Part shown: positions 1 to 64,000 of the stretch, piece by piece
How the letters are laid out: every line of letters starts with the position of its first letter
How positions within the stretch are numbered: the stretch's first letter is position 1
Source of the DNA: an uncultured Verrucomicrobiae bacterium
GTDB taxonomy: Bacteria > Verrucomicrobiota > Verrucomicrobiia > Chthoniobacterales > UBA10450
Direction of reading: 5' to 3'
Assembly (NCBI GenBank): GCA_963772365.1
Contig: CAVYXA010000001.1
Coordinates: 480,001 to 544,000 of the forward strand
DNA length: 64,000 nt
The notes under the pieces: model-generated
The model's input: the letters and a program-made list of their open reading frames with translations, nothing else
Told to the model about the DNA's origin: nothing
Database searches by the model: none
Program-made: the position numbers and the translations under genes

Positions 1-1
1 T

Positions 2-2065
2 GCCGGAGAAGATCGGACTACCGGCGACAGTTCCTGTCCCGCTGGTAACAGCGGCGTTGCCGCTAACAACTGGGTTCGAGAAAGTGAAGACAAGTGTGTG
101 ATTACCTCCGCTGCTGCGACATTCCACTCCAGGCGACCCGGAAAGCGGAAGATCGACATCGAATGTGCCCGCGGGGCCGTGCGTCTTGCGCGAGACGACA
201 CTCGCCAGCTGCAGTGGATTACACGCCGCCGGTGCCATGATCGGCACAGTGATTGGGCTTCCGGTTTTAAGGAAGCCAACCGTCGCATCGGCATTCTGCG
301 GTGGTTGATTGGAGTCAAAGCGGAAATTGTACAACGTGCCAAATCGGATCGCATTAGCGTTCGGACTTTGCGCTAACGTTTCACAGTTCCAGGTGAGTGC
401 GTTAGGCGTTTGATTCGATGCCCAGGGAGCATTGCTGAATCCGGCATCTCCCGCTGTTCCGTCGTTGGGGAATCCGGGATGATTGGGCGGAGCGTGAAAT
501 CCGACATTGCTTATTGTCGCTCCACAACCCAACGGCACACTGAACGATTGGATGGATCGGTCGAGATTCTGATTGTGAATAGCGTATTCGTAATGCCAGA
601 CGCCAGATGACGGATTGCTGACTTTGTAAACAACGAATGCGCGGCCATCGACTCCGGGATCGGGTTCGATAACGGCGGTGAACGAACCGATCCACGCGTC
701 GGTGGCAGGTTTCATCCGCACGGCTGGGCCAGCAGGAGTGAAGGTGAAAGTGGACGTGCCGCTGACGTTGTAAGGTCGATAGGACGCGTTGTTATACATG
801 TTGCATTCGCCGGGGTGCGACTGGCACCAGGCGTACTCCTGAGGAGTATCGTATTGCGCTTCGGCATAGTAAGTAGCGCCTGTGTTCAAAGTTGTATTCA
901 GATCGCTCATTGCGACCAAAACTCGATGAGATGTCCCGGTGTGAACGTGACCGCTATGATTCCTGGCATTAGAAGGAAAGATCCCGGTGAAAGGGTTTAC
1001 CCAAGCTCGTGAGCCGAGCAGACTCTGAGTCGCATTTTCGCTGGCACTGTAAGGATCCGAACAGCCGACGCCAAGCTTGGTGAAATCGGGGTAGGGTGTG
1101 CAGCCGTAGCTGCAGTCGTCAAATTGATCGGCCCCGAATGTGTGTTTCACCCAGGATTGACCGATTTGCTCAAATCGGTCGTTGTTGTTCGAGCCGCCGC
1201 TCATACGATAAATGTTTTGTGATACAACGGAGTGATCGGTATTTGGCAGCTGGAAAAAATCGACTGGCTGGTCACCGTTGTTGCAAGAAATTGTTCCAAT
1301 TCCCAAACCTACTTGTGTTCCAGCGCTTCCCGATTGGACGATTGCCGGCATATCTCCCACGACAATGTCCGGTCCGTGAACCGAGGCCGGAATACCTGGA
1401 ATCGGGCCGCTTCGTGCGGGTAATATCGACGATTTAATCGCACCATTAGCGACGGTAATGACAGCGATTGGGCTAAGGATGGCATTTACAGTGATATGCC
1501 CTGCAATCGTTCCAGCGGCTGCTGGTTGCCCAAGTGTCTGGGCAAGCTGTTGCGAAATGAGAAGTTTTCCAGGTGTGATGCTGAATGAACGGTCATCAGC
1601 GTTGTAAGAATAGCTTTGTCCGTCGATGTTAAACAGAATCAAACCAGTTTGGGCGTCGCGCAGAACCAGATCGAACTGATCTGCCGGAGGGACTCTGTCG
1701 ATGGTAAGTCGGTGAAGCGAACTGTTCAGTGGTTCCGGGATGTCTCGGGTGTTCTCCCAGACCAAAATTAGAGTGCCGGTCTCCGGGCCGCGGAGGATAT
1801 GATTGAAAACTCGAAGAGTGAAGAACGAGTTCGCGCCGATTCTGAAACGGAGATTCTCTAATTGCGATTGCTCAGGGTGGCCGGGCGCCAGCCGATTCCG
1901 ATCGAGATCCAGAAAGACGGTGCCGTTTGTGACGAGCATTCGTTCGAGAGTGCCCGTCTGCCCTTCCGTTTTTTGATGTTCCATCTCTACTCCGAAATTT
2001 TGTCTGCTGGCGGTCGACAACAATATTATCGAAAGCGCAATGCGAGTAAGGGTTGTCTGTCTCAT
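2..2065 (-). CDS. Secreted Cys/His-rich protein, paralog 1 of tandem array (3' end runs off the window)
   Basis: Absent from the ORF track because its stop lies outside the window. Manual translation from ATG 2065 gives MRQTTLTRIALSIILLS...GPDIVVGD...CNNG...RFEQIGQSWVKH...GCSDPY, and the window edge is still in this frame; colinear with 2252..4591. Confidence 0.85.
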   Translation of the reverse strand, partial: MRQTTLTRIALSIILLSTASRQNFGVEMEHQKTEGQTGTLERMLVTNGTVFLDLDRNRLAPGHPEQSQLENLRFRIGANSFFTLRVFNHILRGPETGTLILVWENTRDIPEPLNSSLHRLTIDRVPPADQFDLVLRDAQTGLILFNIDGQSYSYNADDRSFSITPGKLLISQQLAQTLGQPAAAGTIAGHITVNAILSPIAVITVANGAIKSSILPARSGPIPGIPASVHGPDIVVGDMPAIVQSGSAGTQVGLGIGTISCNNGDQPVDFFQLPNTDHSVVSQNIYRMSGGSNNNDRFEQIGQSWVKHTFGADQFDDCSYGCTPYPDFTKLGVGCSDPYSASENATQSLLGSRAWVNPFTGIFPSNARNHSGHVHTGTSHRVLVAMSDLNTTLNTGATYYAEAQYDTPQEYAWCQSHPGECNMYNNASYRPYNVSGTSTFTFTPAGPAVRMKPATDAWIGSFTAVIEPDPGVDGRAFVVYKVSNPSSGVWHYEYAIHNQNLDRSIQSFSVPLGCGATISNVGFHAPPNHPGFPNDGTAGDAGFSNAPWASNQTPNALTWNCETLAQSPNANAIRFGTLYNFRFDSNQPPQNADATVGFLKTGSPITVPIMAPAACNPLQLASVVSRKTHGPAGTFDVDLPLSGSPGVECRSSGGNHTLVFTFSNPVVSGNAAVTSGTGTVAGSPIFSG

Positions 2066-2166
2066 TCTGTTCTCTTTCCTATGTTTTAAGTTGCGGCAAC
2101 GGTCCAAAGGTAAGGCCGTGAATTGTTTACCAGGGCTAATTGGAAAAGAGGAGTTTTTTTTCACGC

Positions 2167-2202
2167 AAAAAAAAGCGGAGCGCTTTCACAAGCGCCCCGC
2201 TT
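2167..2202 (-). terminator. Rho-independent terminator
   Basis: Minus strand AAGCGGGGCGCTT-GTGA-AAGCGCTCCGCTT followed by a T run, just downstream of 2252..4591. Confidence 0.75.
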
Positions 2203-2251
2203 CGCGACAGCCGTTCTTTTGGCGTGCCTGAACCAGATAGATCAAATGCAG

Positions 2252-4591
2252 TTATGGCACAGAATGACCGATGTTGACTTTTACCTGAGTGACATCGGTG
2301 GAATTGATATCTCCGCTGACGTTGATGTCGTTGCGGAAATTGCTCGAAGAAACCGCGGCGCCCACCTGCCCTTTTGTCTGGGCTACGTCTGTTGAATTGA
2401 CACTTTGATTGGCGCTGGTATCAGCGATCAGCATGACTGCGTTCACCGCGGTATCGGGCAATGTTTGACCAAATGTATCCATGACGTTGCTGGCTGTGAC
2501 TGTGATCTCTTGCTGGTCAGTAACCCCTGTCAGATTCACCGTCATCGTGTTGCCGGAAATAACGGGACTACCCGAGACGGTCCCCGTGCCAGCAGTGACG
2601 CTGGCGTCGCCACTGACGATCGGGTTACTGAAAGTGAACACAAGGGTGTGATTGCCACTGCTGCTGCGGCATTCCACTCCGGTTGATCCGGACAGCGGAA
2701 GATCGACATCGAACACGCCCGCAGCGCCGTGGGTCTTGCGCGAAACCACACTGGCCAGTTGCAATGGGTTGCATGCCAGCGGCGCCATGATTGGCACAGT
2801 AATTGGATCTCCATTCTTGAAGAAACCGATGGTCGCATTGGCCTCGTGTGGTGGTTGATCGGAGTCAAACCGGAAGTTGTAGAGTGTGCCCCAGCGGATT
2901 GCATTGGCATTTTGGTTTTGGGCAAATGTTTCGCAACTCCAGGTTACATCACTCGACGTCTGGGCAGGCGTCCATGGCGTACTGCTAAATCCCGCATTGT
3001 TTTGGGTTCCATCGTTTGTCCAGCCGGGGTGCTGTGGCGGAGCATGAAAGCCGAGATTGCTCACTGCGGCGCAAACCGTCGGCACGCTGAAGGACTGGAT
3101 CGCGCGATCGAGATTCTCGTTGTAAAGGGCATACTCGTAATGCCAGGTGCCAGCGGACGGATTGCTCACCTTGTAGGCAAGCATGCCGATTCCGTCATTA
3201 CCAGGGTCCGGCTCGAACGTATTAAAGTTCGCACCGGTCCAGGCGTTAATACCAGGACGCTGCCGCACCGTCGCGGCTACGGGATTAAACGTGAAGAACG
3301 TAGTTCCCACCGGGGTAAACTGCCGATAAGAAACGTTGTTATACATATTGCATTGGCCGGGATGGGCCTGACACCATGCGAATTCGTGTGGGGTGACGTA
3401 CTGACCTTCGGCAAAGTAGGTTGCGCCCGGATTCTGCGCGGGATCCAGATCGGAGATGGCAACAATCACCCGGTGCGATAAGCCGTTATGTGAGTGACCG
3501 GAATGGTTTGCCGGGCTGGGCGAACCTGGGAATGCACCGGTAAATGGATTGACCCACGCGCGAGAGCCAAGACCGCCCTGGCTGTAATTCAGACTCGCCA
3601 CATACGGATCGGAGCAGCCGGAACCGAGATGAGTTCCGCCCACACCGTTGCATCCGTAGCCGCAGACGTTTTGCGTGAGAGCGGTAAACGCGTGCTTGAG
3701 CCACGATTCACCGATCTGCTCAAAGCGCTCTGTGTTATCCGCCCCGCCGCTCATTCGATAAAGGTTTTGCGGAATCACCGGGTGATCATTGTTTGGCAAT
3801 TGGAACCAATCCAAATTCTCCGTCCCCGCATTACACGAAGTCGTGCCCACCCCCAATCCAACGAAACTGCCGACAGTTCCGTTGCTAGGCTCTTCGACCC
3901 CAGAAATATCCCCGACGATCACATCCGGCCCTGGAACATTACCGACCGCAGGCTGGCGCAAGGCCGGCATTCGTGCTGACTGCACGACGCCGTTCACGAC
4001 GCGATCAACTTCAATCGGATACACAGTTGCTCTAATCGAAATGTTACCCGCAACTGCGCCAGCAACAGAAGCGCGACCCAGCTGTTGAGCAAGCTCATGC
4101 GAAACCACGAGTCGGCCACCGGTAATGCTAAGCAGGTGTTGACCGGCATCGTATTTATAGTCGTGTCCCTCGATATTAAACAGCGTCGAACCATTTCGGC
4201 TATCGCGAATGGCAAGATCGAAATCATCGGATGGACCCATCTTCTGAATCGCCAGATGACTGAATGAGTCGGCCAAGGCTGTGGGAAGTGCCTTGGAATT
4301 TTGCGGCGTCAGGTTCATTGCACTCGGCTCCGGGCCGCGCAATTGATTGTTGGTGACCAGCAGAGTGAAGAATGAATCAGGCGAGACGGTAAAGCCCACG
4401 GCTTTGGTCGAAACGCCGAGCGCCTTTGAATCGAGATGCATTTCCACGGTTCCATTGCCGACGATCATTCGCTCGATGGTGACGGTTCCGTTGCCGGTTT
4501 TCTGGTTTGATTCAGCTTTTGAAGCCTCCGTGCTGTTACAGAAAAGCAGCAGCAGTGGAAGTGTGAAGTAGGTGGACAGTTTCTTTGACAT
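2252..4591 (-). CDS. Secreted Cys/His-rich protein with C-terminal Ig-like and dockerin-like module, paralog 2
   Basis: 779 aa; signal-peptide-like N-terminus; C-terminal VSRKTHG...GVECR...DTSANQSVNSTD...NDINVSGDINSTD duplicated Ca-loop-like motif. Confidence 0.85.
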   Translation of the reverse strand: MSKKLSTYFTLPLLLLFCNSTEASKAESNQKTGNGTVTIERMIVGNGTVEMHLDSKALGVSTKAVGFTVSPDSFFTLLVTNNQLRGPEPSAMNLTPQNSKALPTALADSFSHLAIQKMGPSDDFDLAIRDSRNGSTLFNIEGHDYKYDAGQHLLSITGGRLVVSHELAQQLGRASVAGAVAGNISIRATVYPIEVDRVVNGVVQSARMPALRQPAVGNVPGPDVIVGDISGVEEPSNGTVGSFVGLGVGTTSCNAGTENLDWFQLPNNDHPVIPQNLYRMSGGADNTERFEQIGESWLKHAFTALTQNVCGYGCNGVGGTHLGSGCSDPYVASLNYSQGGLGSRAWVNPFTGAFPGSPSPANHSGHSHNGLSHRVIVAISDLDPAQNPGATYFAEGQYVTPHEFAWCQAHPGQCNMYNNVSYRQFTPVGTTFFTFNPVAATVRQRPGINAWTGANFNTFEPDPGNDGIGMLAYKVSNPSAGTWHYEYALYNENLDRAIQSFSVPTVCAAVSNLGFHAPPQHPGWTNDGTQNNAGFSSTPWTPAQTSSDVTWSCETFAQNQNANAIRWGTLYNFRFDSDQPPHEANATIGFFKNGDPITVPIMAPLACNPLQLASVVSRKTHGAAGVFDVDLPLSGSTGVECRSSSGNHTLVFTFSNPIVSGDASVTAGTGTVSGSPVISGNTMTVNLTGVTDQQEITVTASNVMDTFGQTLPDTAVNAVMLIADTSANQSVNSTDVAQTKGQVGAAVSSSNFRNDINVSGDINSTDVTQVKVNIGHSVP

Positions 4592-4827
4592 TGTGATTTT
4601 GGTTCCTCCGAGTTTTTTAGCCTCAGCCCAAGGACGCCTTGCGTTGAGACCGAGGATTTATAAACACATTTTGTAAAAAAAGAGAGCTTTTTTTGGAATT
4701 ATTTTGGCCTGCAAGTTCAAACATTGAGGCTTCGGGGTCGAAATCCTCAGTGCGCGAAGCGACCGCCGCCGCACCAATAAAGCGGGGACAACGTTGGCCG
4801 TTTTTTAAATCGTGCGTCGGGAAGCGG

Positions 4828-7210
4828 TCACGGGACAAAGTGACCGATACTCACTTTCACCTGCGTGACATCGGTGGAATTGATATCTCCGCTGGTATTG
4901 ATGTCATTGCGGAAATTGCTCGAGTCGACCCCGGCGCCTACCTGACCTTTCACTTGCGCTACGTCTGAAGAATTGACTGTTCGATTGGCGCTGGTGTCCC
5001 CGATCAACATCACTGCATTCACAGTTGTGTTAGCCAGAGTTTGACCAAATGCGTCCATCACATTGCTGACCGTCACCGCGATCTGTTGCTGATCGATGAC
5101 GCCGGTCAGGTTCACCGTCATTGTGTTGCCAGAAAAAACCGGACTGCCTGAAAGGTTGCCGATGCCGCTGGTCACGGCGGCATTGCCACTCACGACGGGA
5201 TTGCTGAAAGTGAAGACGAAACTGTGATTGCCGCTGCTGCTGCGACATTCCACGCCCGTCGATCCAGATAGCGGAAGATCGACATCGAATGAACCAGCCG
5301 CGCCATGCGTCTTTCGCGAAACTACGCTGGTCAATTCCAGCGGATTACACGGATCATCCGGTGTCGGCACTTGCACCTGGACCATGATGTGCGAACCGGT
5401 TTTGAAAAAACCAATCGTCGCGTTCGCACTCGTGGGCGGCTTATTGCAATCAAACCGGAAATTGTACATCGTCCCGAAACGAATCGCATTCGCGTTCGGG
5501 TTCTGCGCGATTGTCTCGGTGCTCCAGGTTAGTGCTCCGCCTGCCTGGCTCGGTAGCCAGGGGAAGCTGCTATACCCCTGGTTGTTGAATGTTCCATCAT
5601 TTGCAAAGCCGGGATGCTGAGGCGGACAGTGAAACGCCACATTGCTCAGCGTCACACCGCAGCCTAACGGGATGCTCAAGGACTGGATCGCTCGATCTAG
5701 ATTTTCGTTATAGACCACATACTCGTAATGCCATGTTCCAGCCGAAGGATTACTCACTTTGAAGCCGACCACTCCGATCCCATCCGCGCCCGGCGCCGGT
5801 TCGAAAGTCCGCAATGTCGCTCCCGTCCAGGCTGCGATTGCGGGCTGCTCTCGCACGGTGGGACCGGCATTCGTAAAACTGAATGGCTGGTTGATCCCAA
5901 CTACATTATAACGGCGGTACGAAACATTGTCTGTACATATTGCACTGGCCGGGATGCGACTGGCACCAGGTGTATTCATGTGGAACGACGTATTGCGCTT
6001 CAGCGAAATATGTCGCTCCGGGATTCATCGACGCGTTCAAGTCGTTAACGTCAACCAGAATCCGGTGAGACGTGACGTCATGAACATGACCGCTGTGGTT
6101 GTTCGCTGTCGATCCGTTGAAATTGCCCGTGAACGGATTCACCCAGGCGCGTGACCCGATACCGGTTTGGCTGCCGTTCAAACCGCTGCCGTAGGCATCC
6201 GAGCAGCCGGAGCCAAGCTGACCGCCGCCCACGCCGTTGCATCCAAAACCGCATGTGTTTGAAGATGCTGCAGCAAATGCATGCTTGCCCCACGATTGGC
6301 CGATTTGCTCGAACTGCTGAGTGTTATCTGCGCCGCCACTCATTCGATAAAGATTCTGTGGAATAAAAGGATGGTCGTTGTTTGGCAGGGCGAACCAATC
6401 CGCATTCTCGGTTCCTTTGTTGCAGGCGTCGGTTCCCAGAGCGAGTCCGACACGACCGCCGACGGAACCCGTCTCAGATTGGTCCAACCCAATCAGCTCG
6501 CCAACGATGACGTCCGGACCGGGGACAGTGCCGACCGCAGGGTCATTCACCGGTGGCAGCGTAGCGGATTCCAGATGGCCATTCTCGTCAAGCTGCGCGA
6601 TCTCTGTGGTGTGCATGGTTCCGCTGACGGAGATCGTTCCAACTACCGTACCGGCATCCGCCGAACTGCCCAATTCGTCAGCAAATTGTGGCGAAAGCAG
6701 AAGCGTCGCACCACTGATGGTGAACAACTTTGCGTTGGCATCATAATCGTAATGCCCTCCTTCAATGGAAAAAAAGACGATTCCCGTTCCGCCATCGCGC
6801 ACTGTGAAATTTAACGATTCACTTGAATCAAGTTTTTCAATCATCAGATGGCTGAATGATTCGCTCAACAGAGAGGGAAAGCCTCGAAGGTTTCGTGATT
6901 GGGGGATGAGCGTCATCGAGCCGGGCTCAACACCGCGTAACAGGTCGTTAAAAACGAAAATTGGGAAGAAAGAATTGGCTCCTACTGCGAATCGCAGTGA
7001 TACGGTTCTCGGCGGGATCAAGCTAGATCCATTGAGCCGGTTCAAATCAAGTTCCATCGCAACGCTTCCGGTCGCGACGATCATTTTCTGCAATGTGCCG
7101 GATTTGCTATTCGCAGCTTTAGGTTCGGGACCTGCGACAGAGGTTGCCGAGCTATTGCAGAACAGCAAAACCAGTGGGAGCGCGAGATAAGTGAGCAGTT
7201 TGTTCGACAT
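4828..7210 (-). CDS. Secreted Cys/His-rich protein with dockerin-like tail, paralog 3 (one frameshift near 5931)
   Basis: ORFs 5906..7210 and 4828..5979 join if one base at ~5931 is removed, restoring the CNMYNNVSYR motif of paralog 2. Confidence 0.85.
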
Positions 7211-7318
7211 TGTTTTCTAATCCTCCGATTCGTTGAACTTCAACAAAAGCTTGTGAAAAGCTGATCTCGTTTGTTACAGCCTCACCAAAAAAAGTAGAGC
7301 CCTTTTTTTATCGGTTTT

Positions 7319-9271
7319 TTGTGCGATATGTTTCGCCCCCCACAATGGGCCGTCGCGCCCCCGAAAGCAGGGGATCTCGTGAAAAGTGGTTGCATCAGCC
7401 CCGAACTAAAGCGCTCGCCATCGAAACCGCGCTCCATCGTGAAAGGTAGTTTCGTTCCGAACACGATTCGTAAATCGAAAACGAGCCGCTGGCGGGCCGC
7501 TGCCCTGATTGCTCTGAACCTGTTGATGATTGGCCACTTCATCCAGTGGTACTTCGCGGGCAAGACAATCTCGCCGATCGAGCCATCCGAAACGATGCAG
7601 ACGCTGCAGCATGGCTTCGTCAATGCCGGGTTCATCTTCTTTACTCTCGCAATTCTCGCCACGCTGATTTTTGGGCGCTTCGTCTGCGGCTGGGGTTGTC
7701 ACATTCTGGCGCTGCAGGATCTTTGCGGCTGGCTCCTCAAAAAAATGGGCATGACGCCTAAACCGTTTCGCTCGCGGCTGCTGGTTTATGTTCCGTTGAT
7801 CGGCGCCTTATACATGTTTGTCTGGCCGACAGCTTATAGATTCTTCGCTGGGACAGAGGCTGGCCCGCTCATTCCAAAGTTCACCAATCATCTCGTCACC
7901 ACGAATTATTGGGAGACGTTTGCTACGGTCTCCGTCGCGATTCCTTTTCTGTTCGTTTGCGGATTCATGACGGTCAATTTTTTGGGGCAGAAAGGATTTT
8001 GCACTTACGCCTGTCCCTATGGCGGTTTCTTTGGGCTGGCCGATAAATTTTCGCCTGGAAAAATCCGTGTAACCGACGCCTGCAATCAATGCGGCCATTG
8101 CACTGCCACCTGCACATCGAACGTTCTTGTTCACGCTGAGGTGAAGCAGTTCAAGATGGTTGTCGATCCTGGCTGCATGAAATGTATGGATTGCGTCAGC
8201 GTTTGTCCAAATGACGCGTTGTACTTCGGTTTTGGGAAACCGAGTTTGCTGGCGCCAAAATCGAGCTCATTCAAACGATCCTATTCGTTAACCTGGCCGG
8301 AAGAAATCGTAGGCGCAGTCGTTTTCTTCGGAAGTTTTCTATCAGTTCGCGGCGTCTATTCTCTGGTTCCTTTTTTGATGGCGCTGGGCTGCGCCTCGGT
8401 CACGACCTTTCTCACTCTGAAGACGTGGCGGTTGATTCGAGACCGCGAGGTTTCGTTTTATCGATTCTGTTTGAAATCTTCCCGTGGAATCCAAAAAGCA
8501 GGATGGGGGTTTTCTGCTTTTGCGGTGGTCTGGATCGGATTGAACGTCCACAGCGGCTGGATCCGGTACAACGAGCATGAGGGCGACCGCGCATTTCGGC
8601 AGTTAAAAATTCCTGATGAGCTGGCGCTGGCGCAGCTAAATCCCAGCCGTTGGCTCGCTCCATCCGATCGCGAGAATATCCAGCAAGGAACACGATATCT
8701 GGAAACGGCGTTGAATTTTGGTCTGTTTAAGAACAGCGAAGGGCTTTCGAAACTTGCCTGGTTCCAATATCTTTCCGGCGACCCGGAACGCTGTTTGCAG
8801 TTGCTGGATCAAGCAGCGGGGCGCCAGCGAAGTCAGGGCAAAGCGTTGAGTCTGTATTATAGCGGGGCAATTCTCAATCGGCTGGGCCGCTACCAAGAAG
8901 CACTGACAAAACTCGATCAAGCTCTGGTTGCACGGGACGATCTCATCCTCGCACGCCAGGAAAAAGGCGAATCGCTATGGCAACTTGGGCGTAAACAAGA
9001 GGCCATTGCAGCTTGGGAAAATGCTCTGAAACAGAATTCCACGTTGCCCTTGGCCAATAACGAACTGGCCGGCGCTGAGCAGGCCCTTGGCAGATTTGAG
9101 GAAGCCGCCGTGCATGAACAACAGGCAGATCAGTTCACGCCTAATGATCCATACTTCCACTGGATGCTTGGTCAACGCCTTCGCGCTCTCGATATGACGG
9201 AGCTGGCCGAAAAACATTTTCAGCGGACTCGTCAGCTCGATCCTGGCTTGCAAAAAGGATCTAGTGAGTAG
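7319..9271 (+). CDS. Membrane 4Fe-4S binding protein (NapH/NosR/CcoG-like core) with C-terminal TPR repeats
   Basis: TM helices, GRFVCGWGCH and FCTYACPYG motifs, two CxxCxxCxxxC motifs, TPR-like helical C-terminus; exact start uncertain. Confidence 0.85.
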   Translation: MCDMFRPPQWAVAPPKAGDLVKSGCISPELKRSPSKPRSIVKGSFVPNTIRKSKTSRWRAAALIALNLLMIGHFIQWYFAGKTISPIEPSETMQTLQHGFVNAGFIFFTLAILATLIFGRFVCGWGCHILALQDLCGWLLKKMGMTPKPFRSRLLVYVPLIGALYMFVWPTAYRFFAGTEAGPLIPKFTNHLVTTNYWETFATVSVAIPFLFVCGFMTVNFLGQKGFCTYACPYGGFFGLADKFSPGKIRVTDACNQCGHCTATCTSNVLVHAEVKQFKMVVDPGCMKCMDCVSVCPNDALYFGFGKPSLLAPKSSSFKRSYSLTWPEEIVGAVVFFGSFLSVRGVYSLVPFLMALGCASVTTFLTLKTWRLIRDREVSFYRFCLKSSRGIQKAGWGFSAFAVVWIGLNVHSGWIRYNEHEGDRAFRQLKIPDELALAQLNPSRWLAPSDRENIQQGTRYLETALNFGLFKNSEGLSKLAWFQYLSGDPERCLQLLDQAAGRQRSQGKALSLYYSGAILNRLGRYQEALTKLDQALVARDDLILARQEKGESLWQLGRKQEAIAAWENALKQNSTLPLANNELAGAEQALGRFEEAAVHEQQADQFTPNDPYFHWMLGQRLRALDMTELAEKHFQRTRQLDPGLQKGSSE

Positions 9272-10277
9272 TGGAAAGCAGCAGACGCGAAAGGGTAACG
9301 CGCCCGCCGAATTCGGTATAAGCGAAAACACCTGGTTGCGGTGAAAACGCAATCGAATGGACATCGTTGTCCTTGGGGAACAAGGCCAGGCTGTGGCCGT
9401 CCCGGGCGCTCCAGAATTGAAGCGCGCCTAATCCATTCCCACGACCATATCCGGCGGCAATAACGGAGCCATCGCGCGAGAAGGCGACTGTCGGGTATTC
9501 GAAGCTTGTCTGAATATTCAGGAATATGAGCAATTCTCCATCGGCGACCCGCCAGACCTTCACCGCATTTTCCGACTGTACCGTGCCGGCAATCAAATTG
9601 CCGTTGGGCGAAAATGCGATCGAATTAACTTCGGCGTTTGGAATTCTCAGTAATAGCACGCCATCCGCAGCACGTCGCAGTTTTACTCCGTAGATGTCGC
9701 CCGACCCAATCAATTGGCCATCCGGCGAGAAGGCGGAATCTTTTACACGCGGCGGGAGTCCGGGACTCTGCGGATCGTCATTCGGAATGGTCCTGATCAG
9801 CGCCAGATCCGGCACATGCCACAATTTGATCTCCCTCGAGTATCTGCCCGATGTAACCAAATACTGGCCATCGGATGAAAGGCTCACGCTGTTGGTCCCA
9901 TTCGTATGCGCGGCGAGTCTCAGAAGACGGACGCCATCCGATACTCGCCACAAATTCAAACTGTATGTCGATCCTCCGCCGCCGGTGCCGTTGATCAAGT
10001 ATTGATCGTCCAGGGTAAAAACCAGATCGTTGGTCGTGTTATGACTCGCGGTGAAGGAGCGGATCAAGCTGCCGTCAATAGCGCGTAGAAAATCCGACGT
10101 ATTACTGTCTTCTCTGCCCAGGGCAAGGATCGATCCATCGCTTGAGAACGCGACGTTGAGCAATGGATCGGCATCCTGCTTCGACCAGATCACTCTTTCG
10201 CTTTGCGCCTGGACCGTGCCGGCAGCAACAATCCACGCCAATACAACCAAATGACTAATATTCCTTTTCATAATCAC
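9261..10277 (-). CDS. Secreted WD40-repeat beta-propeller protein
   Basis: Signal peptide; repeated (V/I)AFSxDG...(L/V)W motifs. Confidence 0.85.
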   Translation of the reverse strand: MIMKRNISHLVVLAWIVAAGTVQAQSERVIWSKQDADPLLNVAFSSDGSILALGREDSNTSDFLRAIDGSLIRSFTASHNTTNDLVFTLDDQYLINGTGGGGSTYSLNLWRVSDGVRLLRLAAHTNGTNSVSLSSDGQYLVTSGRYSREIKLWHVPDLALIRTIPNDDPQSPGLPPRVKDSAFSPDGQLIGSGDIYGVKLRRAADGVLLLRIPNAEVNSIAFSPNGNLIAGTVQSENAVKVWRVADGELLIFLNIQTSFEYPTVAFSRDGSVIAAGYGRGNGLGALQFWSARDGHSLALFPKDNDVHSIAFSPQPGVFAYTEFGGRVTLSRLLLSTTH

Positions 10278-10294
10278 ATCTCCTCCGTCACAAT

Positions 10295-12166
10295 TTAGGG
10301 CAGTCCGTGGCCCCCATTGGCTTTAACCATGGAACTGTCGGTGGCGTTGATCGTGCCGTTGACATTCACGTCCGACCGAAAATTCGTGGTATCCAGCGTT
10401 TGACCAATTCGAGCTTTGGTCTGGCTGACGTCGCTCGCGTTTACCGCGCCATTTCCATTTGTATCGCCCAGTAGAATACTGACGTTCACTGTCGTGTCGG
10501 GCAAAACCCGAGAAGCGGAATCTGTGACATTGCTAAGCAGCAGCGTAACCGTCTGCGCATCCGTCACCCCGGTTAAGTTTACCGTCATCGTCTGACCCTG
10601 GTAAGCGGGAGGGCCGGAGATAGTGGCCGTTCCACTCGTTACGCTCACATTGCCGCTCACGACATCACTATTAAAGGTAAAGACGAGCGTATGATTGCCT
10701 CCGCTGCTCCGGCATTCCACCCCAGGCTGACCGCTGAGCGGCAGGTTAATGTCGAACGTGCCTGCGCTGCCGTGCGTTTTTCGCGAGGCCGCAGCTGTAA
10801 GTTGGAAGCCGTCGAGGTATCGCGCCAGCGCGAAATCGCTGTTCTGATAATACTGATCGCTGGAGGTATAACCACCCGCGACGAGTTTGCCATCGGGTTG
10901 AAATGCAAGGGCCACGCCTGTGGTCGACTGGCCGAAGGATGTCGTGACTATACCACCGTTGCCAAAAGTCGAATCGAGGGAGCCGTTTATGTCGAAGCGC
11001 AACAAGTGAAATGCAGAGTCCGATGTAAAATTGCCACTTCCGAGAGCGATTAGCTTGCCATCGCTTTGAAGCGCTACCGCATTGAGACCCCCTTGGTCCT
11101 GCATGAGCACCTTTCCGCCGTTGCCGAAGCTCTGATCGAACGAACCGTCTGGATTGAACCGCGCCAGGGCGAAACTATCGTAGGGGCTATTAACCTCGGC
11201 CCATCCTACCAGAACGATTTTGCCGTCAGTTTGAAGGACGGCATCGTTGGCAGCGTCCCAGTTACTACTAAAATTGGCTAACGCATGGCCGTCGCCCGAA
11301 AATGTTGTGTCGAGCGTGCCGTTGGGGTTATAACGGGCGACCAGGAATTGGTAGGTGGACCCACCGGCGATAACGAGTTTGCCATCCGGTTGGATCATTA
11401 GCGCAACGGCGTAACTCTCCGTGCCTTGCCCGAAATCATTGGTCACTATGCCGCCGTTGCCAAAGGTCGTGTCAAGCGAGCCATCGGGATTGTACCGAGC
11501 CAGGGCCACATTCCCTTTTCTCTGGTCGGCTGGATAAAAAAAGATGCCTTTGCGTCCAGCGGCTACTATTTTCCCATCAGACTGAAGCGCGAGCGCATAG
11601 GCCTGGTCATCGTCGGGCCCGACATTGGTTGTTACTATTCCACCGTTGCCGAAAGTGGGATCGACCGACCCGTTCGAGTTGAAGCGTAGCAGAACAAATG
11701 AACTATCACTTTGGGAAGGCAGATCGATGCTTCCACTGATCATAATCTTGCCATCCGGCAGAATGAGCAACCCAGCTGCGCTTTCCCGGACCGAGGCCAC
11801 GGTTATCACTTTGCCGCCATTGCCAAATGTCGGGTCGAGTGTGCCATCCGGATTGTAGCGAGCAAGCGCGCCCTTGTGGCTCGGGTGGGTATCACCAATG
11901 GCGATGATTTTGCCGTCGGGCTGGACCGCAATGCGGTTCAAATAGTCAACGCTATTGTTAAAGTCGGTCACGACCTTGCCACCGTTGCCAAATGTCGGGT
12001 CAAGTTCGCCATCCGTCGCTCGCGCAGTGTGTTCGCTGGTGAAAAACGCCACCATCATTGTCGCTGCGAAAACAAAGCCGCGCCAAATTGCTTTCCAGTT
12101 TTTTGTGGAAAGGAATTGTGCGGACTGTTGCCTGATTTCAATTTTGGTAAAAAATAACATGGTCAT
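10295..12166 (-). CDS. Delta-60 repeat protein with dockerin-like C-terminal module
   Basis: Repeated QxDGKI...ARYNxDGxLDxTFGNGG units; same SRKTHG...GDTNGNGAVNASD tail as the paralog array. Confidence 0.85.
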   Translation of the reverse strand: MTMLFFTKIEIRQQSAQFLSTKNWKAIWRGFVFAATMMVAFFTSEHTARATDGELDPTFGNGGKVVTDFNNSVDYLNRIAVQPDGKIIAIGDTHPSHKGALARYNPDGTLDPTFGNGGKVITVASVRESAAGLLILPDGKIMISGSIDLPSQSDSSFVLLRFNSNGSVDPTFGNGGIVTTNVGPDDDQAYALALQSDGKIVAAGRKGIFFYPADQRKGNVALARYNPDGSLDTTFGNGGIVTNDFGQGTESYAVALMIQPDGKLVIAGGSTYQFLVARYNPNGTLDTTFSGDGHALANFSSNWDAANDAVLQTDGKIVLVGWAEVNSPYDSFALARFNPDGSFDQSFGNGGKVLMQDQGGLNAVALQSDGKLIALGSGNFTSDSAFHLLRFDINGSLDSTFGNGGIVTTSFGQSTTGVALAFQPDGKLVAGGYTSSDQYYQNSDFALARYLDGFQLTAAASRKTHGSAGTFDINLPLSGQPGVECRSSGGNHTLVFTFNSDVVSGNVSVTSGTATISGPPAYQGQTMTVNLTGVTDAQTVTLLLSNVTDSASRVLPDTTVNVSILLGDTNGNGAVNASDVSQTKARIGQTLDTTNFRSDVNVNGTINATDSSMVKANGGHGLP

Positions 12167-12350
12167 TCCTCCAGTTGATAATTGAGAATATTTGATTGAA
12201 GTATCGTTCCCTCAGGCCACGGTCGGCCGGATCGGAGAAGTAACAGACTTGTTACCTTTGGAGTTCGCCGGCGCGCTAAGATGACGCCGGGGCGGGTTCA
12301 GCGGCTGAAGCGACTGGATCTCCGCTTCGACACTCGCCCAAAATTCGTCA

Positions 12351-13679
12351 TCATTGCGCGCATTCTTCGAATGCGGCGGGTCTGCCTTCCAGAAGCGCCA
12401 GAGCTTCGCCGGCGAAATGGAGCGAACCGGTGATCAGAATGCGATTCGGCTGGGTACGTGCGCGGTCCATTGCATCGACAATGGACGCGGTGACCGAAAT
12501 TGTAGGGCAACCGCTCCGGTTGCCGGCAGGCGATGCGCCTGCCCTACAAACATCCTGAAAAATTCTCGCAATCTTGTCCGGCGCGGCGGCGCGTTCGCTG
12601 CGAATTTGCGGAAGCAAAACGAATTCCGCGATCGGGGCTAGCGTTCTGCATATGCCGGCCAGGTCTTTGTCCTCCAGGATTGCCAGAATGATCGTCGCCC
12701 GTTCGCCGGGAAAAATTTCCTGCCAGGTGTCTGCAAGAATTTGGGCCGCCGCAGGATTATGAGCGCCATCAATGATTGTGCGCTTGTCCCAGACTTGAAA
12801 TCTTGCCGGCCAATGCACCGAGCTCAGCCCACGCGCAATCGCTGAATCGTTGATGTCGATCCTGCCGGCGCGCAGCGCAGCGATTGCCAGACCGGCATTC
12901 AACTTCTGATATCGCCCGCGTAACGCGATCGGGCTTTGTTCATAGGCGTCGTTCACAAACTGGAGCGGCGCTTCACATTCTTTGGCCCGTCGCTCAATTA
13001 CCTCTCTTGCGTCTGGTAATTGCTCAGCGGAAACCACGGGAGTTTTTGCTTTGATAATACCAGCTTTTTCGGCGGCGATTTCGGCGACTGTTTTGCCAAG
13101 CCATTTCTGATGATCGAGCGCGATCGGCGTAATCACCGCCATATCAGATTGCACCGCGTTGGTCGCATCGAGTCTTCCGCCCAATCCTGTTTCGAGCACA
13201 GCGATGTCGATCTCCTGATCTTGAAAATATTTCAATGCCAGCGCGGTTGTGACTTCGAAAAATGTCGGGTGCGGATTCCATTCACAAATCAATGAGCGAA
13301 TCGCGCTTAGCCCGGCGGCTGCCGTCGTTTCAAAAATCGGTTTCCCATCAACACAAATCCGTTCGCGAAAAGTGATGAGGTGAGGGGAAGTAAAAAGACC
13401 GGTGCGACAACCTTGCGCGCGCAGGATGGAATCGATCATCGCCGAGACCGATCCTTTGCCGTTTGTGCCGGCGATATGAATGACACGGAACTGTCGATCT
13501 TGCACGCCGAGCGCGCGAAACAAACGGCGGCTGTTTTCCAACCCAAGCTTGATACCAAAACGCTGAAGGCTATAGAGCCAGGCCAGCGTCTCGCGATAGT
13601 GGATCGGCGCCTCTCCCGAGACGTTAACTCTCGCGGGCGGGCGCGCCCATCTCGCTCGGCTCCCGCCAACTCGATTCAC
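12351..13679 (-). CDS. folC: Folylpolyglutamate synthase/dihydrofolate synthase
   Basis: HIAGTNGKGS, TSPHL, ETGLGGRLDATN, DGAHNP motifs; coupled to accD by ATGA overlap. Confidence 0.95.
   Translation of the reverse strand: MNRVGGSRARWARPPARVNVSGEAPIHYRETLAWLYSLQRFGIKLGLENSRRLFRALGVQDRQFRVIHIAGTNGKGSVSAMIDSILRAQGCRTGLFTSPHLITFRERICVDGKPIFETTAAAGLSAIRSLICEWNPHPTFFEVTTALALKYFQDQEIDIAVLETGLGGRLDATNAVQSDMAVITPIALDHQKWLGKTVAEIAAEKAGIIKAKTPVVSAEQLPDAREVIERRAKECEAPLQFVNDAYEQSPIALRGRYQKLNAGLAIAALRAGRIDINDSAIARGLSSVHWPARFQVWDKRTIIDGAHNPAAAQILADTWQEIFPGERATIILAILEDKDLAGICRTLAPIAEFVLLPQIRSERAAAPDKIARIFQDVCRAGASPAGNRSGCPTISVTASIVDAMDRARTQPNRILITGSLHFAGEALALLEGRPAAFEECAQ
12501..12548. repeat. GTAG-type REP doublet inside the folC reading frame
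   Basis: TGTAG-GGCAACCG-CTC-CGGTTGCC-GGCAGGCG-ATG-CGCCTGCC-CTACA, 48 bp. Confidence 0.85.
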
Positions 13680-14521
13680 GATGGGATTGACAAGTAACCG
13701 AGCAATCGGCTGATCTGCTCTCGCATTTTCTTGCGATGCACAATCATGTCGATCAACCCGTGATCGAGAAGAAATTCGGCCGTCTGAAATCCTTCCGGCA
13801 AATCTTGATGCGTGGTTTCCTTGATCACTCGGGGACCGGCGAAACCGATCATGCTTTTGGGCTCGGCCATAATTACGTCGCCCAACGAAGCGAAACTCGC
13901 CATGACACCGGCCGTCGTCGGATTGGTTAGGACAGAAATGTAAGGAAGATGTTGTTGAGCATGCCGGGCGAGCGCGCCGCTGGTCTTGGCCATTTGCATC
14001 AGGCTCAACATTCCTTCGTACATTCGCGCGCCACCCGAAGCGGCGATAATGATCACTGCCGAACGTTCTGCCGTCCCGTATTCGATCGCGCGAGTAATTC
14101 GTTCGCCTACGACCGATCCCATGGTGGCGGCGAGAAAAGTGAAATCCATGACCGCGATCGCGACCTTGTAGCCGTCGAGCATTCCATGTCCACTAATTAC
14201 GGCGTCGATCAACCCCGTGCTTTCCTGGTATTTTTTCAGCCGGTCCTTGTAACTGGCCATTCCTTGAAAACGGAGCGTGTCGATCGATTTCAAACCGGCA
14301 TCCATTTCGACAAAACTTTTGGAATCGAGCAGATTGTCGATCCTCTCCTTGGCCGATTGGGCGAAATGATGATCGCAGTGGGGACAGACGCGCTGGTTAT
14401 CGGCCAGCTGAATCTCGGTCACCACTTCGCCGCAACTGGGACACTTTTGAAAAACACCCTGCGGAAAATCGCGTTTCTTTTCACCTTCTCTTCCGAATCG
14501 AGGTTTTTTGAAGATGGCCAT
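13676..14521 (-). CDS. accD: Acetyl-CoA carboxylase carboxyltransferase beta subunit
   Basis: Zn finger CPSC...CPHC, SGGARM, IGFAGPRVI, FQTAEFL motifs. Confidence 0.97.
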   Translation of the reverse strand: MAIFKKPRFGREGEKKRDFPQGVFQKCPSCGEVVTEIQLADNQRVCPHCDHHFAQSAKERIDNLLDSKSFVEMDAGLKSIDTLRFQGMASYKDRLKKYQESTGLIDAVISGHGMLDGYKVAIAVMDFTFLAATMGSVVGERITRAIEYGTAERSAVIIIAASGGARMYEGMLSLMQMAKTSGALARHAQQHLPYISVLTNPTTAGVMASFASLGDVIMAEPKSMIGFAGPRVIKETTHQDLPEGFQTAEFLLDHGLIDMIVHRKKMREQISRLLGYLSIPS

Positions 14522-14527
14522 CGGAAA

Positions 14528-15286
14528 TTATGCCCGTGCCGCGACGGCCGCATGGACTGAGAACGCCCCGCCTTTCTTTAGAACGCGGGCGCACTCGCTC
14601 AAAGTCGAGCCGGTTGTCAAAACGTCGTCGATCAAAAGCACCCGCAAACCTTGCACGTCCGCGGTTTTTCGTAAACGAAAGGCATTATGTAAATTTTCCA
14701 TCCGCTCGGCCCGATCAAATGCCGTCTGAGTGGTGGTATAACGGACGCGTTCCAGAACGGGCTTGCTCGGCACACCAACCCGCGCACTCAACAATTCCGC
14801 CAGAAGTGCCGCTTGATTAAATCCGCGTTCCCGTTCCCGCGTGGGATGTAACGGGACCGGAACAACGATATCGAAACGGCGATCGCGGAGCCGCACATCC
14901 TCCAGCGCTTCACAGAGCCAGCCGGCGATGAGATTCCGAAGATGGGTTTGCCGTCTGTATTTGTAATCATGGATCACCCGACGAACGATCCCGCGGCTGC
15001 GATAGACTGCTACGGCTGTTTCAAAATGAAGCACTCGATGCGCGCAGTTTGCGCAGGTGAATGAATCGTTAATCGCACCAGCAAATGGCTCCGAGCACCG
15101 CTCGCAAAACGGCGGGACGATCCGCATCGTTTTACTGTCGCAAGTGAGACAGAGATAGTCACCGGCATCGACGGCTAGTCCGCAAATTGTGCAAACCGGC
15201 GGGTAAAGGAGCGAAGTGATCGCGCCCAGCGCTCCAAACCCAGATTTTGCTTTAGCTATCTTGTCATGTTGAGCAAAGTGAAACAT
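14528..15286 (-). CDS. comF: ComF family protein (double zinc ribbon plus phosphoribosyltransferase)
   Basis: CxxC pairs, RGFNQA, LLIDDVLTTGST; the first ORF codons fall in a repeat, so the true start is uncertain. Confidence 0.9.
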   Translation of the reverse strand: MFHFAQHDKIAKAKSGFGALGAITSLLYPPVCTICGLAVDAGDYLCLTCDSKTMRIVPPFCERCSEPFAGAINDSFTCANCAHRVLHFETAVAVYRSRGIVRRVIHDYKYRRQTHLRNLIAGWLCEALEDVRLRDRRFDIVVPVPLHPTRERERGFNQAALLAELLSARVGVPSKPVLERVRYTTTQTAFDRAERMENLHNAFRLRKTADVQGLRVLLIDDVLTTGSTLSECARVLKKGGAFSVHAAVAARA

Positions 15287-15358
15287 CTCTAACCTTTTTA
15301 ATCTTGGCCGGCGTCGCTTGGAAGAGATTTGAGATTCTTCGCTCCGCTCAGAATGACA
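15262..15358. repeat. Inverted pair of TGTCA-type palindromic repeats
   Basis: TGTCATGTTGAGCAAAGTGAAACATCTC ... GAGATTCTTCGCTCCGCTCAGAATGACA; same family at 43398 and 52763. Confidence 0.8.
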
Positions 15359-15373
15359 GCGCAGATTCTGGGT

Positions 15374-16255
15374 TCAAAGATGGCGAGCGCGCTCATGTTT
15401 TAGCCAGAGAACCAATATCAGCCACGTCAGCAAAGCGACAACCAGCGGCACAATTCCGACCAGTAAATTTTTCCCGATCCATGGGAGCAGAATTGTTTGC
15501 CGGCGCGCTGCGGCCTTGAAGAGCCCGCTGGCAAAAATCCAGCCGGCATGCAGGCCGATCGGCAACCAAAGCGACCGCGTTCGAATCCGCGCATCAGCTA
15601 GAATCCAGCCGATCAGGAACAGGGTCGTGAATGCGGCGAGGACAAACATCGGATCGGCGAATTGTCCGAACGACTGAGCAATGGAATGGAAGCCGGACGA
15701 CCACGTAACGATTGTCGCTGTTCGCGCGGGCGCTTTTAGGAAATGGACAACGGCGAACAACGCGGACGTCGCCAGGATCGACAGGTCCTTGTGACCCGTT
15801 CGCAGTAAAATGCCCAGGATCAAACCGCGAAAAAATGTTTCTTCAATCAATGGCACCGCGATCGATGCCGCGATTATCTTGCCGAATGAATGCACGGCGA
15901 AATGGTGGCGCCATCCGTAAACCCCAAGGGAGAGAAAGAGAGCGCCGCAACAGAGCAGGGGAATGGCGGACAAAATAAAGCCGCCAAACACGTGACGCCC
16001 CGCCCGCGGATTTCGTTCCAGTTGAAGATCGCGCAGCGTTCGCACGTTGCTCCAGAGCAGAAACGGCCAGAGCAAAACCAGAGCTGCGATTAGAAGCGCT
16101 CGGTGAAAAAACGTTTCAAACTCAAACCTTGCCAAATCGGGTGCCCACGCTTGGGCTGCCCAGAAAAGAAATGGGGCGATCAACGAGCCCACGAGAATCG
16201 TGGCTGCGAAATAAACTGCCAATCTGAGCGCATCTTTCAATCTCGCAAGAGCCAT
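15374..16255 (-). CDS. CPBP family intramembrane glutamic metalloprotease
   Basis: EETFFRG, FAVVH, LHAGW motifs; multiple TM helices. Confidence 0.9.
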   Translation of the reverse strand: MALARLKDALRLAVYFAATILVGSLIAPFLFWAAQAWAPDLARFEFETFFHRALLIAALVLLWPFLLWSNVRTLRDLQLERNPRAGRHVFGGFILSAIPLLCCGALFLSLGVYGWRHHFAVHSFGKIIAASIAVPLIEETFFRGLILGILLRTGHKDLSILATSALFAVVHFLKAPARTATIVTWSSGFHSIAQSFGQFADPMFVLAAFTTLFLIGWILADARIRTRSLWLPIGLHAGWIFASGLFKAAARRQTILLPWIGKNLLVGIVPLVVALLTWLILVLWLKHERARHL

Positions 16256-16316
16256 CGCATAAACAGGTCTGCCATGTCCAGCGAAGTCGAAGCGCTCCGA
16301 AGGGCGTGTGAGATGC

Positions 16317-16489
16317 TTTCGCACGAAGTGCTTTCGGAGTGCGGGGCGTCTTCGCACCGCTTTTTCATAAATCGCAGACAGTTAGCGCGCTATCGAGAAA
16401 AACAGGAGGTGAATTGGAGTCCGATGCAAATCCTTGGCCCGTCCCAAAGCGACGCGAGGACGTGGTCGCACTCCGAAAGCTTCGCGAAA
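16317..16489. repeat. Inverted REP-like pair (GGAGTGCG/CGCACTCC family)
   Basis: 16317-16363 and 16446-16489 are imperfect inverted copies. Confidence 0.7.
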
Positions 16490-16547
16490 AGATTTGCGCG
16501 TGTTCAAAGCTTTTGCGGATGGCGAATCAAGGCGAGAGTTTTAGATA

Positions 16548-16808
16548 ATGCGAGCTCAGCACGTTTGGACAGAAAAAGACTCCGAGGGGCGTAAGCGCGA
16601 GGTGCGAGCGACGAAGTTTGGTGGAAGCTGGCGGCTCCAATCCAAAACAGCCGGCGATCTGGAATGGACCTATTACGACCGACCGCAACTGGAGGACTTG
16701 CTGGCGTTAAAAGAGATCCTGTTTCGGAAATATCAGCGGCGACGCGCCTCAGCGGAAGACGTTGCCTCGATCGAGAAGCTGATCCAAGAGCAGACTACAG
16801 AGGAATGA
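16548..16808 (+). CDS. Hypothetical protein
   Basis: 86 aa ATG ORF with protein-like composition upstream of tlyA. Confidence 0.7.
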   Translation: MRAQHVWTEKDSEGRKREVRATKFGGSWRLQSKTAGDLEWTYYDRPQLEDLLALKEILFRKYQRRRASAEDVASIEKLIQEQTTEE

Positions 16809-16875
16809 GTCAGGATTGCAATAAGCTTCTAGTTAACAGGGACCTTCGAAATCTAATACGGTAATCTCCGAGACA

Positions 16876-17622
16876 ATGTTAAAGCTGAAAAAACTCCGGC
16901 TTGATCAGTTGCTGGTGACCAAAGGCCTCTTTCCCAGCCGGGAAAAAGCCCAGCGCGCTGTCATGGCCGGGGAAATCAAGATCGGAACGCAGGTCGCGGC
17001 CAAGCCATCCCAGCTTGTCCAACCGGATGTGGAGATCAGCGTGAAATCGCCGGAAAAATTTGTCGGTCGCGGCGGCCTGAAATTGGAAGGGGCGCTCAAT
17101 GATTTCAAGATCGACGTCGAGAACAAGATCGCCCTCGACATCGGCGCTTCGACAGGCGGATTCACCGATTGTCTGCTCCAGAGGGGCGCGGCCAGGGTTT
17201 ACGCCGTCGATGTTGGCCACGGTCAATTGGATTGGAAAATTCGGAACGATCCGCTTGTGATCGTGCTGGAAAAGCTGAATGGGCGGTTTCTGTCCCGTGA
17301 GCAGATTCCTGAGTCTGTCGATCTTTGCGTGATCGATGTCTCATTTATCTCGCTGACTTTGATCTTGCCCAATGCCTTTGAGTTGCTAACTGCAAATGGC
17401 GTGATCCTGGCTTTGATCAAGCCACAGTTCGAGCTCCAGGCGGCCGATGTCGGAAGCGGGGGAATCGTTCGTAAACCGGAGTTGCATCGAAAGGCACAAG
17501 ACAAGATCGTTCAGTTCGTGACTCAGCTCGGCCATAGCGTTTCCGAAATTGTTCCTTCCAGCATCACTGGCGCCGACGGCAATCAGGAATTTTTTGCATG
17601 CATACGAAAACGATCGGCCTGA
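16876..17622 (+). CDS. tlyA: TlyA family rRNA methyltransferase
   Basis: S4 domain RLDQLL; LDIGASTGGFTD, DVSFISL, LIKPQFE motifs. Confidence 0.95.
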   Translation: MLKLKKLRLDQLLVTKGLFPSREKAQRAVMAGEIKIGTQVAAKPSQLVQPDVEISVKSPEKFVGRGGLKLEGALNDFKIDVENKIALDIGASTGGFTDCLLQRGAARVYAVDVGHGQLDWKIRNDPLVIVLEKLNGRFLSREQIPESVDLCVIDVSFISLTLILPNAFELLTANGVILALIKPQFELQAADVGSGGIVRKPELHRKAQDKIVQFVTQLGHSVSEIVPSSITGADGNQEFFACIRKRSA

Positions 17623-18464
17623 TTGCGCATACCGGAAAACCCGGCGTGGCCGATCTGGTCAACGCCGTGGCGGACGAGTTTCGCCGGTATTCGATGTCGA
17701 TCCTGCTGGAAAAGGAAACGGCCGCGATTGCCGGGAAAAAATCAGACAGCACCATAGCGCAGCTTGGCGCCGCCACGGATCTCTTAGTGGTCGTCGGCGG
17801 AGACGGGACCATCCTGCGCGTGGTTGGACAACTGGGTGAGGCGATCAAGCCGGTCTTCGGGATCAATGTGGGATCGCTCGGCTTTTTGACCTGCGCAAAT
17901 TCCAGCGCTTATCGCGAAGCGGTCGAATGCATCGCGAAAGACCGCATCAACTTCAGTCAAAGGACGCTGTTGGAAGCACGGGTCACGTTAGGCGAAAAAC
18001 GCACCGGGAAAATGATCGCCCTCAACGACGCAGTCCTGAGCCGGGGCGAGCTTTCCCGGTTGGTCTTATTGCAAGCACGAGTGAACGGCGAAGTGCTCAC
18101 GGAATTTAATGCCGATGGATTAGTCGTGGCCACGCCGACCGGGTCGACCGCCTATTCGCTCTCGGCGGGCGGGCCGATTCTCGACCCGGAATCGGGCGTC
18201 CTCGTGATTACCCCGATTTGTCCGCACGTCCTGACCAATCGGTCCATCATTGTGGCCTCAACCTCGGTCATCGAAATTGAAGCGAGCGATCCTGAGTATC
18301 CGGTCTTTCTCACGCTCGACGGCCGGCCACCAATTCACATCGAGCGAGGATCTACAATCACCATCCGCAAAGCGAAAAAGACTCTGCCTTTGGCCGCGTT
18401 GCCCGATGTCTCATTCTTCAGCGTGGTGCGACAAAAGCTGAAATGGAGCGGCAGCAACGTCTAA
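17598..18464 (+). CDS. nadK: NAD kinase
   Basis: GGDGT, GSLGFL, LND, DGLVVATPTGSTAYSLSAGGP motifs. Confidence 0.96.
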   Translation: MHTKTIGLIAHTGKPGVADLVNAVADEFRRYSMSILLEKETAAIAGKKSDSTIAQLGAATDLLVVVGGDGTILRVVGQLGEAIKPVFGINVGSLGFLTCANSSAYREAVECIAKDRINFSQRTLLEARVTLGEKRTGKMIALNDAVLSRGELSRLVLLQARVNGEVLTEFNADGLVVATPTGSTAYSLSAGGPILDPESGVLVITPICPHVLTNRSIIVASTSVIEIEASDPEYPVFLTLDGRPPIHIERGSTITIRKAKKTLPLAALPDVSFFSVVRQKLKWSGSNV

Positions 18465-18480
18465 GAGCCATCTCGTAAAT

Positions 18481-18508
18481 GGTAGGGACGGATCGCCGAG
18501 CCGTCCGC
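18481..18508. repeat. Single GTAG-type REP hairpin
   Basis: GTAG-GGACGGATCGCCGAGCCGTCC between convergent genes. Confidence 0.6.
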
Positions 18509-18550
18509 AACGCGCGCCCCACCACAACACGGCGCCCGACCATTCGCAGT

Positions 18551-19210
18551 CTAGATTCGTTCGATTGTTGCCAGCCAGCCCGGTGCACCGTGGTCGTGGA
18601 ATCTCGTCTCAATCCGCTCCGGTTCGATTGTGACGATATTCCAGCCGGTGCTGGGGTTGAACGCAGATCTCAGGTCTCTCTGACTGATCGGGTGCGGGCC
18701 AATATCGACACCTTCGTCACTGAAGCACAGCACGTACAGAGTCCCACCGTGTTTGGTCACCGATGCCAGACTCGCCGCGTATCGGGGTTGCTCGTCGTTG
18801 TCGAAAGTGTGGAATAGTCCGCAGTCCATCACAGTTTCGAACTTGCGCCCCAACCGATCGAGTTGGAGCGCGTCAGCTAAGGCGAATTCAACGTCGATCT
18901 TACGGTCGTCGGCTTTCTGTCGCGCGATCGCCAGTGCCGTTTCAGCTACATCAACACCGACAACGGCGAGTCCGAGCCAAGCGACCTGAAGAGCGTTCTC
19001 GCCGGTCCCGCATCCCGCATCGAGCACCGCTCCGGCAAATCCGCCTTTGGATGCCAGGCGCACGAGTGCTGGCTGCGGCCGGCCAATATCCCAGGGCGCA
19101 GGCCCATCGTGATACGACGCATCCCAGGGCAATCCTGATTGCCGTTCGTGGCTGGTTGGCCGCCGACCACCAAACGGATCGCCACCGAAGGTTCGTGGTT
19201 GCTCCGACAA
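18551..19210 (-). CDS. Class I SAM-dependent methyltransferase
   Basis: PWDIGRPQ, VLDAGCGTGE, DCGLFH motifs. Confidence 0.9.
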   Translation of the reverse strand: MSEQPRTFGGDPFGGRRPTSHERQSGLPWDASYHDGPAPWDIGRPQPALVRLASKGGFAGAVLDAGCGTGENALQVAWLGLAVVGVDVAETALAIARQKADDRKIDVEFALADALQLDRLGRKFETVMDCGLFHTFDNDEQPRYAASLASVTKHGGTLYVLCFSDEGVDIGPHPISQRDLRSAFNPSTGWNIVTIEPERIETRFHDHGAPGWLATIERI

Positions 19211-19333
19211 TTTCTTCCTCCAGCGGATTTTGCCAGGTGATCGTGGCAGGTCAATTCGCCAGCTCGCCGCCGTAGTCCTCCGATGGCGACGAAGGCGAAT
19301 CCGTGGTTCTCAGATTGCCGAAGGATCCACTTG

Positions 19334-19996
19334 TCAGGCCAACTGGCGAGAGCGGAAACGAGTTACACCGAACAAAGCGACCAAGCCTACGAACAGTAAT
19401 CCAAAAGTTGAACCCGAGTCGGGCACTATACGGACGGTGAAGTTCTGGTTTACTCCAGTTCCCCAGGTCCACTCATAGATGCCAGGCGTTAAGCCGAGGC
19501 TGGCGAAACTCGCGCTGTCGTAGGTCGCGGTGTCCGACAGGGGGGAACCGGATACATAGCCTAGTGGCACAAACAGCAAATGACCGAGGCCGAAGATTCC
19601 GACTAGATCCCCGCTGCCACTATCGGCCAAGGTGCCAAAGCCGCTTCCAAAACTTGTCGGACCACTGATACCACCGCCGCCATACGGCTGGACAGGGTTA
19701 GACCCAGTTGGGCCAGTAAAGATGTATGCACCGAATGGGACCACTTGAGATGTCCCTGTTGTTGGGAAAAGAGTATCGAGGCCAGTTAAATCGATAGGTC
19801 CGCTTCCGGTGGCGACAACGTCGGGACCGACTTGCCGGAACGTTACGATGTAACCGGCTTGAGCGGATGGAGCGGAGGAAACGATTGCGAACGCCAGAGC
19901 AGCTAGCGTGGGTTGAAAGAATTTGCGGAAGAAGCTAGCTGTTTTCAGAGGATTTAGCACGGGCGTGAGAATGAGAAAAAACGAGCGCAAAGTCAA
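19334..19996 (-). CDS. VPDSG-CTERM sorting domain protein
   Basis: Signal-peptide-like segment; C-terminal VPDSGST, TM helix and basic tail; start uncertain. Confidence 0.85.
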   Translation of the reverse strand: MTLRSFFLILTPVLNPLKTASFFRKFFQPTLAALAFAIVSSAPSAQAGYIVTFRQVGPDVVATGSGPIDLTGLDTLFPTTGTSQVVPFGAYIFTGPTGSNPVQPYGGGGISGPTSFGSGFGTLADSGSGDLVGIFGLGHLLFVPLGYVSGSPLSDTATYDSASFASLGLTPGIYEWTWGTGVNQNFTVRIVPDSGSTFGLLFVGLVALFGVTRFRSRQLA

Positions 19997-20157
19997 GCTT
20001 AATTCGTTAACTGCGTAGGAAAATTGCTGCCAGTGCCTACTAAATCCGCTGCCGATTTAGCGACATTTGGCAATCGGCAAAGTGCTCACACCGATTCCTG
20101 CGGCGAAAAGAGGGCGCGGAGTTTGAGAAAGCTTTCGCCGCAATTTGAATACTGTCG

Positions 20158-20583
20158 TCAGTTTTGCCTAAGAAACTTAATCAATTCGTTAAGCGTAGTG
20201 TTCAATTGTGCCTTACCTTTGTCACTCATGTGCCCTGGGGCCATATTGATTATCTTAGTGACCAAAGCTTTGTATTGTTCTTGCCTAGATCGAGGGTAGT
20301 CCAATTCGACAACGGTCGCCTTTGCAATCAGTTCAATCCTGAAATCATCAAAAAGTTCAAACACGTTGCGAGACAAGTTGGCTTCAGGGACGTATTTCGG
20401 GCGATTAGCTTCGAAGTCAGATTTCCAAGCATTTAGAAAGGCGAGCAACTCAACTTTGCGTCGACGTTGATCACGACGACTAGCAAAATAGTTGGCGACA
20501 AAAGCGCCCGAAATTGCTCCACCAATGCTCCCAAAAGCGATAATAACAAACACTTCCTCAATTGTGTCCCAGTTCATCGACAT
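20158..20583 (-). CDS. Hypothetical protein with N-terminal TM helix
   Basis: 141 aa ORF in AT-richer DNA, RBS-like GGAGGT upstream. Confidence 0.7.
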   Translation of the reverse strand: MSMNWDTIEEVFVIIAFGSIGGAISGAFVANYFASRRDQRRRKVELLAFLNAWKSDFEANRPKYVPEANLSRNVFELFDDFRIELIAKATVVELDYPRSRQEQYKALVTKIINMAPGHMSDKGKAQLNTTLNELIKFLRQN

Positions 20584-20798
20584 TTACCTCCTGCTCGCGG
20601 TGTTGGGTTTTATTGGAGGACTCATCGGCGGGCCTTTGCGGGTCGTAGTCTATGTCGGAACGCAATCAGCGGTCGACTTCCTAAAAGCGACGATGGAAAA
20701 GGCTCAACTCCGAATTAGGAGCAGACTAGAAAAACCATACCCAACCAACCCCAACGCCTAGCGATTGGTGCTGGTAGGGTTTGATTATGGAAATTCTA

Positions 20799-21371
20799 TT
20801 ATTCCGATCTAGCTCGATGAAGCCAGCGCGCGGTTCCGTCAGCTTGGTAAGCCAAGGTGAATCGAAAACCTTGCATCTTTTTCGTCCTGATGAATGTCGA
20901 ATAGTAGACGTTTACATTAATATCTCCCAGTCTGTACTGCATCTCGTTTCGGTAAAAAGGCATCCGGACTGTCACTGTGGCTGTTTCCTTTGCGTCCAAA
21001 TTCGGTATTTCCGGTGCCGAATCGTCAAACTGCATTCCCTCGATTCTGCCGCCGTAAATATTTTCAACTTTGCTGACACCGACCATTCGACGTACGTGAT
21101 AAATTGGCAGCCACCCTTCGTTTGTAATCTTGAAGATCGCGGGGAACGGATGTTGAGGATCGAGCGGCCTCTCGATCTCTACGGAAACACTTGATTGAAA
21201 TGAAAAGTAGGTCGTCGCGATTGTCATCAAAGCCAATAGCCAAAAGATTGGGCCGACAGGAGAAAATATCAGACCAAATAATCTTCTTACTTTGTTCCTT
21301 CGGTTTCGCTGCCGCTGTTTTTGCCATTTCAGTCTTCGTAGGTCTCTTGCTCGCTTGCCTCTTTTAGACAT
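20799..21371 (-). CDS. Passenger hypothetical protein (basic N-terminus, one TM helix)
   Basis: 190 aa ORF ending 8 bp inside the left TIR boundary. Confidence 0.7.
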   Translation of the reverse strand: MSKRGKRARDLRRLKWQKQRQRNRRNKVRRLFGLIFSPVGPIFWLLALMTIATTYFSFQSSVSVEIERPLDPQHPFPAIFKITNEGWLPIYHVRRMVGVSKVENIYGGRIEGMQFDDSAPEIPNLDAKETATVTVRMPFYRNEMQYRLGDINVNVYYSTFIRTKKMQGFRFTLAYQADGTARWLHRARSE

Positions 21372-21388
21372 TGACTGTATTAAGCTTT

Positions 21389-21577
21389 GTGCCTAAACGC
21401 GACACAAGCCAAGAAGCCTTGCGGCAAGTCGAGCAGATCACCGGCAGCAAGCCGGTCCGAGGAGAAACCTTGCTCCGGTCGCGGAAGTTAAAGCAACAGC
21501 TTAGAGAAGCTAGAAAGCGCGAAAAAGACCGTCATGTAAAGGCTAGCAGGCCGCCGAAGACAAGACGCTCGGACTAA
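21389..21577 (+). CDS. Small basic hypothetical protein
   Basis: GTG start, MPKRDTSQEALRQVEQITG...; Lys/Arg-rich. Confidence 0.55.
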   Translation: MPKRDTSQEALRQVEQITGSKPVRGETLLRSRKLKQQLREARKREKDRHVKASRPPKTRRSD

Positions 21578-21624
21578 TTCTTTGTCCTTGCATTTGTATT
21601 GCATCTGCTCCAAGGTTCCTGACT

Positions 21625-22041
21625 ATGACCGGGGATGACATTCGGAGCATCGAAGAACGCGAGGCGCTTCTTGATAAAGAAATTACTGAAAGGCAGAAGC
21701 TAAAAGACGCCTATCGCCTTGTTCGAGAGGACTTGGCGCGGAGCCACGGACAAAACGGAAGCGCCAGCCAGGATGATGCGGTTGGGCTATGGCCGGAGCT
21801 ATCTGGGCAGGGCGACAAGGAGTACGGGCGCAATACGAAGCTCGTGCGACTGGCTATCTCCAAAATGACAGACGATTACCACATTCGTGATATTTATGCG
21901 TTTCTGCGCGGTCACGGTTACCAGATCGGAATGAGCGCGATCGGAATAGTTCTCAATCGCTTGAAGAAAACCGGCGAAATCAAAGAGCGTGTGCCGGGAA
22001 GCGGGCGCAGACCGGCTTTGTACAGAAAACGAAGATTATGA
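21625..22041 (+). CDS. Coiled-coil plus winged-HTH-like protein
   Basis: N-terminal heptad-like helix; C-terminal IRDIYAFL...IGIVLNRLKKTGEIK...GRRPALY wHTH-like pattern. Confidence 0.7.
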   Translation: MTGDDIRSIEEREALLDKEITERQKLKDAYRLVREDLARSHGQNGSASQDDAVGLWPELSGQGDKEYGRNTKLVRLAISKMTDDYHIRDIYAFLRGHGYQIGMSAIGIVLNRLKKTGEIKERVPGSGRRPALYRKRRL

Positions 22042-22160
22042 AGTTAGACCGACAGCGCAAGGCGACATCAGCCCGGTCGTAACCTAGCGCAATGATACAA
22101 AAGGCACCGGGCCGCGTGGTTGAATCCTACTAAGACTGCCACGCGGCCCGGAAGGGCAAT

Positions 22161-22230
22161 GGGGATACCGGGTAGGCGGGCACGCCCTATAAGCAACGCC
22201 CGGTGGGTTCAACTCCCACTATCTCCACCA
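22161..22230 (+). ncRNA. tRNA-like RNA (acceptor stem, T arm, CCA; no canonical D or anticodon arms)
   Basis: GGGGATA pairs with TATCTCC; T arm GTGGG-TTCAACT-CCCAC; encoded ACCA end; G3:U70 pair. Confidence 0.75.
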
Positions 22231-22240
22231 CTTTCTTGTA

Positions 22241-22417
22241 TTACGGAATATCACGAGTTGACCGTTCTATCAAGCAATTTCTGGCCCACTCTCTAACCTT
22301 CTGGCCAGCGCGTTTGGCAGCGCGAGTCATTGCGGTGAGTTCATCCTGAGAGAAACGCAGAGAGAAAACGCTTTTCGTCTTTCGCTTTGGCAATTTAGGT
22401 CTTCCCCGTTTTGGCAT
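22241..22417 (-). CDS. Small ribbon-helix-helix-like DNA-binding protein
   Basis: 58 aa, below the ORF-track cutoff: MPKTGRPKLPKRKTKSVFSLRFSQDELTAMTRAAKRAGQKVREWARNCLIERSTRDIP; GRP motif, alternating beta strand, two helices. Confidence 0.75.
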   Translation of the reverse strand: MPKRGRPKLPKRKTKSVFSLRFSQDELTAMTRAAKRAGQKVREWARNCLIERSTRDIP

Positions 22418-22423
22418 AATTAT

Positions 22424-22476
22424 TTTTCGTAATACGAAAATTAGTGTTGACGGTAGTTTAATTTTTGTATTACATT
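22424..22476. promoter_or_regulatory. Operator palindrome and sigma70-like promoter between the RHH gene and transposase
   Basis: TTTTCGTA-A-TACGAAAA (22424-22440); TTGACG (22447) N18 TACATT (22471); second GTATTAC overlaps the -10. Confidence 0.6.
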
Positions 22477-22496
22477 AAATCAAGCTAAAAATTTGT

Positions 22497-23423
22497 ATGA
22501 ATAAACGATTGAGCAAAGAACGGCAGTCTTTAGTTTTGGCGGCGCTCTGTGAAGGAGCACCAATCAACGCAGTTTGCCGGATGTTCCGCGCTGATAAAGC
22601 GGCGGTGCTGCGCATCGTTCGTGAGACCGGCGAAGCATTTATCGACTACATGGACAAAGAATTTCGCGACTTGCCGTGTGTTCGCATCGAAATGGACGAG
22701 CAATGGCAGTATGTTGGCTGTCACGCGGGCCGGATGCCAAAGCCGACGACCGTTTATGGGAAGCGCGACAATACGCGCGGCGACTTTTGGTTGTGGGCCT
22801 GCATCGACGCGGACACGAAGTTGATTTTCTCGCATCGTGTCGGCAAGCGTGATCGCTGGACAGGCCGCGAGTTTGTTGCTGATGTGCGCCAGCGCGTGAA
22901 AGGGCCGGTGCAGATCGCCACAGATAATTTCAAGCAATACCCGTGGCACATCCGCGAGGCTTTCGGTTACGAGGGTTTCAGCTACGGAATGGAAACAAAG
23001 GTATTCGGCGAGCCGGAAATGCTTGACGGCACGCTGGCGCGTCTTGGAAAGAACGAGGGCGTTCGCAAGATGATGACAGCGGAGCGGAAAGCACTAGTAG
23101 GCTCGCCGGACTTAGGCAGCCTCACCACTTCGCACATTGAGCGGGCTTTCTTGACCGTTCGCCAAGAATTGAAGCGATTCCAGCGCAAGGGGCTTGGCTA
23201 CAGCAAAACAGTCGAAATGCACAAGGCGGCGGTCGCAATGTTCCTTGGCGTTTACAATTTCGTCCGTCGTCACGAGACACTGAAAACAACGCCAGCGGTC
23301 GCAGCAGGCGTGGAATTGAAAGCGTGGCGTTTAGAAGACGTGGTTGAAATGAAAGACGCCTACGTGCGCCGGACAGAGGACGCGAAATTTGAAGCAGCAT
23401 TCGCCAAGCTTGAAAAACCATAA
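22497..23423 (+). CDS. IS1-family-like DDE transposase
   Basis: N-terminal HTH; EMDEQW, ATDNF and SHIER catalytic segments; YNFVRRH..L..TPA.AAGV C-terminal motif; stop lies within the right TIR. Confidence 0.92.
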   Translation: MNKRLSKERQSLVLAALCEGAPINAVCRMFRADKAAVLRIVRETGEAFIDYMDKEFRDLPCVRIEMDEQWQYVGCHAGRMPKPTTVYGKRDNTRGDFWLWACIDADTKLIFSHRVGKRDRWTGREFVADVRQRVKGPVQIATDNFKQYPWHIREAFGYEGFSYGMETKVFGEPEMLDGTLARLGKNEGVRKMMTAERKALVGSPDLGSLTTSHIERAFLTVRQELKRFQRKGLGYSKTVEMHKAAVAMFLGVYNFVRRHETLKTTPAVAAGVELKAWRLEDVVEMKDAYVRRTEDAKFEAAFAKLEKP

Positions 23424-23553
23424 CCAAAGCCTACCAACACCTAGCGATTTTATATGACATATATTGTCTGATGTTGTTAAAGCATAGGTTAGATTTTGCG
23501 CGCCTTTACTTCCCGGCTCCCTACGCTGGGGATTCCGTTCGAAGATCGCCCGC

Positions 23554-24513
23554 CTACGTTTGCAATGGCGGAGGTTCGGGCGGCGGCGAAGTCGTAGGCG
23601 GCGCTGGCGGCGAAATTCCCTGCCAGACATCGTAATCGGGGCCGAATTGGCGGAGAAACATCAGTGTGAATCCGTAAAGAGTGACCGGAATCGGCAAGAG
23701 AATCACCGTGCCGATGTATGGAATCGCCGCAATGCAGCAGGTCACACAAACCACGGCGCAACCAACGATGGCCGCACAAATCGCGATCAGGATAAAAAAC
23801 AGCAGGAAAAGAAGAATTGGCCCAGGATGCGCGTTGATCAGCCCAATGCTTTCCACAAACGCCTGACGCGCCCGGCAACGCTGGCGATACATGATCGGCA
23901 CCATGAAATGCGAGATGACGGTCCACGCGATGGAAATCGCCACGACAAAAAGGAGGAAGAACCCAAGCGCGATCCAAAACCAGAAGGTCGGTTTTGGATG
24001 AGGGCCGTGGAGAACCAAAGGCGCGATGACCGGCAGAATGGCGAGGATGACGAGGGTGAAGATCGCCAGAGCAATCACGAGCGAAAACAGAAAAAAACTG
24101 TTCCCCTCTGTCCGGAATTCGTTCCATGGCCCGACGATCGCGCCGCGGTTATGCATGATGCAATCGGTGAACATGAAGCGGCCACGCGCGCCGATCCATT
24201 TGAGAACAATGACGATCGCAAGAAGAATCAAAGCGCCGATAACGATCAACGCGATGATCGGCCAATCCACATTTCCGATCGGTCCGATCTCATGAAATTT
24301 CCTTGCGATCTCGCGCCGGTCGTCACGCGAGGACCAGGCCGAGAAGGGATTCCCGTGAATTCCAAAGCCGCCGGCAAAATTCGCTAGGAAAGCGGCGAAA
24401 CCGATGACGAACCATTTCTTAATGTCGAATGGTTGAAAAAGGATTTTCTTCATCAGGTCGAAGGCTTCGCCGAAAGGCTTGAAGATCTCGATTCTGGGTT
24501 CAGGGCCGTTCAT
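23554..24513 (-). CDS. Multi-pass membrane protein of unknown function
   Basis: Several TM helices, Pro-rich C-terminus; ATG at 24513. Confidence 0.8.
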   Translation of the reverse strand: MNGPEPRIEIFKPFGEAFDLMKKILFQPFDIKKWFVIGFAAFLANFAGGFGIHGNPFSAWSSRDDRREIARKFHEIGPIGNVDWPIIALIVIGALILLAIVIVLKWIGARGRFMFTDCIMHNRGAIVGPWNEFRTEGNSFFLFSLVIALAIFTLVILAILPVIAPLVLHGPHPKPTFWFWIALGFFLLFVVAISIAWTVISHFMVPIMYRQRCRARQAFVESIGLINAHPGPILLFLLFFILIAICAAIVGCAVVCVTCCIAAIPYIGTVILLPIPVTLYGFTLMFLRQFGPDYDVWQGISPPAPPTTSPPPEPPPLQT

Positions 24514-24562
24514 GCGTGCGATTCCAATCCGTCTCGTTAAGAGAAGCAAGCTTTCCGCGCGC

Positions 24563-24613
24563 TGGAGGGATGCGCTTCCGCGCGTCCGGGACATGCGGAA
24601 GCATGTCTCTCCG
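24563..24613. repeat. GGAG-type REP doublet
   Basis: GGAG-GGATGCGCTTCCGCGCGTCC / GGACATGCGGAAGCATGTCT-CTCC. Confidence 0.65.
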
Positions 24614-24849
24614 AAGTCTTCAGTCTTTTATTCGCCTGATTTGCGTGATCCGCGGGCTCAATCAGTTCCGAAATAACGATCGCCGGCATCCCCAGCCCGG
24701 GCACGATATAGCCGGAGCGATTCAGTTGTCGCGAGAGCGCAAGATCGACAATTTGGCCGCCACCAGCGAATGCTCGACGACTGTAACCGCTGAGTTTCGT
24801 TCCACCGCTGTTGGGTTTACCGTAAGAGAACGCAAAACACAGGGAAAAG

Positions 24850-26845
24850 GTGTCGATGTTGCATTCAGAAAAAGCTCACAGCCGCAAAACAGCCGATCAA
24901 CGAAGGAAAGGCGTGGTCACAATCGAACGCCGATACCCGATCGGCGCAGAAATCATTAGCCCGACCGAGGCGCATTTTCGGGTTTGGGCGCCAAAAGCGC
25001 AGAGGGTTGATGTCGTTCTGGAAAAAAGCGCGGCAAAAAATGCGCAGCGAATATTTCAGCCGCTGCAACGCGAAGATGATGGATACCATTCCGGAGTTGC
25101 TGAGGCTGGGCCAGGCGCGCTTTACCGATTCCGGGTGAACGAGGCCGAACATTTTCATCCCGATCCGGCGTCGCGATTTCAGCCAGATGGACCGCACGGA
25201 TCCTCTTGCATTGTCGATCCAACCCAATTTCGCTGGACCGATTCGGACTGGCTCGGATGCAAACTCAAGGGTCAGATCATTTATGAAATGCACATCGGCA
25301 CGTTCACGAAAGAAGGAACCTGGTCCGCTGCTGCCGAGCAATTGGCAGAACTCAAGCGCATCGGGATCACAGCGATCGAGATGATGCCAATCGCGGATTT
25401 CCCCGGAAAATTCGGCTGGGGCTATGATGGAGTCGATCTTTTCGCGCCGGCGCATCAATACGGCATGCCGGATGATTTGCGTGCATTCGTCAATCACGCT
25501 CATGAGCTGGGTTTATCGGTGATTCTCGACGTCGTTTACAATCATCTCGGGCCCGACGGAAATTATCTTCGCGTCTATTCCGACGATTATTTCACCAGAC
25601 GTTACGAGAACGACTGGGGCGATTCGCTCAATTTCGATGGACCGAATTCCGGGCCGGTCCGTGAATTTTTCATCACCAACGCTCGCTACTGGGTCGACGA
25701 ATTCCATTTCGACGGCTTTCGCTTTGATGCGACGCAGGATATCAAAGACAAATCCGATAACTACATTTTGGGCGAGATTGCCCAGATGGCCCGGGAAACC
25801 GCGGCGCCGCGATCGATTATTCTCGTGGCCGAGAATGAGCCACAGGAAACCAAATTGATTCAACCGCGTGCTGCCGGAGGAGACGATCTCGACGGACTCT
25901 GGAATGACGATTTTCATCACGCGGCATTGGTGGCATCTGACCGGTCGGGCGGAAGCTTATTACACAGATTACCGTGGCAGCCCGCAGGAATTTATTTCAG
26001 CTGCGAAATACGGTTACCTTTACCAAGGACAACCTTACATGTGGCAGGAGGCGCCGCGCGGCACGCCAGCCTACGGGACGCCGCCGGAAGCGTTCGTCTG
26101 CTTCATCGAAAACCACGATCAGATCTCGAATACTTCGACCGGCGACCGGCTTCGATTCCAAACCTCGCCCGGGCGTTATCGGGCGATGACGGCTTTGCTC
26201 TTGCTTGGGCCGTGGACGCCAATGCTGTTTCAAGGCGAAGAATTTGGATCGTCGAGTCCATTTATCTATTTCACCGATGTCGGCGATGAGACTTTGCAGG
26301 AAGCGATCCGGAAAGGTCGCTTCGAATTTCTGGCGCAATTTCCATCGATTGCCCATAAGGAAACGCAACGGCGCCTGGCGGACCCGTTCGATCCTGAAAT
26401 GGTCGCGCGCTGCCAGCTCGATTTTTCCGAGCGCGAAAAAAATCACGAGTTCTATGAGCTGCATGTCGATCTTATCCGATTGCGCCATCAGGATTCGCGT
26501 TTCCGCGAACAAATTGCCGGCGGCGTTGATGGCGCTGTGTTAAACCGGGAAAGTTTTGTTCTGCGCTATTTTGCCAAAAACAACGACGATCGCTTATTGG
26601 TTGTGAATCTGGGGCGCCAACAGCGCATGGAACCTGCGCCGGAGCCCCTGCTCGCCCCCCCGCTCGGCTTCGAATGGGAACGCGTTTGGTCGAGCGAGCT
26701 GCCTGAGATACGGCGGCCCCGGCGAAGTAGCGGTTGTCAACCCAGGAGAGTTGGATTTTGCCGGCGGAAGCGACGGTAGCATTGCGGCTGGTGCCCGAAA
26801 AAGCTCCGCCGCAAAAAACCGAAACGCCGCCGAATCAATGGATAG
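24850..26845 (+). CDS. treZ: Malto-oligosyltrehalose trehalohydrolase (GH13), frameshifted near 25935 and 26705 and probably again near the 3' end
   Basis: FRVWAP, PDPASRFQPDGPHG, WGYDGV, DVVYNH, DGFRFDA, ENHDQ motifs spread over consecutive ORFs. Confidence 0.88.
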
Positions 26846-28895
26846 GGATTATCAACCGGCCGTCGTTCGTTCGATGCGCTGGAGCCAGCGAAAGTTCGCG
26901 CGAAATCCTTCTAACTCGCGAATGGCTCGTCACAAATGGGCTGGGCGGTTACGCGTCAGGGACGGTTTCCGGCGCGGTAACGCGTCGATATCACGGGCTT
27001 TTGATCGCGGCTTTGCCAATACCGCTTGGCCGCGTTCTGATGTGGAGTCATGTATCGGAATTTCTCCGCTTCGGTGAGGACGACGTTGTTTCGCTGGGCG
27101 GAGAAGAACGAGCCGGCGGCCAGCTCGAATTACACGGCGCGGATTTTTTGCACGAGTTTCGGCTGGAAGATGGTCTTCCGATTTGGATTTATCATGTCCG
27201 CGATGTGGTGTTGGAAAAGCGCATCATCCTTCCCCATCAACAAAACAGGTTTACCTCATCTATCGTATTCTCGAAGGCGATACCCGGCCGCGACTGGAAT
27301 TGCATCCGGCTTTTCACTTTCGGCATCACGAGACTGCCGTGAACGAAGGAGAGCCGGGCCCCTACGAGCTAAGCGCCGCTACGGCGACGATACGAGATCT
27401 CAGCCGCCGCGGCGGCAAATTTCCGTCCATTCGAATGACGCTATGCGGATACCAGTCTCCTTTCACCATCGCGCGAAAAACAATTCACCAGGTGGTCTAT
27501 CGCATCGAGCAAGGCGCGGCTATGCCCATGAAGGCGACCTATGGAGTCCTGGTTTTTTCCATGTCGATCTTGAGAAAGACGGAATCGGCGACGTTGGTTG
27601 GCTCGACGGAAAGGTGGGACATCGTTGAGCTTCTCGCACCAGCGGAAGCTCAGGCCGCCGAACAGGAACGACGAACGCGCCTGCTTCCGCAGAGCAGACC
27701 CGGACGCGCGCAGGCGGTCTTCCGGCGGAATTAGTTTTCGCCGCGGATCAATTTGTGATCACTCCGGGGGGACGAGCCGAAGAAGCGGCGCGTGCACACG
27801 CTTCAGGCGACGAAGCGCGCACCATCATCGCCGGATATCATTGGTTTACCGATTGGGGCCGCGACACCATGATCAGCCTGGAAGGTTTGACGCTTTTGAC
27901 CGGTCGCTGGTTGGAAGCTTGTTACATCCTGCACACTTTCGCCCATTATGTCCGGGACGGTTTGATTCCGAACATGTTTCCCGATGTCGCGAAGGAAGGT
28001 CGATATAATACCGCAGATGCGACCCTTTGGTTTTTCCACGCTCTCAATCGGTATGTAGAACAAACCAACGATCACAACACACTCAAACTCTTGCTCCCGA
28101 CTCTGGTCGACATCGTTGAACACCATTTGCGCGGAACCCGATTCAATATCCATGTCGATCCCAGCAGATGGTTTGCTTTGCCAGGGGCAGGAGGGATATC
28201 AGCTCACCTGGATGGATGCAAAAATGGGTGATTGGGTCGTGACGCCGCGTCGAGGGAAAGCCGTCGAGATAAATGCATTGTGGTATAACGCGCTCTGTCT
28301 TTTGATGAATGGTTGCGGAAATCTGGCGAGAAAGATCCGACGAACGTTACGAGAAATGGGCCGAACAAGCTCGTGCTTCGTTCAACGATCGCTTCTGGTT
28401 CGAAGAGGGCGGTTATCTTTACGACGTTGTCGATGTTAACAACGGAACCGAAGACGATTCTTCCCTACGGCCAAATCAATTTTTGCCATCTCGCTAGAGC
28501 ATCCAATCCTCGATCGCAAACATTGGAAATCCGTCATTGAAGTAGTCGAAGAAAAATTGGTAACGCCGCTCGGATTACGTTCGCTCTCGCCGGATCATCC
28601 CGATTACAAACCGATTTACGGCGGCGATCTGCATTCGCGCGATGGCGCTTATCACCAAGGTACAGTCTGGGCATGGTTAATTGGGCCATTTATCGATGCG
28701 TGGTTGAAAGTTCACCCGCATGAGCGCCATGGCGCGCGCAAATTCCTGGAGCGATTTCCCAAACATTTGAATGAAGCAGGCATCGGAACGATCAGCGAAG
28801 TGTTCGATGCCCGCGCGCCGCACAATCCCGGCGGTTGCATCGCTCAAGCCTGGAGCGTGGCGGAAGTGTTGCGCTGTTGGCTGAAGACGGCGTAA
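26838..28895 (+). CDS. Amylo-alpha-1,6-glucosidase / glycogen debranching enzyme, several frameshifts
   Basis: [60 protein letters not shown] motifs in successive frames. Confidence 0.88.
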
Positions 28896-28955
28896 CAAAG
28901 GTGGCCGGGCGTGCTCGCCGCGAGTTCCCCTGATACATGGTCGCTGTGGACGATT

Positions 28956-29091
28956 TGTCGGTAATTTTTACAGAATCATGCTTGGCTCTTCTGCTCATCA
29001 CGCTAGCTTAATAAAAACATAACGTTATGAACATGAAGGAAATAGCTTTGGAAATATAACGCAAATTCGAGATGCGGGCCCGGGACTTGCT
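28956..29091 (+). promoter_or_regulatory. TGT-N11-ACA enhancer-like box plus sigma54-like promoter
   Basis: TGTCGGTAATTTTTACA (28956-28972); GG-N10-GC in GGGCCCGGGACTTGCT (29076-29091). Confidence 0.55.
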
Positions 29092-29107
29092 AGGAAAATC
29101 TTCCATT

Positions 29108-29865
29108 ATGAAACCGCTACTCAGTATAACAAGTTGGATATTTGCTCTTGCATTTTTCGCTGTTGTGCCGCTCAGCGGCGCCACGGAGATTCATCGTTAC
29201 GATCTCAACGGAACCTATACCGATTTTTATGGTGGGCCTTCGCTTTCGCCAAATGGAGGAACATTACACGCAACAAATTATACTTTTGGCCCAAACCAAG
29301 GTCTCTCGCTGAGCAATGCGCTCACCAACACTGGCAACTATTCGATCTTGATCGATTTCAGTTTCACAGACTTGACCGGTTATAGAAGGATCCTCGATTT
29401 TAAGGATCGTACTAGCGACACCGGCCTGTATAATCTGGATACGGCGCTGAACTTCTATAACCACATAACGGGCCCTCCCGGTGCTTTTGCCACTAATGTG
29501 TTGGCGCGGATGGTTATCACCCGAGACTCAACGACAGACGTTGTCAGCGGGTATGTCAACGGTTTGCCGCAGTTTTCGTTTGTGGACAGCGGCGGTGACG
29601 GGATATTCAGTGGGACGAACGGAATTATGAACTTTTTCATTGATGATTTGGCTGTTGGGAATGAAGCCTCTGCTGGCTTAGTTGACCGAATTTCTATTTA
29701 CGACACCCCGTTAACAGCAGCCGAGGTTCTTGCACTGGGCGGTCCGGGGACTCCCGGGTACCAGAAAGCGGATCCACGATTGCTTTGCTGGGTCTCGGTC
29801 TGGCCGGCGTAATCTTCGCCCGCCGATTGTTGTCTTTCAATGTCAGGCGGATCGCCGACATCTGA
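29108..29865 (+). CDS. Secreted LamG-like protein with VPDSG/PEP-CTERM-like tail (frameshift near 29757)
   Basis: Signal peptide; the alternate frame gives VPESGSTIALLGLGLAGVIFARR tail. Confidence 0.8.
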
Positions 29866-30059
29866 TTCTAACGGCGTTATTCCAAACTCTGTTCCGCACA
29901 TCCTCGCACTAACGTTTACGCGTCGCGATTTCGAGGTGCGAGTTCTGCGCGCCTGGCCTAGAGGCACGTAACGAATTGGCTTGGGCGACATCCCGCTTTG
30001 CGTAGCATAAAATCTGGCAGCAACGCTCAGAATCTCGACCACTTCCGATTTACTGTTTG

Positions 30060-31109
30060 ATGGCAGAAACAGTAGAAGAGCTTTGCCGGCAACCGGAGGT
30101 GCGAGAGGAGCTTGCCCGCACCAGTGGCGAGAAATCAGGCGAGACTGTCCGGGCAAAAGCCAAGGACAAGTTCTGGTTTGTAACCCACTTGCTCATGCTC
30201 GGCGGGTGCGCGGTTCTTTATTATGCCGTCGGAACGAAATTAATTCCCCTCCCCGCGCACGATGTCGATCTTGCCCGGCGCGGACTGCGCGGCGTCGCGT
30301 TGATTGTTGTCGTTCTGGCCATCGCCAAAGCAATTTCCGTTTACCTGATTGGAAGAATCAAGGATCCCACGCTCCGCTTCACCCTCAGACGCATCGAGCA
30401 TCTGCTTGCCGCCATTGCCATCGCTGTAGTCGTCATTTCGGCAATTTTTGTGAATTGGTATGCCGGTCTGACCGCGCTCGGCATCGGGTCCATTATTGTT
30501 GGTCTCGCGGTCCAGACTCCGATGAAGAGTTTCATAGCCTGGATCTACATTCTGGTGCGGCGTCCGTTCCAGGTAGGCGACCGAATCAAGATCGGAGATG
30601 CCACTGGCGATGTTATCGATGTCGGCTATCTCGATACCACACTGTGGGAATTCGGCGGGCAATATATTTCCGGCGATCATCCCAGCGGCCGAGTCATTCG
30701 TTTCCCGAACGAAAAAGTTCTCGACGAAATCGTCTGGAACTATTCCTGGCCGCTATTCCCTTACATTTGGAATGAGATCAGGTTTCAAATTGCGTATCAA
30801 AGCGATCTGAAATTTGTGTCCGAGACGATGCAGCGAATCGTGGAGGAAGAGTTGGGCCGGGAAATGATGGAGCGGGTTGAACTGTTTCGCGAACTTCTCG
30901 CTCGCACGCCGGTCGATGAGCTGGAAGTGCGGGCACATCCACGCGTCATTTTTCGCGTTGATGAAGTGACTTGGATCGATGCCATCGTTCGCTACGTCGT
31001 GTCGCCCCGCGAAGCCGGCGCGGTCAAGACACGCCTGATTCCCAAACTCCTCGCCGCATTGAATGCCGAGCCAGACAAGGTCATGTTTCCAAAAGGAGAC
31101 GCGCGATAG
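30060..31109 (+). CDS. Small-conductance mechanosensitive channel (MscS family)
   Basis: TM helices; RPFQVGDRIKIG...GDVIDVG...FPN motif. Confidence 0.92.
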   Translation: MAETVEELCRQPEVREELARTSGEKSGETVRAKAKDKFWFVTHLLMLGGCAVLYYAVGTKLIPLPAHDVDLARRGLRGVALIVVVLAIAKAISVYLIGRIKDPTLRFTLRRIEHLLAAIAIAVVVISAIFVNWYAGLTALGIGSIIVGLAVQTPMKSFIAWIYILVRRPFQVGDRIKIGDATGDVIDVGYLDTTLWEFGGQYISGDHPSGRVIRFPNEKVLDEIVWNYSWPLFPYIWNEIRFQIAYQSDLKFVSETMQRIVEEELGREMMERVELFRELLARTPVDELEVRAHPRVIFRVDEVTWIDAIVRYVVSPREAGAVKTRLIPKLLAALNAEPDKVMFPKGDAR

Positions 31110-31167
31110 TTCAGTCGCGATTCACAATCGAATTTGCAACTTCGCCCGGCCCCACATTATCTGTCTG

Positions 31168-32184
31168 ATGCAACGTAGCGCTCTGCTTGGTTTGATTTTG
31201 TGGTTAGCCATTGCCGCCAGAATCGCCGCCCAAACTGAATCGCCCCAGCCGTCGCCGGCAGGAACTCCGCGGCCCAAACCGAAACATATGCCGGAGATCA
31301 TCGCGGCCTTGCCGAATTTTGATGAGGAGACCGCCACCAAACTACAAATTTTTTTGGACAATAACGACTTTGGGCCGGGCAAGATCGACGGCCGAATGGG
31401 CGAATTTTTTCGCAAGGCACTGATTTCTTACAAGCACGCCCATGCCATTCGCGAAACCGGCGCAGTCGATCAATGGATGCTGCAGCAGGTCCCGCAAACG
31501 TTTACCAGCTACACGATCACCCAGGATGATTTGAAATTCATCGGATCGGTTCCGAGCAGTCATGACGAGCAGGCGAAACTAAAATGGCTCCCCTACACTT
31601 CCCTGCTTGAGTTTGTGGCCGAACGCTATCATTCGGCGGAGGCTTACATTCAAAAGCTCAATCCCGACAAAAACTGTGAGCGCTTGAAACCGGGCGATGT
31701 CCTCAAGGTTCCGAACGTGTTGCCGTTTGATGTTGCAAAATTGACTGAGGGAAAAATTGCCGAAAATCCAGCCCTGGCCGCGCGCAAGATTTACGTCGAT
31801 ACCAAGGAACGATTGCTGGAAGTCTTCGATGGCGATCGGCTCGTGTGCGTTTTTCCGATCACACCTGGATCAACAACCCTGCCCGCTCCGATCGGCACTT
31901 GGAAAATCTCGGCGCGACGGTCTGGCCGTGGTTTCGCTATGATGAAGCGATGCTGAACTACGGAGTTCGCAGCGAAAATTATGTTCAATCTGCCACCCGG
32001 CCCGAATAATCTCGTGGGCGTTCTCTGGATGGGCCTGAACAAACCGGGCATCGGCATTCATGGCACGAACAATCCGGAAACAATCGGCCGCGCCGCCAGC
32101 CATGGCTGCATTCGTTTGGCCAACTGGGATGCCGCGCGAGTGAAAGATTTCGTCACGGTGGGTAATACCGTCATCATCTTTTGA
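31168..32184 (+). CDS. L,D-transpeptidase, frameshifted around 31905-31980
   Basis: Signal peptide; PGKIDG; GIHGT...ASHGCIRL catalytic motif in the downstream frame. Confidence 0.85.
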
Positions 32185-32204
32185 TAAGTTTCCGCCGGGC
32201 GCCA

Positions 32205-32312
32205 GGAAGATAGGCTTCCAGCCTGTCTCGGCCGATAGGCATCTTGCCTGTCGAAGAGAAGGACGACCGGCTGGAAGCCCGTCTGCCGAGTCAGGCAGGC
32301 TGCCTGACCTCC
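32205..32312. repeat. Composite multi-hairpin REP element
   Basis: Four short hairpins; shares GCCGAGTCAGGCwGGCwGCCTGAC with the element at 57148-57271. Confidence 0.7.
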
Positions 32313-32369
32313 GGAAAATATTTCGCGCGGAATCGCGTCCTCGAACGTCTAGGCTTTAGATCGACAAAA

Positions 32370-32904
32370 ATGGATCCCAGTGAACGCGACCAATACCGGG
32401 CAGCCATTCAAGGCGATCGAGAGGCATTTGAAATGATCATCCGCACCCATAGCCGAACACTTTTCGCCATCGCCTACGGCATTCTGCAAAACCGGGAAGA
32501 AGCCGAGGACGTCGTGCAGGATTCGCTGCGTCAAAGCCTGGAAAACGCGCTGGCGCGTTCGCGATCCGGAAAAATTTCCCGCATGGCTGGCCACGATAGC
32601 GCGTCATCGTGCCCATGATATTTTCCGCAAACGTAAGACAGTTTCTTTCGCGCACGAAAAACTCCAGAGAAGCGAAACCGGAACTACCGACACGATCGAC
32701 TTAGATCGACAACTTCATTCCGCGCTTGCCGCATTGCCCGAACTTCACCGGGTCGCGCTCACATTGCGTTACTTCGAAGAAATGGATTATCGCACAATCG
32801 AAAACACGCTGGGTCTCAGCAACGGCGCCCTGCGCGGAATTCTCGGGCGCGCCCTCGCGTCGATGCGCAAACAACTCAGACCCGCTCTCGTCGCTTTGGA
32901 ATAG
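32370..32904 (+). CDS. ECF RNA polymerase sigma factor (frameshift near 32530)
   Basis: GDREAF...EAEDVVQD, then FPAWLATIARHRAHD...LPELHR..LTLRYFEEM region 4. Confidence 0.85.
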
Positions 32905-32906
32905 CC

Positions 32907-34883
32907 ATGATCATCGCACGATAACATCGACAACTTTCTTGCCGCCGATCTGCACGGCGACCTTTCCGAAGACGAACGCAATGCGCTTCATGCGCATCTC
33001 GTCGAATGCGCCGACTGCCGCAAAGCTCATCAGGAAACAAAAATCATGAACAACGTATCTAGAAGAAACACTGGCTCCAGAGAAAGCCGATCCCGCATTC
33101 GAACAACGAATGCTGGCCGGGTTTCATAATCGGGTTCCGGAACGCAGAGGGATTGTGAGGTCGGTTATCCATTTTATGCGTCTGCGCCCAGTTCAAATCA
33201 CAGCCCTCGCCGCCGTATTGCTCGGACTCGTCCAGATCGGACGAATGATTACCGCAGAAAGAGGATCGAAAACGCAGTCGGTCGCTGTTTTCGATTCGCT
33301 AAGGGATGAACGCCGCCCCAGGCAGAATCTCAGCGGAGGAGCACGCAAGGATGAAATGCGGGATTGCCTGCTGCAATGGAACCATCAGCTACCGGCGGTA
33401 GCGAAATCAGCGGGCACGCTAAGTATCGAGAAACAGAACGACCTCAAAGCGAAAGCCTTCCGCGAGCTCGACCGAACAATTACGGAATCAAATAGTCCTA
33501 TCTGCCGCCACAGAACCGGCAGCCCAACCGGCTGAACCCGCTTCTCCTCTGGCAAATCGCAAGCTCATCCGGAATGCAAACGTCGAGCTCGAGATTGCCA
33601 GTTTTGATCATGCGGTCCAGGAAATCACAAGTTTCGCGGCAGAAGCGAACGGCTATGTCGCAACGACGAGTTCAGAAAAACAAGCCAATGGGAAACTGCG
33701 CGGAACCGTAGTGGTCAAGGTGCTGCCTGAGAATTTGGATTCGTTTCTTCAGAAAGTTCGCGGCCTTGGCGAATTGAAAAATCAGACGCTCGGGACTGAG
33801 GATGTGACCAAGGCGTATCTTGACACAGATGCACGCCTGAAAAATGCGCGCGTGATGGAGCAACGTTTGATCGACATGCTCAAGAACAAGACCGGCAAAG
33901 TTTCCGATCTGCTCGAGGTCGAGAAGGAACTCGGCCGCGTCCGTGAGGAGATCGAGAAGATGCAGGGCGAACTGAAATACTGGGATTCGCAGGTGCAATT
34001 CGCGACGGTCACAATCCAGCTCGCCGAAAAAGATTTGGAAAAACCGGCAGCATTTCTCCTCAAAGAGCACGCGCAGCTCGCGCTCTACGCCCCGGAAGTT
34101 GAGAAGATTTACAACAATATCAAGACACTCGCGTCGCCCAAAGTGCAGATCACCAATGCGCAGCTCGATCGCGATTATTCCGGTCGTGTCTCAGCGCGAT
34201 TGTCGATCCTGATCGCGCCGGAGGAAAGCGACGCGGTAATCTCGAAGATCAAAGGATTCGGCCGGGTCGAGAATTTCCAAACGCAGACCGAGCGCATCGC
34301 GCAAGGTGGCGAAGGAATGTCGGAGAGCGCCAGGGTCAAGCGTGACAAAGTGGAATTGAACATCACGATTTCGCGCGAAGAACAAGAGCAGCCGCTCCAG
34401 CAGACGAGCCTGAGCATTCGGACATCGGATGTCGACGCGAAGGCGAAGAAGTTGCGCGAATTAACGGAAAAGCAGAGCGGCCACATTCGCAGCTCATCGT
34501 TTAACCGCGACCCGAACGGACGCGAAGTGGCGAACATTTCTGTGCGCGTCGCGATGAAGAACTACAACGCACTGATGCAATCGCTGGGTTTGCTGGGGAA
34601 AGTCGAGAACGTGGGCGTGCAGCGCCAGGATCGGACCGGCACGCAAATCGACGAAGCCAACGCCCCCGCCGACATCTCGATCGTCGTTTACAGTCAGGGC
34701 AACATCGTTTCCAGCGAGAGCGGTTTGTGGGCGACCTTGCGCAACACACTGGCCCAAAGCGCGGCCGCGATCATGTGGAGTTTGCGAATGATCGGCGTCG
34801 CCATTGCGTTTCTGGCGCCGTGGGTCGTAGCGATCGTGGTGATTATTTGGATCGCGAAGCGCATCGCGCGAGCGCGAAAATGA
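32907..34883 (+). CDS. zf-HC2 anti-sigma factor fused to DUF4349-like domain, frameshifted
   Basis: HLVECADC zinc motif, TM segment, RKLIRNA...EDVTKAYLD..ARL DUF4349-like region, C-terminal TM. Confidence 0.75.
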
Positions 34884-34890
34884 TCGCGCC

Positions 34891-35448
34891 TGTAGCGGCG
34901 GTCTATGACCGTCGCTCGAATTGCTAGAAGTTCGCTATTGTCTCGTGTGCCGGAACGTCTCCGCAGAGTCCATCGCCTCTTTTACCGAGTTCCAATCTAT
35001 TATGTGACTGCGTGCACCTTCATACGCCGATCGAATCTGAACAATGGTGCGGTTCACGCCCGCCTGTTTGAATTCAGTAACGCGGGTCCCCATCGTGGAG
35101 CATGGTTGGGTGCGTACGTGCTCATGCCGGATCACCTGCACGCATTTGTCGGAATGAATGACGAGCTATTGACGCTGTCCGAATGGATGAAGTCGCTGAA
35201 AAATGCTCTGTCGCAGACGCTGCGACTTCAAAAAATTCCATCACCGCACTGGCAGAAAGGGTTCTTCGATCACATCCTGCGTAGCGAAGAATCTTACGAC
35301 GAAAAGTGGAGTTACGTTCGCGAAAACCCCGTGCGTGCTGGATTAGTTGAGCAATGGGAGGAATGGCCATTCTTGGGTGAAGTATTCGATCTGGAGTTCC
35401 TGGATGATCTCAATTGATAAACTGCGACGGTCATAGACCGCCGCTACA
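34891..35448 (+). mobile_element. REP-flanked RAYT unit
   Basis: Perfect 25-bp inverted repeats TGTAGCGGCGGTCTATGACCGTCGC (34891-34915) and 35424-35448 around the transposase. Confidence 0.9.
34947..35417 (+). CDS. REP-associated tyrosine transposase (HUH/Y1)
   Basis: YYVT, MPDHLH, WQKGFFDHILR, YVRENPV motifs. Confidence 0.92.
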   Translation: MPERLRRVHRLFYRVPIYYVTACTFIRRSNLNNGAVHARLFEFSNAGPHRGAWLGAYVLMPDHLHAFVGMNDELLTLSEWMKSLKNALSQTLRLQKIPSPHWQKGFFDHILRSEESYDEKWSYVRENPVRAGLVEQWEEWPFLGEVFDLEFLDDLN

Positions 35449-35510
35449 AAAGCCGATGCACCTTGCCCAAATCGCGAACGAGTCGTACCATGCCTGCAAG
35501 GAGGATGCCG

Positions 35511-37266
35511 ATGAAATCTGAAAGCGGAATCAGCTACTCAACGCGGCAGTCGCCAGTTGCCCGAAACATTTGCTCCAGTTCGCTGTCGATCAGCGTTACG
35601 ACGATTATACGTCGGTCGATCATGCCGTGTGGCGATTTATCATGCGGCAAAACATTTTTTTCCTGAAGGAATACGCTCACAAGGTTTACTTCCAGGGATT
35701 GCTCGATACCGGCATTTCTTTCGAACGGATCCCGCGCATCGAAGAGATGAACGAAATTCTCGGCAAGATCGGCTGGGGCGCTGTGGCGGTGGATGGCTTT
35801 ATTCCGCCGGCCGCGTTCATGGAATTCCAGGCTTACAAAGTTCTCGTGATCGCGTGCGACATGCGCCAGATCCATCACATCGAATACACGCCGGCGCCCG
35901 ATATCGTCCACGAAGCCGCCGGACACGCCCCGATCATTGTCGATCGCGAGTATTCAAATTACTTGCAGCGCTTCGGCGAAGTTGGAGCGAAAGCGATGTC
36001 GTCGAAAAAAGATTTCGAGCTGTACCAAGCGATCCGGCATCTGTCGATCCTGAAGGAACAACCGAATAGCGACCCGAAGGAAGTCGAGGAAGCAACCCGC
36101 GAAGTTGAATATCGGCAGAAAAATCTCGGCGAACCTTCCGAGATGGCGCTCTTCTCGCGTTTGCATTGGTGGACGGTGGAATACGGCCTGATCGGCCCGC
36201 TCGAAAATCCTAAGATTTACGGCGCCGGTTTGCTCTCGTCGATCGGCGAATCGGTTTCCTGTTTGGAAGCGGAGGTGAAGAAGATCCCCTACTCCATCGA
36301 GGCGATGAATCAGCCATTCGATATCACGACCAAACAGCCGCAGCTTTTCATTTGTCGCGACTTCAAACATCTGAGCGATGTTCTCGAAGAATTTGCCAGC
36401 AAAATGGCGTTCATGGTCGGCGGCCTCGAAGGAATCAACAAGGCCATCGAATGCAAGAACACGACTACCTGCGAATATTCATCGGGCTTGGAAGCGAGCG
36501 GCACGTTCACAGAAGTCATCACAAAAGGCGAAGCGCCAATTTATTTGCGAACGACTGGCCCCACGGCCCTGGCTTATAGGGAGAAAGAACTTCCTGGTCA
36601 TGGCCGCGATTATCACAAGGACGGGTTCGGCTCGCCGATTGGGAACTGGAAACGCGACTGAGATCAACGGAAGGCAAGCAGACGAAATTGGAATTCGAAA
36701 GCGGTGTCACGGTTGAAGGCAAGATCGACAAGTTATTGAAGCGCGATGGCAAATTGATTCTGATCACGTTCTCAAATTGCACGGCGAAATATGGTGACCG
36801 CGTGTTGTTCGACCCGAGCTGGGGAACATACGATATGGCCGTAGGCGATCGAATCAGTTCTGTCTTCAACGGCGCGGCTGACAAAGACGCATACAATCAA
36901 GTCGCGCTCATTCCAAAGGAGCGCACGATCAAGGTGCCGTCCGATGCAAAACGCAAGCGTCTGGAAAATCTCTACGCGCAGGTCCGCAAGATTCGCGAAA
37001 GCAAAATGGGTTATGAACGACTTGGTGAAATTTGGGAGACACAGCAGGCCGAACACCCGGAAGACTGGCTCTTGTCGATGGAAATCTTCGAAATTCTCGA
37101 CACGACTGAACAACAACAGAATCTCAAGGCAAAGATCGAGAAGTTTTTAAATGAGAAAAAAGCAATGACGACAGATTTCTCGACTTTGATCGGTTGGGGC
37201 TTCCGTCTTGTTGAATATCACAAGAAACCGGAATACCAGGCGGCGCTGCACGCGTCGCCAAAATGA
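35511..37266 (+). CDS. phhA: Long-form aromatic amino acid (phenylalanine) hydroxylase, frameshifted near 35550 and 36655
   Basis: YTPAPDIVHEAAGHAP, WWTVEYGL, YGAGLLSSIGE motifs; AAGGAGG RBS before ATG 35511. Confidence 0.88.
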
Positions 37267-37289
37267 GCTGCGGCTCCCTGACCGTCGAG

Positions 37290-37949
37290 CTACATGGGCA
37301 GCCCGTTGTACTTCTCAGCGACTGGACGAAGCTGATCGAAAACCTGTGCCGCTGGTAACGGCGTTCCGGCTTTCAACTGCAGGTCGGAATCGTCAATAAG
37401 TGAGATCAGCATCAAGTTGCCGTCCTGGCGGTAGCCGAGGAAATAGGCATTGAGCGCCGGGACCTGCACAACGAAGTAGGCGCCGGGTGCGAGATTGTTT
37501 GCTTTCTCGCTCTCATCGCGCGCTTTCGTGGCGAGACGCGCAAAGTTTGCCCCGCCGAAATCAGACGTCTTCCATCCTTCCTTGCCTTTCTGCAAAACAA
37601 TCGAAGTGCGGACCTGATCATCAGCGCTGACCGGATAAATCACCTTGTCGATCGGTTTGAGTAATCTGTTAGCGTCGGAGCCCGGCTGATAAGCGCGCAG
37701 ATCCTGCAGTTCCACCATGAACACAGAAAAAGGTTCGCCCAGTTTTGCATGCCCTATTTGATCAGCCGATTGGAAACCCATTTGTTTGAAGTTTGTACGC
37801 TTACCGAGTTCTTGCAACGTAGTCAGGCCACGAGTCGCGGCTTCTTTTGTCTGACTCAAGTCGCGCTGTTCACCGGTCTGTGCCGTTCCTTGTCCGCGGG
37901 CCGTTGTTAGTCCAACCAAAGATATCAATGCTGCCGCTAAGATCTTCAT
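37290..37949 (-). CDS. Secreted hypothetical protein
   Basis: 219 aa with signal peptide; 9 bp downstream of the peptidase gene. Confidence 0.8.
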   Translation of the reverse strand: MKILAAALISLVGLTTARGQGTAQTGEQRDLSQTKEAATRGLTTLQELGKRTNFKQMGFQSADQIGHAKLGEPFSVFMVELQDLRAYQPGSDANRLLKPIDKVIYPVSADDQVRTSIVLQKGKEGWKTSDFGGANFARLATKARDESEKANNLAPGAYFVVQVPALNAYFLGYRQDGNLMLISLIDDSDLQLKAGTPLPAAQVFDQLRPVAEKYNGLPM

Positions 37950-37958
37950 CGCTTCTCC

Positions 37959-38522
37959 TTATTGTTTTGTGACATTGTAATAATCGTCCCAGTGAGTGTG
38001 ATCCGAGCCGCTCACATAATCATCGTAGGTCTTGGTGTATTGGTCGCCGACATTCGGTGGCCAGGGATTGTTTACCGAAACGTAGTTCACCCCATCGATC
38101 TCGACGTAACCGGTTGCAACCATCATGTGCCCGCCTCCGCCATTCCAGTGCCAGGCAAACGCAAATGGCTTTCGTTGGCAATAAATCTGATTTTTCACTG
38201 CGTCCCAGGAAAGCGCCGCATCAGACGTTTTCTGGAACGTGAAGCCATATTTATCGAACTCAGGCCATCCGCCATTTACGCAATGGTTAGGGACGGGCGA
38301 GTTACAACAATCATTGTGCCCGAAACGTTTATTCGCTTCGTCACACTGGGTCACGTTCACCCCGAGAAATTCCATCACCATTTGGCCGCTCGCCGCCCAG
38401 CACCACATCGATGTTTCCTGGGCGTGAAGATTAACCGGTTGCGACCCGATATTGGCATTTGGCCGGCAACACCCGCCAAGCAAGAACCAAATCAACAAAC
38501 ATTCGGACAATTTCTTACTCAT
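37959..38522 (-). CDS. Papain-like cysteine peptidase (C39/C70-like), possible lipoprotein
   Basis: QETSMWCWAAS, GHMMVATGY, NNPWPP; LGGC lipobox-like signal. Confidence 0.8.
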   Translation of the reverse strand: MSKKLSECLLIWFLLGGCCRPNANIGSQPVNLHAQETSMWCWAASGQMVMEFLGVNVTQCDEANKRFGHNDCCNSPVPNHCVNGGWPEFDKYGFTFQKTSDAALSWDAVKNQIYCQRKPFAFAWHWNGGGGHMMVATGYVEIDGVNYVSVNNPWPPNVGDQYTKTYDDYVSGSDHTHWDDYYNVTKQ

Positions 38523-38604
38523 GGTGACCTTTCGTTTTCCTATCAACTTTCCGTAGCCTGACGGCTGTCGACAGCCTAAGTCAAGCGATCAAAGGGACAC
38601 AAGC

Positions 38605-39450
38605 CTAGACTGTTTCGTCCTTGAAATGGCGCTTCCCCTTCAGCGCTTGGGCATATTCATCCTTGCTCAGAATATTTTCGTCGAGCTGCGTATCGGTGCG
38701 GAGAAAGTTGTGAAACCAGGTTATGATTCGTTCACGGTCCTGCAGCACCTGGTCTGTGATGTAGTTGGTGTCGATGTTGATGCAGATCCCGCCGACAATC
38801 CCGAATTCCTTGCGCTTGATTGGGATCGACGTGCACTTGAATTTTCGCGAACCGATATTCAGCTCGTAGTTGAGTTTGTCCTCGTTTGCCAGCTGACGGC
38901 GTTTGAAGTCGATGAGCAAATTGGTCGCTCCGTCGCGGAGGTGCCGTCCGGTGACATTGTTCTCAAGCGTAATCAACGAATGCGCTGGATCGGCCAGATT
39001 GTGCAGCAGAATTTCTATCCCGGTATTCTGAAATGATTTCCCGATCAATCGGACTATGCGCTCGTAATTTTCGAGAAACTCGTGCGTATCATCGACAACC
39101 TTCTTGCCGTCGTATTTCTCGAACAACTGCGCATAGACTTTTTGCTCGGCTGGTTCGAGCTGGGTTCGCACGTTATTTTGTTCGCCGATGAAAATAAGCT
39201 GTCGGGCGGCAGTATCGTCCTCGTTCTTGAGGAAGTAATGCATCCCGAGCCGGAAATCTTTCAGACTAAACTCGCCAAAGTTCTCCCGGCTAACTGTGAA
39301 TGGATAAAAATCGTATTCCTCGAGGTTCCGACCGAATTTCCGCCTCCGCTCCTTGTATTTCCCCCAGAGAAAACCGATTGCCAGGAAAATGATCGAGACG
39401 ACGATCGAAGCGATGATATTGATACCAATTTCGCTTTGGAGAGCTTTCAT
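38605..39450 (-). CDS. Membrane-anchored YheO-like PAS domain protein
   Basis: N-terminal TM; EILLHNL..P.HSL...N.VTGR...G..CINID PAS_6-like motif. Confidence 0.75.
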   Translation of the reverse strand: MKALQSEIGINIIASIVVSIIFLAIGFLWGKYKERRRKFGRNLEEYDFYPFTVSRENFGEFSLKDFRLGMHYFLKNEDDTAARQLIFIGEQNNVRTQLEPAEQKVYAQLFEKYDGKKVVDDTHEFLENYERIVRLIGKSFQNTGIEILLHNLADPAHSLITLENNVTGRHLRDGATNLLIDFKRRQLANEDKLNYELNIGSRKFKCTSIPIKRKEFGIVGGICINIDTNYITDQVLQDRERIITWFHNFLRTDTQLDENILSKDEYAQALKGKRHFKDETV

Positions 39451-39456
39451 TCCCGA

Positions 39457-40149
39457 TCAAAGATTTCCGCTCAAGCTCGACAACGAAATATTTTCCAGCG
39501 TGATTTCGTTCGGTCGAGAAAGCGCATAAGCCACAGCATCGGCTACGATTTCGGGTGACATCATTTTTTCCCGGGGCCAATCACCGGCCACATAATCCCA
39601 GATCTCCGTGGCGGTGGCAGCAGGATAGATGTTGATCACGCGAATTTTGTGCTCCCGCAGTTCTTCCCGGACAGATTGAGAAAATCCTTCCAGCGCGAAC
39701 TTGCTCATGCAATACGCGCTCCAATTGGGAAAACCGGTCCTGGCCGCGACCGAGAGAATATTCACGATGCTGGACCCTGGCGGCATTTGCGGAGCGAAGT
39801 GTTGAGTTAGCAGGAACGGCGCTGTGATATTGACGCCTACCGTCTGTTCCCATTCGACGGGAGTGATTTCGCAGAATGGTTTTACAACCGCAATACCTGC
39901 GTTGTTTACCAGCAAATCAATCGCCGTGCTACCGGCATTTGCGATCAAATCGGAGACACCTGCTGGCGTGGCCAGATCGTGAAGGAGCAGAATTACTTTT
40001 GCGCAGTCCTGTTGGACTGACTTTTTCGTTTCAGCCAAAGCGATTGTGTCGCGTCCATGCAAGAGCAAGGTGACATCTTTATCGGCGAGCTTTGCAGCAA
40101 TGGCGCGGCCAATTCCGCGACTCGCACCAGTTATCAGATACCGTTTCAT
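39457..40149 (-). CDS. SDR family oxidoreductase (candidate pterin reductase)
   Basis: TGASRGIG, NNAG, YCMSK motifs; directly follows PTPS. Confidence 0.85.
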   Translation of the reverse strand: MKRYLITGASRGIGRAIAAKLADKDVTLLLHGRDTIALAETKKSVQQDCAKVILLLHDLATPAGVSDLIANAGSTAIDLLVNNAGIAVVKPFCEITPVEWEQTVGVNITAPFLLTQHFAPQMPPGSSIVNILSVAARTGFPNWSAYCMSKFALEGFSQSVREELREHKIRVINIYPAATATEIWDYVAGDWPREKMMSPEIVADAVAYALSRPNEITLENISLSSLSGNL

Positions 40150-40150
40150 T

Positions 40151-41362
40151 TCAGGTTCGCCGCAAAGTAAATCGATTGTTGGGCGTTTCCCACAATCGCA
40201 ATCGAACGAGTTGCTGACTTACTCGACTGTCGATCTTCGGCCACAGCGTGCGCACTATGTTTTCCCCCGTGGACGGATTTTCTCGAAAATCGTCCGTCTC
40301 CAGATCGAGATGTCGATCCTGCCATGGTTCGAGCGATTCTTCGATTGCGCTTTTGAGTTTCACAAAATCATAAAGCGTTCCGCTGCGCGCGTCATAGTCC
40401 CCGCCCACGGTTGACTCGGTGAGATAGTGATGTCCGTGTCCCTGCGGGTTGTTGCATTTTCCGTAGAGCCGCGCGTTCTCGACATCCGAAAGTACCGCGC
40501 TGTGCAGGCGATGCGCAGCATCGAACGACATCCGCATTCCCAGAAAAACGCTCTCGTCATCCCACACTTCTGCGAAGAAATCTTCGCGCTCATGCAGCCG
40601 CACATTGTACAAATGCGGAAGCGCGCCGCTGACGCGCTCAAAAATGTAACCGGTCAGGCTTTCGGTCGTTACTGGGCGCTTCTTCAAATTAGAGTCGTCA
40701 TTCAAATAACGATGATCGAACTCGGCCTGGATCGATTTCATCGCTGCATCGATTTGATCGTGTCGAACCAATGGCGACCCACCCGACAGTTTCTCTGCGC
40801 GAAACGTAAGCCGGCATCGATAATGATGACCATGCGGCGATGTGGCCGCGCCAAAGAATTCCCGATTTTCTGTTTCGTTTAGATATGGCGAGACCGTCCG
40901 GCGCGCGGCTGAAAATTCCACCCAGTGGCTCGCCTCGCAGGCACCATCGGAGTAGAACGTTGCGCTTCGGTCAGCAGACTCGCTCAGGTGACAAGCGTAC
41001 AACTTTGCCTGGATATCCGAAAAGACCGGGGCAACATCGACAAACAATTGCCGAGCCACATTCTCGGTAGTCGGTGGCGAATCAGCAAAAGCGGGGTTTT
41101 GTTCGTTCAGGAATTTGTGATCGAATCCCTGCTGCAAAATTCTGGACGCTCGCTCCTTGATTTCGCTGATGTTGATGAGCATGCCCGTGGCTGTATCCAC
41201 CGGACCGGTAAAAATGAAGGAGGCGATGTAATTGCGGCCTGTCCCATATCGAGCACGACTTTCAGGACCGAATGCAATGAGGTTTTCCGCGTCGGTCCAA
41301 TCTCGCACAAACAGCCGGCGGGAGGCCGAGAATTCGAGCCGCTTGCTGACCGTCAGGAGCAT
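40151..41362 (-). CDS. 6-pyruvoyl-tetrahydropterin synthase-like protein with three tandem T-fold domains
   Basis: Three repeats of FxAxxR...DHxxL...TxE(N/S)...LxE; the third has AAHRL and CNNPQGHGH. Confidence 0.85.
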   Translation of the reverse strand: MLLTVSKRLEFSASRRLFVRDWTDAENLIAFGPESRARYGTGRNYIASFIFTGPVDTATGMLINISEIKERASRILQQGFDHKFLNEQNPAFADSPPTTENVARQLFVDVAPVFSDIQAKLYACHLSESADRSATFYSDGACEASHWVEFSAARRTVSPYLNETENREFFGAATSPHGHHYRCRLTFRAEKLSGGSPLVRHDQIDAAMKSIQAEFDHRYLNDDSNLKKRPVTTESLTGYIFERVSGALPHLYNVRLHEREDFFAEVWDDESVFLGMRMSFDAAHRLHSAVLSDVENARLYGKCNNPQGHGHHYLTESTVGGDYDARSGTLYDFVKLKSAIEESLEPWQDRHLDLETDDFRENPSTGENIVRTLWPKIDSRVSQQLVRLRLWETPNNRFTLRRT

Positions 41363-41482
41363 GATGCAGCAAACATACCATACAGAATCGCGCAAGGTGG
41401 AACGCATCTCCGAGCGCGTTAGTAAAACATATGCGGCTTTGCCGCCAAAACTTAACATCGCGACCGGAGGTCACGATCCACC

Positions 41483-42118
41483 TTATTCCTTGAGCAGCGC
41501 CAGGAACTCGGAGCGCGTGCGGGCATCCTCTTTGAATGTCCCAAGAAGGCACGAGGTTTTCATCACCGAATTCTGCTTTTCCACTCCGCGCATCATCATG
41601 CAAAGATGCTTCGCTTCAACGACGACGGCAACGCCAGATGGCTGCAAGCAATCCATTAGGGACTGAGCAATCTGCGTCGTAAGATTTTCCTGGATTTGCA
41701 ATCGACGCGCGAAAACATCGACAATCCGCGCGACCTTCGAGAGCCCGATCACCTTCCCGTTTGGAATGTAAGCAACGTGCGCCCGCCCGATGAAGGGCAA
41801 CAGATGATGTTCGCACATCGAATAAAGCTCGATGTCTTTCACCAGGATGATTTCGCTCGCGTCGGAATCGAAAATCGCGTTGTTGATGATCTCGTTCAGG
41901 TCCTGGCGATATCCCTGGGTCAGGAATTCAAAAGCGCGCGCGGCGCGGCCAGGTGTGCGAAGGAGCCCCTCGCGATGTGGATCTTCACCAATCGCCTCGA
42001 GCAACTCGCGAAACGATTTCTCGATGGTGCGCAAATGTTCTCCATCGAGACGGTTGACGTCACGAGTCAGCCGTTCCTGGCGTTCAAGAGTGGAAGAAGA
42101 CGTCCGCAAGATCGACAA
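41483..42118 (-). CDS. folE: GTP cyclohydrolase I
   Basis: [36 protein letters not shown] motifs. Confidence 0.96.
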
Positions 42119-42181
42119 ATCTAGTGTGGCAATTGCTTCTTGCCAATGGACTTCATCGGCTCGAAGTCGATGCCGCGATTA

Positions 42182-43366
42182 TTAATCGAGCCAGCTCTCC
42201 GGATATTTCTCGTCGTCGAGCGCGACCGCTTGCTCCGTCAACTCAAGCGTGTGTTCGGTATCGAACATCACCGCAAGCTCTTCCGTGCGTGTGGCGTTCT
42301 TGCTCGCCATGATCGTGCCCGGATGCGGCCCGTGAGGAATGCCGCGGGGATGCAATGTGACCGACGCCGGCTCAATCCCACGGCGCGAGCCGAAATTGCC
42401 GCGCACATAAAAGAGTACTTCGTCGGCTTCCACGTTATCGTGTACCCAGGGAATTTTCACAGCGTCGGGATGCGTATCGAGCAGCCGCGGTGCGAATGTG
42501 CAGACAACGTAGCCACGAATCTCGAACGTCTGATGAATCGGTGGCGGCTGATGCACGGTGCCGGTAATCGGCTCGAAGTCTTGGGCATTGAATGTGAACG
42601 GATATAAATAGCCGTCCCAGCCGACCACATCGAACGGGTTCTGTGCCATGGTAACGCAGGTCCAGCGTGGTCCGTCCTTCACCAAAATCTCGGTGTCGCC
42701 CTCCTTGTCGATGGCGTTGATTTCCGTCGGGCCGTGGAGATCGCGCTCGGAATAGGGCGCGCCCATCTTGATCTGACCTTCGTGATTCAAATAGCGCTTC
42801 GGGATGCGAACCGGTCCGACCGATTCGAGAATCAGGTAATCTTCGTCTTCGACCTTATCCGGAACGATTTTGTAAGTGATGCCGCGGGGGATCACGATGT
42901 AATCCTCAGCCCGATAGCGTTGTTTGCCGAAAACCGATTCGAGCGTGCCGCTGCCTTTGAACACGAAGATGATCTCATCGGCGCCCCCATTACGATAATG
43001 TTCAAATTGATCGTAAGCCTTTGCCGGACGGCTGCGATACGCCACCACGTCCTGATTAAACAAGATCGGAACCCGCCCCGTGTAGAGATCACCTTTTCGC
43101 GGAATATTCGCGGTCTTGAGATGATGATGGCGCAGTGGGCTGTCGGTAACTTTCTTGAGCTCTTCGCATTTGAGCAGTTTCACATTGCGCACACGCGTAG
43201 GGGGTCGCAGATGATAACAAATCGAGAACGCTTCATCGAATCCCTGCGTCGTGAAGACGTGCTCGTAGTAAATGCCTTCGTTCTTGTAACCCGGTCCCGC
43301 GCCATTTCGATGAAACCAGATGTGGTGCTTTCTCGGTATCTCGCCGAGTCTTTGATAATACGGCAT
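42182..43366 (-). CDS. hmgA: Homogentisate 1,2-dioxygenase family protein
   Basis: PFDVVGWDG, HQPPPIH, DEVLFY, HGPHPG, LAVMFDT motifs; downstream of hppD. Confidence 0.9.
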   Translation of the reverse strand: MPYYQRLGEIPRKHHIWFHRNGAGPGYKNEGIYYEHVFTTQGFDEAFSICYHLRPPTRVRNVKLLKCEELKKVTDSPLRHHHLKTANIPRKGDLYTGRVPILFNQDVVAYRSRPAKAYDQFEHYRNGGADEIIFVFKGSGTLESVFGKQRYRAEDYIVIPRGITYKIVPDKVEDEDYLILESVGPVRIPKRYLNHEGQIKMGAPYSERDLHGPTEINAIDKEGDTEILVKDGPRWTCVTMAQNPFDVVGWDGYLYPFTFNAQDFEPITGTVHQPPPIHQTFEIRGYVVCTFAPRLLDTHPDAVKIPWVHDNVEADEVLFYVRGNFGSRRGIEPASVTLHPRGIPHGPHPGTIMASKNATRTEELAVMFDTEHTLELTEQAVALDDEKYPESWLD

Positions 43367-43397
43367 TGTCGATCCTCCTCTTTCCTTACTCGCAATT

Positions 43398-43497
43398 TGT
43401 CATTCTGAGTGCAGCGAAGAATCTCTGATCATTCGAGTCTTCGCGTCCCTTCGCTAAAGACAATGACTGGAGATGTTTCGCGCCGCTCAACATGACA
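43398..43497. repeat. Inverted pair of TGTCA-type palindromic repeats
   Basis: TGTCATTCTGAGTGCAGCGAAGAATCTC ... GAGATGTTTCGCGCCGCTCAACATGACA. Confidence 0.8.
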
Positions 43498-43502
43498 TAT
43501 GA

Positions 43503-44636
43503 CTACAAATTGCCCCGCGCTTCCTGTTCGCGCTCGATTGCTTCGAAGAGCGCCTTGAAATTGCCTTTGCCGAAGCTCTTCGCGCCTTTACGCTGAATAA
43601 TCTCAAAAAAGAGCGTCGGCCGGTCTTCCACGGGCTTCGAGAAGATCTGAAGCAGATACCCTTCGTCGTCGCGATCAACAAGGATGCCGAGCTCTTTCAG
43701 CGCGTTCAATTCTTCATCGATGTGGCCGACACGATCGAGCAGCGTGTCGTAATAGGTCGAAGGTACCTTCAAGAAATCGAGCCCGCGATTCTGCAAATTG
43801 GTAACAGTTTCGATGATGTTGTTCGTGCCCATGGCGATATGCTGCACGCCCTCGCCATCGTAAAATTCGAGATATTCCTCGACCTGTGATTTCTTTTTCC
43901 CTTCAGCCGGCTCATTGATGGGAAATTTCACAAATCCGTTTCCATTGCTCATGACCTTACTCATGAGCGCAGAGTATTCGGTGGAAATATCCTTATCGTC
44001 GAACGTGAGAATGTTCCGGAATCCCATCACTTCCTCGTAAAATTTTACCCACGGATTCATCTGATTCCATCCGACATTCCCGACGCAATGATCGACATGC
44101 TGTAATCCGGTCTCGGTCGCGCGAAATGTCGGCTCCCACTTCACAAAACCCGGCATAAACGGCCCGGTATAATCTTCGCGCTCAACAAAGAGATGGACGA
44201 CTTCGCCATATGTGTGAATACCGCTCAGCACGATTTTGCCGTGCTCGTCCGTGAGGGTTTTCGGTTCGAGATAACTCTTGCCGCCCCGCTTGGTTGTTTC
44301 TTTCCAAGATGACGTCGCGTCTTTCACCTTGAGTGCGATCACCTTCACGCCGTCGCCGTGTTTATAAATGTGATCGGCGATCGGATTCTTCGCCCGGACC
44401 GGAGTCGTCAGGACAAATGTGATCTTGTTCTGCCGAAGCACATAGCTGGCGCGCTCCTTAATTCCCGTTTCCGGACCACCGTAGGCTATGGGCTGAAAAC
44501 CGAGCACACTCTGATAGTAGTGCGCGGCTTGCTTGGCATTGCCGACATAAAACTCGATATGATCTGTCCCTTGAAGCGGCAAAAAATCTTCTTGTGCCGC
44601 TGGGGCTTTCTTTGGAGCAGCAATTGTTGTTGGCAT
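43503..44636 (-). CDS. hppD: 4-hydroxyphenylpyruvate dioxygenase
   Basis: HGDGV, DHCVGN, GVQHIA, LLQIF, FFEIIQR, FGKGNFKALFE motifs. Confidence 0.97.
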   Translation of the reverse strand: MPTTIAAPKKAPAAQEDFLPLQGTDHIEFYVGNAKQAAHYYQSVLGFQPIAYGGPETGIKERASYVLRQNKITFVLTTPVRAKNPIADHIYKHGDGVKVIALKVKDATSSWKETTKRGGKSYLEPKTLTDEHGKIVLSGIHTYGEVVHLFVEREDYTGPFMPGFVKWEPTFRATETGLQHVDHCVGNVGWNQMNPWVKFYEEVMGFRNILTFDDKDISTEYSALMSKVMSNGNGFVKFPINEPAEGKKKSQVEEYLEFYDGEGVQHIAMGTNNIIETVTNLQNRGLDFLKVPSTYYDTLLDRVGHIDEELNALKELGILVDRDDEGYLLQIFSKPVEDRPTLFFEIIQRKGAKSFGKGNFKALFEAIEREQEARGNL

Positions 44637-44735
44637 ATAACCTCCTGCTTATTGGATGCGCTGCACACGCACCTCCAAATATAAGATCGACAGCCACACG
44701 TCGCAAGGTTGTCAGGCGGAGTTCGCTCAAATAGG

Positions 44736-44769
44736 AAAAAAGGCCAGGCCGGATAGCGACCTGGCCTTT
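44736..44769 (-). terminator. Rho-independent terminator
   Basis: AAAGGCCAGG...CCTGGCCTTT hairpin with a T run on the minus strand, downstream of the small lipoprotein gene. Confidence 0.65.
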
Positions 44770-44811
44770 GGTTAAAGGCCCTGTTTGAGGCCACAATTTC
44801 ACAAAACGACC

Positions 44812-44943
44812 TTACTTCGCGTAACCGGTCGTTGTGCCCGCAGTCGTCGTTGTCGTGGCTTCCTCGTTGTGGTGGGCGCAAGCCCCGAGACTTAAAGCCC
44901 CAGCCAAAATGGCCAGAAACGTAATCGCTTTTAAAAGTTTCAA
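44812..44943 (-). CDS. Small lipoprotein (43 aa)
   Basis: TTG start after AGGAGG; MKLLKAITFLAILAGALSLGAC-AHHNEEATTTTTAGTTTGYAK with LGAC lipobox. Confidence 0.75.
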   Translation of the reverse strand: MKLLKAITFLAILAGALSLGACAHHNEEATTTTTAGTTTGYAK

Positions 44944-45072
44944 TCTATATCCCCTCCTTTCTTTGCAAGGTGCTCCGTTTGTTTAGGCAATGAACTATAA
45001 CGAAGCAACGATTTTCTCTACCTTTTTGGATGTATAAAGGGTGTATTCCTCCCGGAAATTCCAGAATCCGAC

Positions 45073-45534
45073 CTAATGATCTATCACGACCGGCGTGTTT
45101 TCATCGACAAGATCGAACAGCTCTATCACATCCTCATTGCGCATTCGCACGCACCCATGGCTGTCAGGAGTGCCGATTTTATGCTCGTGCCTGGTCCCGT
45201 GGATGTAAATAAATCGCGCGCGCGTGTTCGCATTGTGCTCGTCCAATCCGTCGAGCCAAAGAATGCGCGATAGCACCAGATCTTCAGTGGGCGGAGCCGA
45301 ATCATCCGGCCCAAGTGCAATCCGACCTTTGAAAATCGTGCCGCTCGGCGCGTCAGCACCGATTTTTTCTACAATCCGAAACCGACCTGTCGGCGTTTTG
45401 TAGCTGCCGTTTTCGGCGCCAATGCCGAATCGCGAAGTCGAAACTTGATACGTGCGGATGATCGATTCACCCTCTTTTAGCGTAAGCCGCTGATCGCGAA
45501 TCGAAATGTGAATGCTTCTCGATGTTTGCATCAA
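45073..45534 (-). CDS. L,D-transpeptidase family protein
   Basis: TPTGRF, IYIHGT, SHGCVRM motifs. Confidence 0.9.
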   Translation of the reverse strand: MMQTSRSIHISIRDQRLTLKEGESIIRTYQVSTSRFGIGAENGSYKTPTGRFRIVEKIGADAPSGTIFKGRIALGPDDSAPPTEDLVLSRILWLDGLDEHNANTRARFIYIHGTRHEHKIGTPDSHGCVRMRNEDVIELFDLVDENTPVVIDH

Positions 45535-45563
45535 ATTGGGCCGGCGATAGACTCCGGCTGCCG

Positions 45564-46559
45564 ATGAAAGGCTATCACATCGCCATCGCAGGCGCGACCG
45601 GGGCCGTCGGTCAGGAGCTTCTCCGCGTTCTGGCGAGGCGAGCTTTCCCGGTGCGCAGTATCCGAGCCATTGGTTCCGCGCGATCGGCGGGAAAATCGGT
45701 TTGTTTTCGTGATGAATCCATTCCGGTCGAGGAACTGGGTAAATCTTCCTTCGATAAGATCGACATCGCGTTCTTTAGCGCAGGCGGTGAGATTTCCCGA
45801 AAGTTTGTTCCGATTGCCTGCCAGGCCGAAGCGGTGGTAATCGACAACTCATCCGCATTTCGTCTGGAGCCGCATGTGCCGCTCGTAATTCCGGAAATCA
45901 ATGGCGAAGATGTGAAGTGGCACCGCGGTCTCATTGCCAATCCAAACTGCACGACTGCGGTAACGCTGATGGCGCTTTACCCATTGCATCGTGTTTTTGG
46001 TGTTCGACGAATTTTCGCTGCGAGCTATCAGGCAGTCTCTGGCAGCGGTGCTCGGGCGCTCGAGGAATTGAAACAGCAGGTCAAAGCCACCGTGGACGAA
46101 CGAGAGTCGACCACGAAAGTCTATCCGCACCAGATCGCGTTCAATCTCCTGCCCCACGTGGATTCGTTTCTGGAAAACGGTTACACGAAAGAAGAAATGA
46201 AAATGCAAAGCGAAGGTCGCAAGATCATGCATTTGCCGGAGTTTCGCGCCTCGGTCACGTGCGTTCGTGTGCCGGTTTACCGGGCCCACTCGGTGGCGGT
46301 CAGCGCCGAATTCGAGCGACCGGTATCGGTGGAACATGCTCGTGAAGTTTTGGCCAAAGCTCCCGGACTTGAACTTGTCGATGAACCGCAGTCGAATCGT
46401 TATCCAATGCCGCTCAGCGTCACGGGAAAGGACAATTGTCAGGTCGGGCGCGTGCGCTTGGATTCTGCTCTCGATAATGGCTTGGCCCTCTGGGTTTGTG
46501 GGGATCAGCTGCTCAAAGGTGCGGCCTTGAATGCGGTTCAGATCGCGGAACTCCTCTGA
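45564..46559 (+). CDS. asd: Aspartate-semialdehyde dehydrogenase
   Basis: GATGAVG, IDNSSAFR, ANPNCTT, YQAVSGSG, LLKGAALNAVQ motifs. Confidence 0.97.
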   Translation: MKGYHIAIAGATGAVGQELLRVLARRAFPVRSIRAIGSARSAGKSVCFRDESIPVEELGKSSFDKIDIAFFSAGGEISRKFVPIACQAEAVVIDNSSAFRLEPHVPLVIPEINGEDVKWHRGLIANPNCTTAVTLMALYPLHRVFGVRRIFAASYQAVSGSGARALEELKQQVKATVDERESTTKVYPHQIAFNLLPHVDSFLENGYTKEEMKMQSEGRKIMHLPEFRASVTCVRVPVYRAHSVAVSAEFERPVSVEHAREVLAKAPGLELVDEPQSNRYPMPLSVTGKDNCQVGRVRLDSALDNGLALWVCGDQLLKGAALNAVQIAELL

Positions 46560-46654
46560 CCTCTATGGCCACGGGGCCTGTGGCCCGTCCAAGCGTACGC
46601 TGAACGACCCCGAAAAATCTCCGGGGCCGTCGGTCTTAACAGATTTCCGTCTTG

Positions 46655-48232
46655 TTATTCCGGCGAAGGCGATTCCTTCTCGCCTTTTTTCTTGTTGCCG
46701 CCTTCCGGTTTGCCGTGGCCATGTTCGGCGTCAGGTTGCCCGACAGCCTTCGGCGGGTGTTCCATGTTCTGCGGTTTTTCCTTACCCTGGTGGACGGGAT
46801 GATTCTCCGGACCTCTTCCGGCCATCGATTGCGTGTTCTCCGATTGATCTCCTTTATTTTTGAACGTTTCAGATCCGCCGGGTTTGCGGTTCTCCTGTTC
46901 GGAGGCGGCACTGAATTGATTACGCTCCGAAGATTCCTCGTGCGAAGCTTTCTGCCTCTCCTGCGAGTCCGGGTTGGCTACTGAGTCCAGCATGTTGGAT
47001 TTTTCCATCCCCTTTTCTTTGGCACTACCTTGAGCAGCTTTGCCAGTTCCAATGCCTTTACCTGTCACTTCTTCGCCCGGTTTGCCTTTATGTTTTCCAT
47101 GCTCAGCAGCCGCTGGAGAAGTCTGATCTTGTGGTCCTGCGGCTGCCGCTTGCCCGCGCTCCCCGCGTTTTCCATGTTTACCTTTTTCCTCCGGTGCGGC
47201 ACCAGCGCCACTTGCAGTGGCAGGCAAAGCTGCGGGACTTTCTATTGCGGGCGGCGAACCGCCGGCGGTCGCTTCTGCGCCTTTTTTCTCAGTGGGCGGC
47301 GGCACTTCCTTCAGATTTTGACTTTTGATCTTCTGTTTCAGTTGCTCTTGCGCATTCTCGTCGCCCGCTACCGACCAGCCGCGCTCGACTTTTACTTTCT
47401 CCTTCGCCACTTTGGTTTTCACCTTCGGTGGCGCAATTTGTTTGGCAGGTTTCTGAATCCTTTCTGGCGCAGCCACCACCAATTTGTCGCCCTGCACTTT
47501 CGTCAGTTCTCCCGATCGCGCCGCCGCGGCAACATTGACGTTGGATTCGCGCTGGATCTTCAGGCGTTGAATCGGACGCTCCGAGTGCCGAGACAACACG
47601 TCGTAATCCGGTCCGTAGTTGTAAACGATCTTGTTCTTAACGGTGATATTTGTGACGTTCACTGTCTCACTCACGTAAGTGATGTTCTGAGCGACAGGGT
47701 GGATATGACTGCGCAGAACAGGCGCTCCTATGTAACGAAGATCGACAAAGTTGTAATAGGCGGGGCCGATATCGAATTCGATATCCACATGGCCGCTGAT
47801 CGGGCGTCCTTCATATACCACCTCCGGCCCGCGCGGTGGCAATGGCGCCCAGCCGCAATAATCGTGACCAAAACGCCACGAGACCCAGGCCGGGCCCCAA
47901 ACCAAATCGGAACCCGGAAACCATACCCAGCCGTAATCTGCGAGGCGTGCCCAACGGCCGTAGTGATAAGTCGCCCAACCGAAATCCTCGTAGGACACCC
48001 ATGTCCACCCATAATCGGTGTAAGCCCAATAGCCATCAGTGTAGGGACGCCAATCGGCATTCCTCACCACGATATCTGGTTGCCATCCGTAACCATAATC
48101 ACCGACCTCGATCCAATCTCCACCCGACAGATTGTTGTAAAACAAATCGACGGAAACATCGGCTCCGTCCGCCCGCGGAATTGCTGTCATAACGAAAGAG
48201 CACAGCGCGAAGGCCAAAAGAATTCTTTTCAT
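46655..48232 (-). CDS. Secreted Trp/Gly-rich protein (DUF6600-like) with low-complexity tail
   Basis: WRPYTDGYW, GWATYHYGRW, WGPAWVSWR, GWAPLPP motifs. Confidence 0.8.
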   Translation of the reverse strand: MKRILLAFALCSFVMTAIPRADGADVSVDLFYNNLSGGDWIEVGDYGYGWQPDIVVRNADWRPYTDGYWAYTDYGWTWVSYEDFGWATYHYGRWARLADYGWVWFPGSDLVWGPAWVSWRFGHDYCGWAPLPPRGPEVVYEGRPISGHVDIEFDIGPAYYNFVDLRYIGAPVLRSHIHPVAQNITYVSETVNVTNITVKNKIVYNYGPDYDVLSRHSERPIQRLKIQRESNVNVAAAARSGELTKVQGDKLVVAAPERIQKPAKQIAPPKVKTKVAKEKVKVERGWSVAGDENAQEQLKQKIKSQNLKEVPPPTEKKGAEATAGGSPPAIESPAALPATASGAGAAPEEKGKHGKRGERGQAAAAGPQDQTSPAAAEHGKHKGKPGEEVTGKGIGTGKAAQGSAKEKGMEKSNMLDSVANPDSQERQKASHEESSERNQFSAASEQENRKPGGSETFKNKGDQSENTQSMAGRGPENHPVHQGKEKPQNMEHPPKAVGQPDAEHGHGKPEGGNKKKGEKESPSPE

Positions 48233-48373
48233 AATTTCACCATTCAATTTAAGAAGTTCGACTTACCCGCCGCGCGGTTTATTCATGAGTGAACCGAACG
48301 TAAGACTTTTGACGGGCGTATTCTCGCCGAGCTTTGCGAGATAACCGGCAACACTGCGCGCTCCTGCAGCGAT

Positions 48374-49891
48374 CTAGTGCGGTTTCAGAACAACGAACGA
48401 ACGGGTCCGATGTCGACAAAGGGAAAGTACTTGTGGCTGGGCCGGATCGACCGAGCCGGCAATCTGGTTGTAATCTGCAACCGATTGGATCGGCTGTTGA
48501 TTAACTTCCTCAATGACGTCGCCCTTTTGCAATTCCGCCGCGCCGCTGTCAGGATCGACATCGGTGATGACGACGCCGTGCGCGTTGCCGGGTAAATCCA
48601 GCCGGCTCCTCAATTCTGGCGTTAAGTTGTCCACATGAATCGCTGCCAGCGGTCCGCTCGTCTCCGCTGGCCCTTCCTCTTCTTCCTGGTCGTTAGGTTG
48701 TTGAGGCTGACCTTGCTGTGGCGAACGTACCGCAGCCCGGAAATCGACCGGCTGTTCCTTGATTTGTGTATCCACTTTCATCGTCTTGCCATTTCGAACG
48801 ATTTGCAGCTCGATCTTCCTGTTTAGCTCGGCCTGGGCAACCAAGGTTCGAAGCTCGGGAAAACTTTTCACGTCATGCCCATCGAACTTCTGGATGATGT
48901 CGCCCGGTTTCAGATTCGCTTCGGCTGCCGGTGATCCGGGCAATACAGCGTTCACAACCACACCCTCATTATCAGCAGCGCCTCGCCCTGGTTGAACCGT
49001 TTGAATCCCGAGGTAACCCCGAATGATTCGCCCTTTTTTCAGCAAACTCTCGAGGGCCATGCGCACGGTATTGGATGGAATCGCAAAACCAATCCCCTGC
49101 GAGCCGCCGCTGCGCGAGATGATCGCGGTATTGATTCCGACTACTTCGCCGCGAAGATTGATCAGCGGTCCGCCACTGTTCCCAGGATTGATCGCCGCAT
49201 CGGTTTGCAACAAATCGCTGAAAATATCGGTACGGTTCGGTCGGCCTCGAGAGCTGATGATACCGTTGGTAACGGTCTCCTCGAATCCGAATGGATTGCC
49301 GATTGCCAGGACAATGTCGCCGGCTTGCACATCATCCGAATCGGCCAGCTTGAGCGGTTTCACTTCGGGATTGTCGATCTTGAGCACGGCGAGATCGAGT
49401 TCCGCATCCGCCCCTATCAGGCGTGCCTTCTTGGTGCGGCCATCGCTCAATTGCACCTCGATTTCGTCCACCTGATCCACCACGTGATTATTCGTTATGA
49501 TATGACCTTCCTTGGTTACAATCACCCCTGAGCCAAGCGAATTTTGAATTAACGCCTGCTCGCGCGGAGTTCGAAACTGGCCGCGATTGCCAAAGAAAAA
49601 TTCAAACGGATCCATCCCGTATTGTCGCCGGATTGCAATCTTCTTTGACGTCTTCACGGCGACCACCGAGGGAATCACACTTTTTACCAGGGCGCGTCTT
49701 TCCTGGTTGAGCGCTTCCAGAGAGGCAACTTGTTTGGGACTCACGTTTGGCTCGGTCGCCAGCGTATATTTTTCAGGCGTTCGATGACCTATCGGTCCGA
49801 GCTTTCCATTGTGGAGACGGTAATCGTAAAGAAGCGAGACGCCCGCGCTCACCAGCAGCACGAACAGAAGAAATTTGGCAAAGTTTTTCAT
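48374..49891 (-). CDS. HtrA/DegP-like serine protease with two PDZ domains
   Basis: TNNHVV, DLAVL, INPGNSGGPL motifs; coupled to recG by TAATG overlap. Confidence 0.93.
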   Translation of the reverse strand: MKNFAKFLLFVLLVSAGVSLLYDYRLHNGKLGPIGHRTPEKYTLATEPNVSPKQVASLEALNQERRALVKSVIPSVVAVKTSKKIAIRRQYGMDPFEFFFGNRGQFRTPREQALIQNSLGSGVIVTKEGHIITNNHVVDQVDEIEVQLSDGRTKKARLIGADAELDLAVLKIDNPEVKPLKLADSDDVQAGDIVLAIGNPFGFEETVTNGIISSRGRPNRTDIFSDLLQTDAAINPGNSGGPLINLRGEVVGINTAIISRSGGSQGIGFAIPSNTVRMALESLLKKGRIIRGYLGIQTVQPGRGAADNEGVVVNAVLPGSPAAEANLKPGDIIQKFDGHDVKSFPELRTLVAQAELNRKIELQIVRNGKTMKVDTQIKEQPVDFRAAVRSPQQGQPQQPNDQEEEEGPAETSGPLAAIHVDNLTPELRSRLDLPGNAHGVVITDVDPDSGAAELQKGDVIEEVNQQPIQSVADYNQIAGSVDPAQPQVLSLCRHRTRSFVVLKPH

Positions 49892-52581
49892 TAGCTAACC
49901 GTTGAGAAAGTTTTTCCCCCTCTTTCGACAATCAATTGGCGGAAACGTTGATTCTCTGGCAGTTCCAGATAAGGATCGATGGCGAAGATCGACATCGCTG
50001 CGCTCCGGGCTTTTCTCATGAGTTCCGCATCAGTTTTCAGGTTGCCGATCTTTAACGCCGGCAAACCGCTTTGGGCTGTGCCTAGCAAATCGCCCGGTCC
50101 GCGCAAGTCCCAGTCCGCTTCGGCCACTTCAAAACCGTTGCTGGTTTTTTCCAGCACGCCCAGCTTTTCCATTGTTTCCTCTGATTGATCCGAGGTTAAC
50201 AAAATGCAATACGATTTATGCTCGCCGCGGCCGATTCGACCCCGAAGTTGATGCAACTGGGCGAGCCCGAAACGCTCCGCGTTTTCCACAAGGATCACCG
50301 TAGCGTTTGGAACATCGACACCGACCTCGATTACGGTTGTGCTGATTAATGCGTGTGTTTCACCCCGGCGAAATCGCTCCATGATCTCCTGTTTCTCCGG
50401 GGCAACAATCCGGCCATGAAGCAATTCACAGCGAAACGGCTGCAATCGTTCCCGCCATGATTCATATTCCGCCGCGGCCGCTTTTGCGTCCAGCTTCTCG
50501 CTTTCTTCGATCAAAGGGTAAATCACGTAAAGTTGTCGCCCTGCTTCGAGCTGTTCTCGCAAAAAAGTCAAAATCTCAGGCAGTTTTAATCGGTCGCGAA
50601 TTGCCGTGACAATTTTTCCACGGTTCCGCGGCATTTCGTCGATCACCGAAACATCGAGATCGCCGTAAACCGTCATCGTTAATGTCCGCGGTATCGGCGT
50701 TGCCGTCATGACCAGGACATCCGGCGCCGGCTCCCGTTCCGTTAGTCGCGCCCGCTGCGCGACACCGAACTTGTGCTGTTCATCGATGACCACCAGCCCG
50801 AGATTCGAAAACACAACGCTTTCGTAAAGCAAAGCATGCGTGCCGACAATAATTTGCGGCTGGTCCACAGAAATCCGGGGAGCGCACGCTTGTAGCGTGC
50901 TGATCGCCGCATTCTGCGGCGACGAACTTTGATCCAGGCGCATCTCATCGTCAGGCGTCCAAACCCATGGATAATCTTCGCCTTGTCGAGCAACACCCGA
51001 ATCCCACGGATTCCGCAGGATGTACTGAAACTTCTCGACCAAATCACTGTCCGATCGAACGTAGCGATCGAACGTTTCTTTTTCCCAAACCGGACCCTGG
51101 TTTCCCTCCACTCGATTAATTTCGCGGGCGGAAAACGATTTTATTGACCTCATCAATTCGCTCAGCGACCAGAACGTCGTCTCGCCATCGATGGATTCGT
51201 CCTTCGGCCAGGGTTGAAATAGTGCGTGCACATGATCGGGCATGACACAGACGGCGAATAGTTCGTAACGCGAATTGTGAAAATGTCGCCACGCGTTCAG
51301 AACAAGCGTCCGCGCGTCCGCGTTCAATCTGCGTCGATGCCCAGTGGTGAAAGTAACTGCATAGATCGCCCACGGCTTTTCAAAATGTGGAAGACGCCTG
51401 CGCCCGTACCTCGCGCCGTCCGCTGATGGCCTCAAAGTTCGCGATGGCAGAATGCCATCACCAGCACGCTGCAAGCGTGCGCTCCCCGGCTCCCCGTGCG
51501 CAAACAACGGTAAGGGTCCGCTCTCCTCTTGGCGGGCAGCGGTCCGAAGCGCGATCCGGACGCCTAACGGTTCCAGCCAGCCCCGGAGCACGGAATAATG
51601 TTGCTCGGCCAGGATTTGTGTCGGCGCCATGAATGCGGCTTGATAGCCTGCTTCGATTGCAAGCAACATCGCTGCAATCGCGACTACGGTTTTGCCTGAA
51701 CCGACATCGCCCTGGAGCAGACGGTTCATGGGATGATTCGCAGCCAGATCATGCCGGATTTCCGCGATCACCTTTGATTGCGATCGCGTCAATTCGAATG
51801 GCAGCGCCCCAAGAAATTTCTCGAGAAGCACAGCGTTCCCACAATGCGCTTCGCCGGCTCGATTGGAAGATTCCGAGCGCCTTGCCGCGATCAGCATTTG
51901 CATGGCGAAGAATTCCGAGAGCACGAGATGCTCGCGCGCCTGGTCGCGCGCCTCCCAGGTTTGTGGAAAATGAATGGCTCGAAGCGAGGAAAGCCGGTCG
52001 CCCGTCGCGAGATTTTTCGGTAGTAACGTTTCCAGCGGCTGCTCGGAAAATTCGCTTAACAATTTGTAAATCATGCTGCGCAGGATTCGCTGCGAGAGAC
52101 CCTCCGTGGCGGGATAAATTGGAGTAATCCGTCGAAAATGGATCGACATCTCCGCGTCATCTTCGATTACCTCAAACTCCGGATGATCCATGCAAATCCG
52201 TTTCCCGCGCAGACGCGGCTTGCCGAAAACAACGAGCCGTTGCCCGGTCGCGATCATCTTCTGCACATAGTGGAGATTGAACCACCGGCAGACCAACGGT
52301 TCGCTTAGCACATGCGGATTCGATTCCTCAAGCGTGGCTTCGAAAATCTTTTTCCATCCGCCGAACCGGCGCAATGAAGTTTTGACGACCTCGCCGCAAA
52401 GACAAATGGGCCGGTCGCTTTCCTCACGCGGAAACTCATCGAACTGCTGTCGATCTTCCCAACGCCGCGGATAATGCGTGAGCAAATCTTCGACCGTCTC
52501 GATACCGAGCCGGCGAAGCGCCAGAAGCTTCGGACGCGCGATCCATTCGAGCGTTTCGAGTTTTTGTGAAATATCGATCAT
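49891..52581 (-). CDS. recG: ATP-dependent DNA helicase RecG with internal in-frame RAYT insertion
   Basis: QGDVGSGKT, APTQILAEQH, VGTHAL, DEQH, MTATPIPR, QLRGRIGR, LRGPGD motifs; about 205 extra residues between motifs Ia and Ib. Confidence 0.95.
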   Translation of the reverse strand: MIDISQKLETLEWIARPKLLALRRLGIETVEDLLTHYPRRWEDRQQFDEFPREESDRPICLCGEVVKTSLRRFGGWKKIFEATLEESNPHVLSEPLVCRWFNLHYVQKMIATGQRLVVFGKPRLRGKRICMDHPEFEVIEDDAEMSIHFRRITPIYPATEGLSQRILRSMIYKLLSEFSEQPLETLLPKNLATGDRLSSLRAIHFPQTWEARDQAREHLVLSEFFAMQMLIAARRSESSNRAGEAHCGNAVLLEKFLGALPFELTRSQSKVIAEIRHDLAANHPMNRLLQGDVGSGKTVVAIAAMLLAIEAGYQAAFMAPTQILAEQHYSVLRGWLEPLGVRIALRTAARQEESGPLPLFAHGEPGSARLQRAGDGILPSRTLRPSADGARYGRRRLPHFEKPWAIYAVTFTTGHRRRLNADARTLVLNAWRHFHNSRYELFAVCVMPDHVHALFQPWPKDESIDGETTFWSLSELMRSIKSFSAREINRVEGNQGPVWEKETFDRYVRSDSDLVEKFQYILRNPWDSGVARQGEDYPWVWTPDDEMRLDQSSSPQNAAISTLQACAPRISVDQPQIIVGTHALLYESVVFSNLGLVVIDEQHKFGVAQRARLTEREPAPDVLVMTATPIPRTLTMTVYGDLDVSVIDEMPRNRGKIVTAIRDRLKLPEILTFLREQLEAGRQLYVIYPLIEESEKLDAKAAAAEYESWRERLQPFRCELLHGRIVAPEKQEIMERFRRGETHALISTTVIEVGVDVPNATVILVENAERFGLAQLHQLRGRIGRGEHKSYCILLTSDQSEETMEKLGVLEKTSNGFEVAEADWDLRGPGDLLGTAQSGLPALKIGNLKTDAELMRKARSAAMSIFAIDPYLELPENQRFRQLIVERGGKTFSTVS
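50875..51489 (-). mobile_element. REP-flanked RAYT cassette inserted in frame in recG (615 bp)
   Basis: ~56-bp inverted double-hairpin repeats at 50875-50930 and 51434-51489; internal RRRLPH, YAVTF, MPDHVH, FDRYVR, YILRNP motifs. Confidence 0.92.
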
Positions 52582-52672
52582 CGACCAGTAGAACCCAACG
52601 GGCACCTACTACGAGCGCCCACGTGCGCACAAATTTCAGATTCGAATATCGTTTTCATCACTCGCGGTTCCC

Positions 52673-52790
52673 CGTCATGTCCGCCACGGCGGATTCGTCC
52701 GGTGGCGAATTGAGCGGAGCGAACCATCTCTCGCCATTATTCAACGCCCGAAGAAATGATTGAAGATTCTTCGCTCCGCTCAGAATGACA
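52673..52790. repeat. TGTCA-type repeat pair, left copy interrupted by two mini-hairpins
   Basis: CGTCATG[TCCGCCACGGCGGA TTCGTCCGGTGGCGAA]TTGAGCGGAGCGAACCATCTC ... AGATTCTTCGCTCCGCTCAGAATGACA. Confidence 0.7.
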
Positions 52791-52840
52791 TTCGGGCCCG
52801 CGATTTCTCTTTGCAAAGTTCAAGAGCCGAGCTTTGCCGG

Positions 52841-54601
52841 TCATGGTCGCTCTGCCTCGCGAACGGCTTCAATCTGCATTCCGAGGAGCGTTTCACCTTC
52901 GTAATCATCAGCTCGAACTCGAAATGCGATGTCCCATGGCGCGCCAGGCAGTTCTTCGCTGCCCCCGTCAAAGAAAATTGCGCGCCGATGATAATTATTC
53001 TGACGCAGCCGCAAAATGAGATGCTTTTCGTTTACCACTCGCGGCGGCGCCACCGGTTCGACCTGTCGGGCAAGAAACAGGGGCGCGGGATTTCCATTGC
53101 CGAACGGTTGGAGCATCTCGTGCCACTTAAGGAATCCCAGATTGAGCTCGGAAAATGCGAGCTCGTGGTCGAGGCGCAAATCCGCCGCGGCGGACAACTG
53201 TTCGTCAGACAACAACTCGCGCGCGGCACTTCGGAAAGCCTTAGAGAAAGGATCGACATCTTCCTCTCGAATCACCAGCCCGGCCGCCATTTCGTGTCCG
53301 CCGAATTTTTGCAAACTACCGCGGCACCGATCCAACGCTTCCACCAGGTTCAATCCTTCAATGCTCCGACCGCTTCCTTTGCCAGTGCCATTCTCCTCGA
53401 ACCCGATCACAACCGTTGGCCGATGATACTTTCGTGAAATCCGCGACGCCACAATTCCGAGCACGCCCGGATGCCAGCCGCGTCCGCTCACAACAATGCC
53501 CGCATCGCGCAACGGATCGAAATCACGCGTAATCTGCTCGTCCGCGGCTGCAAAGATTTCCTTTTCTACCGTTTGTCGGTCGCGATTTTCTTTATCCAGA
53601 AATTCCGCCAGCGAAGCGGCCTCACTTTCGTCCGCGGTCAGCAAAAGCCGGAGCGATCGCTCCGCGTTGCTCAATCTACCAGATGCGTTCAAGCGCGGAC
53701 CGAGTCGAAAGCCAATGTGCTCGGTCAGGATTGGCGGACGGATACCGCTGACCTCGATTAATTTTCTCAAGCCCGGTCTTGTCGATCTTGTGATCTCAAT
53801 CGCTCCGCGTTGGCCGAAAATTCTGTTCTCAGCTTGGAGTGGGACGATATCGGCGACTGTGCCAAGCGCAACGAGATCAAGTTTCGATTTCAGATCGAAC
53901 TCGATCGGGCGGGTCTTCAGAAGAGCATGGCAAAGCTTAAAGACGATCCCGACGCTGCACAGATAATGAAACGGTGATTCCGGATCGATCTTCGGATTTA
54001 CGATCGCGACGCAACTTGGCAGGCCCGATTTCGGTTCATGATGATCGAGAACGATCACATCGACGCAGCGCGTGGTAAGATCGACAATCTCCGAGGCTGA
54101 TGAAGTCCCGCAATCGACCGCAATCAGAAGTTGCGGCTGATATTGCTCGAAGCAACGCTCGATGCTTTCCGGGCTTAGCCCATAGCCCTCTTCCATTCGC
54201 AGCGGCAGAAATAGTTCCGGCGACGCGCCGTACGCCCGCAGCATCTCTGCCAGCAACGCCACAGAAGTAACGCCATCAACATCGTAATCGCCGAAGAGAA
54301 CAATTGGTTCGCCTCGGTCGATCGCACCCAGAATTCGCACGACCGCTGCGTCCATATTGGGAAGCAGAAATGGATCACTGAGCGACTTCAATCGTGGCCG
54401 CAGAAATGTTTCGACTTCCTCGGTGGTGGCGAACCCTTTGCGCATCAATAACCGCGCGATACAATCCGACGGACAGATTTCGCTCCACGAAACCGCTCCG
54501 CTATTCAGCTCTTCGGGCGGCGCAATAATCCAACGGCTCTGCCGCGTAAAAGACCCACGCGGACTTTCGCCGATCGAATTCTCCTCTACGCGGCTTTGCA
54601 C
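52841..54601 (-). CDS. recJ: Single-stranded DNA exonuclease RecJ
   Basis: GDYDVDG, DCG, DHH, GTVAD, PRLNA, GGHEMAAG, PFGNGN motifs. Confidence 0.96.
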   Translation of the reverse strand: MQSRVEENSIGESPRGSFTRQSRWIIAPPEELNSGAVSWSEICPSDCIARLLMRKGFATTEEVETFLRPRLKSLSDPFLLPNMDAAVVRILGAIDRGEPIVLFGDYDVDGVTSVALLAEMLRAYGASPELFLPLRMEEGYGLSPESIERCFEQYQPQLLIAVDCGTSSASEIVDLTTRCVDVIVLDHHEPKSGLPSCVAIVNPKIDPESPFHYLCSVGIVFKLCHALLKTRPIEFDLKSKLDLVALGTVADIVPLQAENRIFGQRGAIEITRSTRPGLRKLIEVSGIRPPILTEHIGFRLGPRLNASGRLSNAERSLRLLLTADESEAASLAEFLDKENRDRQTVEKEIFAAADEQITRDFDPLRDAGIVVSGRGWHPGVLGIVASRISRKYHRPTVVIGFEENGTGKGSGRSIEGLNLVEALDRCRGSLQKFGGHEMAAGLVIREEDVDPFSKAFRSAARELLSDEQLSAAADLRLDHELAFSELNLGFLKWHEMLQPFGNGNPAPLFLARQVEPVAPPRVVNEKHLILRLRQNNYHRRAIFFDGGSEELPGAPWDIAFRVRADDYEGETLLGMQIEAVREAERP

Positions 54602-54694
54602 CGATCACTCTATTCGCTTGCCATTCGCTGACAAGATCGATGGGAAGAGTGGAATCCGTCGTAAGTACTCTTACCCATAAAAAGGACCCAAGTG

Positions 54695-54767
54695 CTGTAG
54701 CGTCCGCTGTCACAGCGGATTCCCCTCGCTGGACCAGCTCAGTGCGCTGAGACAGCGCACGCTACAG
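54695..54767. repeat. GTAG-type REP doublet
   Basis: TGTAGCGTCCGCTGTCACAGCGGA ... TGCGCTGAGACAGCGCACGCTACA; same family at 60927-60990. Confidence 0.8.
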
Positions 54768-54829
54768 CCTAAGCTCGGTCCTCAGCGCAACCGAAGGCTT
54801 CAAAATGACAAGAGATTGGAAGGCTGCGT

Positions 54830-55519
54830 TTAGCCAATAATCCAGGTTAGTTCGCCCGCAGTCGGATTCACCCGGGAGGCGGGAAATTGCGGATCGCCTT
54901 GCAACACTTTCTCGATCAACTCGGAATTTTTCGCAGCGTTAACGAGAAAACAAATATGACGCGCCTGATTGATCAGCGGAAAAGTGAAGGTCAATCGCCA
55001 CACGTTAAGCTTCGGGACAAAATTTGCCACCACGCGCCGAGCCACCTCTTCGAGTGCGGCTGTTTCGGGAAACAGCGATGCCGTGTGACCATCATCACCG
55101 AGTCCGAGCAAGATCAGATCGTGGCGATAAATTGGCTCGCCCCGTTGTGTAGCCAGAAGATCGACATGGTCCTGGTAATCTTCCGCCGCGATTCCCGGAT
55201 CAAGTTCCCCGCGCATACGCACGATCGATTTCTCGGGAATATCGTCCGGGACAAAAAGCGTCTCGCGCGCCATTCGATAATTGCTTTGTGGATCGTCAGG
55301 CGGAACACAGCGCTCGTCTCCGAAAGTGAACAGAGTTCTTTCCCACGGAAAATCGGTGGCCAACCTCGCAATCTCTGCATAAACCGGCCGCGGAGTGTTC
55401 CCGCCGGAAAGTCCGATCCGGAATTCATTTCGCTCGCCCATCGCCCTGTGCGCCTGTTCGATGATGAAAGTGGCAGCGTCAGCCACGAAATTTTTGGTCC
55501 GAATAATCTCGCCAGCCAT
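54830..55519 (-). CDS. pgl: 6-phosphogluconolactonase
   Basis: LSGGNTP, GDERCVP, SNY, LGLGDDGHTASLFP motifs. Confidence 0.95.
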   Translation of the reverse strand: MAGEIIRTKNFVADAATFIIEQAHRAMGERNEFRIGLSGGNTPRPVYAEIARLATDFPWERTLFTFGDERCVPPDDPQSNYRMARETLFVPDDIPEKSIVRMRGELDPGIAAEDYQDHVDLLATQRGEPIYRHDLILLGLGDDGHTASLFPETAALEEVARRVVANFVPKLNVWRLTFTFPLINQARHICFLVNAAKNSELIEKVLQGDPQFPASRVNPTAGELTWIIG

Positions 55520-55585
55520 TAGGCGTTTAAATTCGGGCAAACAAGAATTTCCGTCTAGTCCTCAGTATTGCGTCGTGAATAAATA

Positions 55586-55619
55586 AAAAGAAGGCACCGG
55601 GTTTGCGCCCGGTGCCTCC
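55586..55619 (-). terminator. Rho-independent terminator
   Basis: AGGCACCGGG...CCCGGTGCCT hairpin followed by TCTTTTT on the minus strand. Confidence 0.7.
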
Positions 55620-55639
55620 AACACATTCGATTTCTGTAA

Positions 55640-56356
55640 TTAGGCCTTTTTGATTCGCCGTCTAAAGAGTCCCACGCCGGTCAAAGCTATCCCTAAGAGC
55701 ATCACAGTTGTTCCGCCGTCTGGGGTTGCCAGAGGGCTGGCATCGAGAGCGATATTGTCGAAATTCGCTTGCCCCAGGAAATCCGGCCTAAGCGACCCCA
55801 GCCTGATAACTATATTCTGGCCCAAGTCGGTGCCGACGTCAGTGAACGTCAGCGTCCAAGCACCAAAAGTCCCCTGAGTTGGTTCGGGAATCGTGTAGGT
55901 TGCGAGGACATCCCCGTTTGCCGCTTCCAGTTGGGCGTAAGCTGGCGCACCATTACCGAAATCCAATCGCCAACCCAGCGCGCCGGTTAGTGTGTAAGTA
56001 GTATTGGCAGCAAGTGTCGCCGTCAATGTTTGATAAATCGATCCGGTTCCATTCATGTACGCCACGTTAACGCCATCAGCTGGGGCGGGAAGGGTCCCGG
56101 GACTACCGGTTGTTCCTGCATACTGTGCGTTTCGTGGATTGAACGTGCCCCAGCCATCCGTTGTAGAATGGGACCAGCCGATTATGTCGCTGATGGCAGC
56201 GCCGTCCGCCAGCACGTTGGCCTCGAAACTGGCATTAACAATTGCGACAGGTACTGCCCCTGCCTTTTGCGGGCCGAGCAAAAAAGCAGCAGCCAGCATA
56301 CATACCAGGGCTAGCGGGGAGCCCCCACTACAGATCAATCGATTAGTTGTTTTCAT
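55640..56356 (-). CDS. Secreted protein with VPDSG-CTERM-like tail
   Basis: Signal peptide; NASFE...FDNI CBM-like body; TPDGGTT, TM helix and RRRIKK tail. Confidence 0.85.
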   Translation of the reverse strand: MKTTNRLICSGGSPLALVCMLAAAFLLGPQKAGAVPVAIVNASFEANVLADGAAISDIIGWSHSTTDGWGTFNPRNAQYAGTTGSPGTLPAPADGVNVAYMNGTGSIYQTLTATLAANTTYTLTGALGWRLDFGNGAPAYAQLEAANGDVLATYTIPEPTQGTFGAWTLTFTDVGTDLGQNIVIRLGSLRPDFLGQANFDNIALDASPLATPDGGTTVMLLGIALTGVGLFRRRIKKA

Positions 56357-56386
56357 AGCTTAGTTCCAGTCTTACAGAAAATTAAA

Positions 56387-56530
56387 AGCAAAGCATATAC
56401 CAATTGGTTTTTTTGCTTTAACCGTACAACCTGAATTGGTTTGCGATCATGCACTTACGGACAAAGAAATTTTTGCCGTTCAAAAAATAGCGTCCCTATT
56501 TTCGGAGGAAAATTGTAAAAATACCCGACG
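56387..56530 (-). promoter_or_regulatory. Sigma54 promoter plus upstream enhancer-like box
   Basis: Minus strand TGGTAT-N5-TTGCT (56387-56402); CGTCGGGTATTTTTACA (56514-56530). Confidence 0.65.
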
Positions 56531-56625
56531 TTTTTTGGCGATCTGCGTTTAAACCTTACCCGTTTTATCGGGACGCTTATCGCGTTACCACGTGGGTTCG
56601 ATAGCTGTTCGGCGACCACTAAATC

Positions 56626-57099
56626 TCAGATCGCGCAATGGGTCTGGCCGTGTTTCTCCAGATAACGTTGATGATATTCCTCGGCCGGCCAGAATTTCTG
56701 AGCCGGTTCGATTTGGGTCACGATCGGACGTTTGAACCGGCCACTGTTGTCCATTTTTTCCTTCGAAGCTCCAGCGGCGGCTTTCTGTTCGGGCGAATGA
56801 TAAAAAACCACTGACCTATATTGCGTGCCCATATCCGGGCCCTGGCGATTCAACGTTGTTGGATTGTGGTTCGACCAAAAAACATCGAGCAACTGGTCAT
56901 ACGTGACCTGTGATGGATCGAATTCCACTTCCACGACTTCGGCATGTCCCGTCTTATCCGTGCATACGTCCTGATAGGTCGGATCCTCCTTTGTCCCGCC
57001 GGCGTAACCGACTGTTGCATTGGTCACGCCTTTGACCTGTCGAAATATTGCTTCTACGCCCCAGAAACATCCTGCACCGAACGTCGCTTTTTCTGTCAT
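56626..57099 (-). CDS. msrA: Peptide methionine sulfoxide reductase A
   Basis: [30 protein letters not shown] motifs. Confidence 0.97.
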
Positions 57100-57147
57100 G
57101 ACATGATCATCCGGCGGAAATCTTTTTCGCGCAAGGAAACCATCGCT

Positions 57148-57271
57148 TGTAGCGGATGTCGGGCAGCTTGGCTGACTCGGCCGCCAGACTGCTAGCCTGG
57201 CGAAACGGATGCAGGCTAGCAGCCTGCTCGCCGAGTCAGGCTGGCAGCCTGACATCCGATGGCCCGCTACA
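57148..57271. repeat. Composite GTAG-bounded REP element
   Basis: TGTAGCGG...CCGCTACA termini enclosing inverted hairpin pairs. Confidence 0.75.
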
Positions 57272-57280
57272 GGTTTTGAG

Positions 57281-57931
57281 TCAACGCGTGACAACGAATT
57301 GTCGATCCGGCGCTTCCTTTTCGTTCAGGATCGACATCTTCTTCACCCACATCAATTCGCATGCGCCGTTTCCAGAATCGGTGCGAGTGAGGGAACTTTT
57401 CCATGCATTGATATTGGGGCCGCTGGCTTCTACCAGGTCGCCGTCGAGCCGGACCAGCGACCCGACGCGCAGCCATTTGCAACGCCGCGCAATCTGCGAA
57501 GTGGAAGGAATGATGTGAATGTTTGTGCTGTGCGAAATAATTTCGTCCTTGGGAATCGGTGGCTGCCGTGGCCAATGGTACCAGTAGAAGCGTCCGCTCT
57601 GCGTAATGGACAACTGATCCAAAACCCGCTGGTCCGACATCGATCCCCAGCCGAGGGCAAGATCGACAGGGACCAGCGCCGATTCTTTGTCGAAATGATA
57701 AACCTTTCGGTGCAACACACGCGCTTCGATCGAAAAAACCGCCAGCGGTTTGAGTCGAAAACGGCCATGCTGAAATGCACGGGTATCTGCCGGGAGATTA
57801 ATTTGACTCGGATCGGTCTTGATCAATACGCCGGGCGGATAAGCGAGTGGTCGCAAGAAATTCCAGTAGCCGCCGGCTGCGATGATTAAGAACAGAACGA
57901 CACCGATTGATTTGCCAAACCTCACTCGCAC
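57281..57931 (-). CDS. Hypothetical protein with N-terminal membrane anchor
   Basis: 216 aa; [23 protein letters not shown] conserved-looking motifs. Confidence 0.8.
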
Positions 57932-58022
57932 AACAGGAGCAGTTTCGGTGCGCGCTCACTTTTCGTCGCGCTGTTTCTTGATTTTCTTCGCTTGATCTGC
58001 TGCGATGATCATGGCGCGCCAC

Positions 58023-58337
58023 ATGAAATTTCAGTGTAGCCGTGTAATTCCAGCGGATCATCCCAGTTTACCCGGGCATTTCCCCCGGCACCCGATCGTT
58101 CCGGGTGTAGTAATTCTCGATGAAGTATTTGCCGCTTTGCGCGATTGGCAGGAATCAATTTCAGTGAAGACGATTCCCTCAGTGAAGTTTCTGGTTCCCC
58201 TCAAACCGGAGCAACCTTTCACAATCAGCTTTTGCGAAATGGATCATAACCAGATTAGCTTTTCCTGTCGTGTGGAGAGTCAGGTAGTGGTTCAAGGCCA
58301 GATAGGAATTGATCGCAAGGCCGGCTCAAATTCATGA
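58023..58337 (+). CDS. FabZ/ApeI-like hotdog dehydratase
   Basis: HPSLPGHFPRHPIVPGV, VKFLVPLKP motifs. Confidence 0.85.
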   Translation: MKFQCSRVIPADHPSLPGHFPRHPIVPGVVILDEVFAALRDWQESISVKTIPSVKFLVPLKPEQPFTISFCEMDHNQISFSCRVESQVVVQGQIGIDRKAGSNS

Positions 58338-59560
58338 ATACATCGACATCGGAACCGCTTCTCTTCAAGTTCGCAGAGCGCGATCCACGTCTGGCGGAGT
58401 GGCTCAAAGCTTATCCGGTCTCGGTTTTTAGCGAGCATTCCTACCAGAGCATCGAACTCATGGAGCGATACAGTATCGAGCTCGCTGGCAGATTACTGGA
58501 CGAGCTCGGCTTGATCAGTCTGCTCCAAGACTGGAGGTCGCCCGAGGAGCTTTGCCAGGTGCGATCGTTTCAGCCTGGGTTTCGTTTCGCTTTGAATTGG
58601 ATTTTGCGCCGGCTGGATAAAACCGGCTGTCTCGAGATGCGTCACGACGGCGAGACTCCGCGTTATCATCTGCGAGGCGCACCCAAGCTGGCCGGCATAG
58701 ATCAGCTGCGGGCGATGGGCATTAGCATCAATCCTGCGAACGTGGCCACGTTAGATCTGCTTGATCACGCGGCGAATCTTTATCCCGCTGTAGCACGAGG
58801 TGAACAGAGCGGTGAGGCAGCATTGTTCGATTCTCATGGAATCGGGTTATGGCTGAATTACTTCAGCAATGACAATCTCACCTACGCTGTGAATAATTGG
58901 GTGGGAGGAGTAGTCGCGGCAAACCGGCTTTCTGATCGAACCCGCTTGCGAATTCTGGAATTGGGCGCGGGCGCCGGAAGCGGCACCGAAATCCTGCTCC
59001 ATTGCCTTGAGGAACGTGGACTTCTCCGTCACATAGAACGTTATGTTGTCACCGAGCCGAATGCGTTTTTTCGCCGGCGCGCTCAACGTGAAGTAAGTCG
59101 CCATTATCCCAATGTCCCAATGGAATGGAGGGCGCTGGACATCAACCTGTCTTGGGAAAACCAGGAGATCGCTCGAAACTCATTCGATCTGGTTTACGGA
59201 GTGAACGTGCTCCACGTCTCGAAAAACTTGGCTTTTACGCTTAACCAGGCGCGATCATCCTTGGCAGATCACGGCTGGTTAGTCATGGGGGAATGTTTGC
59301 GGCCATTTGCAGATCAGGCGATTTATCCCGAGCTGATGTTTCAGATTCTGGAGAGTTTTACCGACGTCGAGCTCGATCCTGAGGTTCGCCCGAACCCGGG
59401 TTTTCTTACTGCGGAGCAATGGCGTCGGGCGTTTGTGCATGCCGGTATCCAGCGAGTCGAAGTCGCTCCGGATGTCGAAAAGATTCACCGAGTCTATCCG
59501 CATTTTTTCACCGGAGCCATCTGTGGACAAGACAGCGCCAGCGGAAATCTCTTCGGTTAA
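58334..59560 (+). CDS. Stand-alone PKS-type SAM methyltransferase
   Basis: RILELGAGAGSGT, LDIN, FDLVYGVNVLH, GFLTAEQW motifs. Confidence 0.85.
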   Translation: MNTSTSEPLLFKFAERDPRLAEWLKAYPVSVFSEHSYQSIELMERYSIELAGRLLDELGLISLLQDWRSPEELCQVRSFQPGFRFALNWILRRLDKTGCLEMRHDGETPRYHLRGAPKLAGIDQLRAMGISINPANVATLDLLDHAANLYPAVARGEQSGEAALFDSHGIGLWLNYFSNDNLTYAVNNWVGGVVAANRLSDRTRLRILELGAGAGSGTEILLHCLEERGLLRHIERYVVTEPNAFFRRRAQREVSRHYPNVPMEWRALDINLSWENQEIARNSFDLVYGVNVLHVSKNLAFTLNQARSSLADHGWLVMGECLRPFADQAIYPELMFQILESFTDVELDPEVRPNPGFLTAEQWRRAFVHAGIQRVEVAPDVEKIHRVYPHFFTGAICGQDSASGNLFG

Positions 59561-60455
59561 AGCTTTACACGCGCGGCGCTGGACGGACTTGCCGGAACGC
59601 GGCAGCCCTGCATTACTGCGGGCGATCACCTGGATCGCACTGCACATCGGCCGACGAATCGCGCGCCTGTTTCTTTATCCCATCACATTGTATTTCCTGA
59701 TCACCGCTCGGACGGCAAGGCGCGTCTCCTACGATTATTTAAAACGGATCCTGGGTCGCGCGATACACTGGTGGGATGTATTTCGGCATCTTCACTGCTT
59801 TGGCGCGACACTTCTGGATCGCGTTTATCTGCTCCGGGGCGATTTCGCGCAATTCGACGTCACCGTTCATGGAAACGATCTGGTCCATCGACAAATCGAA
59901 AAGGGCAACGGCTGCATCTTGATCGGGTCGCATCTCGGCAGCTTTGAAGTGTTGCGCGCAATCTGTGTTACGCAGCAGCGTTTTCCGCTCAAGGTATTGA
60001 TGGATATTGAACACAACCAAAACCTCACTCGTTTCCTCGACGGCCTGAATCCGGAAATCGCGAACACAGTCATTGTGCCGGATCGGCCGGACACATTGTT
60101 GCGCGTCAAAGAGAATCTCGATGCTGGCTTCTTCGTCGGAATGTTAGGCGACCGCGCCACCGCTAACGAGAAGACCACGCGCTGCCAGTTTCTCGGTGAG
60201 GCGGCGGAATTTCCCGCGGGTCCGATGCTGTTGGCTTCCGTGATGCATTGTCCCGTTGTCCTCTTTTTTGGCCTTTATCGTGGTGAAAATCGGTACGAGA
60301 TCCATTTTGAACATTTCGCAGATGATATCATCCTGAATCGCGATCGACGCGCCGATGACGTTCAGATGTGGACTCAGCGCTACGTCGAGCGGCTGGAATA
60401 CTACGCGCGCCTTGCGCCCTTCAACTGGTTCAATTTCTATCCGTTCTGGGATTAG
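59523..60455 (+). CDS. LpxL-like acyltransferase (aryl polyene/xanthomonadin cluster type)
   Basis: W...PERGS, SHLGSFE, GDR, FNWFNFYPFW motifs; start uncertain. Confidence 0.85.
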   Translation: MDKTAPAEISSVKALHARRWTDLPERGSPALLRAITWIALHIGRRIARLFLYPITLYFLITARTARRVSYDYLKRILGRAIHWWDVFRHLHCFGATLLDRVYLLRGDFAQFDVTVHGNDLVHRQIEKGNGCILIGSHLGSFEVLRAICVTQQRFPLKVLMDIEHNQNLTRFLDGLNPEIANTVIVPDRPDTLLRVKENLDAGFFVGMLGDRATANEKTTRCQFLGEAAEFPAGPMLLASVMHCPVVLFFGLYRGENRYEIHFEHFADDIILNRDRRADDVQMWTQRYVERLEYYARLAPFNWFNFYPFWD

Positions 60456-60466
60456 TTAGCCGACGC

Positions 60467-60934
60467 ATGAAAATCTCCGAGGCAAAGCACGCAATCTTGA
60501 TTGCAAAAGAGGAGATTCGCACGCTCATCCCGCACACAGATTCGATGTGTTTGTTAGATGGCGTCATCGAATGGAACGGGAGTTCGATTGTTTGCGTCAG
60601 CAATACACATCGGGACCCGGCAAATCCGTTGCGCCGCGGCGAAACCTTGTCAGCCGTGCATGCTTTCGAATATGCCGCTCAGGCGACGGCGGTTCATGGC
60701 GGGTTGTTAGCGCGCTCGGCCGGGACAACCGCGCCGCCGGGATATTTCGCGGCCTTGCGCGATGCTCGTCTGCACGTCGGGCGTTTGGATGATTTGCCTT
60801 CGCCGCTGTGGATCTATGCCACTCATTTGTTTGGTGAAGCCGCGAATGTCGTTTACGAATGTCGCGTCTCGGCTGGCGATCTCCCCGTTGCCGATGGCCG
60901 GGTCACGATTGTACTGCGAACCGTGATGCGCTGA
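60467..60934 (+). CDS. Hotdog-fold dehydratase-like protein (ApeP-like)
   Basis: LIPHTDSMCLLD, EYAAQATAVHGG motifs. Confidence 0.8.
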   Translation: MKISEAKHAILIAKEEIRTLIPHTDSMCLLDGVIEWNGSSIVCVSNTHRDPANPLRRGETLSAVHAFEYAAQATAVHGGLLARSAGTTAPPGYFAALRDARLHVGRLDDLPSPLWIYATHLFGEAANVVYECRVSAGDLPVADGRVTIVLRTVMR

Positions 60935-60990
60935 GGACAGCGCACGCTACAGCATGACAGTTTGTTGTAGCGTCCGCTGTCTCAGTGGAC
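60927..60990. repeat. GTAG-type REP pair
   Basis: TGCGCTGAGGACAGCGCACGCTACA and TGTAGCGTCCGCTGTCTCAGTGGAC. Confidence 0.75.
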
Positions 60991-60995
60991 AGCAA

Positions 60996-61739
60996 TCACA
61001 TCACGATCCCGCCATCGACACAGAGAACTTGCCCGGTGATATAGCTCGCCTCGTTTGACGCCAGGAACGCTACCGCATTGGCGATATCCTCTGGCGTCCC
61101 GGTTTTACCCATTGGGATCTTTGATTGAATTCCCTGTTTAATTTCGTCCGACAATCCCGCGGTCATATCGGTCGTGATAAAGCCCGGAGCGATGGCGTTG
61201 ACAGTGATGGCACGACTGGCCAGCTCTCGCGCCAGCGATTTGGTAAAGCCGATCAGGCCCGCCTTGCTCGCCGCATAATTCGTCTGCCCGGCGTTGCCCA
61301 TGATTCCAATGACCGAGCTAATATTAATGATTCGCCCGCTGCGCTGTTTGGTCATGCCTCGCACGAAAGGCTGAACAAAATTAAATGCACCGCGCAGGTT
61401 CGTGTTGATCACAAAGTCCCAATCCTCCACCGACATGCGCATGGCCAATCCGTCCTTCGTCACGCCCGCGTTGTTCACCAAAATGTCGATCTTGAGAAAG
61501 TCCTGCAAAATTTGCGCGCCGATCTTCTGCACTGCCGCGTGATCGGCGACATCGACCGAGTAGGCCCTCGCCGCACCGGCTCGCAGCAGATTGATTTCAT
61601 CCGCTGTCCGTTTTGCGTTTGCTTCGGTTCTGCTCACGCAAGCCACTGACGCGCCTTCGCCGGCCAGACGAACAGCAATGGCATGTCCGATCCCCCGCCC
61701 CGCTCCCGTCACAACAGCAATCTGGTTCTCAAATCTCAT
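60996..61739 (-). CDS. fabG: 3-oxoacyl-ACP reductase
   Basis: TGAGRGIG, NNAGVTKD, GNAGQTNYAASKAG, PGFITTDM motifs. Confidence 0.93.
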   Translation of the reverse strand: MRFENQIAVVTGAGRGIGHAIAVRLAGEGASVACVSRTEANAKRTADEINLLRAGAARAYSVDVADHAAVQKIGAQILQDFLKIDILVNNAGVTKDGLAMRMSVEDWDFVINTNLRGAFNFVQPFVRGMTKQRSGRIINISSVIGIMGNAGQTNYAASKAGLIGFTKSLARELASRAITVNAIAPGFITTDMTAGLSDEIKQGIQSKIPMGKTGTPEDIANAVAFLASNEASYITGQVLCVDGGIVM

Positions 61740-62872
61740 TCGCTGACTTGCATCCATCGCTTCTTATGTGCGCTTTGGCTCACTGCGTCCAGCACACACT
61801 GATTTCGCATTCCCTCGGCAAAGCCTGGCTGCACGCCTTTTCCTTTCGCCACTGCTTGAACAAAATCCGCAATCGTATGGATGAACGAATGCTCGTATCC
61901 AATAATGTGACCAGGCGGCCACCACTTGTCGATGTAAGGATGGTCCGACTCGGTCACAATGATATTGCGGAAACCCTGTCGATCTTTGGAGTCGCGCATC
62001 GAGAAAAATTTAAGCCGATTCATCTTTTCCAAATTGAAAACCAGGGAGCCTGCGCTGCCGTTGATTTCCAGCTCGAGACCGTTCTTGCGGCCAGGGGCAA
62101 ATCGTGTCGCTTCCAGACTGGCCAGCGCTCCATTCTTAAATCGACCAATCATTGTGACGGCATCATCGACCGTAACCCGGCCGCGCGCATGGCGGCGTTC
62201 GATCGATGGCCGCTCTTTCACAAACGTCTCCATCGCGGCGCACACTTCTCGAAGTTCGCCCACTAAAAAGCGCGCAAGATCGACAATGTGCGAGAAAATA
62301 TCTCCCAGCGCACCGGAACCAGCCACGTCGGACTGCAATCGCCAGACCAGCGGAAATTTCGGATCGACAATCCAATCTTGCGCATAACGAGCACGAAAAT
62401 GAAAGATTTTGCCTAATTCCCCGCGACCGATCATTTGTTTCGCCAAAGCGATTGCCGGAACGCGGCGATAATTATGACAGACCATGTTCACCACTCCCGC
62501 TCGCTCCACGGCTCGCACCATTCTTTTCACTTCCTTCAAATTGCGGGCCAGCGGTTTCTCGCAAAGAATCGCTTTTCCCGACCGGGCCGCAGCGACTGCG
62601 ATTTCGCAATGCGAGTCGTTGGGCGTGCAGATATCGACGATGTCGATCCTCGGATCGTCCATGATCCGACGCCAATCGGCTTCGGCTTTTTCCCACCCGA
62701 ACTGCCGCGCTGCTTTTCTGGTCGCAGCAATGTCGCGTCCGCAGATCGTTTTCATTTCCACATTTGCCGGCAAATCGAAAAAATGCGGCGCCTGCCGCCA
62801 GGCATTAGAATGCGCCTTGCCCATGAACTTGTAACCGACCAGAGCGACTGCGAGGGTACGTCTGGTGCTCAT
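61736..62872 (-). CDS. Gfo/Idh/MocA family oxidoreductase
   Basis: GYKFMGKAHS, CTPNDSH, CEKPLA, GALGD motifs. Confidence 0.9.
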   Translation of the reverse strand: MSTRRTLAVALVGYKFMGKAHSNAWRQAPHFFDLPANVEMKTICGRDIAATRKAARQFGWEKAEADWRRIMDDPRIDIVDICTPNDSHCEIAVAAARSGKAILCEKPLARNLKEVKRMVRAVERAGVVNMVCHNYRRVPAIALAKQMIGRGELGKIFHFRARYAQDWIVDPKFPLVWRLQSDVAGSGALGDIFSHIVDLARFLVGELREVCAAMETFVKERPSIERRHARGRVTVDDAVTMIGRFKNGALASLEATRFAPGRKNGLELEINGSAGSLVFNLEKMNRLKFFSMRDSKDRQGFRNIIVTESDHPYIDKWWPPGHIIGYEHSFIHTIADFVQAVAKGKGVQPGFAEGMRNQCVLDAVSQSAHKKRWMQVSE

Positions 62873-62929
62873 GAGCAAATGCTATAAATTTGGAAGCTTA
62901 TCGAACGCAAGAAGCGAAATCTTTGCAGA

Positions 62930-63523
62930 ATGAAATGTCCCTCGTGTCACGCCCCGCTCCTTCAGCCATCGCCTCAGTGTCCGAGGTGCAACCTTACGCT
63001 CAGACAGCTCGAACGAAAGTTTGGATCGGTTCCGCTCTATTCCCGTTACATCACCGATCGAGCCGGCAGGTTATCTGCCCGCGACGTCAAACTATCGCGT
63101 GGTTTACTCCACCTGTTCGAACGCAAATTTCCGCAGACGCTTTTTTCCGTAATGGTGGTCAACCTTGGTTCGAAAGTATCTATTTCCGAATATGCATTCT
63201 GGCTGATCAATCGCGCCCGGTTCGGAACGCTCGACCAGATTGGATCGAAAAATTTCGAGTTACTCCTCGTAATAGATCCAGAAGGTCAAGCCGCCGCATT
63301 GACGGCCGGTTATGGACTGGAGAATTACCTTTCCGAGGAGGATCTGAAAAGTTGCCTCGCTGCCGGAAACCACGGTTTTCGTAGCGGCGATCTTGCTGGT
63401 GGCATCGAGCATTGTGTCGAAGGGATGATGGATCGGCTTCGCGAGATTGCTCTTCGGATCGAGAAAGCCAGCACCACGGCGGAGACGACAGATATCTCTA
63501 CAACGACCACAGAAATCCGATGA
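62930..63523 (+). CDS. TPM-domain-like protein with N-terminal zinc ribbon
   Basis: CPSC...CPRC; DRAGRLS and GYGLE TPM-like motifs. Confidence 0.75.
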   Translation: MKCPSCHAPLLQPSPQCPRCNLTLRQLERKFGSVPLYSRYITDRAGRLSARDVKLSRGLLHLFERKFPQTLFSVMVVNLGSKVSISEYAFWLINRARFGTLDQIGSKNFELLLVIDPEGQAAALTAGYGLENYLSEEDLKSCLAAGNHGFRSGDLAGGIEHCVEGMMDRLREIALRIEKASTTAETTDISTTTTEIR

Positions 63524-63927
63524 TGCCAATAGACAAATTCCGAAAGCGCGCGCTCGTGACGGCCTTGTTCCTGTCGATCTCCGCCAGCGCGCTTCTGCCA
63601 CCAGCTCACTCGCAAGGCATTTTTATGACCACGCCGACTCCGACGCCGGAGGCTCGACAGGAAAACCCATTCGCAAAATTTGTAGCACCGCATCGGAAAC
63701 CGACTCCGCTGATATGGAAACTCGCGATTGTTCTTGCCGCGGTGGCGGCTGTGTCCGTCGCCTTGTGGATCTCGGTCCGCATGTGGCGATCGGCCAATTT
63801 GTTCGATCGCGAATATCGGTTTCCGATTCCGTCAACGGCCGCGCTCCGGCTGGGCGCCAGCCGATCGGGCGGCCACATGGCCACGATCCGGTTTTCGGAT
63901 CGAGCGGGACCGACGAGCGGAACATAG
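63520..63927 (+). CDS. Hypothetical membrane protein
   Basis: ATGA overlap with the upstream gene; signal peptide plus one TM helix. Confidence 0.65.
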   Translation: MMPIDKFRKRALVTALFLSISASALLPPAHSQGIFMTTPTPTPEARQENPFAKFVAPHRKPTPLIWKLAIVLAAVAAVSVALWISVRMWRSANLFDREYRFPIPSTAALRLGASRSGGHMATIRFSDRAGPTSGT

Positions 63928-64000
63928 GGCTGTGCCCTGTGCGGCCAGCGGGTTTGAAACCCGCTGAGGCCGAAACAGCGGAGAGAGTCTCCGCTGGGCA

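Follow-up and report, generated by a model that had tools for sequence, protein, structure and literature searches.

In the usual view, the cargo of insertion sequences consists of proteins, to which some few families add guide or antisense RNAs. Within the IS1 family, whose target duplications measure 8-9 bp, some elements harbour passenger genes, and these presumably make up the subgroup named ISMhu11 in ISfinder. Molecules that resemble tRNAs are known from other settings. The text of Mukai et al. 2017 (PMC5389517) describes irregular allo-tRNAs, which are linked to transposable elements and for which a non-translational role has been proposed; according to the same text, some of them combine G3:U70 with a UUA anticodon and insert alanine in E. 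coli, those of the UAU class were judged not to serve translation, and two variants killed E. coli in the authors' tests. Tag-less tmRNAs form another such group and, as far as the passages on them in PMC4131195 and PMC11915505 go, include the 'TLD only' form of phage DS6A and CDS-less plastid and mitochondrial forms; the tag-less entries sought in the supplement of PMC11915505 do not occur there. Finally, mascRNA/MALAT1 (RF01684) is a small eukaryotic tRNA-like fold that sits right after a protective structure ending a longer transcript.

Here, we describe a mini tRNA-like gene in an uncultured Verrucomicrobiae bacterium and compare it with these systems. The window, that is, the whole stretch of 64,000 nt that was analysed, contains an IS1-family insertion sequence of 2,675 bp (20767-23441) that encloses this gene. 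We lean, on balance, towards reading the RNA as an alanine-chargeable and probably non-decoding tRNA mimic that would be released by RNase P and is carried by the element. That the locus is a real, selected, IS-borne tRNA-like gene we hold with considerable confidence, and the mechanistic part of the reading (co-transcription, release by RNase P, charging by AlaRS and a non-decoding role) is offered tentatively, being predicted from sequence. The features of the element and its borders, including the left and right terminal inverted repeats (IRL and IRR), are as follows.

20726..20758, + strand: isolated IRR-like right end left behind by an earlier IS copy, a direct repeat of IRR that abuts the target site
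20759..20766, no strand: left 8-bp target-site duplication TAGCGATT, identical at both IS ends
20767..20790, + strand: left terminal inverted repeat (IRL), beginning GGTGCTGG, from the inverted-repeat arms
20799..21371, - strand: 190-aa cargo ORF with a basic N-terminus followed by a hydrophobic stretch
21625..22041, + strand: 138-aa cargo gene, long N-terminal helix and C-terminal winged helix in the AF2 model
22107..22151, + strand: leader hairpin with a 14-bp stem and a 17-nt loop (z = -5.9)
22161..22230, + strand: mini tRNA-like gene with acceptor stem, 2-bp mini D hairpin, long hairpin, T arm and ACCA
22233..22253, + strand: operator-like 21-nt repeat, copy 1, core TGTATTAC, overlapping the stop codon of the ribbon-helix-helix gene
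22241..22417, - strand: 58-aa ribbon-helix-helix gene, convergent with the tRNA-like gene and divergent from the transposase gene
22422..22482, no strand: operator-like repeats 2 (22422-22443, inverted) and 3 (22459-22482, direct), on either side of the transposase gene's promoter-like site
22497..23423, + strand: 308-aa IS1-family DDE transposase, stop codon inside IRR
23418..23441, + strand: right terminal inverted repeat (IRR), from the inverted-repeat arms
23442..23449, no strand: right 8-bp target-site duplication TAGCGATT, identical at both IS ends

The inverted-repeat arms (20762-20790 and 23418-23446) are 29 nt long and 83% complementary, giving a terminal inverted repeat of 24-29 nt, the limits of which are refined by the target-site duplication (TSD). 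A search for the left end with the motif AATCGCTAGG returned two direct copies only and no inverted one. The IRR region is repeated directly, with 78% identity over 41 nt, and genome-wide the sequence is found at these two places only. Genome G012, of the same genus, has this site but no IS in it: an older right-end remnant is followed there by CAGCGATT and then by the same flank; synteny with the same-genus genome is broken, and no simple island borders can be read from it. An earlier sequence-only reading had called the RNA IS-borne, and the inverted repeats and the 8-bp TSD on both sides of the tRNA-like gene bear this out. The marks of the IS1 family are present: the element is bounded by inverted repeats and a TSD of 8 bp, and its IS1-type DDE transposase matches the Pfam domain DDE_Tnp_IS1 (PF03400) with 48.2 bits (cut-off 24.1) and the NCBIfam transpos_IS1 equivalog with 66.4 bits, below the cut-off of 100. 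With the IS1 elements that carry passengers it shares the DDE_Tnp_IS1 domain, terminal repeats starting with GGTG, the 8-bp TSD and extra genes inside, and it differs from them in its single-ORF transposase, its divergent ribbon-helix-helix (RHH) gene and its structured RNA passenger. A read-through fusion of the transposase with the downstream ORF of about 110 aa was considered as well and dropped, as the frames differ.

From left to right, the IS contains the 190-aa ORF (- strand), the 138-aa ORF (+ strand), the hairpin, the tRNA-like gene, the 58-aa RHH gene (- strand) and the transposase gene (+ strand). The 190-aa ORF has no match in Pfam, NCBIfam, PHROGs or PADLOC, the last two of which have no match for any of the cargo proteins, and no homologue of it was seen in other loci of the kind described below. 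The AF2 model of the 138-aa protein (pLDDT 74.9) has a disordered linker between the helix and the winged helix, and in Foldseek it comes closest to DNA-binding domains from regulators of the Fur, Zur and PadR kinds (E 5e-5). Only seven relatives came up among 5.8 billion proteins; the closest, P0003-P0007, share 55-61% identity with it. Homologues stand upstream of a tRNA-like gene in loci L345 (52% identity), L332 (23.5%) and L267 (28%); in all four loci with visible context, the window included, the tRNA-like gene follows a member of this family. The leader hairpin has no U tract and ends 9 nt 5' of the tRNA-like gene. The first operator-like repeat lies directly after the CCA end of that gene, and equivalents of it occur at the same places in L345. 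Matches of the RHH protein to MobA, MbpA and RelB are weak and all below cut-off, and homologues with a GRPK motif occupy the same position in other such loci. The transposase gene is preceded by a promoter-like site (TTGACG-18-TACATT, 22447-22476), and promoter prediction found no such site for the 138-aa gene or for the tRNA-like gene.

The tRNA-like gene itself is 70 nt long (22161-22230, + strand). Its acceptor stem of 7 bp (GGGGATA/TATCTCC) includes G3:U70 and is followed by the discriminator A73 and an encoded CCA; its T arm, GTGGG-TTCAACT-CCCAC, is canonical; the distance from the acceptor 5' strand to the T arm is exactly 35 nt; and the nucleotide at position -1 is U. Apart from this U, all of these parts, including the 35-nt middle, had been pointed out in the sequence-only reading and are present as claimed, as is the AlaRS identity set (G3:U70, A73, G1:C72 and G2:C71), and the locus is a real mini tRNA-like gene; also as stated there, the 70 nt hold neither a tag reading frame nor a tmRNA-type D loop. 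All 12 pairs of the acceptor and T stems are intact. The account of the inner stems stood in part: the proposed CGGG/CCCG stem is found in the family consensus as CGGGC/GCCCG, whereas the proposed TAGG/CCTA stem gives way to a mini D hairpin of 2 bp (CC..GG) and to an inner stem, weak and likewise of 2 bp (GC/GC), that closes the loop CCTATAA. Of the D arm, the mini form retains no more than a tiny hairpin, and the place of the anticodon arm and the variable loop is taken by a single long hairpin. UAU and AUA are both possible readings of the loop (CCTATAA/CTATAAG), which resembles the L345 loop TTATACA. A canonical tRNA-Ala cloverleaf would have a complete D arm, an anticodon stem of 5 bp under a loop of 7 nt that holds an NGC anticodon, and a variable loop. 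The window RNA is not of this kind: the middle is 35 nt long, the loop is CCTATAA and ARAGORN is silent.

The lack of a canonical hit had been anticipated, and ARAGORN indeed calls no tRNA or tmRNA anywhere in the window, while Rfam returns no match for the tRNA-like gene at gathering score. Under permissive thresholds the only real Rfam match is tmRNA (RF00023; 29.6 bits, E 3.8e-10, gathering score 47), with which the RNA shares an acceptor stem with G3:U70, the discriminator A and the CCA end; the alignment covers the two ends of the model only and treats all that lies between them, from the D-loop analogue through the core of 308 positions to the GGAC linker, as deleted. The minimum folding energy is -27.1 kcal/mol (z = -1.47), a value that 15 of 200 shuffles reach, and folding energy by itself is unremarkable here. 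What makes the gene more than a chance arrangement is the Rfam match to the tmRNA ends, the covariance-model score and the compensatory changes in its relatives. A covariance model built in this work, of which the window copy is itself one of the seed sequences, gives it 69.3 bits and the host tRNA-Ala genes 41, 36 and 30 bits.

The tRNA-like gene is single-copy in the genome. The host has a normal tmRNA on another contig (160.9 bits, tag ADNEGLALAA) and three tRNA-Ala genes, which resemble the tRNA-like gene in generic parts only. The acceptor and T stems of the tRNA-Ala genes differ from its own, the tmRNA gene has other stems too, and none of these genes encodes CCA, from which it follows that the locus is no truncated or decayed copy of a host tRNA-Ala or tmRNA, an outcome that would have spoken against the original proposal; we also count the stem differences and the encoded CCA in favour of a foreign origin, which they make plausible. 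The acceptor/T-arm sequence type is common in tRNA-Ala genes of many phyla, with at least 120 loci, all of 76-77 nt, in a scan of genome contigs whose gap of N{30,45} also admits ordinary tRNA-Ala genes of this length. DNA searches of 200 other genomes of the same family gave no convincing match, only three short and weak ones (E 2e-4 to 1e-2), and blastn against phages and plasmids found no match. A broad viral scan yielded phage tRNA-Ala genes and TLD-only tmRNA-like genes and no close relative, and a narrower one yielded a single locus, a phage tRNA-Ala(GGC).

Relatives came to light in other IS1-family elements. We define the IS-borne module as a same-strand tRNA-like gene 58-330 nt upstream of the transposase gene, with a hairpin and a (winged-)helix gene before it and a convergent RHH gene after it; the window and its relatives conform to this definition, the order being coiled-coil/winged-helix gene, leader hairpin, tRNA-like gene, divergent RHH gene and transposase gene. 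A metagenome scan with the RNA pattern alone gave 40 loci, five of which have an IS1-like transposase gene about 330 nt downstream (L267 = L290, L269 and L283 = L284). These five represent three distinct sequences, with transposases 31-35% identical to that of the window; an RHH gene lies between the tRNA-like gene and the transposase gene in all five, and two (L267/L290) have a homologue of the 138-aa gene upstream. Among genomes, which were sampled and not taken as a census at either rank, homologues of the window transposase were found in 9 of 401 from the phylum, and a tRNA-like gene precedes the transposase gene in 4 of the 12 loci (that of the window, L300, L301 and L309), while homologues of the L283 transposase were found in 58 of 401 from the class. 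Thirty loci of the class sample were taken for inspection, and in 13 of them (L330, which is the same place as L309, L332, L335, L336, L337, L339, L340, L342, L345, L346, L347, L351 and L353) a tRNA-like gene lies 58-330 nt upstream on the transposase strand; tRNA hits elsewhere within the same 30 loci number two. L348 is likewise the same place as L302. Within the IS1-family elements of this bacterial class, the tRNA-like genes have a single, fixed position.

Eight further IS copies could be mapped with their terminal repeats (consensus GGYRKTGTCCTAATTTGA) and flanking target duplications, which are exact 8-bp repeats in four copies and either shorter or imperfect in the other four. Seven of the eight enclose the tRNA-like gene, which has been transposed as a unit with the IS; the remaining copy, L328, has a PIN-domain gene instead. 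No tRNA-like gene accompanies the transposase gene in 17 of the 30 related loci, nor in G034, the closest transposase relative (73-76% identity), where an AlbA_2/Schlafen-like ATPase gene fills the same slot, and the RNA is therefore optional cargo, dispensable for transposition and no component of the machinery behind it. Of the cargo DNA, nothing but the tRNA-like gene can still be aligned between genomes, at 77-79% identity. A strong hairpin (z <= -2.4 against simple shuffles) precedes it by 0-24 nt in 12 of 17 loci, and the stem sequence GGGCCGCG.G recurs in six loci, including L347, L342, L336, L337 and L267.

The RNAs fall into three body types. The window copy, L267, L269, L283, L301, L332, L335 and L351 have the mini body of 67-70 nt; full-size cloverleaf forms have a covarying D stem (GGTT/AACC or GACT/AGTC) and the T loop TCCGAAT; and L336 and L337 have a Sec/allo-like body of 90 nt, in which the acceptor stem measures 8 bp and a long extra arm is present. 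The alanine signature is conserved among related elements: G3:U70 is present in 10 of the 14 transposase-anchored copies, which were found independently of the RNA pattern, over at least seven different acceptor sequences (the exceptions being L330, L336, L337 and L353), and the stems covary. In an alignment of 27 minis, a model of acceptor stem, mini D hairpin, long hairpin and T arm has 84.5% of its cells paired, a level reached by none of 500 shuffles (71.4%), and compared with 42-55% when the partners are slid, the acceptor stem having been fixed beforehand by the search pattern in most of these sequences. For the eight IS-borne minis the figures are 89.1% and 69.1% (0 of 500 shuffles), with 14 pairs changed on both sides; half of the eight were chosen by the acceptor-fixing pattern and their alignment was fitted to the covariance model. 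The other 19 minis are not IS1-borne and come from CPR-like housekeeping loci, tRNA clusters and the neighbourhood of IS1595 transposase or integrase genes, and we do not claim them as members of the same functional family. The IS1-family elements contain a conserved and covarying family of tRNA-like genes, some of which encode CCA. A loop motif, N-Y-N-TACA, is common to 12 of 18 copies and reads as a UUA, CUA or AUA anticodon followed by C37; the window copy does not have it. A promoter reading of the loop TTTACA was dropped, as there is no -10 hexamer at the right spacing.

The best explanation for the window RNA is that it is the mini form of this irregular tRNA look-alike family, most members of which have alanine identity. 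Its closest known kin, as far as the text of the 2017 paper allows such a comparison, are the transposable-element-linked irregular tRNAs of Mukai et al. There too, and in the relevant part of a later review, non-canonical tRNA genes stand beside transposon-related and RHH/antitoxin-like genes (PMC5389517; PMC7609411), and the 8-bp acceptor stem and long extra arm of the allo-tRNAs are shared by L336 and L337. In contrast to allo-tRNAs, which have a 12-bp branch arranged as 8/4 or 9/3 and a long variable arm, the window RNA has a 7/5 branch and no variable arm, and the hosts named in that text are Acidobacteria, whereas those of the window family belong to a different bacterial class. The text of the 2017 paper does not mention a fixed IS1-family module, mapped ends, a leader hairpin or a mini form, though its Figure 4A and Supplementary Figure S5 may show similar loci. 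Our literature search found no paper on a tRNA-like passenger in IS1 elements, nor one on the module, its ends, the leader hairpin or the mini form.

For the function of the RNA, we propose that the tRNA-like gene is transcribed together with the upstream winged-helix gene, the 9-nt gap after the hairpin leaving no room for a promoter, and that RNase P would free the RNA 9 nt after the leader hairpin. The released molecule would already have its CCA and could be charged by AlaRS via G3:U70 and A73, to act as a non-decoding tRNA mimic for the element in a regulatory or conflict role, being neither a tmRNA domain nor an ordinary tRNA. A non-decoding role is suggested by the odd loop positions (C37, sometimes C33, and C55 in full-size forms) and by the tests of Mukai et al. 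on other RNAs. The window copy in particular could be decaying, since its inner stem is only 2 bp long and the TACA loop motif is absent.

Other readings of the RNA were weighed against this one. It could be a decoding tRNA, that is, an alanine-inserting nonsense or missense suppressor for the UAN/AUA codon box that provides low-level recoding for the element, for example read-through of in-frame stops in the element's own genes. ARAGORN calls tRNA-Stop (tta) for L283, L340, L342, L346 and L347 and Tyr (ata) for L345; N-U-A anticodons (UUA, CUA, AUA and GUA) fit the loops of 13 of 18 copies, and the AUA or UAU reading of the window loop agrees with this. In L267/L290, moreover, an otherwise intact transposase gene has one in-frame TAG beside a tRNA-like gene with a UUA loop. 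This is, however, the only distinct transposase gene with an in-frame stop beside a tRNA-like gene, and the RHH genes are intact. Nearly all TACA loops have C at position 37, several copies have C at position 33, and the full-size forms have it at position 55; to our knowledge, a C at these positions is almost never found in decoding tRNAs. The window copy, with its 2-bp inner stem, is moreover passed over by ARAGORN. The E. coli experiments point both ways as far as the text of PMC5389517 reports them, G3:U70 allo-tRNAs with a UUA anticodon having inserted alanine when switched to CUA while the allo-tRNA-UAU species were translationally inactive, and we regard a decoding function as unlikely. 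A reading that we find quite unlikely is that the structure is a processing signal only and, as in mascRNA/MALAT1, an RNase P cut leaves the winged-helix mRNA with a hairpin-protected 3' end, which would also halt convergent transcription into the RHH gene, the released RNA having no role of its own. The strong hairpin without a U tract just before the gene in 12 of 17 loci fits well, as do the 9-nt gap, too small for a promoter of its own, and the absence of a predicted one; in the Rfam comparison with the mascRNA model no match was reported for the window RNA, and only the L332 mini comes near (33.3 bits, gathering score 42.5). The likeness to mascRNA lies in the placement of a small tRNA-like fold right after a protective structure, the role of RNase P being putative here, yet mascRNA is unrelated in sequence and has no aminoacylation identity set. 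An ordinary terminator would serve such a purpose equally well, and the G3:U70 pair, the shared loop motif and the CCA encoded in some copies are left unexplained.

If the locus were instead a dead relic, a decayed tRNA-Ala pseudogene or attachment-site remnant hitch-hiking in the IS, the weak inner stem, the missing loop motif and the non-significant z-score of the folding energy would be easily understood, and its acceptor/T-arm type is indeed widespread among tRNA-Ala genes. Yet none of the 12 pairs of the acceptor and T stems is broken, the eight IS-borne copies have the mini architecture in common and show compensatory changes in it, and outside its generic parts the locus does not resemble the tRNA-Ala or tmRNA genes of the host, which do not encode CCA; this we consider improbable. 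Most improbable of all appears a tag-less tmRNA domain like the TLD-only form of mycobacteriophage DS6A, which would bind SmpB and inhibit or divert trans-translation. Such molecules exist and, according to the passages on them in PMC4131195 and PMC11915505, a similar one inhibited tmRNA in E. coli, and many TLD-only genes of 58-67 nt occur in IMG/VR contigs; like these, the window RNA is short (about 65-70 nt), has an alanine-type acceptor stem, a T arm and no reading frame, and is borne by a mobile element, and tmRNA is its best Rfam match. That match, however, comprises the acceptor stem and T arm only, which are common to tRNA-Ala (the host genes score 27-31 bits with the same model), and its score is below the Rfam threshold. 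The D-loop analogue (GGaUUCGAC) and the GGAC linker, both of which the phage TLD-only genes from IMG/VR keep, are absent, and the full-size relatives possess a genuine D arm as well as an anticodon-like one. The sequence-only reading had described the element as a tRNA/tmRNA mimic, and for these reasons the tmRNA half of that description is not supported.

Beyond a charged, non-decoding mimic, one can imagine a cargo system of a new kind in two parts, one being the winged-helix protein and the other the 'hairpin plus alanine-type tRNA mimic', with an aminoacylatable RNA as an active passenger of the IS, an idea that we put forward as rather doubtful. In one version, the RNA may be a decoy or inhibitor for tRNA-targeting nucleases; in the other, it may be a toxin that is held in check by its protein partner, whereby the element would be kept stably in the genome. 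With a PIN-domain gene in L328 and an AlbA_2/Schlafen-like ATPase gene in G034, the cargo slot has a tRNA/nuclease flavour that would suit such a system.

A conserved, transposed tRNA mimic with alanine identity in IS1-family elements would be a new type of RNA passenger, and the so far loosely noted link between odd tRNAs and transposable elements would gain a defined genetic module. The ends of this module are mapped, it comes with a partner protein and a leader hairpin, and it exists in natural variants (mini, full-size and Sec-like), all of them features open to direct tests. If the RNA is charged without decoding, it would provide a handle on non-translational aminoacyl-tRNA mimics in bacterial conflicts; if it decodes, mobile elements would be spreading alanine-inserting suppressors.

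The 2,675-bp IS1-family insertion sequence (IS) of the window, which carries a 70-nt tRNA-like gene (22161-22230, plus strand), seems to have inserted beside an end left by an older IS of the same kind. Its left flank and the related transposase-bearing loci have the following features:

Window 20158-20766: low-GC stretch (0.45-0.48), left of the IS
G034:C14:900-4100 (locus L316): closest relative of the window IS, with a transposase 73-76% identical and split in two pieces
L340, L342, L346, L347, L339, L332, L328, L300 and L302: conserved ORF of 94-118 aa, directly 3' of the transposase gene
L346:2746-2842, minus strand: second irregular tRNA-like gene, 97 nt, called by ARAGORN as tRNA-Ile (tat)
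L267:3327-4160, plus strand: IS1-like transposase gene with an in-frame TAG, also present in L290

The left flank contains a right-end remnant of an older IS copy, together with a 141-aa ORF that has no family match. The cargo of the closest relative, found in genome G034, is an AlbA_2/Schlafen-like ATPase gene in place of the tRNA-like module. The post-transposase ORF, which is conserved in the window's IS subfamily and has no assigned function, has shared motifs that include HGC and GHP, then YAW, then PPV.S, and is followed by a small membrane-like ORF; it is absent from the window IS. At L346, the second tRNA-like gene lies in tandem with, and just upstream of, the IS-borne one.

In the metagenome loci L267 and L290, which come from different samples, the transposase frame is intact except for one identical TAG, at the position of which the transposase of L283 has Lys. 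The TAG-bearing gene adjoins a tRNA-like gene with a loop that can be read as a UUA anticodon. Separately, the start of another public metagenome contig (L269:1-105) looks non-biological, resembling the sequence of a sequencing adapter and random primers.

Metagenomes also contain mini tRNA-like sequences, 66-70 nt long, that have the same acceptor stem and long hairpins capped by 8-nt loops. Those retrieved by the RNA-pattern scan include sequences outside IS elements:

L263, L264, L268, L270, L274, L279, L281, L287, L292, L293 and L295: non-IS mini tRNA-like sequences

These have housekeeping genes (uvrA, rmuC and others) as neighbours in CPR-like contigs, with no IS element, and some of the metagenome sequences (L260, L280, L282 and L297) are directly adjoined by real tRNA genes.

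Many uncultured phage contigs (IMG/VR) carry tag-less tmRNA-like genes of 58-67 nt:

L023, L033, L034, L037, L041, L043, L074, L084, L099 and L123: tag-less tmRNA-like genes, matching near position 1501 of each locus

They are composed of an acceptor stem, a short hairpin, a T arm and CCA, and several retain the tmRNA motifs GGxUUCGAC and GGAC. Set against these many genes, the tally of 'standard, no CDS' sequences in the tmRNA database paper is only 9, and the class of tag-less tmRNA-like genes of phages may therefore be much larger than is on record.

Follow-up and report, generated by a model that had tools for sequence, protein, structure and literature searches.

An in-frame REP-RAYT-REP cassette in the RecG helicase of a Verrucomicrobiae bacterium

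The recG gene of an uncultured Verrucomicrobiae bacterium contains a complete REP-RAYT-REP cassette that has neither its own start codon nor its own stop codon and is read through within the recG open reading frame (ORF). The gene lies in a 64,000-nucleotide stretch of contig CAVYXA010000001.1 (GCA_963772365.1), referred to here as the window. The cassette is probably a promoter-less element, open from end to end, that host genes express as a domain within their own proteins and that is kept in this position, rather than a functional fusion specific to RecG. Favoured with somewhat less confidence is the broader reading that a REP-RAYT lineage of Verrucomicrobiota, without promoter, start or stop, exists solely inside essential proteins, as a domain translated together with them.

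The recG gene and its insert

A first reading, made from the sequence only, had described an insert that introduces neither a stop nor a frameshift into recG, and this description holds: a single ORF encodes 904 amino acids, of which the insert accounts for about 205 codons (Table 1). Pfam returned nine matches to this ORF, comprising RecG_wedge, a split DEAD domain, Helicase_C and RecG_dom3_C, together with Y1_Tnp (residues 439–510, 25.7 bits against a cut-off of 23); no intein/Hint domain was among the nine. The protein was thus found to contain the wedge, the two RecA-like helicase domains with their motifs, and the C-terminal domain 3 of a RecG helicase. The structure of Thermotoga maritima RecG (1gm5_A) was aligned with residues 10–355 and 582–885 (E 2.4e-136), and its loop 452–471 (18 residues) corresponds to 226 residues in the present protein. 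The RecG of a relative from the same genus (G001) reads PLPLFEEVEVPDACVTQSDQPHLIVGTHALL across the insertion site, and the size of the insert follows from these two comparisons. Helicase motif Ia lies on one side of the cassette and the VGTHAL motif on the other, and the loop that holds it is a variable one on the surface of RecG helicase domain 1. In a 35-sequence alignment, the helicase columns GSGKT, DEQH and TATPIPRT are invariant.

Alignment of RecG from relatives, proposed earlier as the way to find the empty allele and the exact junction, delivered the former but not the latter. Limits drawn at GGGG..CCCC give positions 50877–51487 (611 nt), and those drawn at CCGGGG..CCCCGG give the 615 nt listed in Table 1; divergence of the flanking loop, which is different in every genome, prevents base-exact placement of the junction. 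Comparison of these loop flanks among relatives revealed no target motif for insertion. Homologues in other genomes cover query residues 1–205, including both REP-coded ends.

Table 1. Features of recG and of the cassette nested in it, in window coordinates
Feature	Position	Strand	Remarks
recG	49891..52605	-	Single 904-codon ORF, cassette included; from the ORF list, Pfam and the 1gm5_A alignment
Whole cassette, REP-RAYT-REP	50875..51489	-	615 nt, 205 codons, open end to end; limits of the sequence-only reading
RAYT (TnpA-REP) catalytic core	50956..51399	-	RecG residues about 403–550; no start or stop of its own
HUH histidines H458 and H460	51226–51234	-	MPDHVH string in the ORF
Catalytic Tyr528	51022–51024	-	YILRNP string in the ORF
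Upstream REP (5' in the recG sense)	51426..51491	-	Covariance model R1, 70.6 bits, E 5.8e-16
Downstream REP, inverted	50873..50938	+	GTAG-type strand is plus; model R1, 71.5 bits, E 3.5e-16

The source organism is a soil bacterium, and its genome is a six-contig draft, 90% complete, with a single RecG_wedge match. Among public sequencing runs, one DNA run matched a fraction of 0.05 of the sampled words, and none of those listed was RNA.

The transposase core and its REP ends

The core of the insert was assigned to the RAYT family by the curated equivalog model NCBIfam NF047646.1 (88.4 bits against a cut-off of 80, model positions 4–145 of 146), which also matched all 36 aligned homologues at E <= 0.001. 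In the test of family membership, Pfam Y1_Tnp gave 29.6 bits (cut-off 23) and was matched by 35 of the 36 homologues. The HUH/Y1 motifs had been thought intact on the strength of the MPDHVH and YILRNP strings; both strings are present, and the three catalytic residues were mapped onto them. In alignment numbering, H86, H88, Y156 and N160 are invariant in 36 of 36 homologues, the tyrosine standing in a Y-x-x-x-N-P context. A phmmer search of the PDB with the insert as a single sequence yielded nothing relevant (lone match ThiS, E 0.42), whereas a 36-sequence profile found 4er8_A, the solved TnpA-REP of Escherichia coli, as its best match (E 0.0011); the profile is therefore needed to reach this structure, the single-sequence search being insufficient. 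Foldseek with the RAYT model also placed 4er8_A first (E 6.2e-6, probability 1.00, 158 columns, target TM 0.60), followed by the TnpA proteins of IS200, IS608 and ISDra2. The AlphaFold model has a mean pLDDT of 80.3, with most of the RAYT core above 90. The RAYT and RecG domains are confidently modelled, residues 364–407 and 551–579 have pLDDT below 50, and both REP-coded linkers are predicted to be disordered.

Over nine pairs, the RAYT core showed pN of 0.09–0.22 against pS of 0.60–0.83, similar to the RecG flanks (pN 0.08–0.19 against pS 0.62–0.73), which are under purifying selection. These are raw values, the Jukes-Cantor correction failing in most pairs; since synonymous sites are saturated, dN/dS is not correctable and transfers are not datable. 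The substitution pattern indicates purifying selection on the protein sequence of the transposase core, of the same strength as in RecG, and by the same measure the transposase is kept intact by selection. Its predicted function is binding and cleavage of single-stranded cognate REPs.

The ends of the insert had been described as inverted double hairpins translated as linkers. The inverted arms (50866–50932 and 51432–51498) were indeed found to be 67 nt long and 78% complementary, with the translations given earlier. The upstream REP has the head GGGGAGCGC, in which GTAG has mutated to GGAG, then hairpin 1 (GCACGC-TTGCA-GCGTGC) and hairpin 2 (GTGATGGCA-TTC-TGCCATCGC), followed by CGAACTTT; it is translated as GSARLQRAGDGILPSRTL, a predicted disordered linker with pLDDT below 50. 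The downstream REP consists of hairpin 1 (GCACGC-TTGTA-GCGTGC) and hairpin 2 (TCGCCGCA-TTC-TGCGGCGA), and its minus-strand translation is SSSPQNAAISTLQACAP. The family consensus, GGGTAGCGCACGCG..., is that of a GTAG-type REP/REPIN.

Covariation in the second hairpins, which the sequence-only reading had inferred from the two ends, proved to be real and general. Across 28 REP arms, 98.2% of cells are paired and compensatory changes occur at 11 of 16 pairs, including all nine pairs of hairpin 2, a level reached by none of 500 shuffles. The wobble cells on the GTAG strand comprise 16 G-T against 1 A-C, in both arms, and the REP-coded stretches of seven clade-A pairs have pS of just 0.06–0.44, about equal to pN. 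Judged from these patterns, what is conserved in the REP ends is the hairpin structure of the DNA strand that bears GTAG, and not the peptide.

The genome contains 39 REP matches, mostly convergent doublets. Four doublets share the derived GGAG head and ATTCT loop of the cassette, and one of these four lies in frame within a DnaE2-like gene (dnaE2). Within this subfamily, the GGAG head is present in both cassette arms and in seven of the eight arms of the four doublets. Three other doublets situated in long stop-to-stop frames (C3:554681, C6:96690 and C1:1051610) occupy the 5' margin of their frames, where translation has probably not yet begun. Frame-preserving doublet length was considered and set aside as a signal: all five members of the cassette's subfamily have such lengths, the other nine doublets divide 3, 4 and 2 across the classes, and shared ancestry may be the cause of the pattern in the subfamily. 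With a RAYT flanked by inverted REPs and members of the same REP family scattered over the genome, the arrangement is that of a REPtron, except that it lies within the recG ORF instead of being a free-standing gene in extragenic DNA. The same-genus relative G001 has at least 60 REP matches without a close relative of the RAYT; it keeps its REPs without the RAYT, so the link between the RAYT and the REP population is not exclusive.

The recG site, other hosts and competing explanations

At the same site of RecG, a cassette is present in eight of 40 relatives, with at least two RAYT lineages represented. Among the 38 RecG loci examined, 21 are without trace of it, close kin included, one has a scar and one has a REP doublet. 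The scar, in G001, is a 16-nt stretch (GACGCGTGTGTTACCC) two mismatches away from the REP end, a resemblance matched by none of 200 shuffles. The REP doublet, in G012, is in frame at the site, and the transposase is absent. In G010, recG is empty and a cassette that is sister to the RecG copy of G305 (support 99/87) is found elsewhere, between two ATPase genes, where its own ATG overlaps the upstream stop. The states are interleaved in the RecG host tree, which was built by a quick search and has SH-aLRT values as its sole support: G000 groups with G001 at 99, G004 (lineage B) groups with G087 (lineage A) at 99, and the empty G010 falls within G305/G217 at 97. A single clade of RecG-borne RAYTs was rejected (AU p 8e-7), and two RAYT lineages were observed to alternate at the recG site within one family. 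The alignments and trees indicate three fates of the cassette at this site: loss through deletion, reduction to a REP doublet, and replacement by another RAYT lineage.

Homologues of the insert are present in 117 of 301 genomes of the order. The 85 strongest (E <= 4e-41) comprise 80 in open frames of 646–1522 amino acids and five in frames of 219–274 amino acids. Had similar inserts been mostly out of frame, the idea of an in-frame mobile domain would have suffered; instead, the 80 strong homologues lie in stop-free open frames. Hosts were identified for 29 ORFs: RecG and ThrRS (eight each), AlaRS (six), MetH and CarB (two each), with three free-standing copies. Long proteins matching at E <= 1e-20 number 1178, and the best 120 of these are mostly RecG of about 900 amino acids; the recG architecture itself occurs in more than 100 independent public assemblies at 73–80% identity. 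By sequence comparison, the same RAYT lineage occupies loops of other housekeeping proteins.

Two explanations had been put forward on the basis of the window: a non-splicing mobile domain that survives by entering conserved proteins in frame, at loops that tolerate it, and a RecG-RAYT fusion that links ssDNA cleavage to fork remodelling. The former gains from the occurrence of one lineage in RecG, AlaRS, ThrRS, MetH and CarB, from the lack of an intein domain or intron RNA, from the disordered linkers, and from the loss, scar, remnant and swaps seen in relatives. The latter fares poorly, with tRNA synthetases and metabolic enzymes among the hosts and many close relatives free of the insert. 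In its fuller form, as a RAYT domesticated by RecG, for example to nick or hold hairpin ssDNA at stalled forks, with the host selecting for the 900-residue protein, it is unlikely. RecG does work at exposed ssDNA, the RAYT core is under purifying selection, and the cassette is old at the recG site, pS being saturated between genera. RAYTs in general are also described as resembling vertically inherited housekeeping genes (PMC5581495). However, AlaRS, ThrRS, MetH and CarB are unrelated to forks, 21 of 38 RecG loci, close kin included, are traceless in addition to the scar-only and doublet-only loci, two lineages alternate at the site in one family, and the disordered linkers come with no predicted fixed interface.

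Less likely again is that the cassette is removed, by RNA processing at the long inverted repeat, by some novel form of protein splicing or proteolysis, or by precise DNA excision occurring often in part of the population, to leave a working RecG of 700 residues. The two long complementary REP arms could form a long mRNA stem, IS200/IS605-type enzymes excise seamlessly, relatives have clean empty sites, and one of them combines an empty recG with a sister cassette elsewhere. Against removal at the RNA level, no intron or ribozyme family was matched: an Rfam E-value scan of 49800–52700 gave two matches, both far below threshold, namely Ysr141, at 26.7 bits where the gathering score is 196, and a nematode snoRNA. 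An insert removed from RNA need not stay open, yet 80 of the 85 homologues are stop-free in long frames, and the wobble cells of the hairpins suggest ssDNA, on both strands, rather than mRNA. Against protein splicing, Pfam contains no intein match, and the junctions (...HGEP/GSARL... and ...ACAPR/ISVD...), which vary among relatives, do not have the conserved Cys/Ser/Thr or His-Asn residues. A dead relic or artefact, whether an insertion decaying within a recG that is dispensable or a pseudogene, or a chimera created by the assembly, could draw on the drift of the REP heads from GTAG to GGAG and on the draft state of the genome, but is very improbable given that pN is far below pS in both the RecG flanks and the RAYT core, that the catalytic residues are intact and the helicase motifs invariant, that just one recG was found (the second intact copy once envisaged as a refutation thus failing to appear in a 90%-complete genome), and that the architecture recurs in relatives and in independent assemblies, which also answers the earlier concern about misassembly.

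Proposed mode of persistence and relation to known systems

On the favoured reading, the cassette is a REPtron, a RAYT between two inverted GTAG-type REPs, without promoter, start or stop of its own, residing inside a RecG loop. Its RecG product, as read from the ORF, would be a protein of about 900 residues in which two disordered linkers encoded by the REPs hold a monomeric RAYT domain. The TnpA-REP of Escherichia coli is described as a monomer that reads a 5' GTAG, and the GTAG sequence as a whole as crucial for cleavage (Messing 2012, PMC3479197). Because both REPs here have GGAG, the present copy could be weakened or retargeted. The tethered RAYT would bind and cut single-stranded REPs and so sustain the small REPIN family of the genome. 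The cassette would persist by borrowing the expression of the host gene, and could be removed without damage to that gene only by precise or in-frame deletion. New insertions would be rare, with about ten events sufficing for the 33 nested copies on the tree, and long vertical residence with occasional loss, swap and relocation would account for the remaining distribution. Such long vertical residence is also compatible with domestication to the benefit of the host.

How does this cassette differ from known systems? REPtrons, reportedly described by Nunvar in 2010, are RAYT/TnpA-REP genes between inverted REPs. The present cassette shares with them the enzyme family, by curated HMM and by fold, the placement of the transposase between two inverted GTAG-type hairpin REPs, and the genome-wide REP doublets (REPINs). 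However, known REPtrons are free-standing and intergenic with their own start and stop, whereas this one is internal to a housekeeping protein and has its REPs within the reading frame, each a double hairpin with, in this genome, a GGAG head. Like inteins with homing endonucleases, the cassette is a selfish enzyme-coding insert, in frame in conserved housekeeping proteins, patchy among close relatives, represented by several lineages at the same site and expressed by the host gene. Unlike them, it has no Hint/splicing domain and no conserved splice-junction residues, and its enzyme is a HUH ssDNA transposase and not a homing endonuclease. With no splicing part, the host protein has to accommodate the additional domain at all times. 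IStrons of Clostridioides are group I introns fused to IS200/IS605-type genes, which escape by RNA splicing and for which frame is not required. They resemble the cassette as elements of the IS200/IS605 superfamily that sit inside genes without destroying them, but the cassette has no intron RNA match and is kept open.

Short palindromes offer a further parallel. Palindromic repeats translated as extra peptide loops are described in functional genes, notably those of replication and repair, including DnaE2, and in-frame REPs are reported also in the verrucomicrobium Opitutus terrae (Di Nocera 2013, PMC3733652). The DnaE2-like gene of the present genome carries a repeat of this kind. In contrast to such in-frame REPs and Rickettsia palindromic elements (RPEs), which are described as non-coding and tens of bases long, the cassette comprises 615 nt with a transposase gene and both REPs, and appears to be maintained by selection as an enzyme. 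A census of TnpA-Y1 (Quentin 2018, PMC6006769) mentions unexpectedly long proteins in each subclass, discarded as gene fusions or annotation errors, and REPs in frame inside tnpA-REP genes. The census set these long proteins aside without analysing them. In the literature searched, no description of transposase cassettes nested in frame in housekeeping genes was found.

RAYTs are described as single-copy and vertically inherited, and their long-term maintenance as hard to explain (PMC5581495). Expression and protection of an in-frame cassette by housekeeping genes would give this maintenance a concrete and testable explanation: if the proposal is true, single-copy RAYTs would never be lost since they are hidden inside undeletable genes, and the enzyme that maintains REPINs would be, for example, RecG itself with a tethered HUH nuclease. 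It would also constitute a third route, besides inteins and self-splicing introns, for selfish DNA in essential genes. To the known routes into such genes (inteins, self-splicing introns and short in-frame palindromes), it would add a case without splicing, in which a 150-residue enzyme is carried as a passenger domain. The recG site, at which full cassette, swap, REP-only doublet, scar and empty states are found together, is a good system for the origin of REPINs from REPtrons. The insertion sites mark loops of RecG, AlaRS, ThrRS, MetH and CarB that tolerate a whole domain, which is of use in protein engineering. Annotation pipelines already assign labels such as 'RecG-like helicase/REP element-mobilizing transposase RayT'.

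A RAYT cassette in frame within recG

The recG gene of the source genome (G000) is a single open reading frame that contains the cassette (table below). Pfam assigned to its product a RecG wedge, a DEAD domain in two pieces, Helicase_C and RecG domain 3, with a Y1_Tnp domain at residues 439-510. The solved T. maritima RecG (1gm5_A, E 2.4e-136) was found to match residues 10-355 and 582-885 only, so that 226 residues here stand in place of an 18-residue loop in the solved protein. The insert is bounded by an APTQILAEQH segment on one side and IIVGTHALL on the other, which we take to be helicase motifs Ia and Ib, and it contains MPDHVH and YILRNP. All the features described in the sequence-only reading, namely the ORF, the arms and these two motifs, are present in the sequence. 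The gene carries the only RecG wedge domain of G000 (genome 90% complete), and is neither an artefact nor a dead gene.

Coordinates of the cassette, its host gene and related features
Feature	Location	Strand	Details
recG	window 49891-52605	minus	single 904-codon ORF
Cassette	window 50875-51489	minus	615 nt, 205 codons
Inverted ends of cassette	window 50866-50932 and 51432-51498		67-nt arms, 78% complementary
Second Y1/HUH transposase-like gene	window 34905-35417	+	free-standing; 170 aa; LMPDHLHAF, YVRENPV
dnaE2-like polymerase gene	G000:C3:267897-271187 (L099, outside window)		assigned by Pfam
In-frame REP doublet of cassette subfamily	G000:C3:270641-270750		inside the dnaE2-like gene
Identical REP copies	G000:C1:1727520-1727586 and G000:C3:397505-397571		67 nt
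Convergent REP pair	G000:C1:387185-387250 and 390790-390873	+ and -	3.6 kb apart
Free-standing cassette of G010	L044 (G010:C139) 1483-2133		ORF of 216 aa; takes up exactly the interval between two tandem GspE/PilB-like ATPase genes
REP doublet of G004	L042 (G004:C11) 2193-2350		directly upstream of a free-standing clade-A cassette

The insert is a RAYT (REP-associated tyrosine transposase). It matched the whole length of the NCBI curated model of this family (NF047646) at 88.4 bits (cut-off 80), and a profile of 36 homologues placed E. coli TnpA-REP (4er8_A) first among solved structures, with an alignment that runs across the HUH and tyrosine motifs. The same structure was the top Foldseek match (E 6.2e-6) when the 205 residues were modelled with AlphaFold, followed by IS200/IS608/ISDra2 transposases; the core of the model is mostly at pLDDT >90. 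Both histidines and the tyrosine are unchanged in 36/36 homologues. In a full-length model, RecG and RAYT are predicted to be separate domains, each confidently folded, with residues 364-407 and 551-579 at pLDDT <50; both REP-coded peptides are predicted to be disordered in this model and in that of the isolated insert.

The cassette ends are GTAG-type REPs maintained as DNA hairpins. An alignment of 28 arms, taken from ten cassettes of the recG-cassette clade and from dispersed G000 copies, gave the consensus YY-GGGTAGCGCACGCG-TCT-CGCGTGCTGG-CGACGGCG-TCC-CGCCGTCGCG-AACTT. Its two-hairpin structure is paired in 98.2% of cells, and 11 of the 16 hairpin pairs, including all nine of hairpin 2, have changed on both sides; neither shuffles (0/500) nor slid registers came near the observed pairing and covariation. 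On the GTAG-bearing strand, 16 G-T wobble cells were counted versus one A-C cell, alike for upstream and downstream arms, and in the downstream arm this strand is antisense to recG. From this pattern, the form under selection would be single-stranded DNA, on both strands, rather than mRNA. As pS is saturated, raw Nei-Gojobori proportions were used: pN is 0.09-0.22 versus pS 0.60-0.83 in the RAYT core, and 0.08-0.19 versus 0.62-0.73 in the RecG flanks, whereas in the REP-coded stretches pS is 0.06-0.44, about equal to pN (seven clade-A pairs). Thus, the core is selected as protein and the ends as nucleic acid.

Loss, remnants, exchange and probable relocation

The recG site was compared in 38 RecG loci, a set enriched for carriers because some loci were taken from the insert search. 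A full cassette is present in 15, always at the same position; one locus (G012) has an in-frame REP doublet without the transposase, one (G001) has a scar, and 21 have nothing recognisable. G001 belongs to the same genus as G000, and its RecG is 84% identical across 670 kept alignment columns. Its recG site retains GACGCGTGTGTTACCC, which has two mismatches to the outer REP end and is the sole such match within 4 kb (shuffles matching, 0/200). No close homologue of the recG-cassette RAYT was found anywhere in G001, the best being 38% identical. A REP scar without a RAYT indicates that the genus ancestor had a cassette and that G001 lost it through an in-frame deletion.

The RecG-borne copies do not stay together in a tree built from 36 RAYT cores, where they form two or more clearly separated lineages. 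Clade A contains those of G000, G217, G019, G313, G087, G238, G017 and G305, together with free-standing copies from G004 and G010; clade B holds those of G016, G005, G004 and G015 and adjoins a MetH copy; three more lie outside both clades. For groups set by host gene with the tree already seen, AU tests rejected a single clade of all 15 RecG-borne RAYTs (p 8e-7) and a clade of these 15 with the two free copies (p 1e-4). In the RecG host tree, built by a quick search with insert columns removed and SH-aLRT support only, cassette states are interleaved: G004 (clade B) is sister to G087 (clade A; 99), the empty G010 lies within G305 and G217 (clade A; 97), and G000 and G001 are sisters (99).

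In the RAYT tree, the G010 cassette has as its sister the RecG-borne cassette of G305, a congener (99/87). It overlaps both neighbouring genes, by its ATG at the stop codon of the upstream one and by its end at the start of the other, as if it were translationally coupled in an operon, and there is no room for a promoter of its own. Most simply, the cassette would have relocated from recG into the operon gap. In G004, recG holds a clade-B cassette and a clade-A copy is free-standing, so that two lineages occur in one genome; the doublet beside the free-standing copy has arms near-identical to that cassette's own. Loss, gutting and swap of the cassette are documented directly, as is, on the simplest reading, relocation.

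Host genes and proposed way of life

A search with the 205 insert residues covered 300 genomes of the order and G000, and 117 of the 301 were found to contain a match at E <=1e-10. The strongest matches (E <=4e-41) number 85: 80 are within stop-free frames of 646-1522 aa, one of these belonging to the unpublished genome G008, and the other five have frames of 219-274 aa. The hosts assigned by Pfam among 29 ORFs are RecG (8), ThrRS (8), AlaRS (6), MetH (2, at two different sites) and CarB (2), with three copies free-standing. Homologue matches usually span query residues 1-205, indicating that the REP-coded ends travel with the RAYT. The architecture of recG with the cassette was found in 8 of 40 relatives, from six other genera of the family and two other families. 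Among public proteins, 1178 long ones match the insert at E <=1e-20; the best 120 are mostly RecG of about 900 aa with 73-80% insert identity, from many independent assemblies. Some RecG-cassette proteins are placed by NCBI in Verrucomicrobia or Candidatus Udaeobacter, and the JGI pipeline labels such proteins 'RecG-like helicase/REP element-mobilizing transposase RayT'. Four public proteins, P0002 and P0010 (MetH, 1648 and 1654 aa) and P0003 and P0004 (AlaRS, 1388 aa), exceed single-cassette versions by about 200 aa and score above expectation from their identity; they may each contain two cassettes.

Two interpretations had been offered for the in-frame cassette: a non-splicing mobile domain that survives in frame in tolerant protein loops, or a RecG-specific fusion linking cleavage of single-stranded DNA to fork/junction remodelling. 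The latter is disfavoured, as the host range extends beyond RecG and close kin are frequently without the cassette. The open reading frame likewise disfavours excision of the insert from RNA or protein, as does the lack of any intron family match or intein domain. The mobile domain is supported by the multiple hosts, by the lack of intron or intein, and by loss and swap at the site. Read-through architecture, selection on the enzyme and on single-stranded DNA hairpins, and multiple hosts are direct results. Judging from the sequence, the RecG of the cell would have a RAYT domain tethered to it. A monomeric state, base-specific reading of 5' GTAG and cleavage at CT are described for E. coli TnpA-REP (PMC3479197); a monomeric enzyme could plausibly act as a passenger domain. 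The cassette would obtain its expression from the host gene and would be protected, since most deletions would harm that gene. New insertions would be rare; on the RAYT tree a single origin suffices for each of ThrRS and CarB, AlaRS and MetH need two each, and RecG needs no fewer than two.

REPtrons (RAYT genes between inverted REPs), REPINs (REP doublets) and in-frame REPs are already known. A full-text literature search found no description of a housekeeping gene with a complete RAYT cassette in its reading frame, and supplements of the TnpA-Y1 census (Quentin 2018, PMC6006769) may list such proteins. The recG cassette is a known element with a new way of life. New from this locus are RecG as host, the same-genus deletion scar, the REP-only remnant at the same site, the formal rejection of a single origin, the relocation into an operon gap, the separation of constraint at the protein level from that at the DNA level, and the strand-asymmetric wobble pattern.

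REP companions in the genome

The REP covariance model (R1) gave 39 matches in G000, most of them arranged in convergent doublets, and at least 57-107 in each of five relatives (150 candidates scored per genome). The G000 copies form two subfamilies, one with the common GTAG head and one with a derived GGAG head and ATTCT loop; to the latter belong the two cassette arms and four doublets. This shared head suggests that the recG RAYT served the GGAG doublets while they spread or became homogenised. An exclusive link between RAYT and REP population is countered by G001, which has at least 60 REP matches though it is without the recG-cassette RAYT.

The doublet within the dnaE2-like gene is read in the frame that the cassette REPs have in RecG. 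Other, different doublets occupy the same site in G001 and G015, and none was found there in G007, G004, G005, G002 or the unpublished G003 and G008. Di Nocera et al. (PMC3733652) had already described REPs that lie within repair genes, DnaE2 among them, as well as in Opitutus terrae. A second extra stretch of about 33 aa in this gene (PLPSSSLWPGRGGPASARLRLGKREAPVRVSE), missing from the five relatives aligned, looks like an older REP remnant.

The two identical REP copies lie close to the two strongest other Y1_Tnp matches of G000 (open frames of 350 and 310 aa), a hint that a different kind of REP-transposase unit was duplicated recently. In the convergent pair, an 18-nt insertion separates the hairpins of the minus-strand REP. 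The second Y1/HUH gene of the window has no flanking REPs by model R1, and its relationship to the recG cassette is distant.
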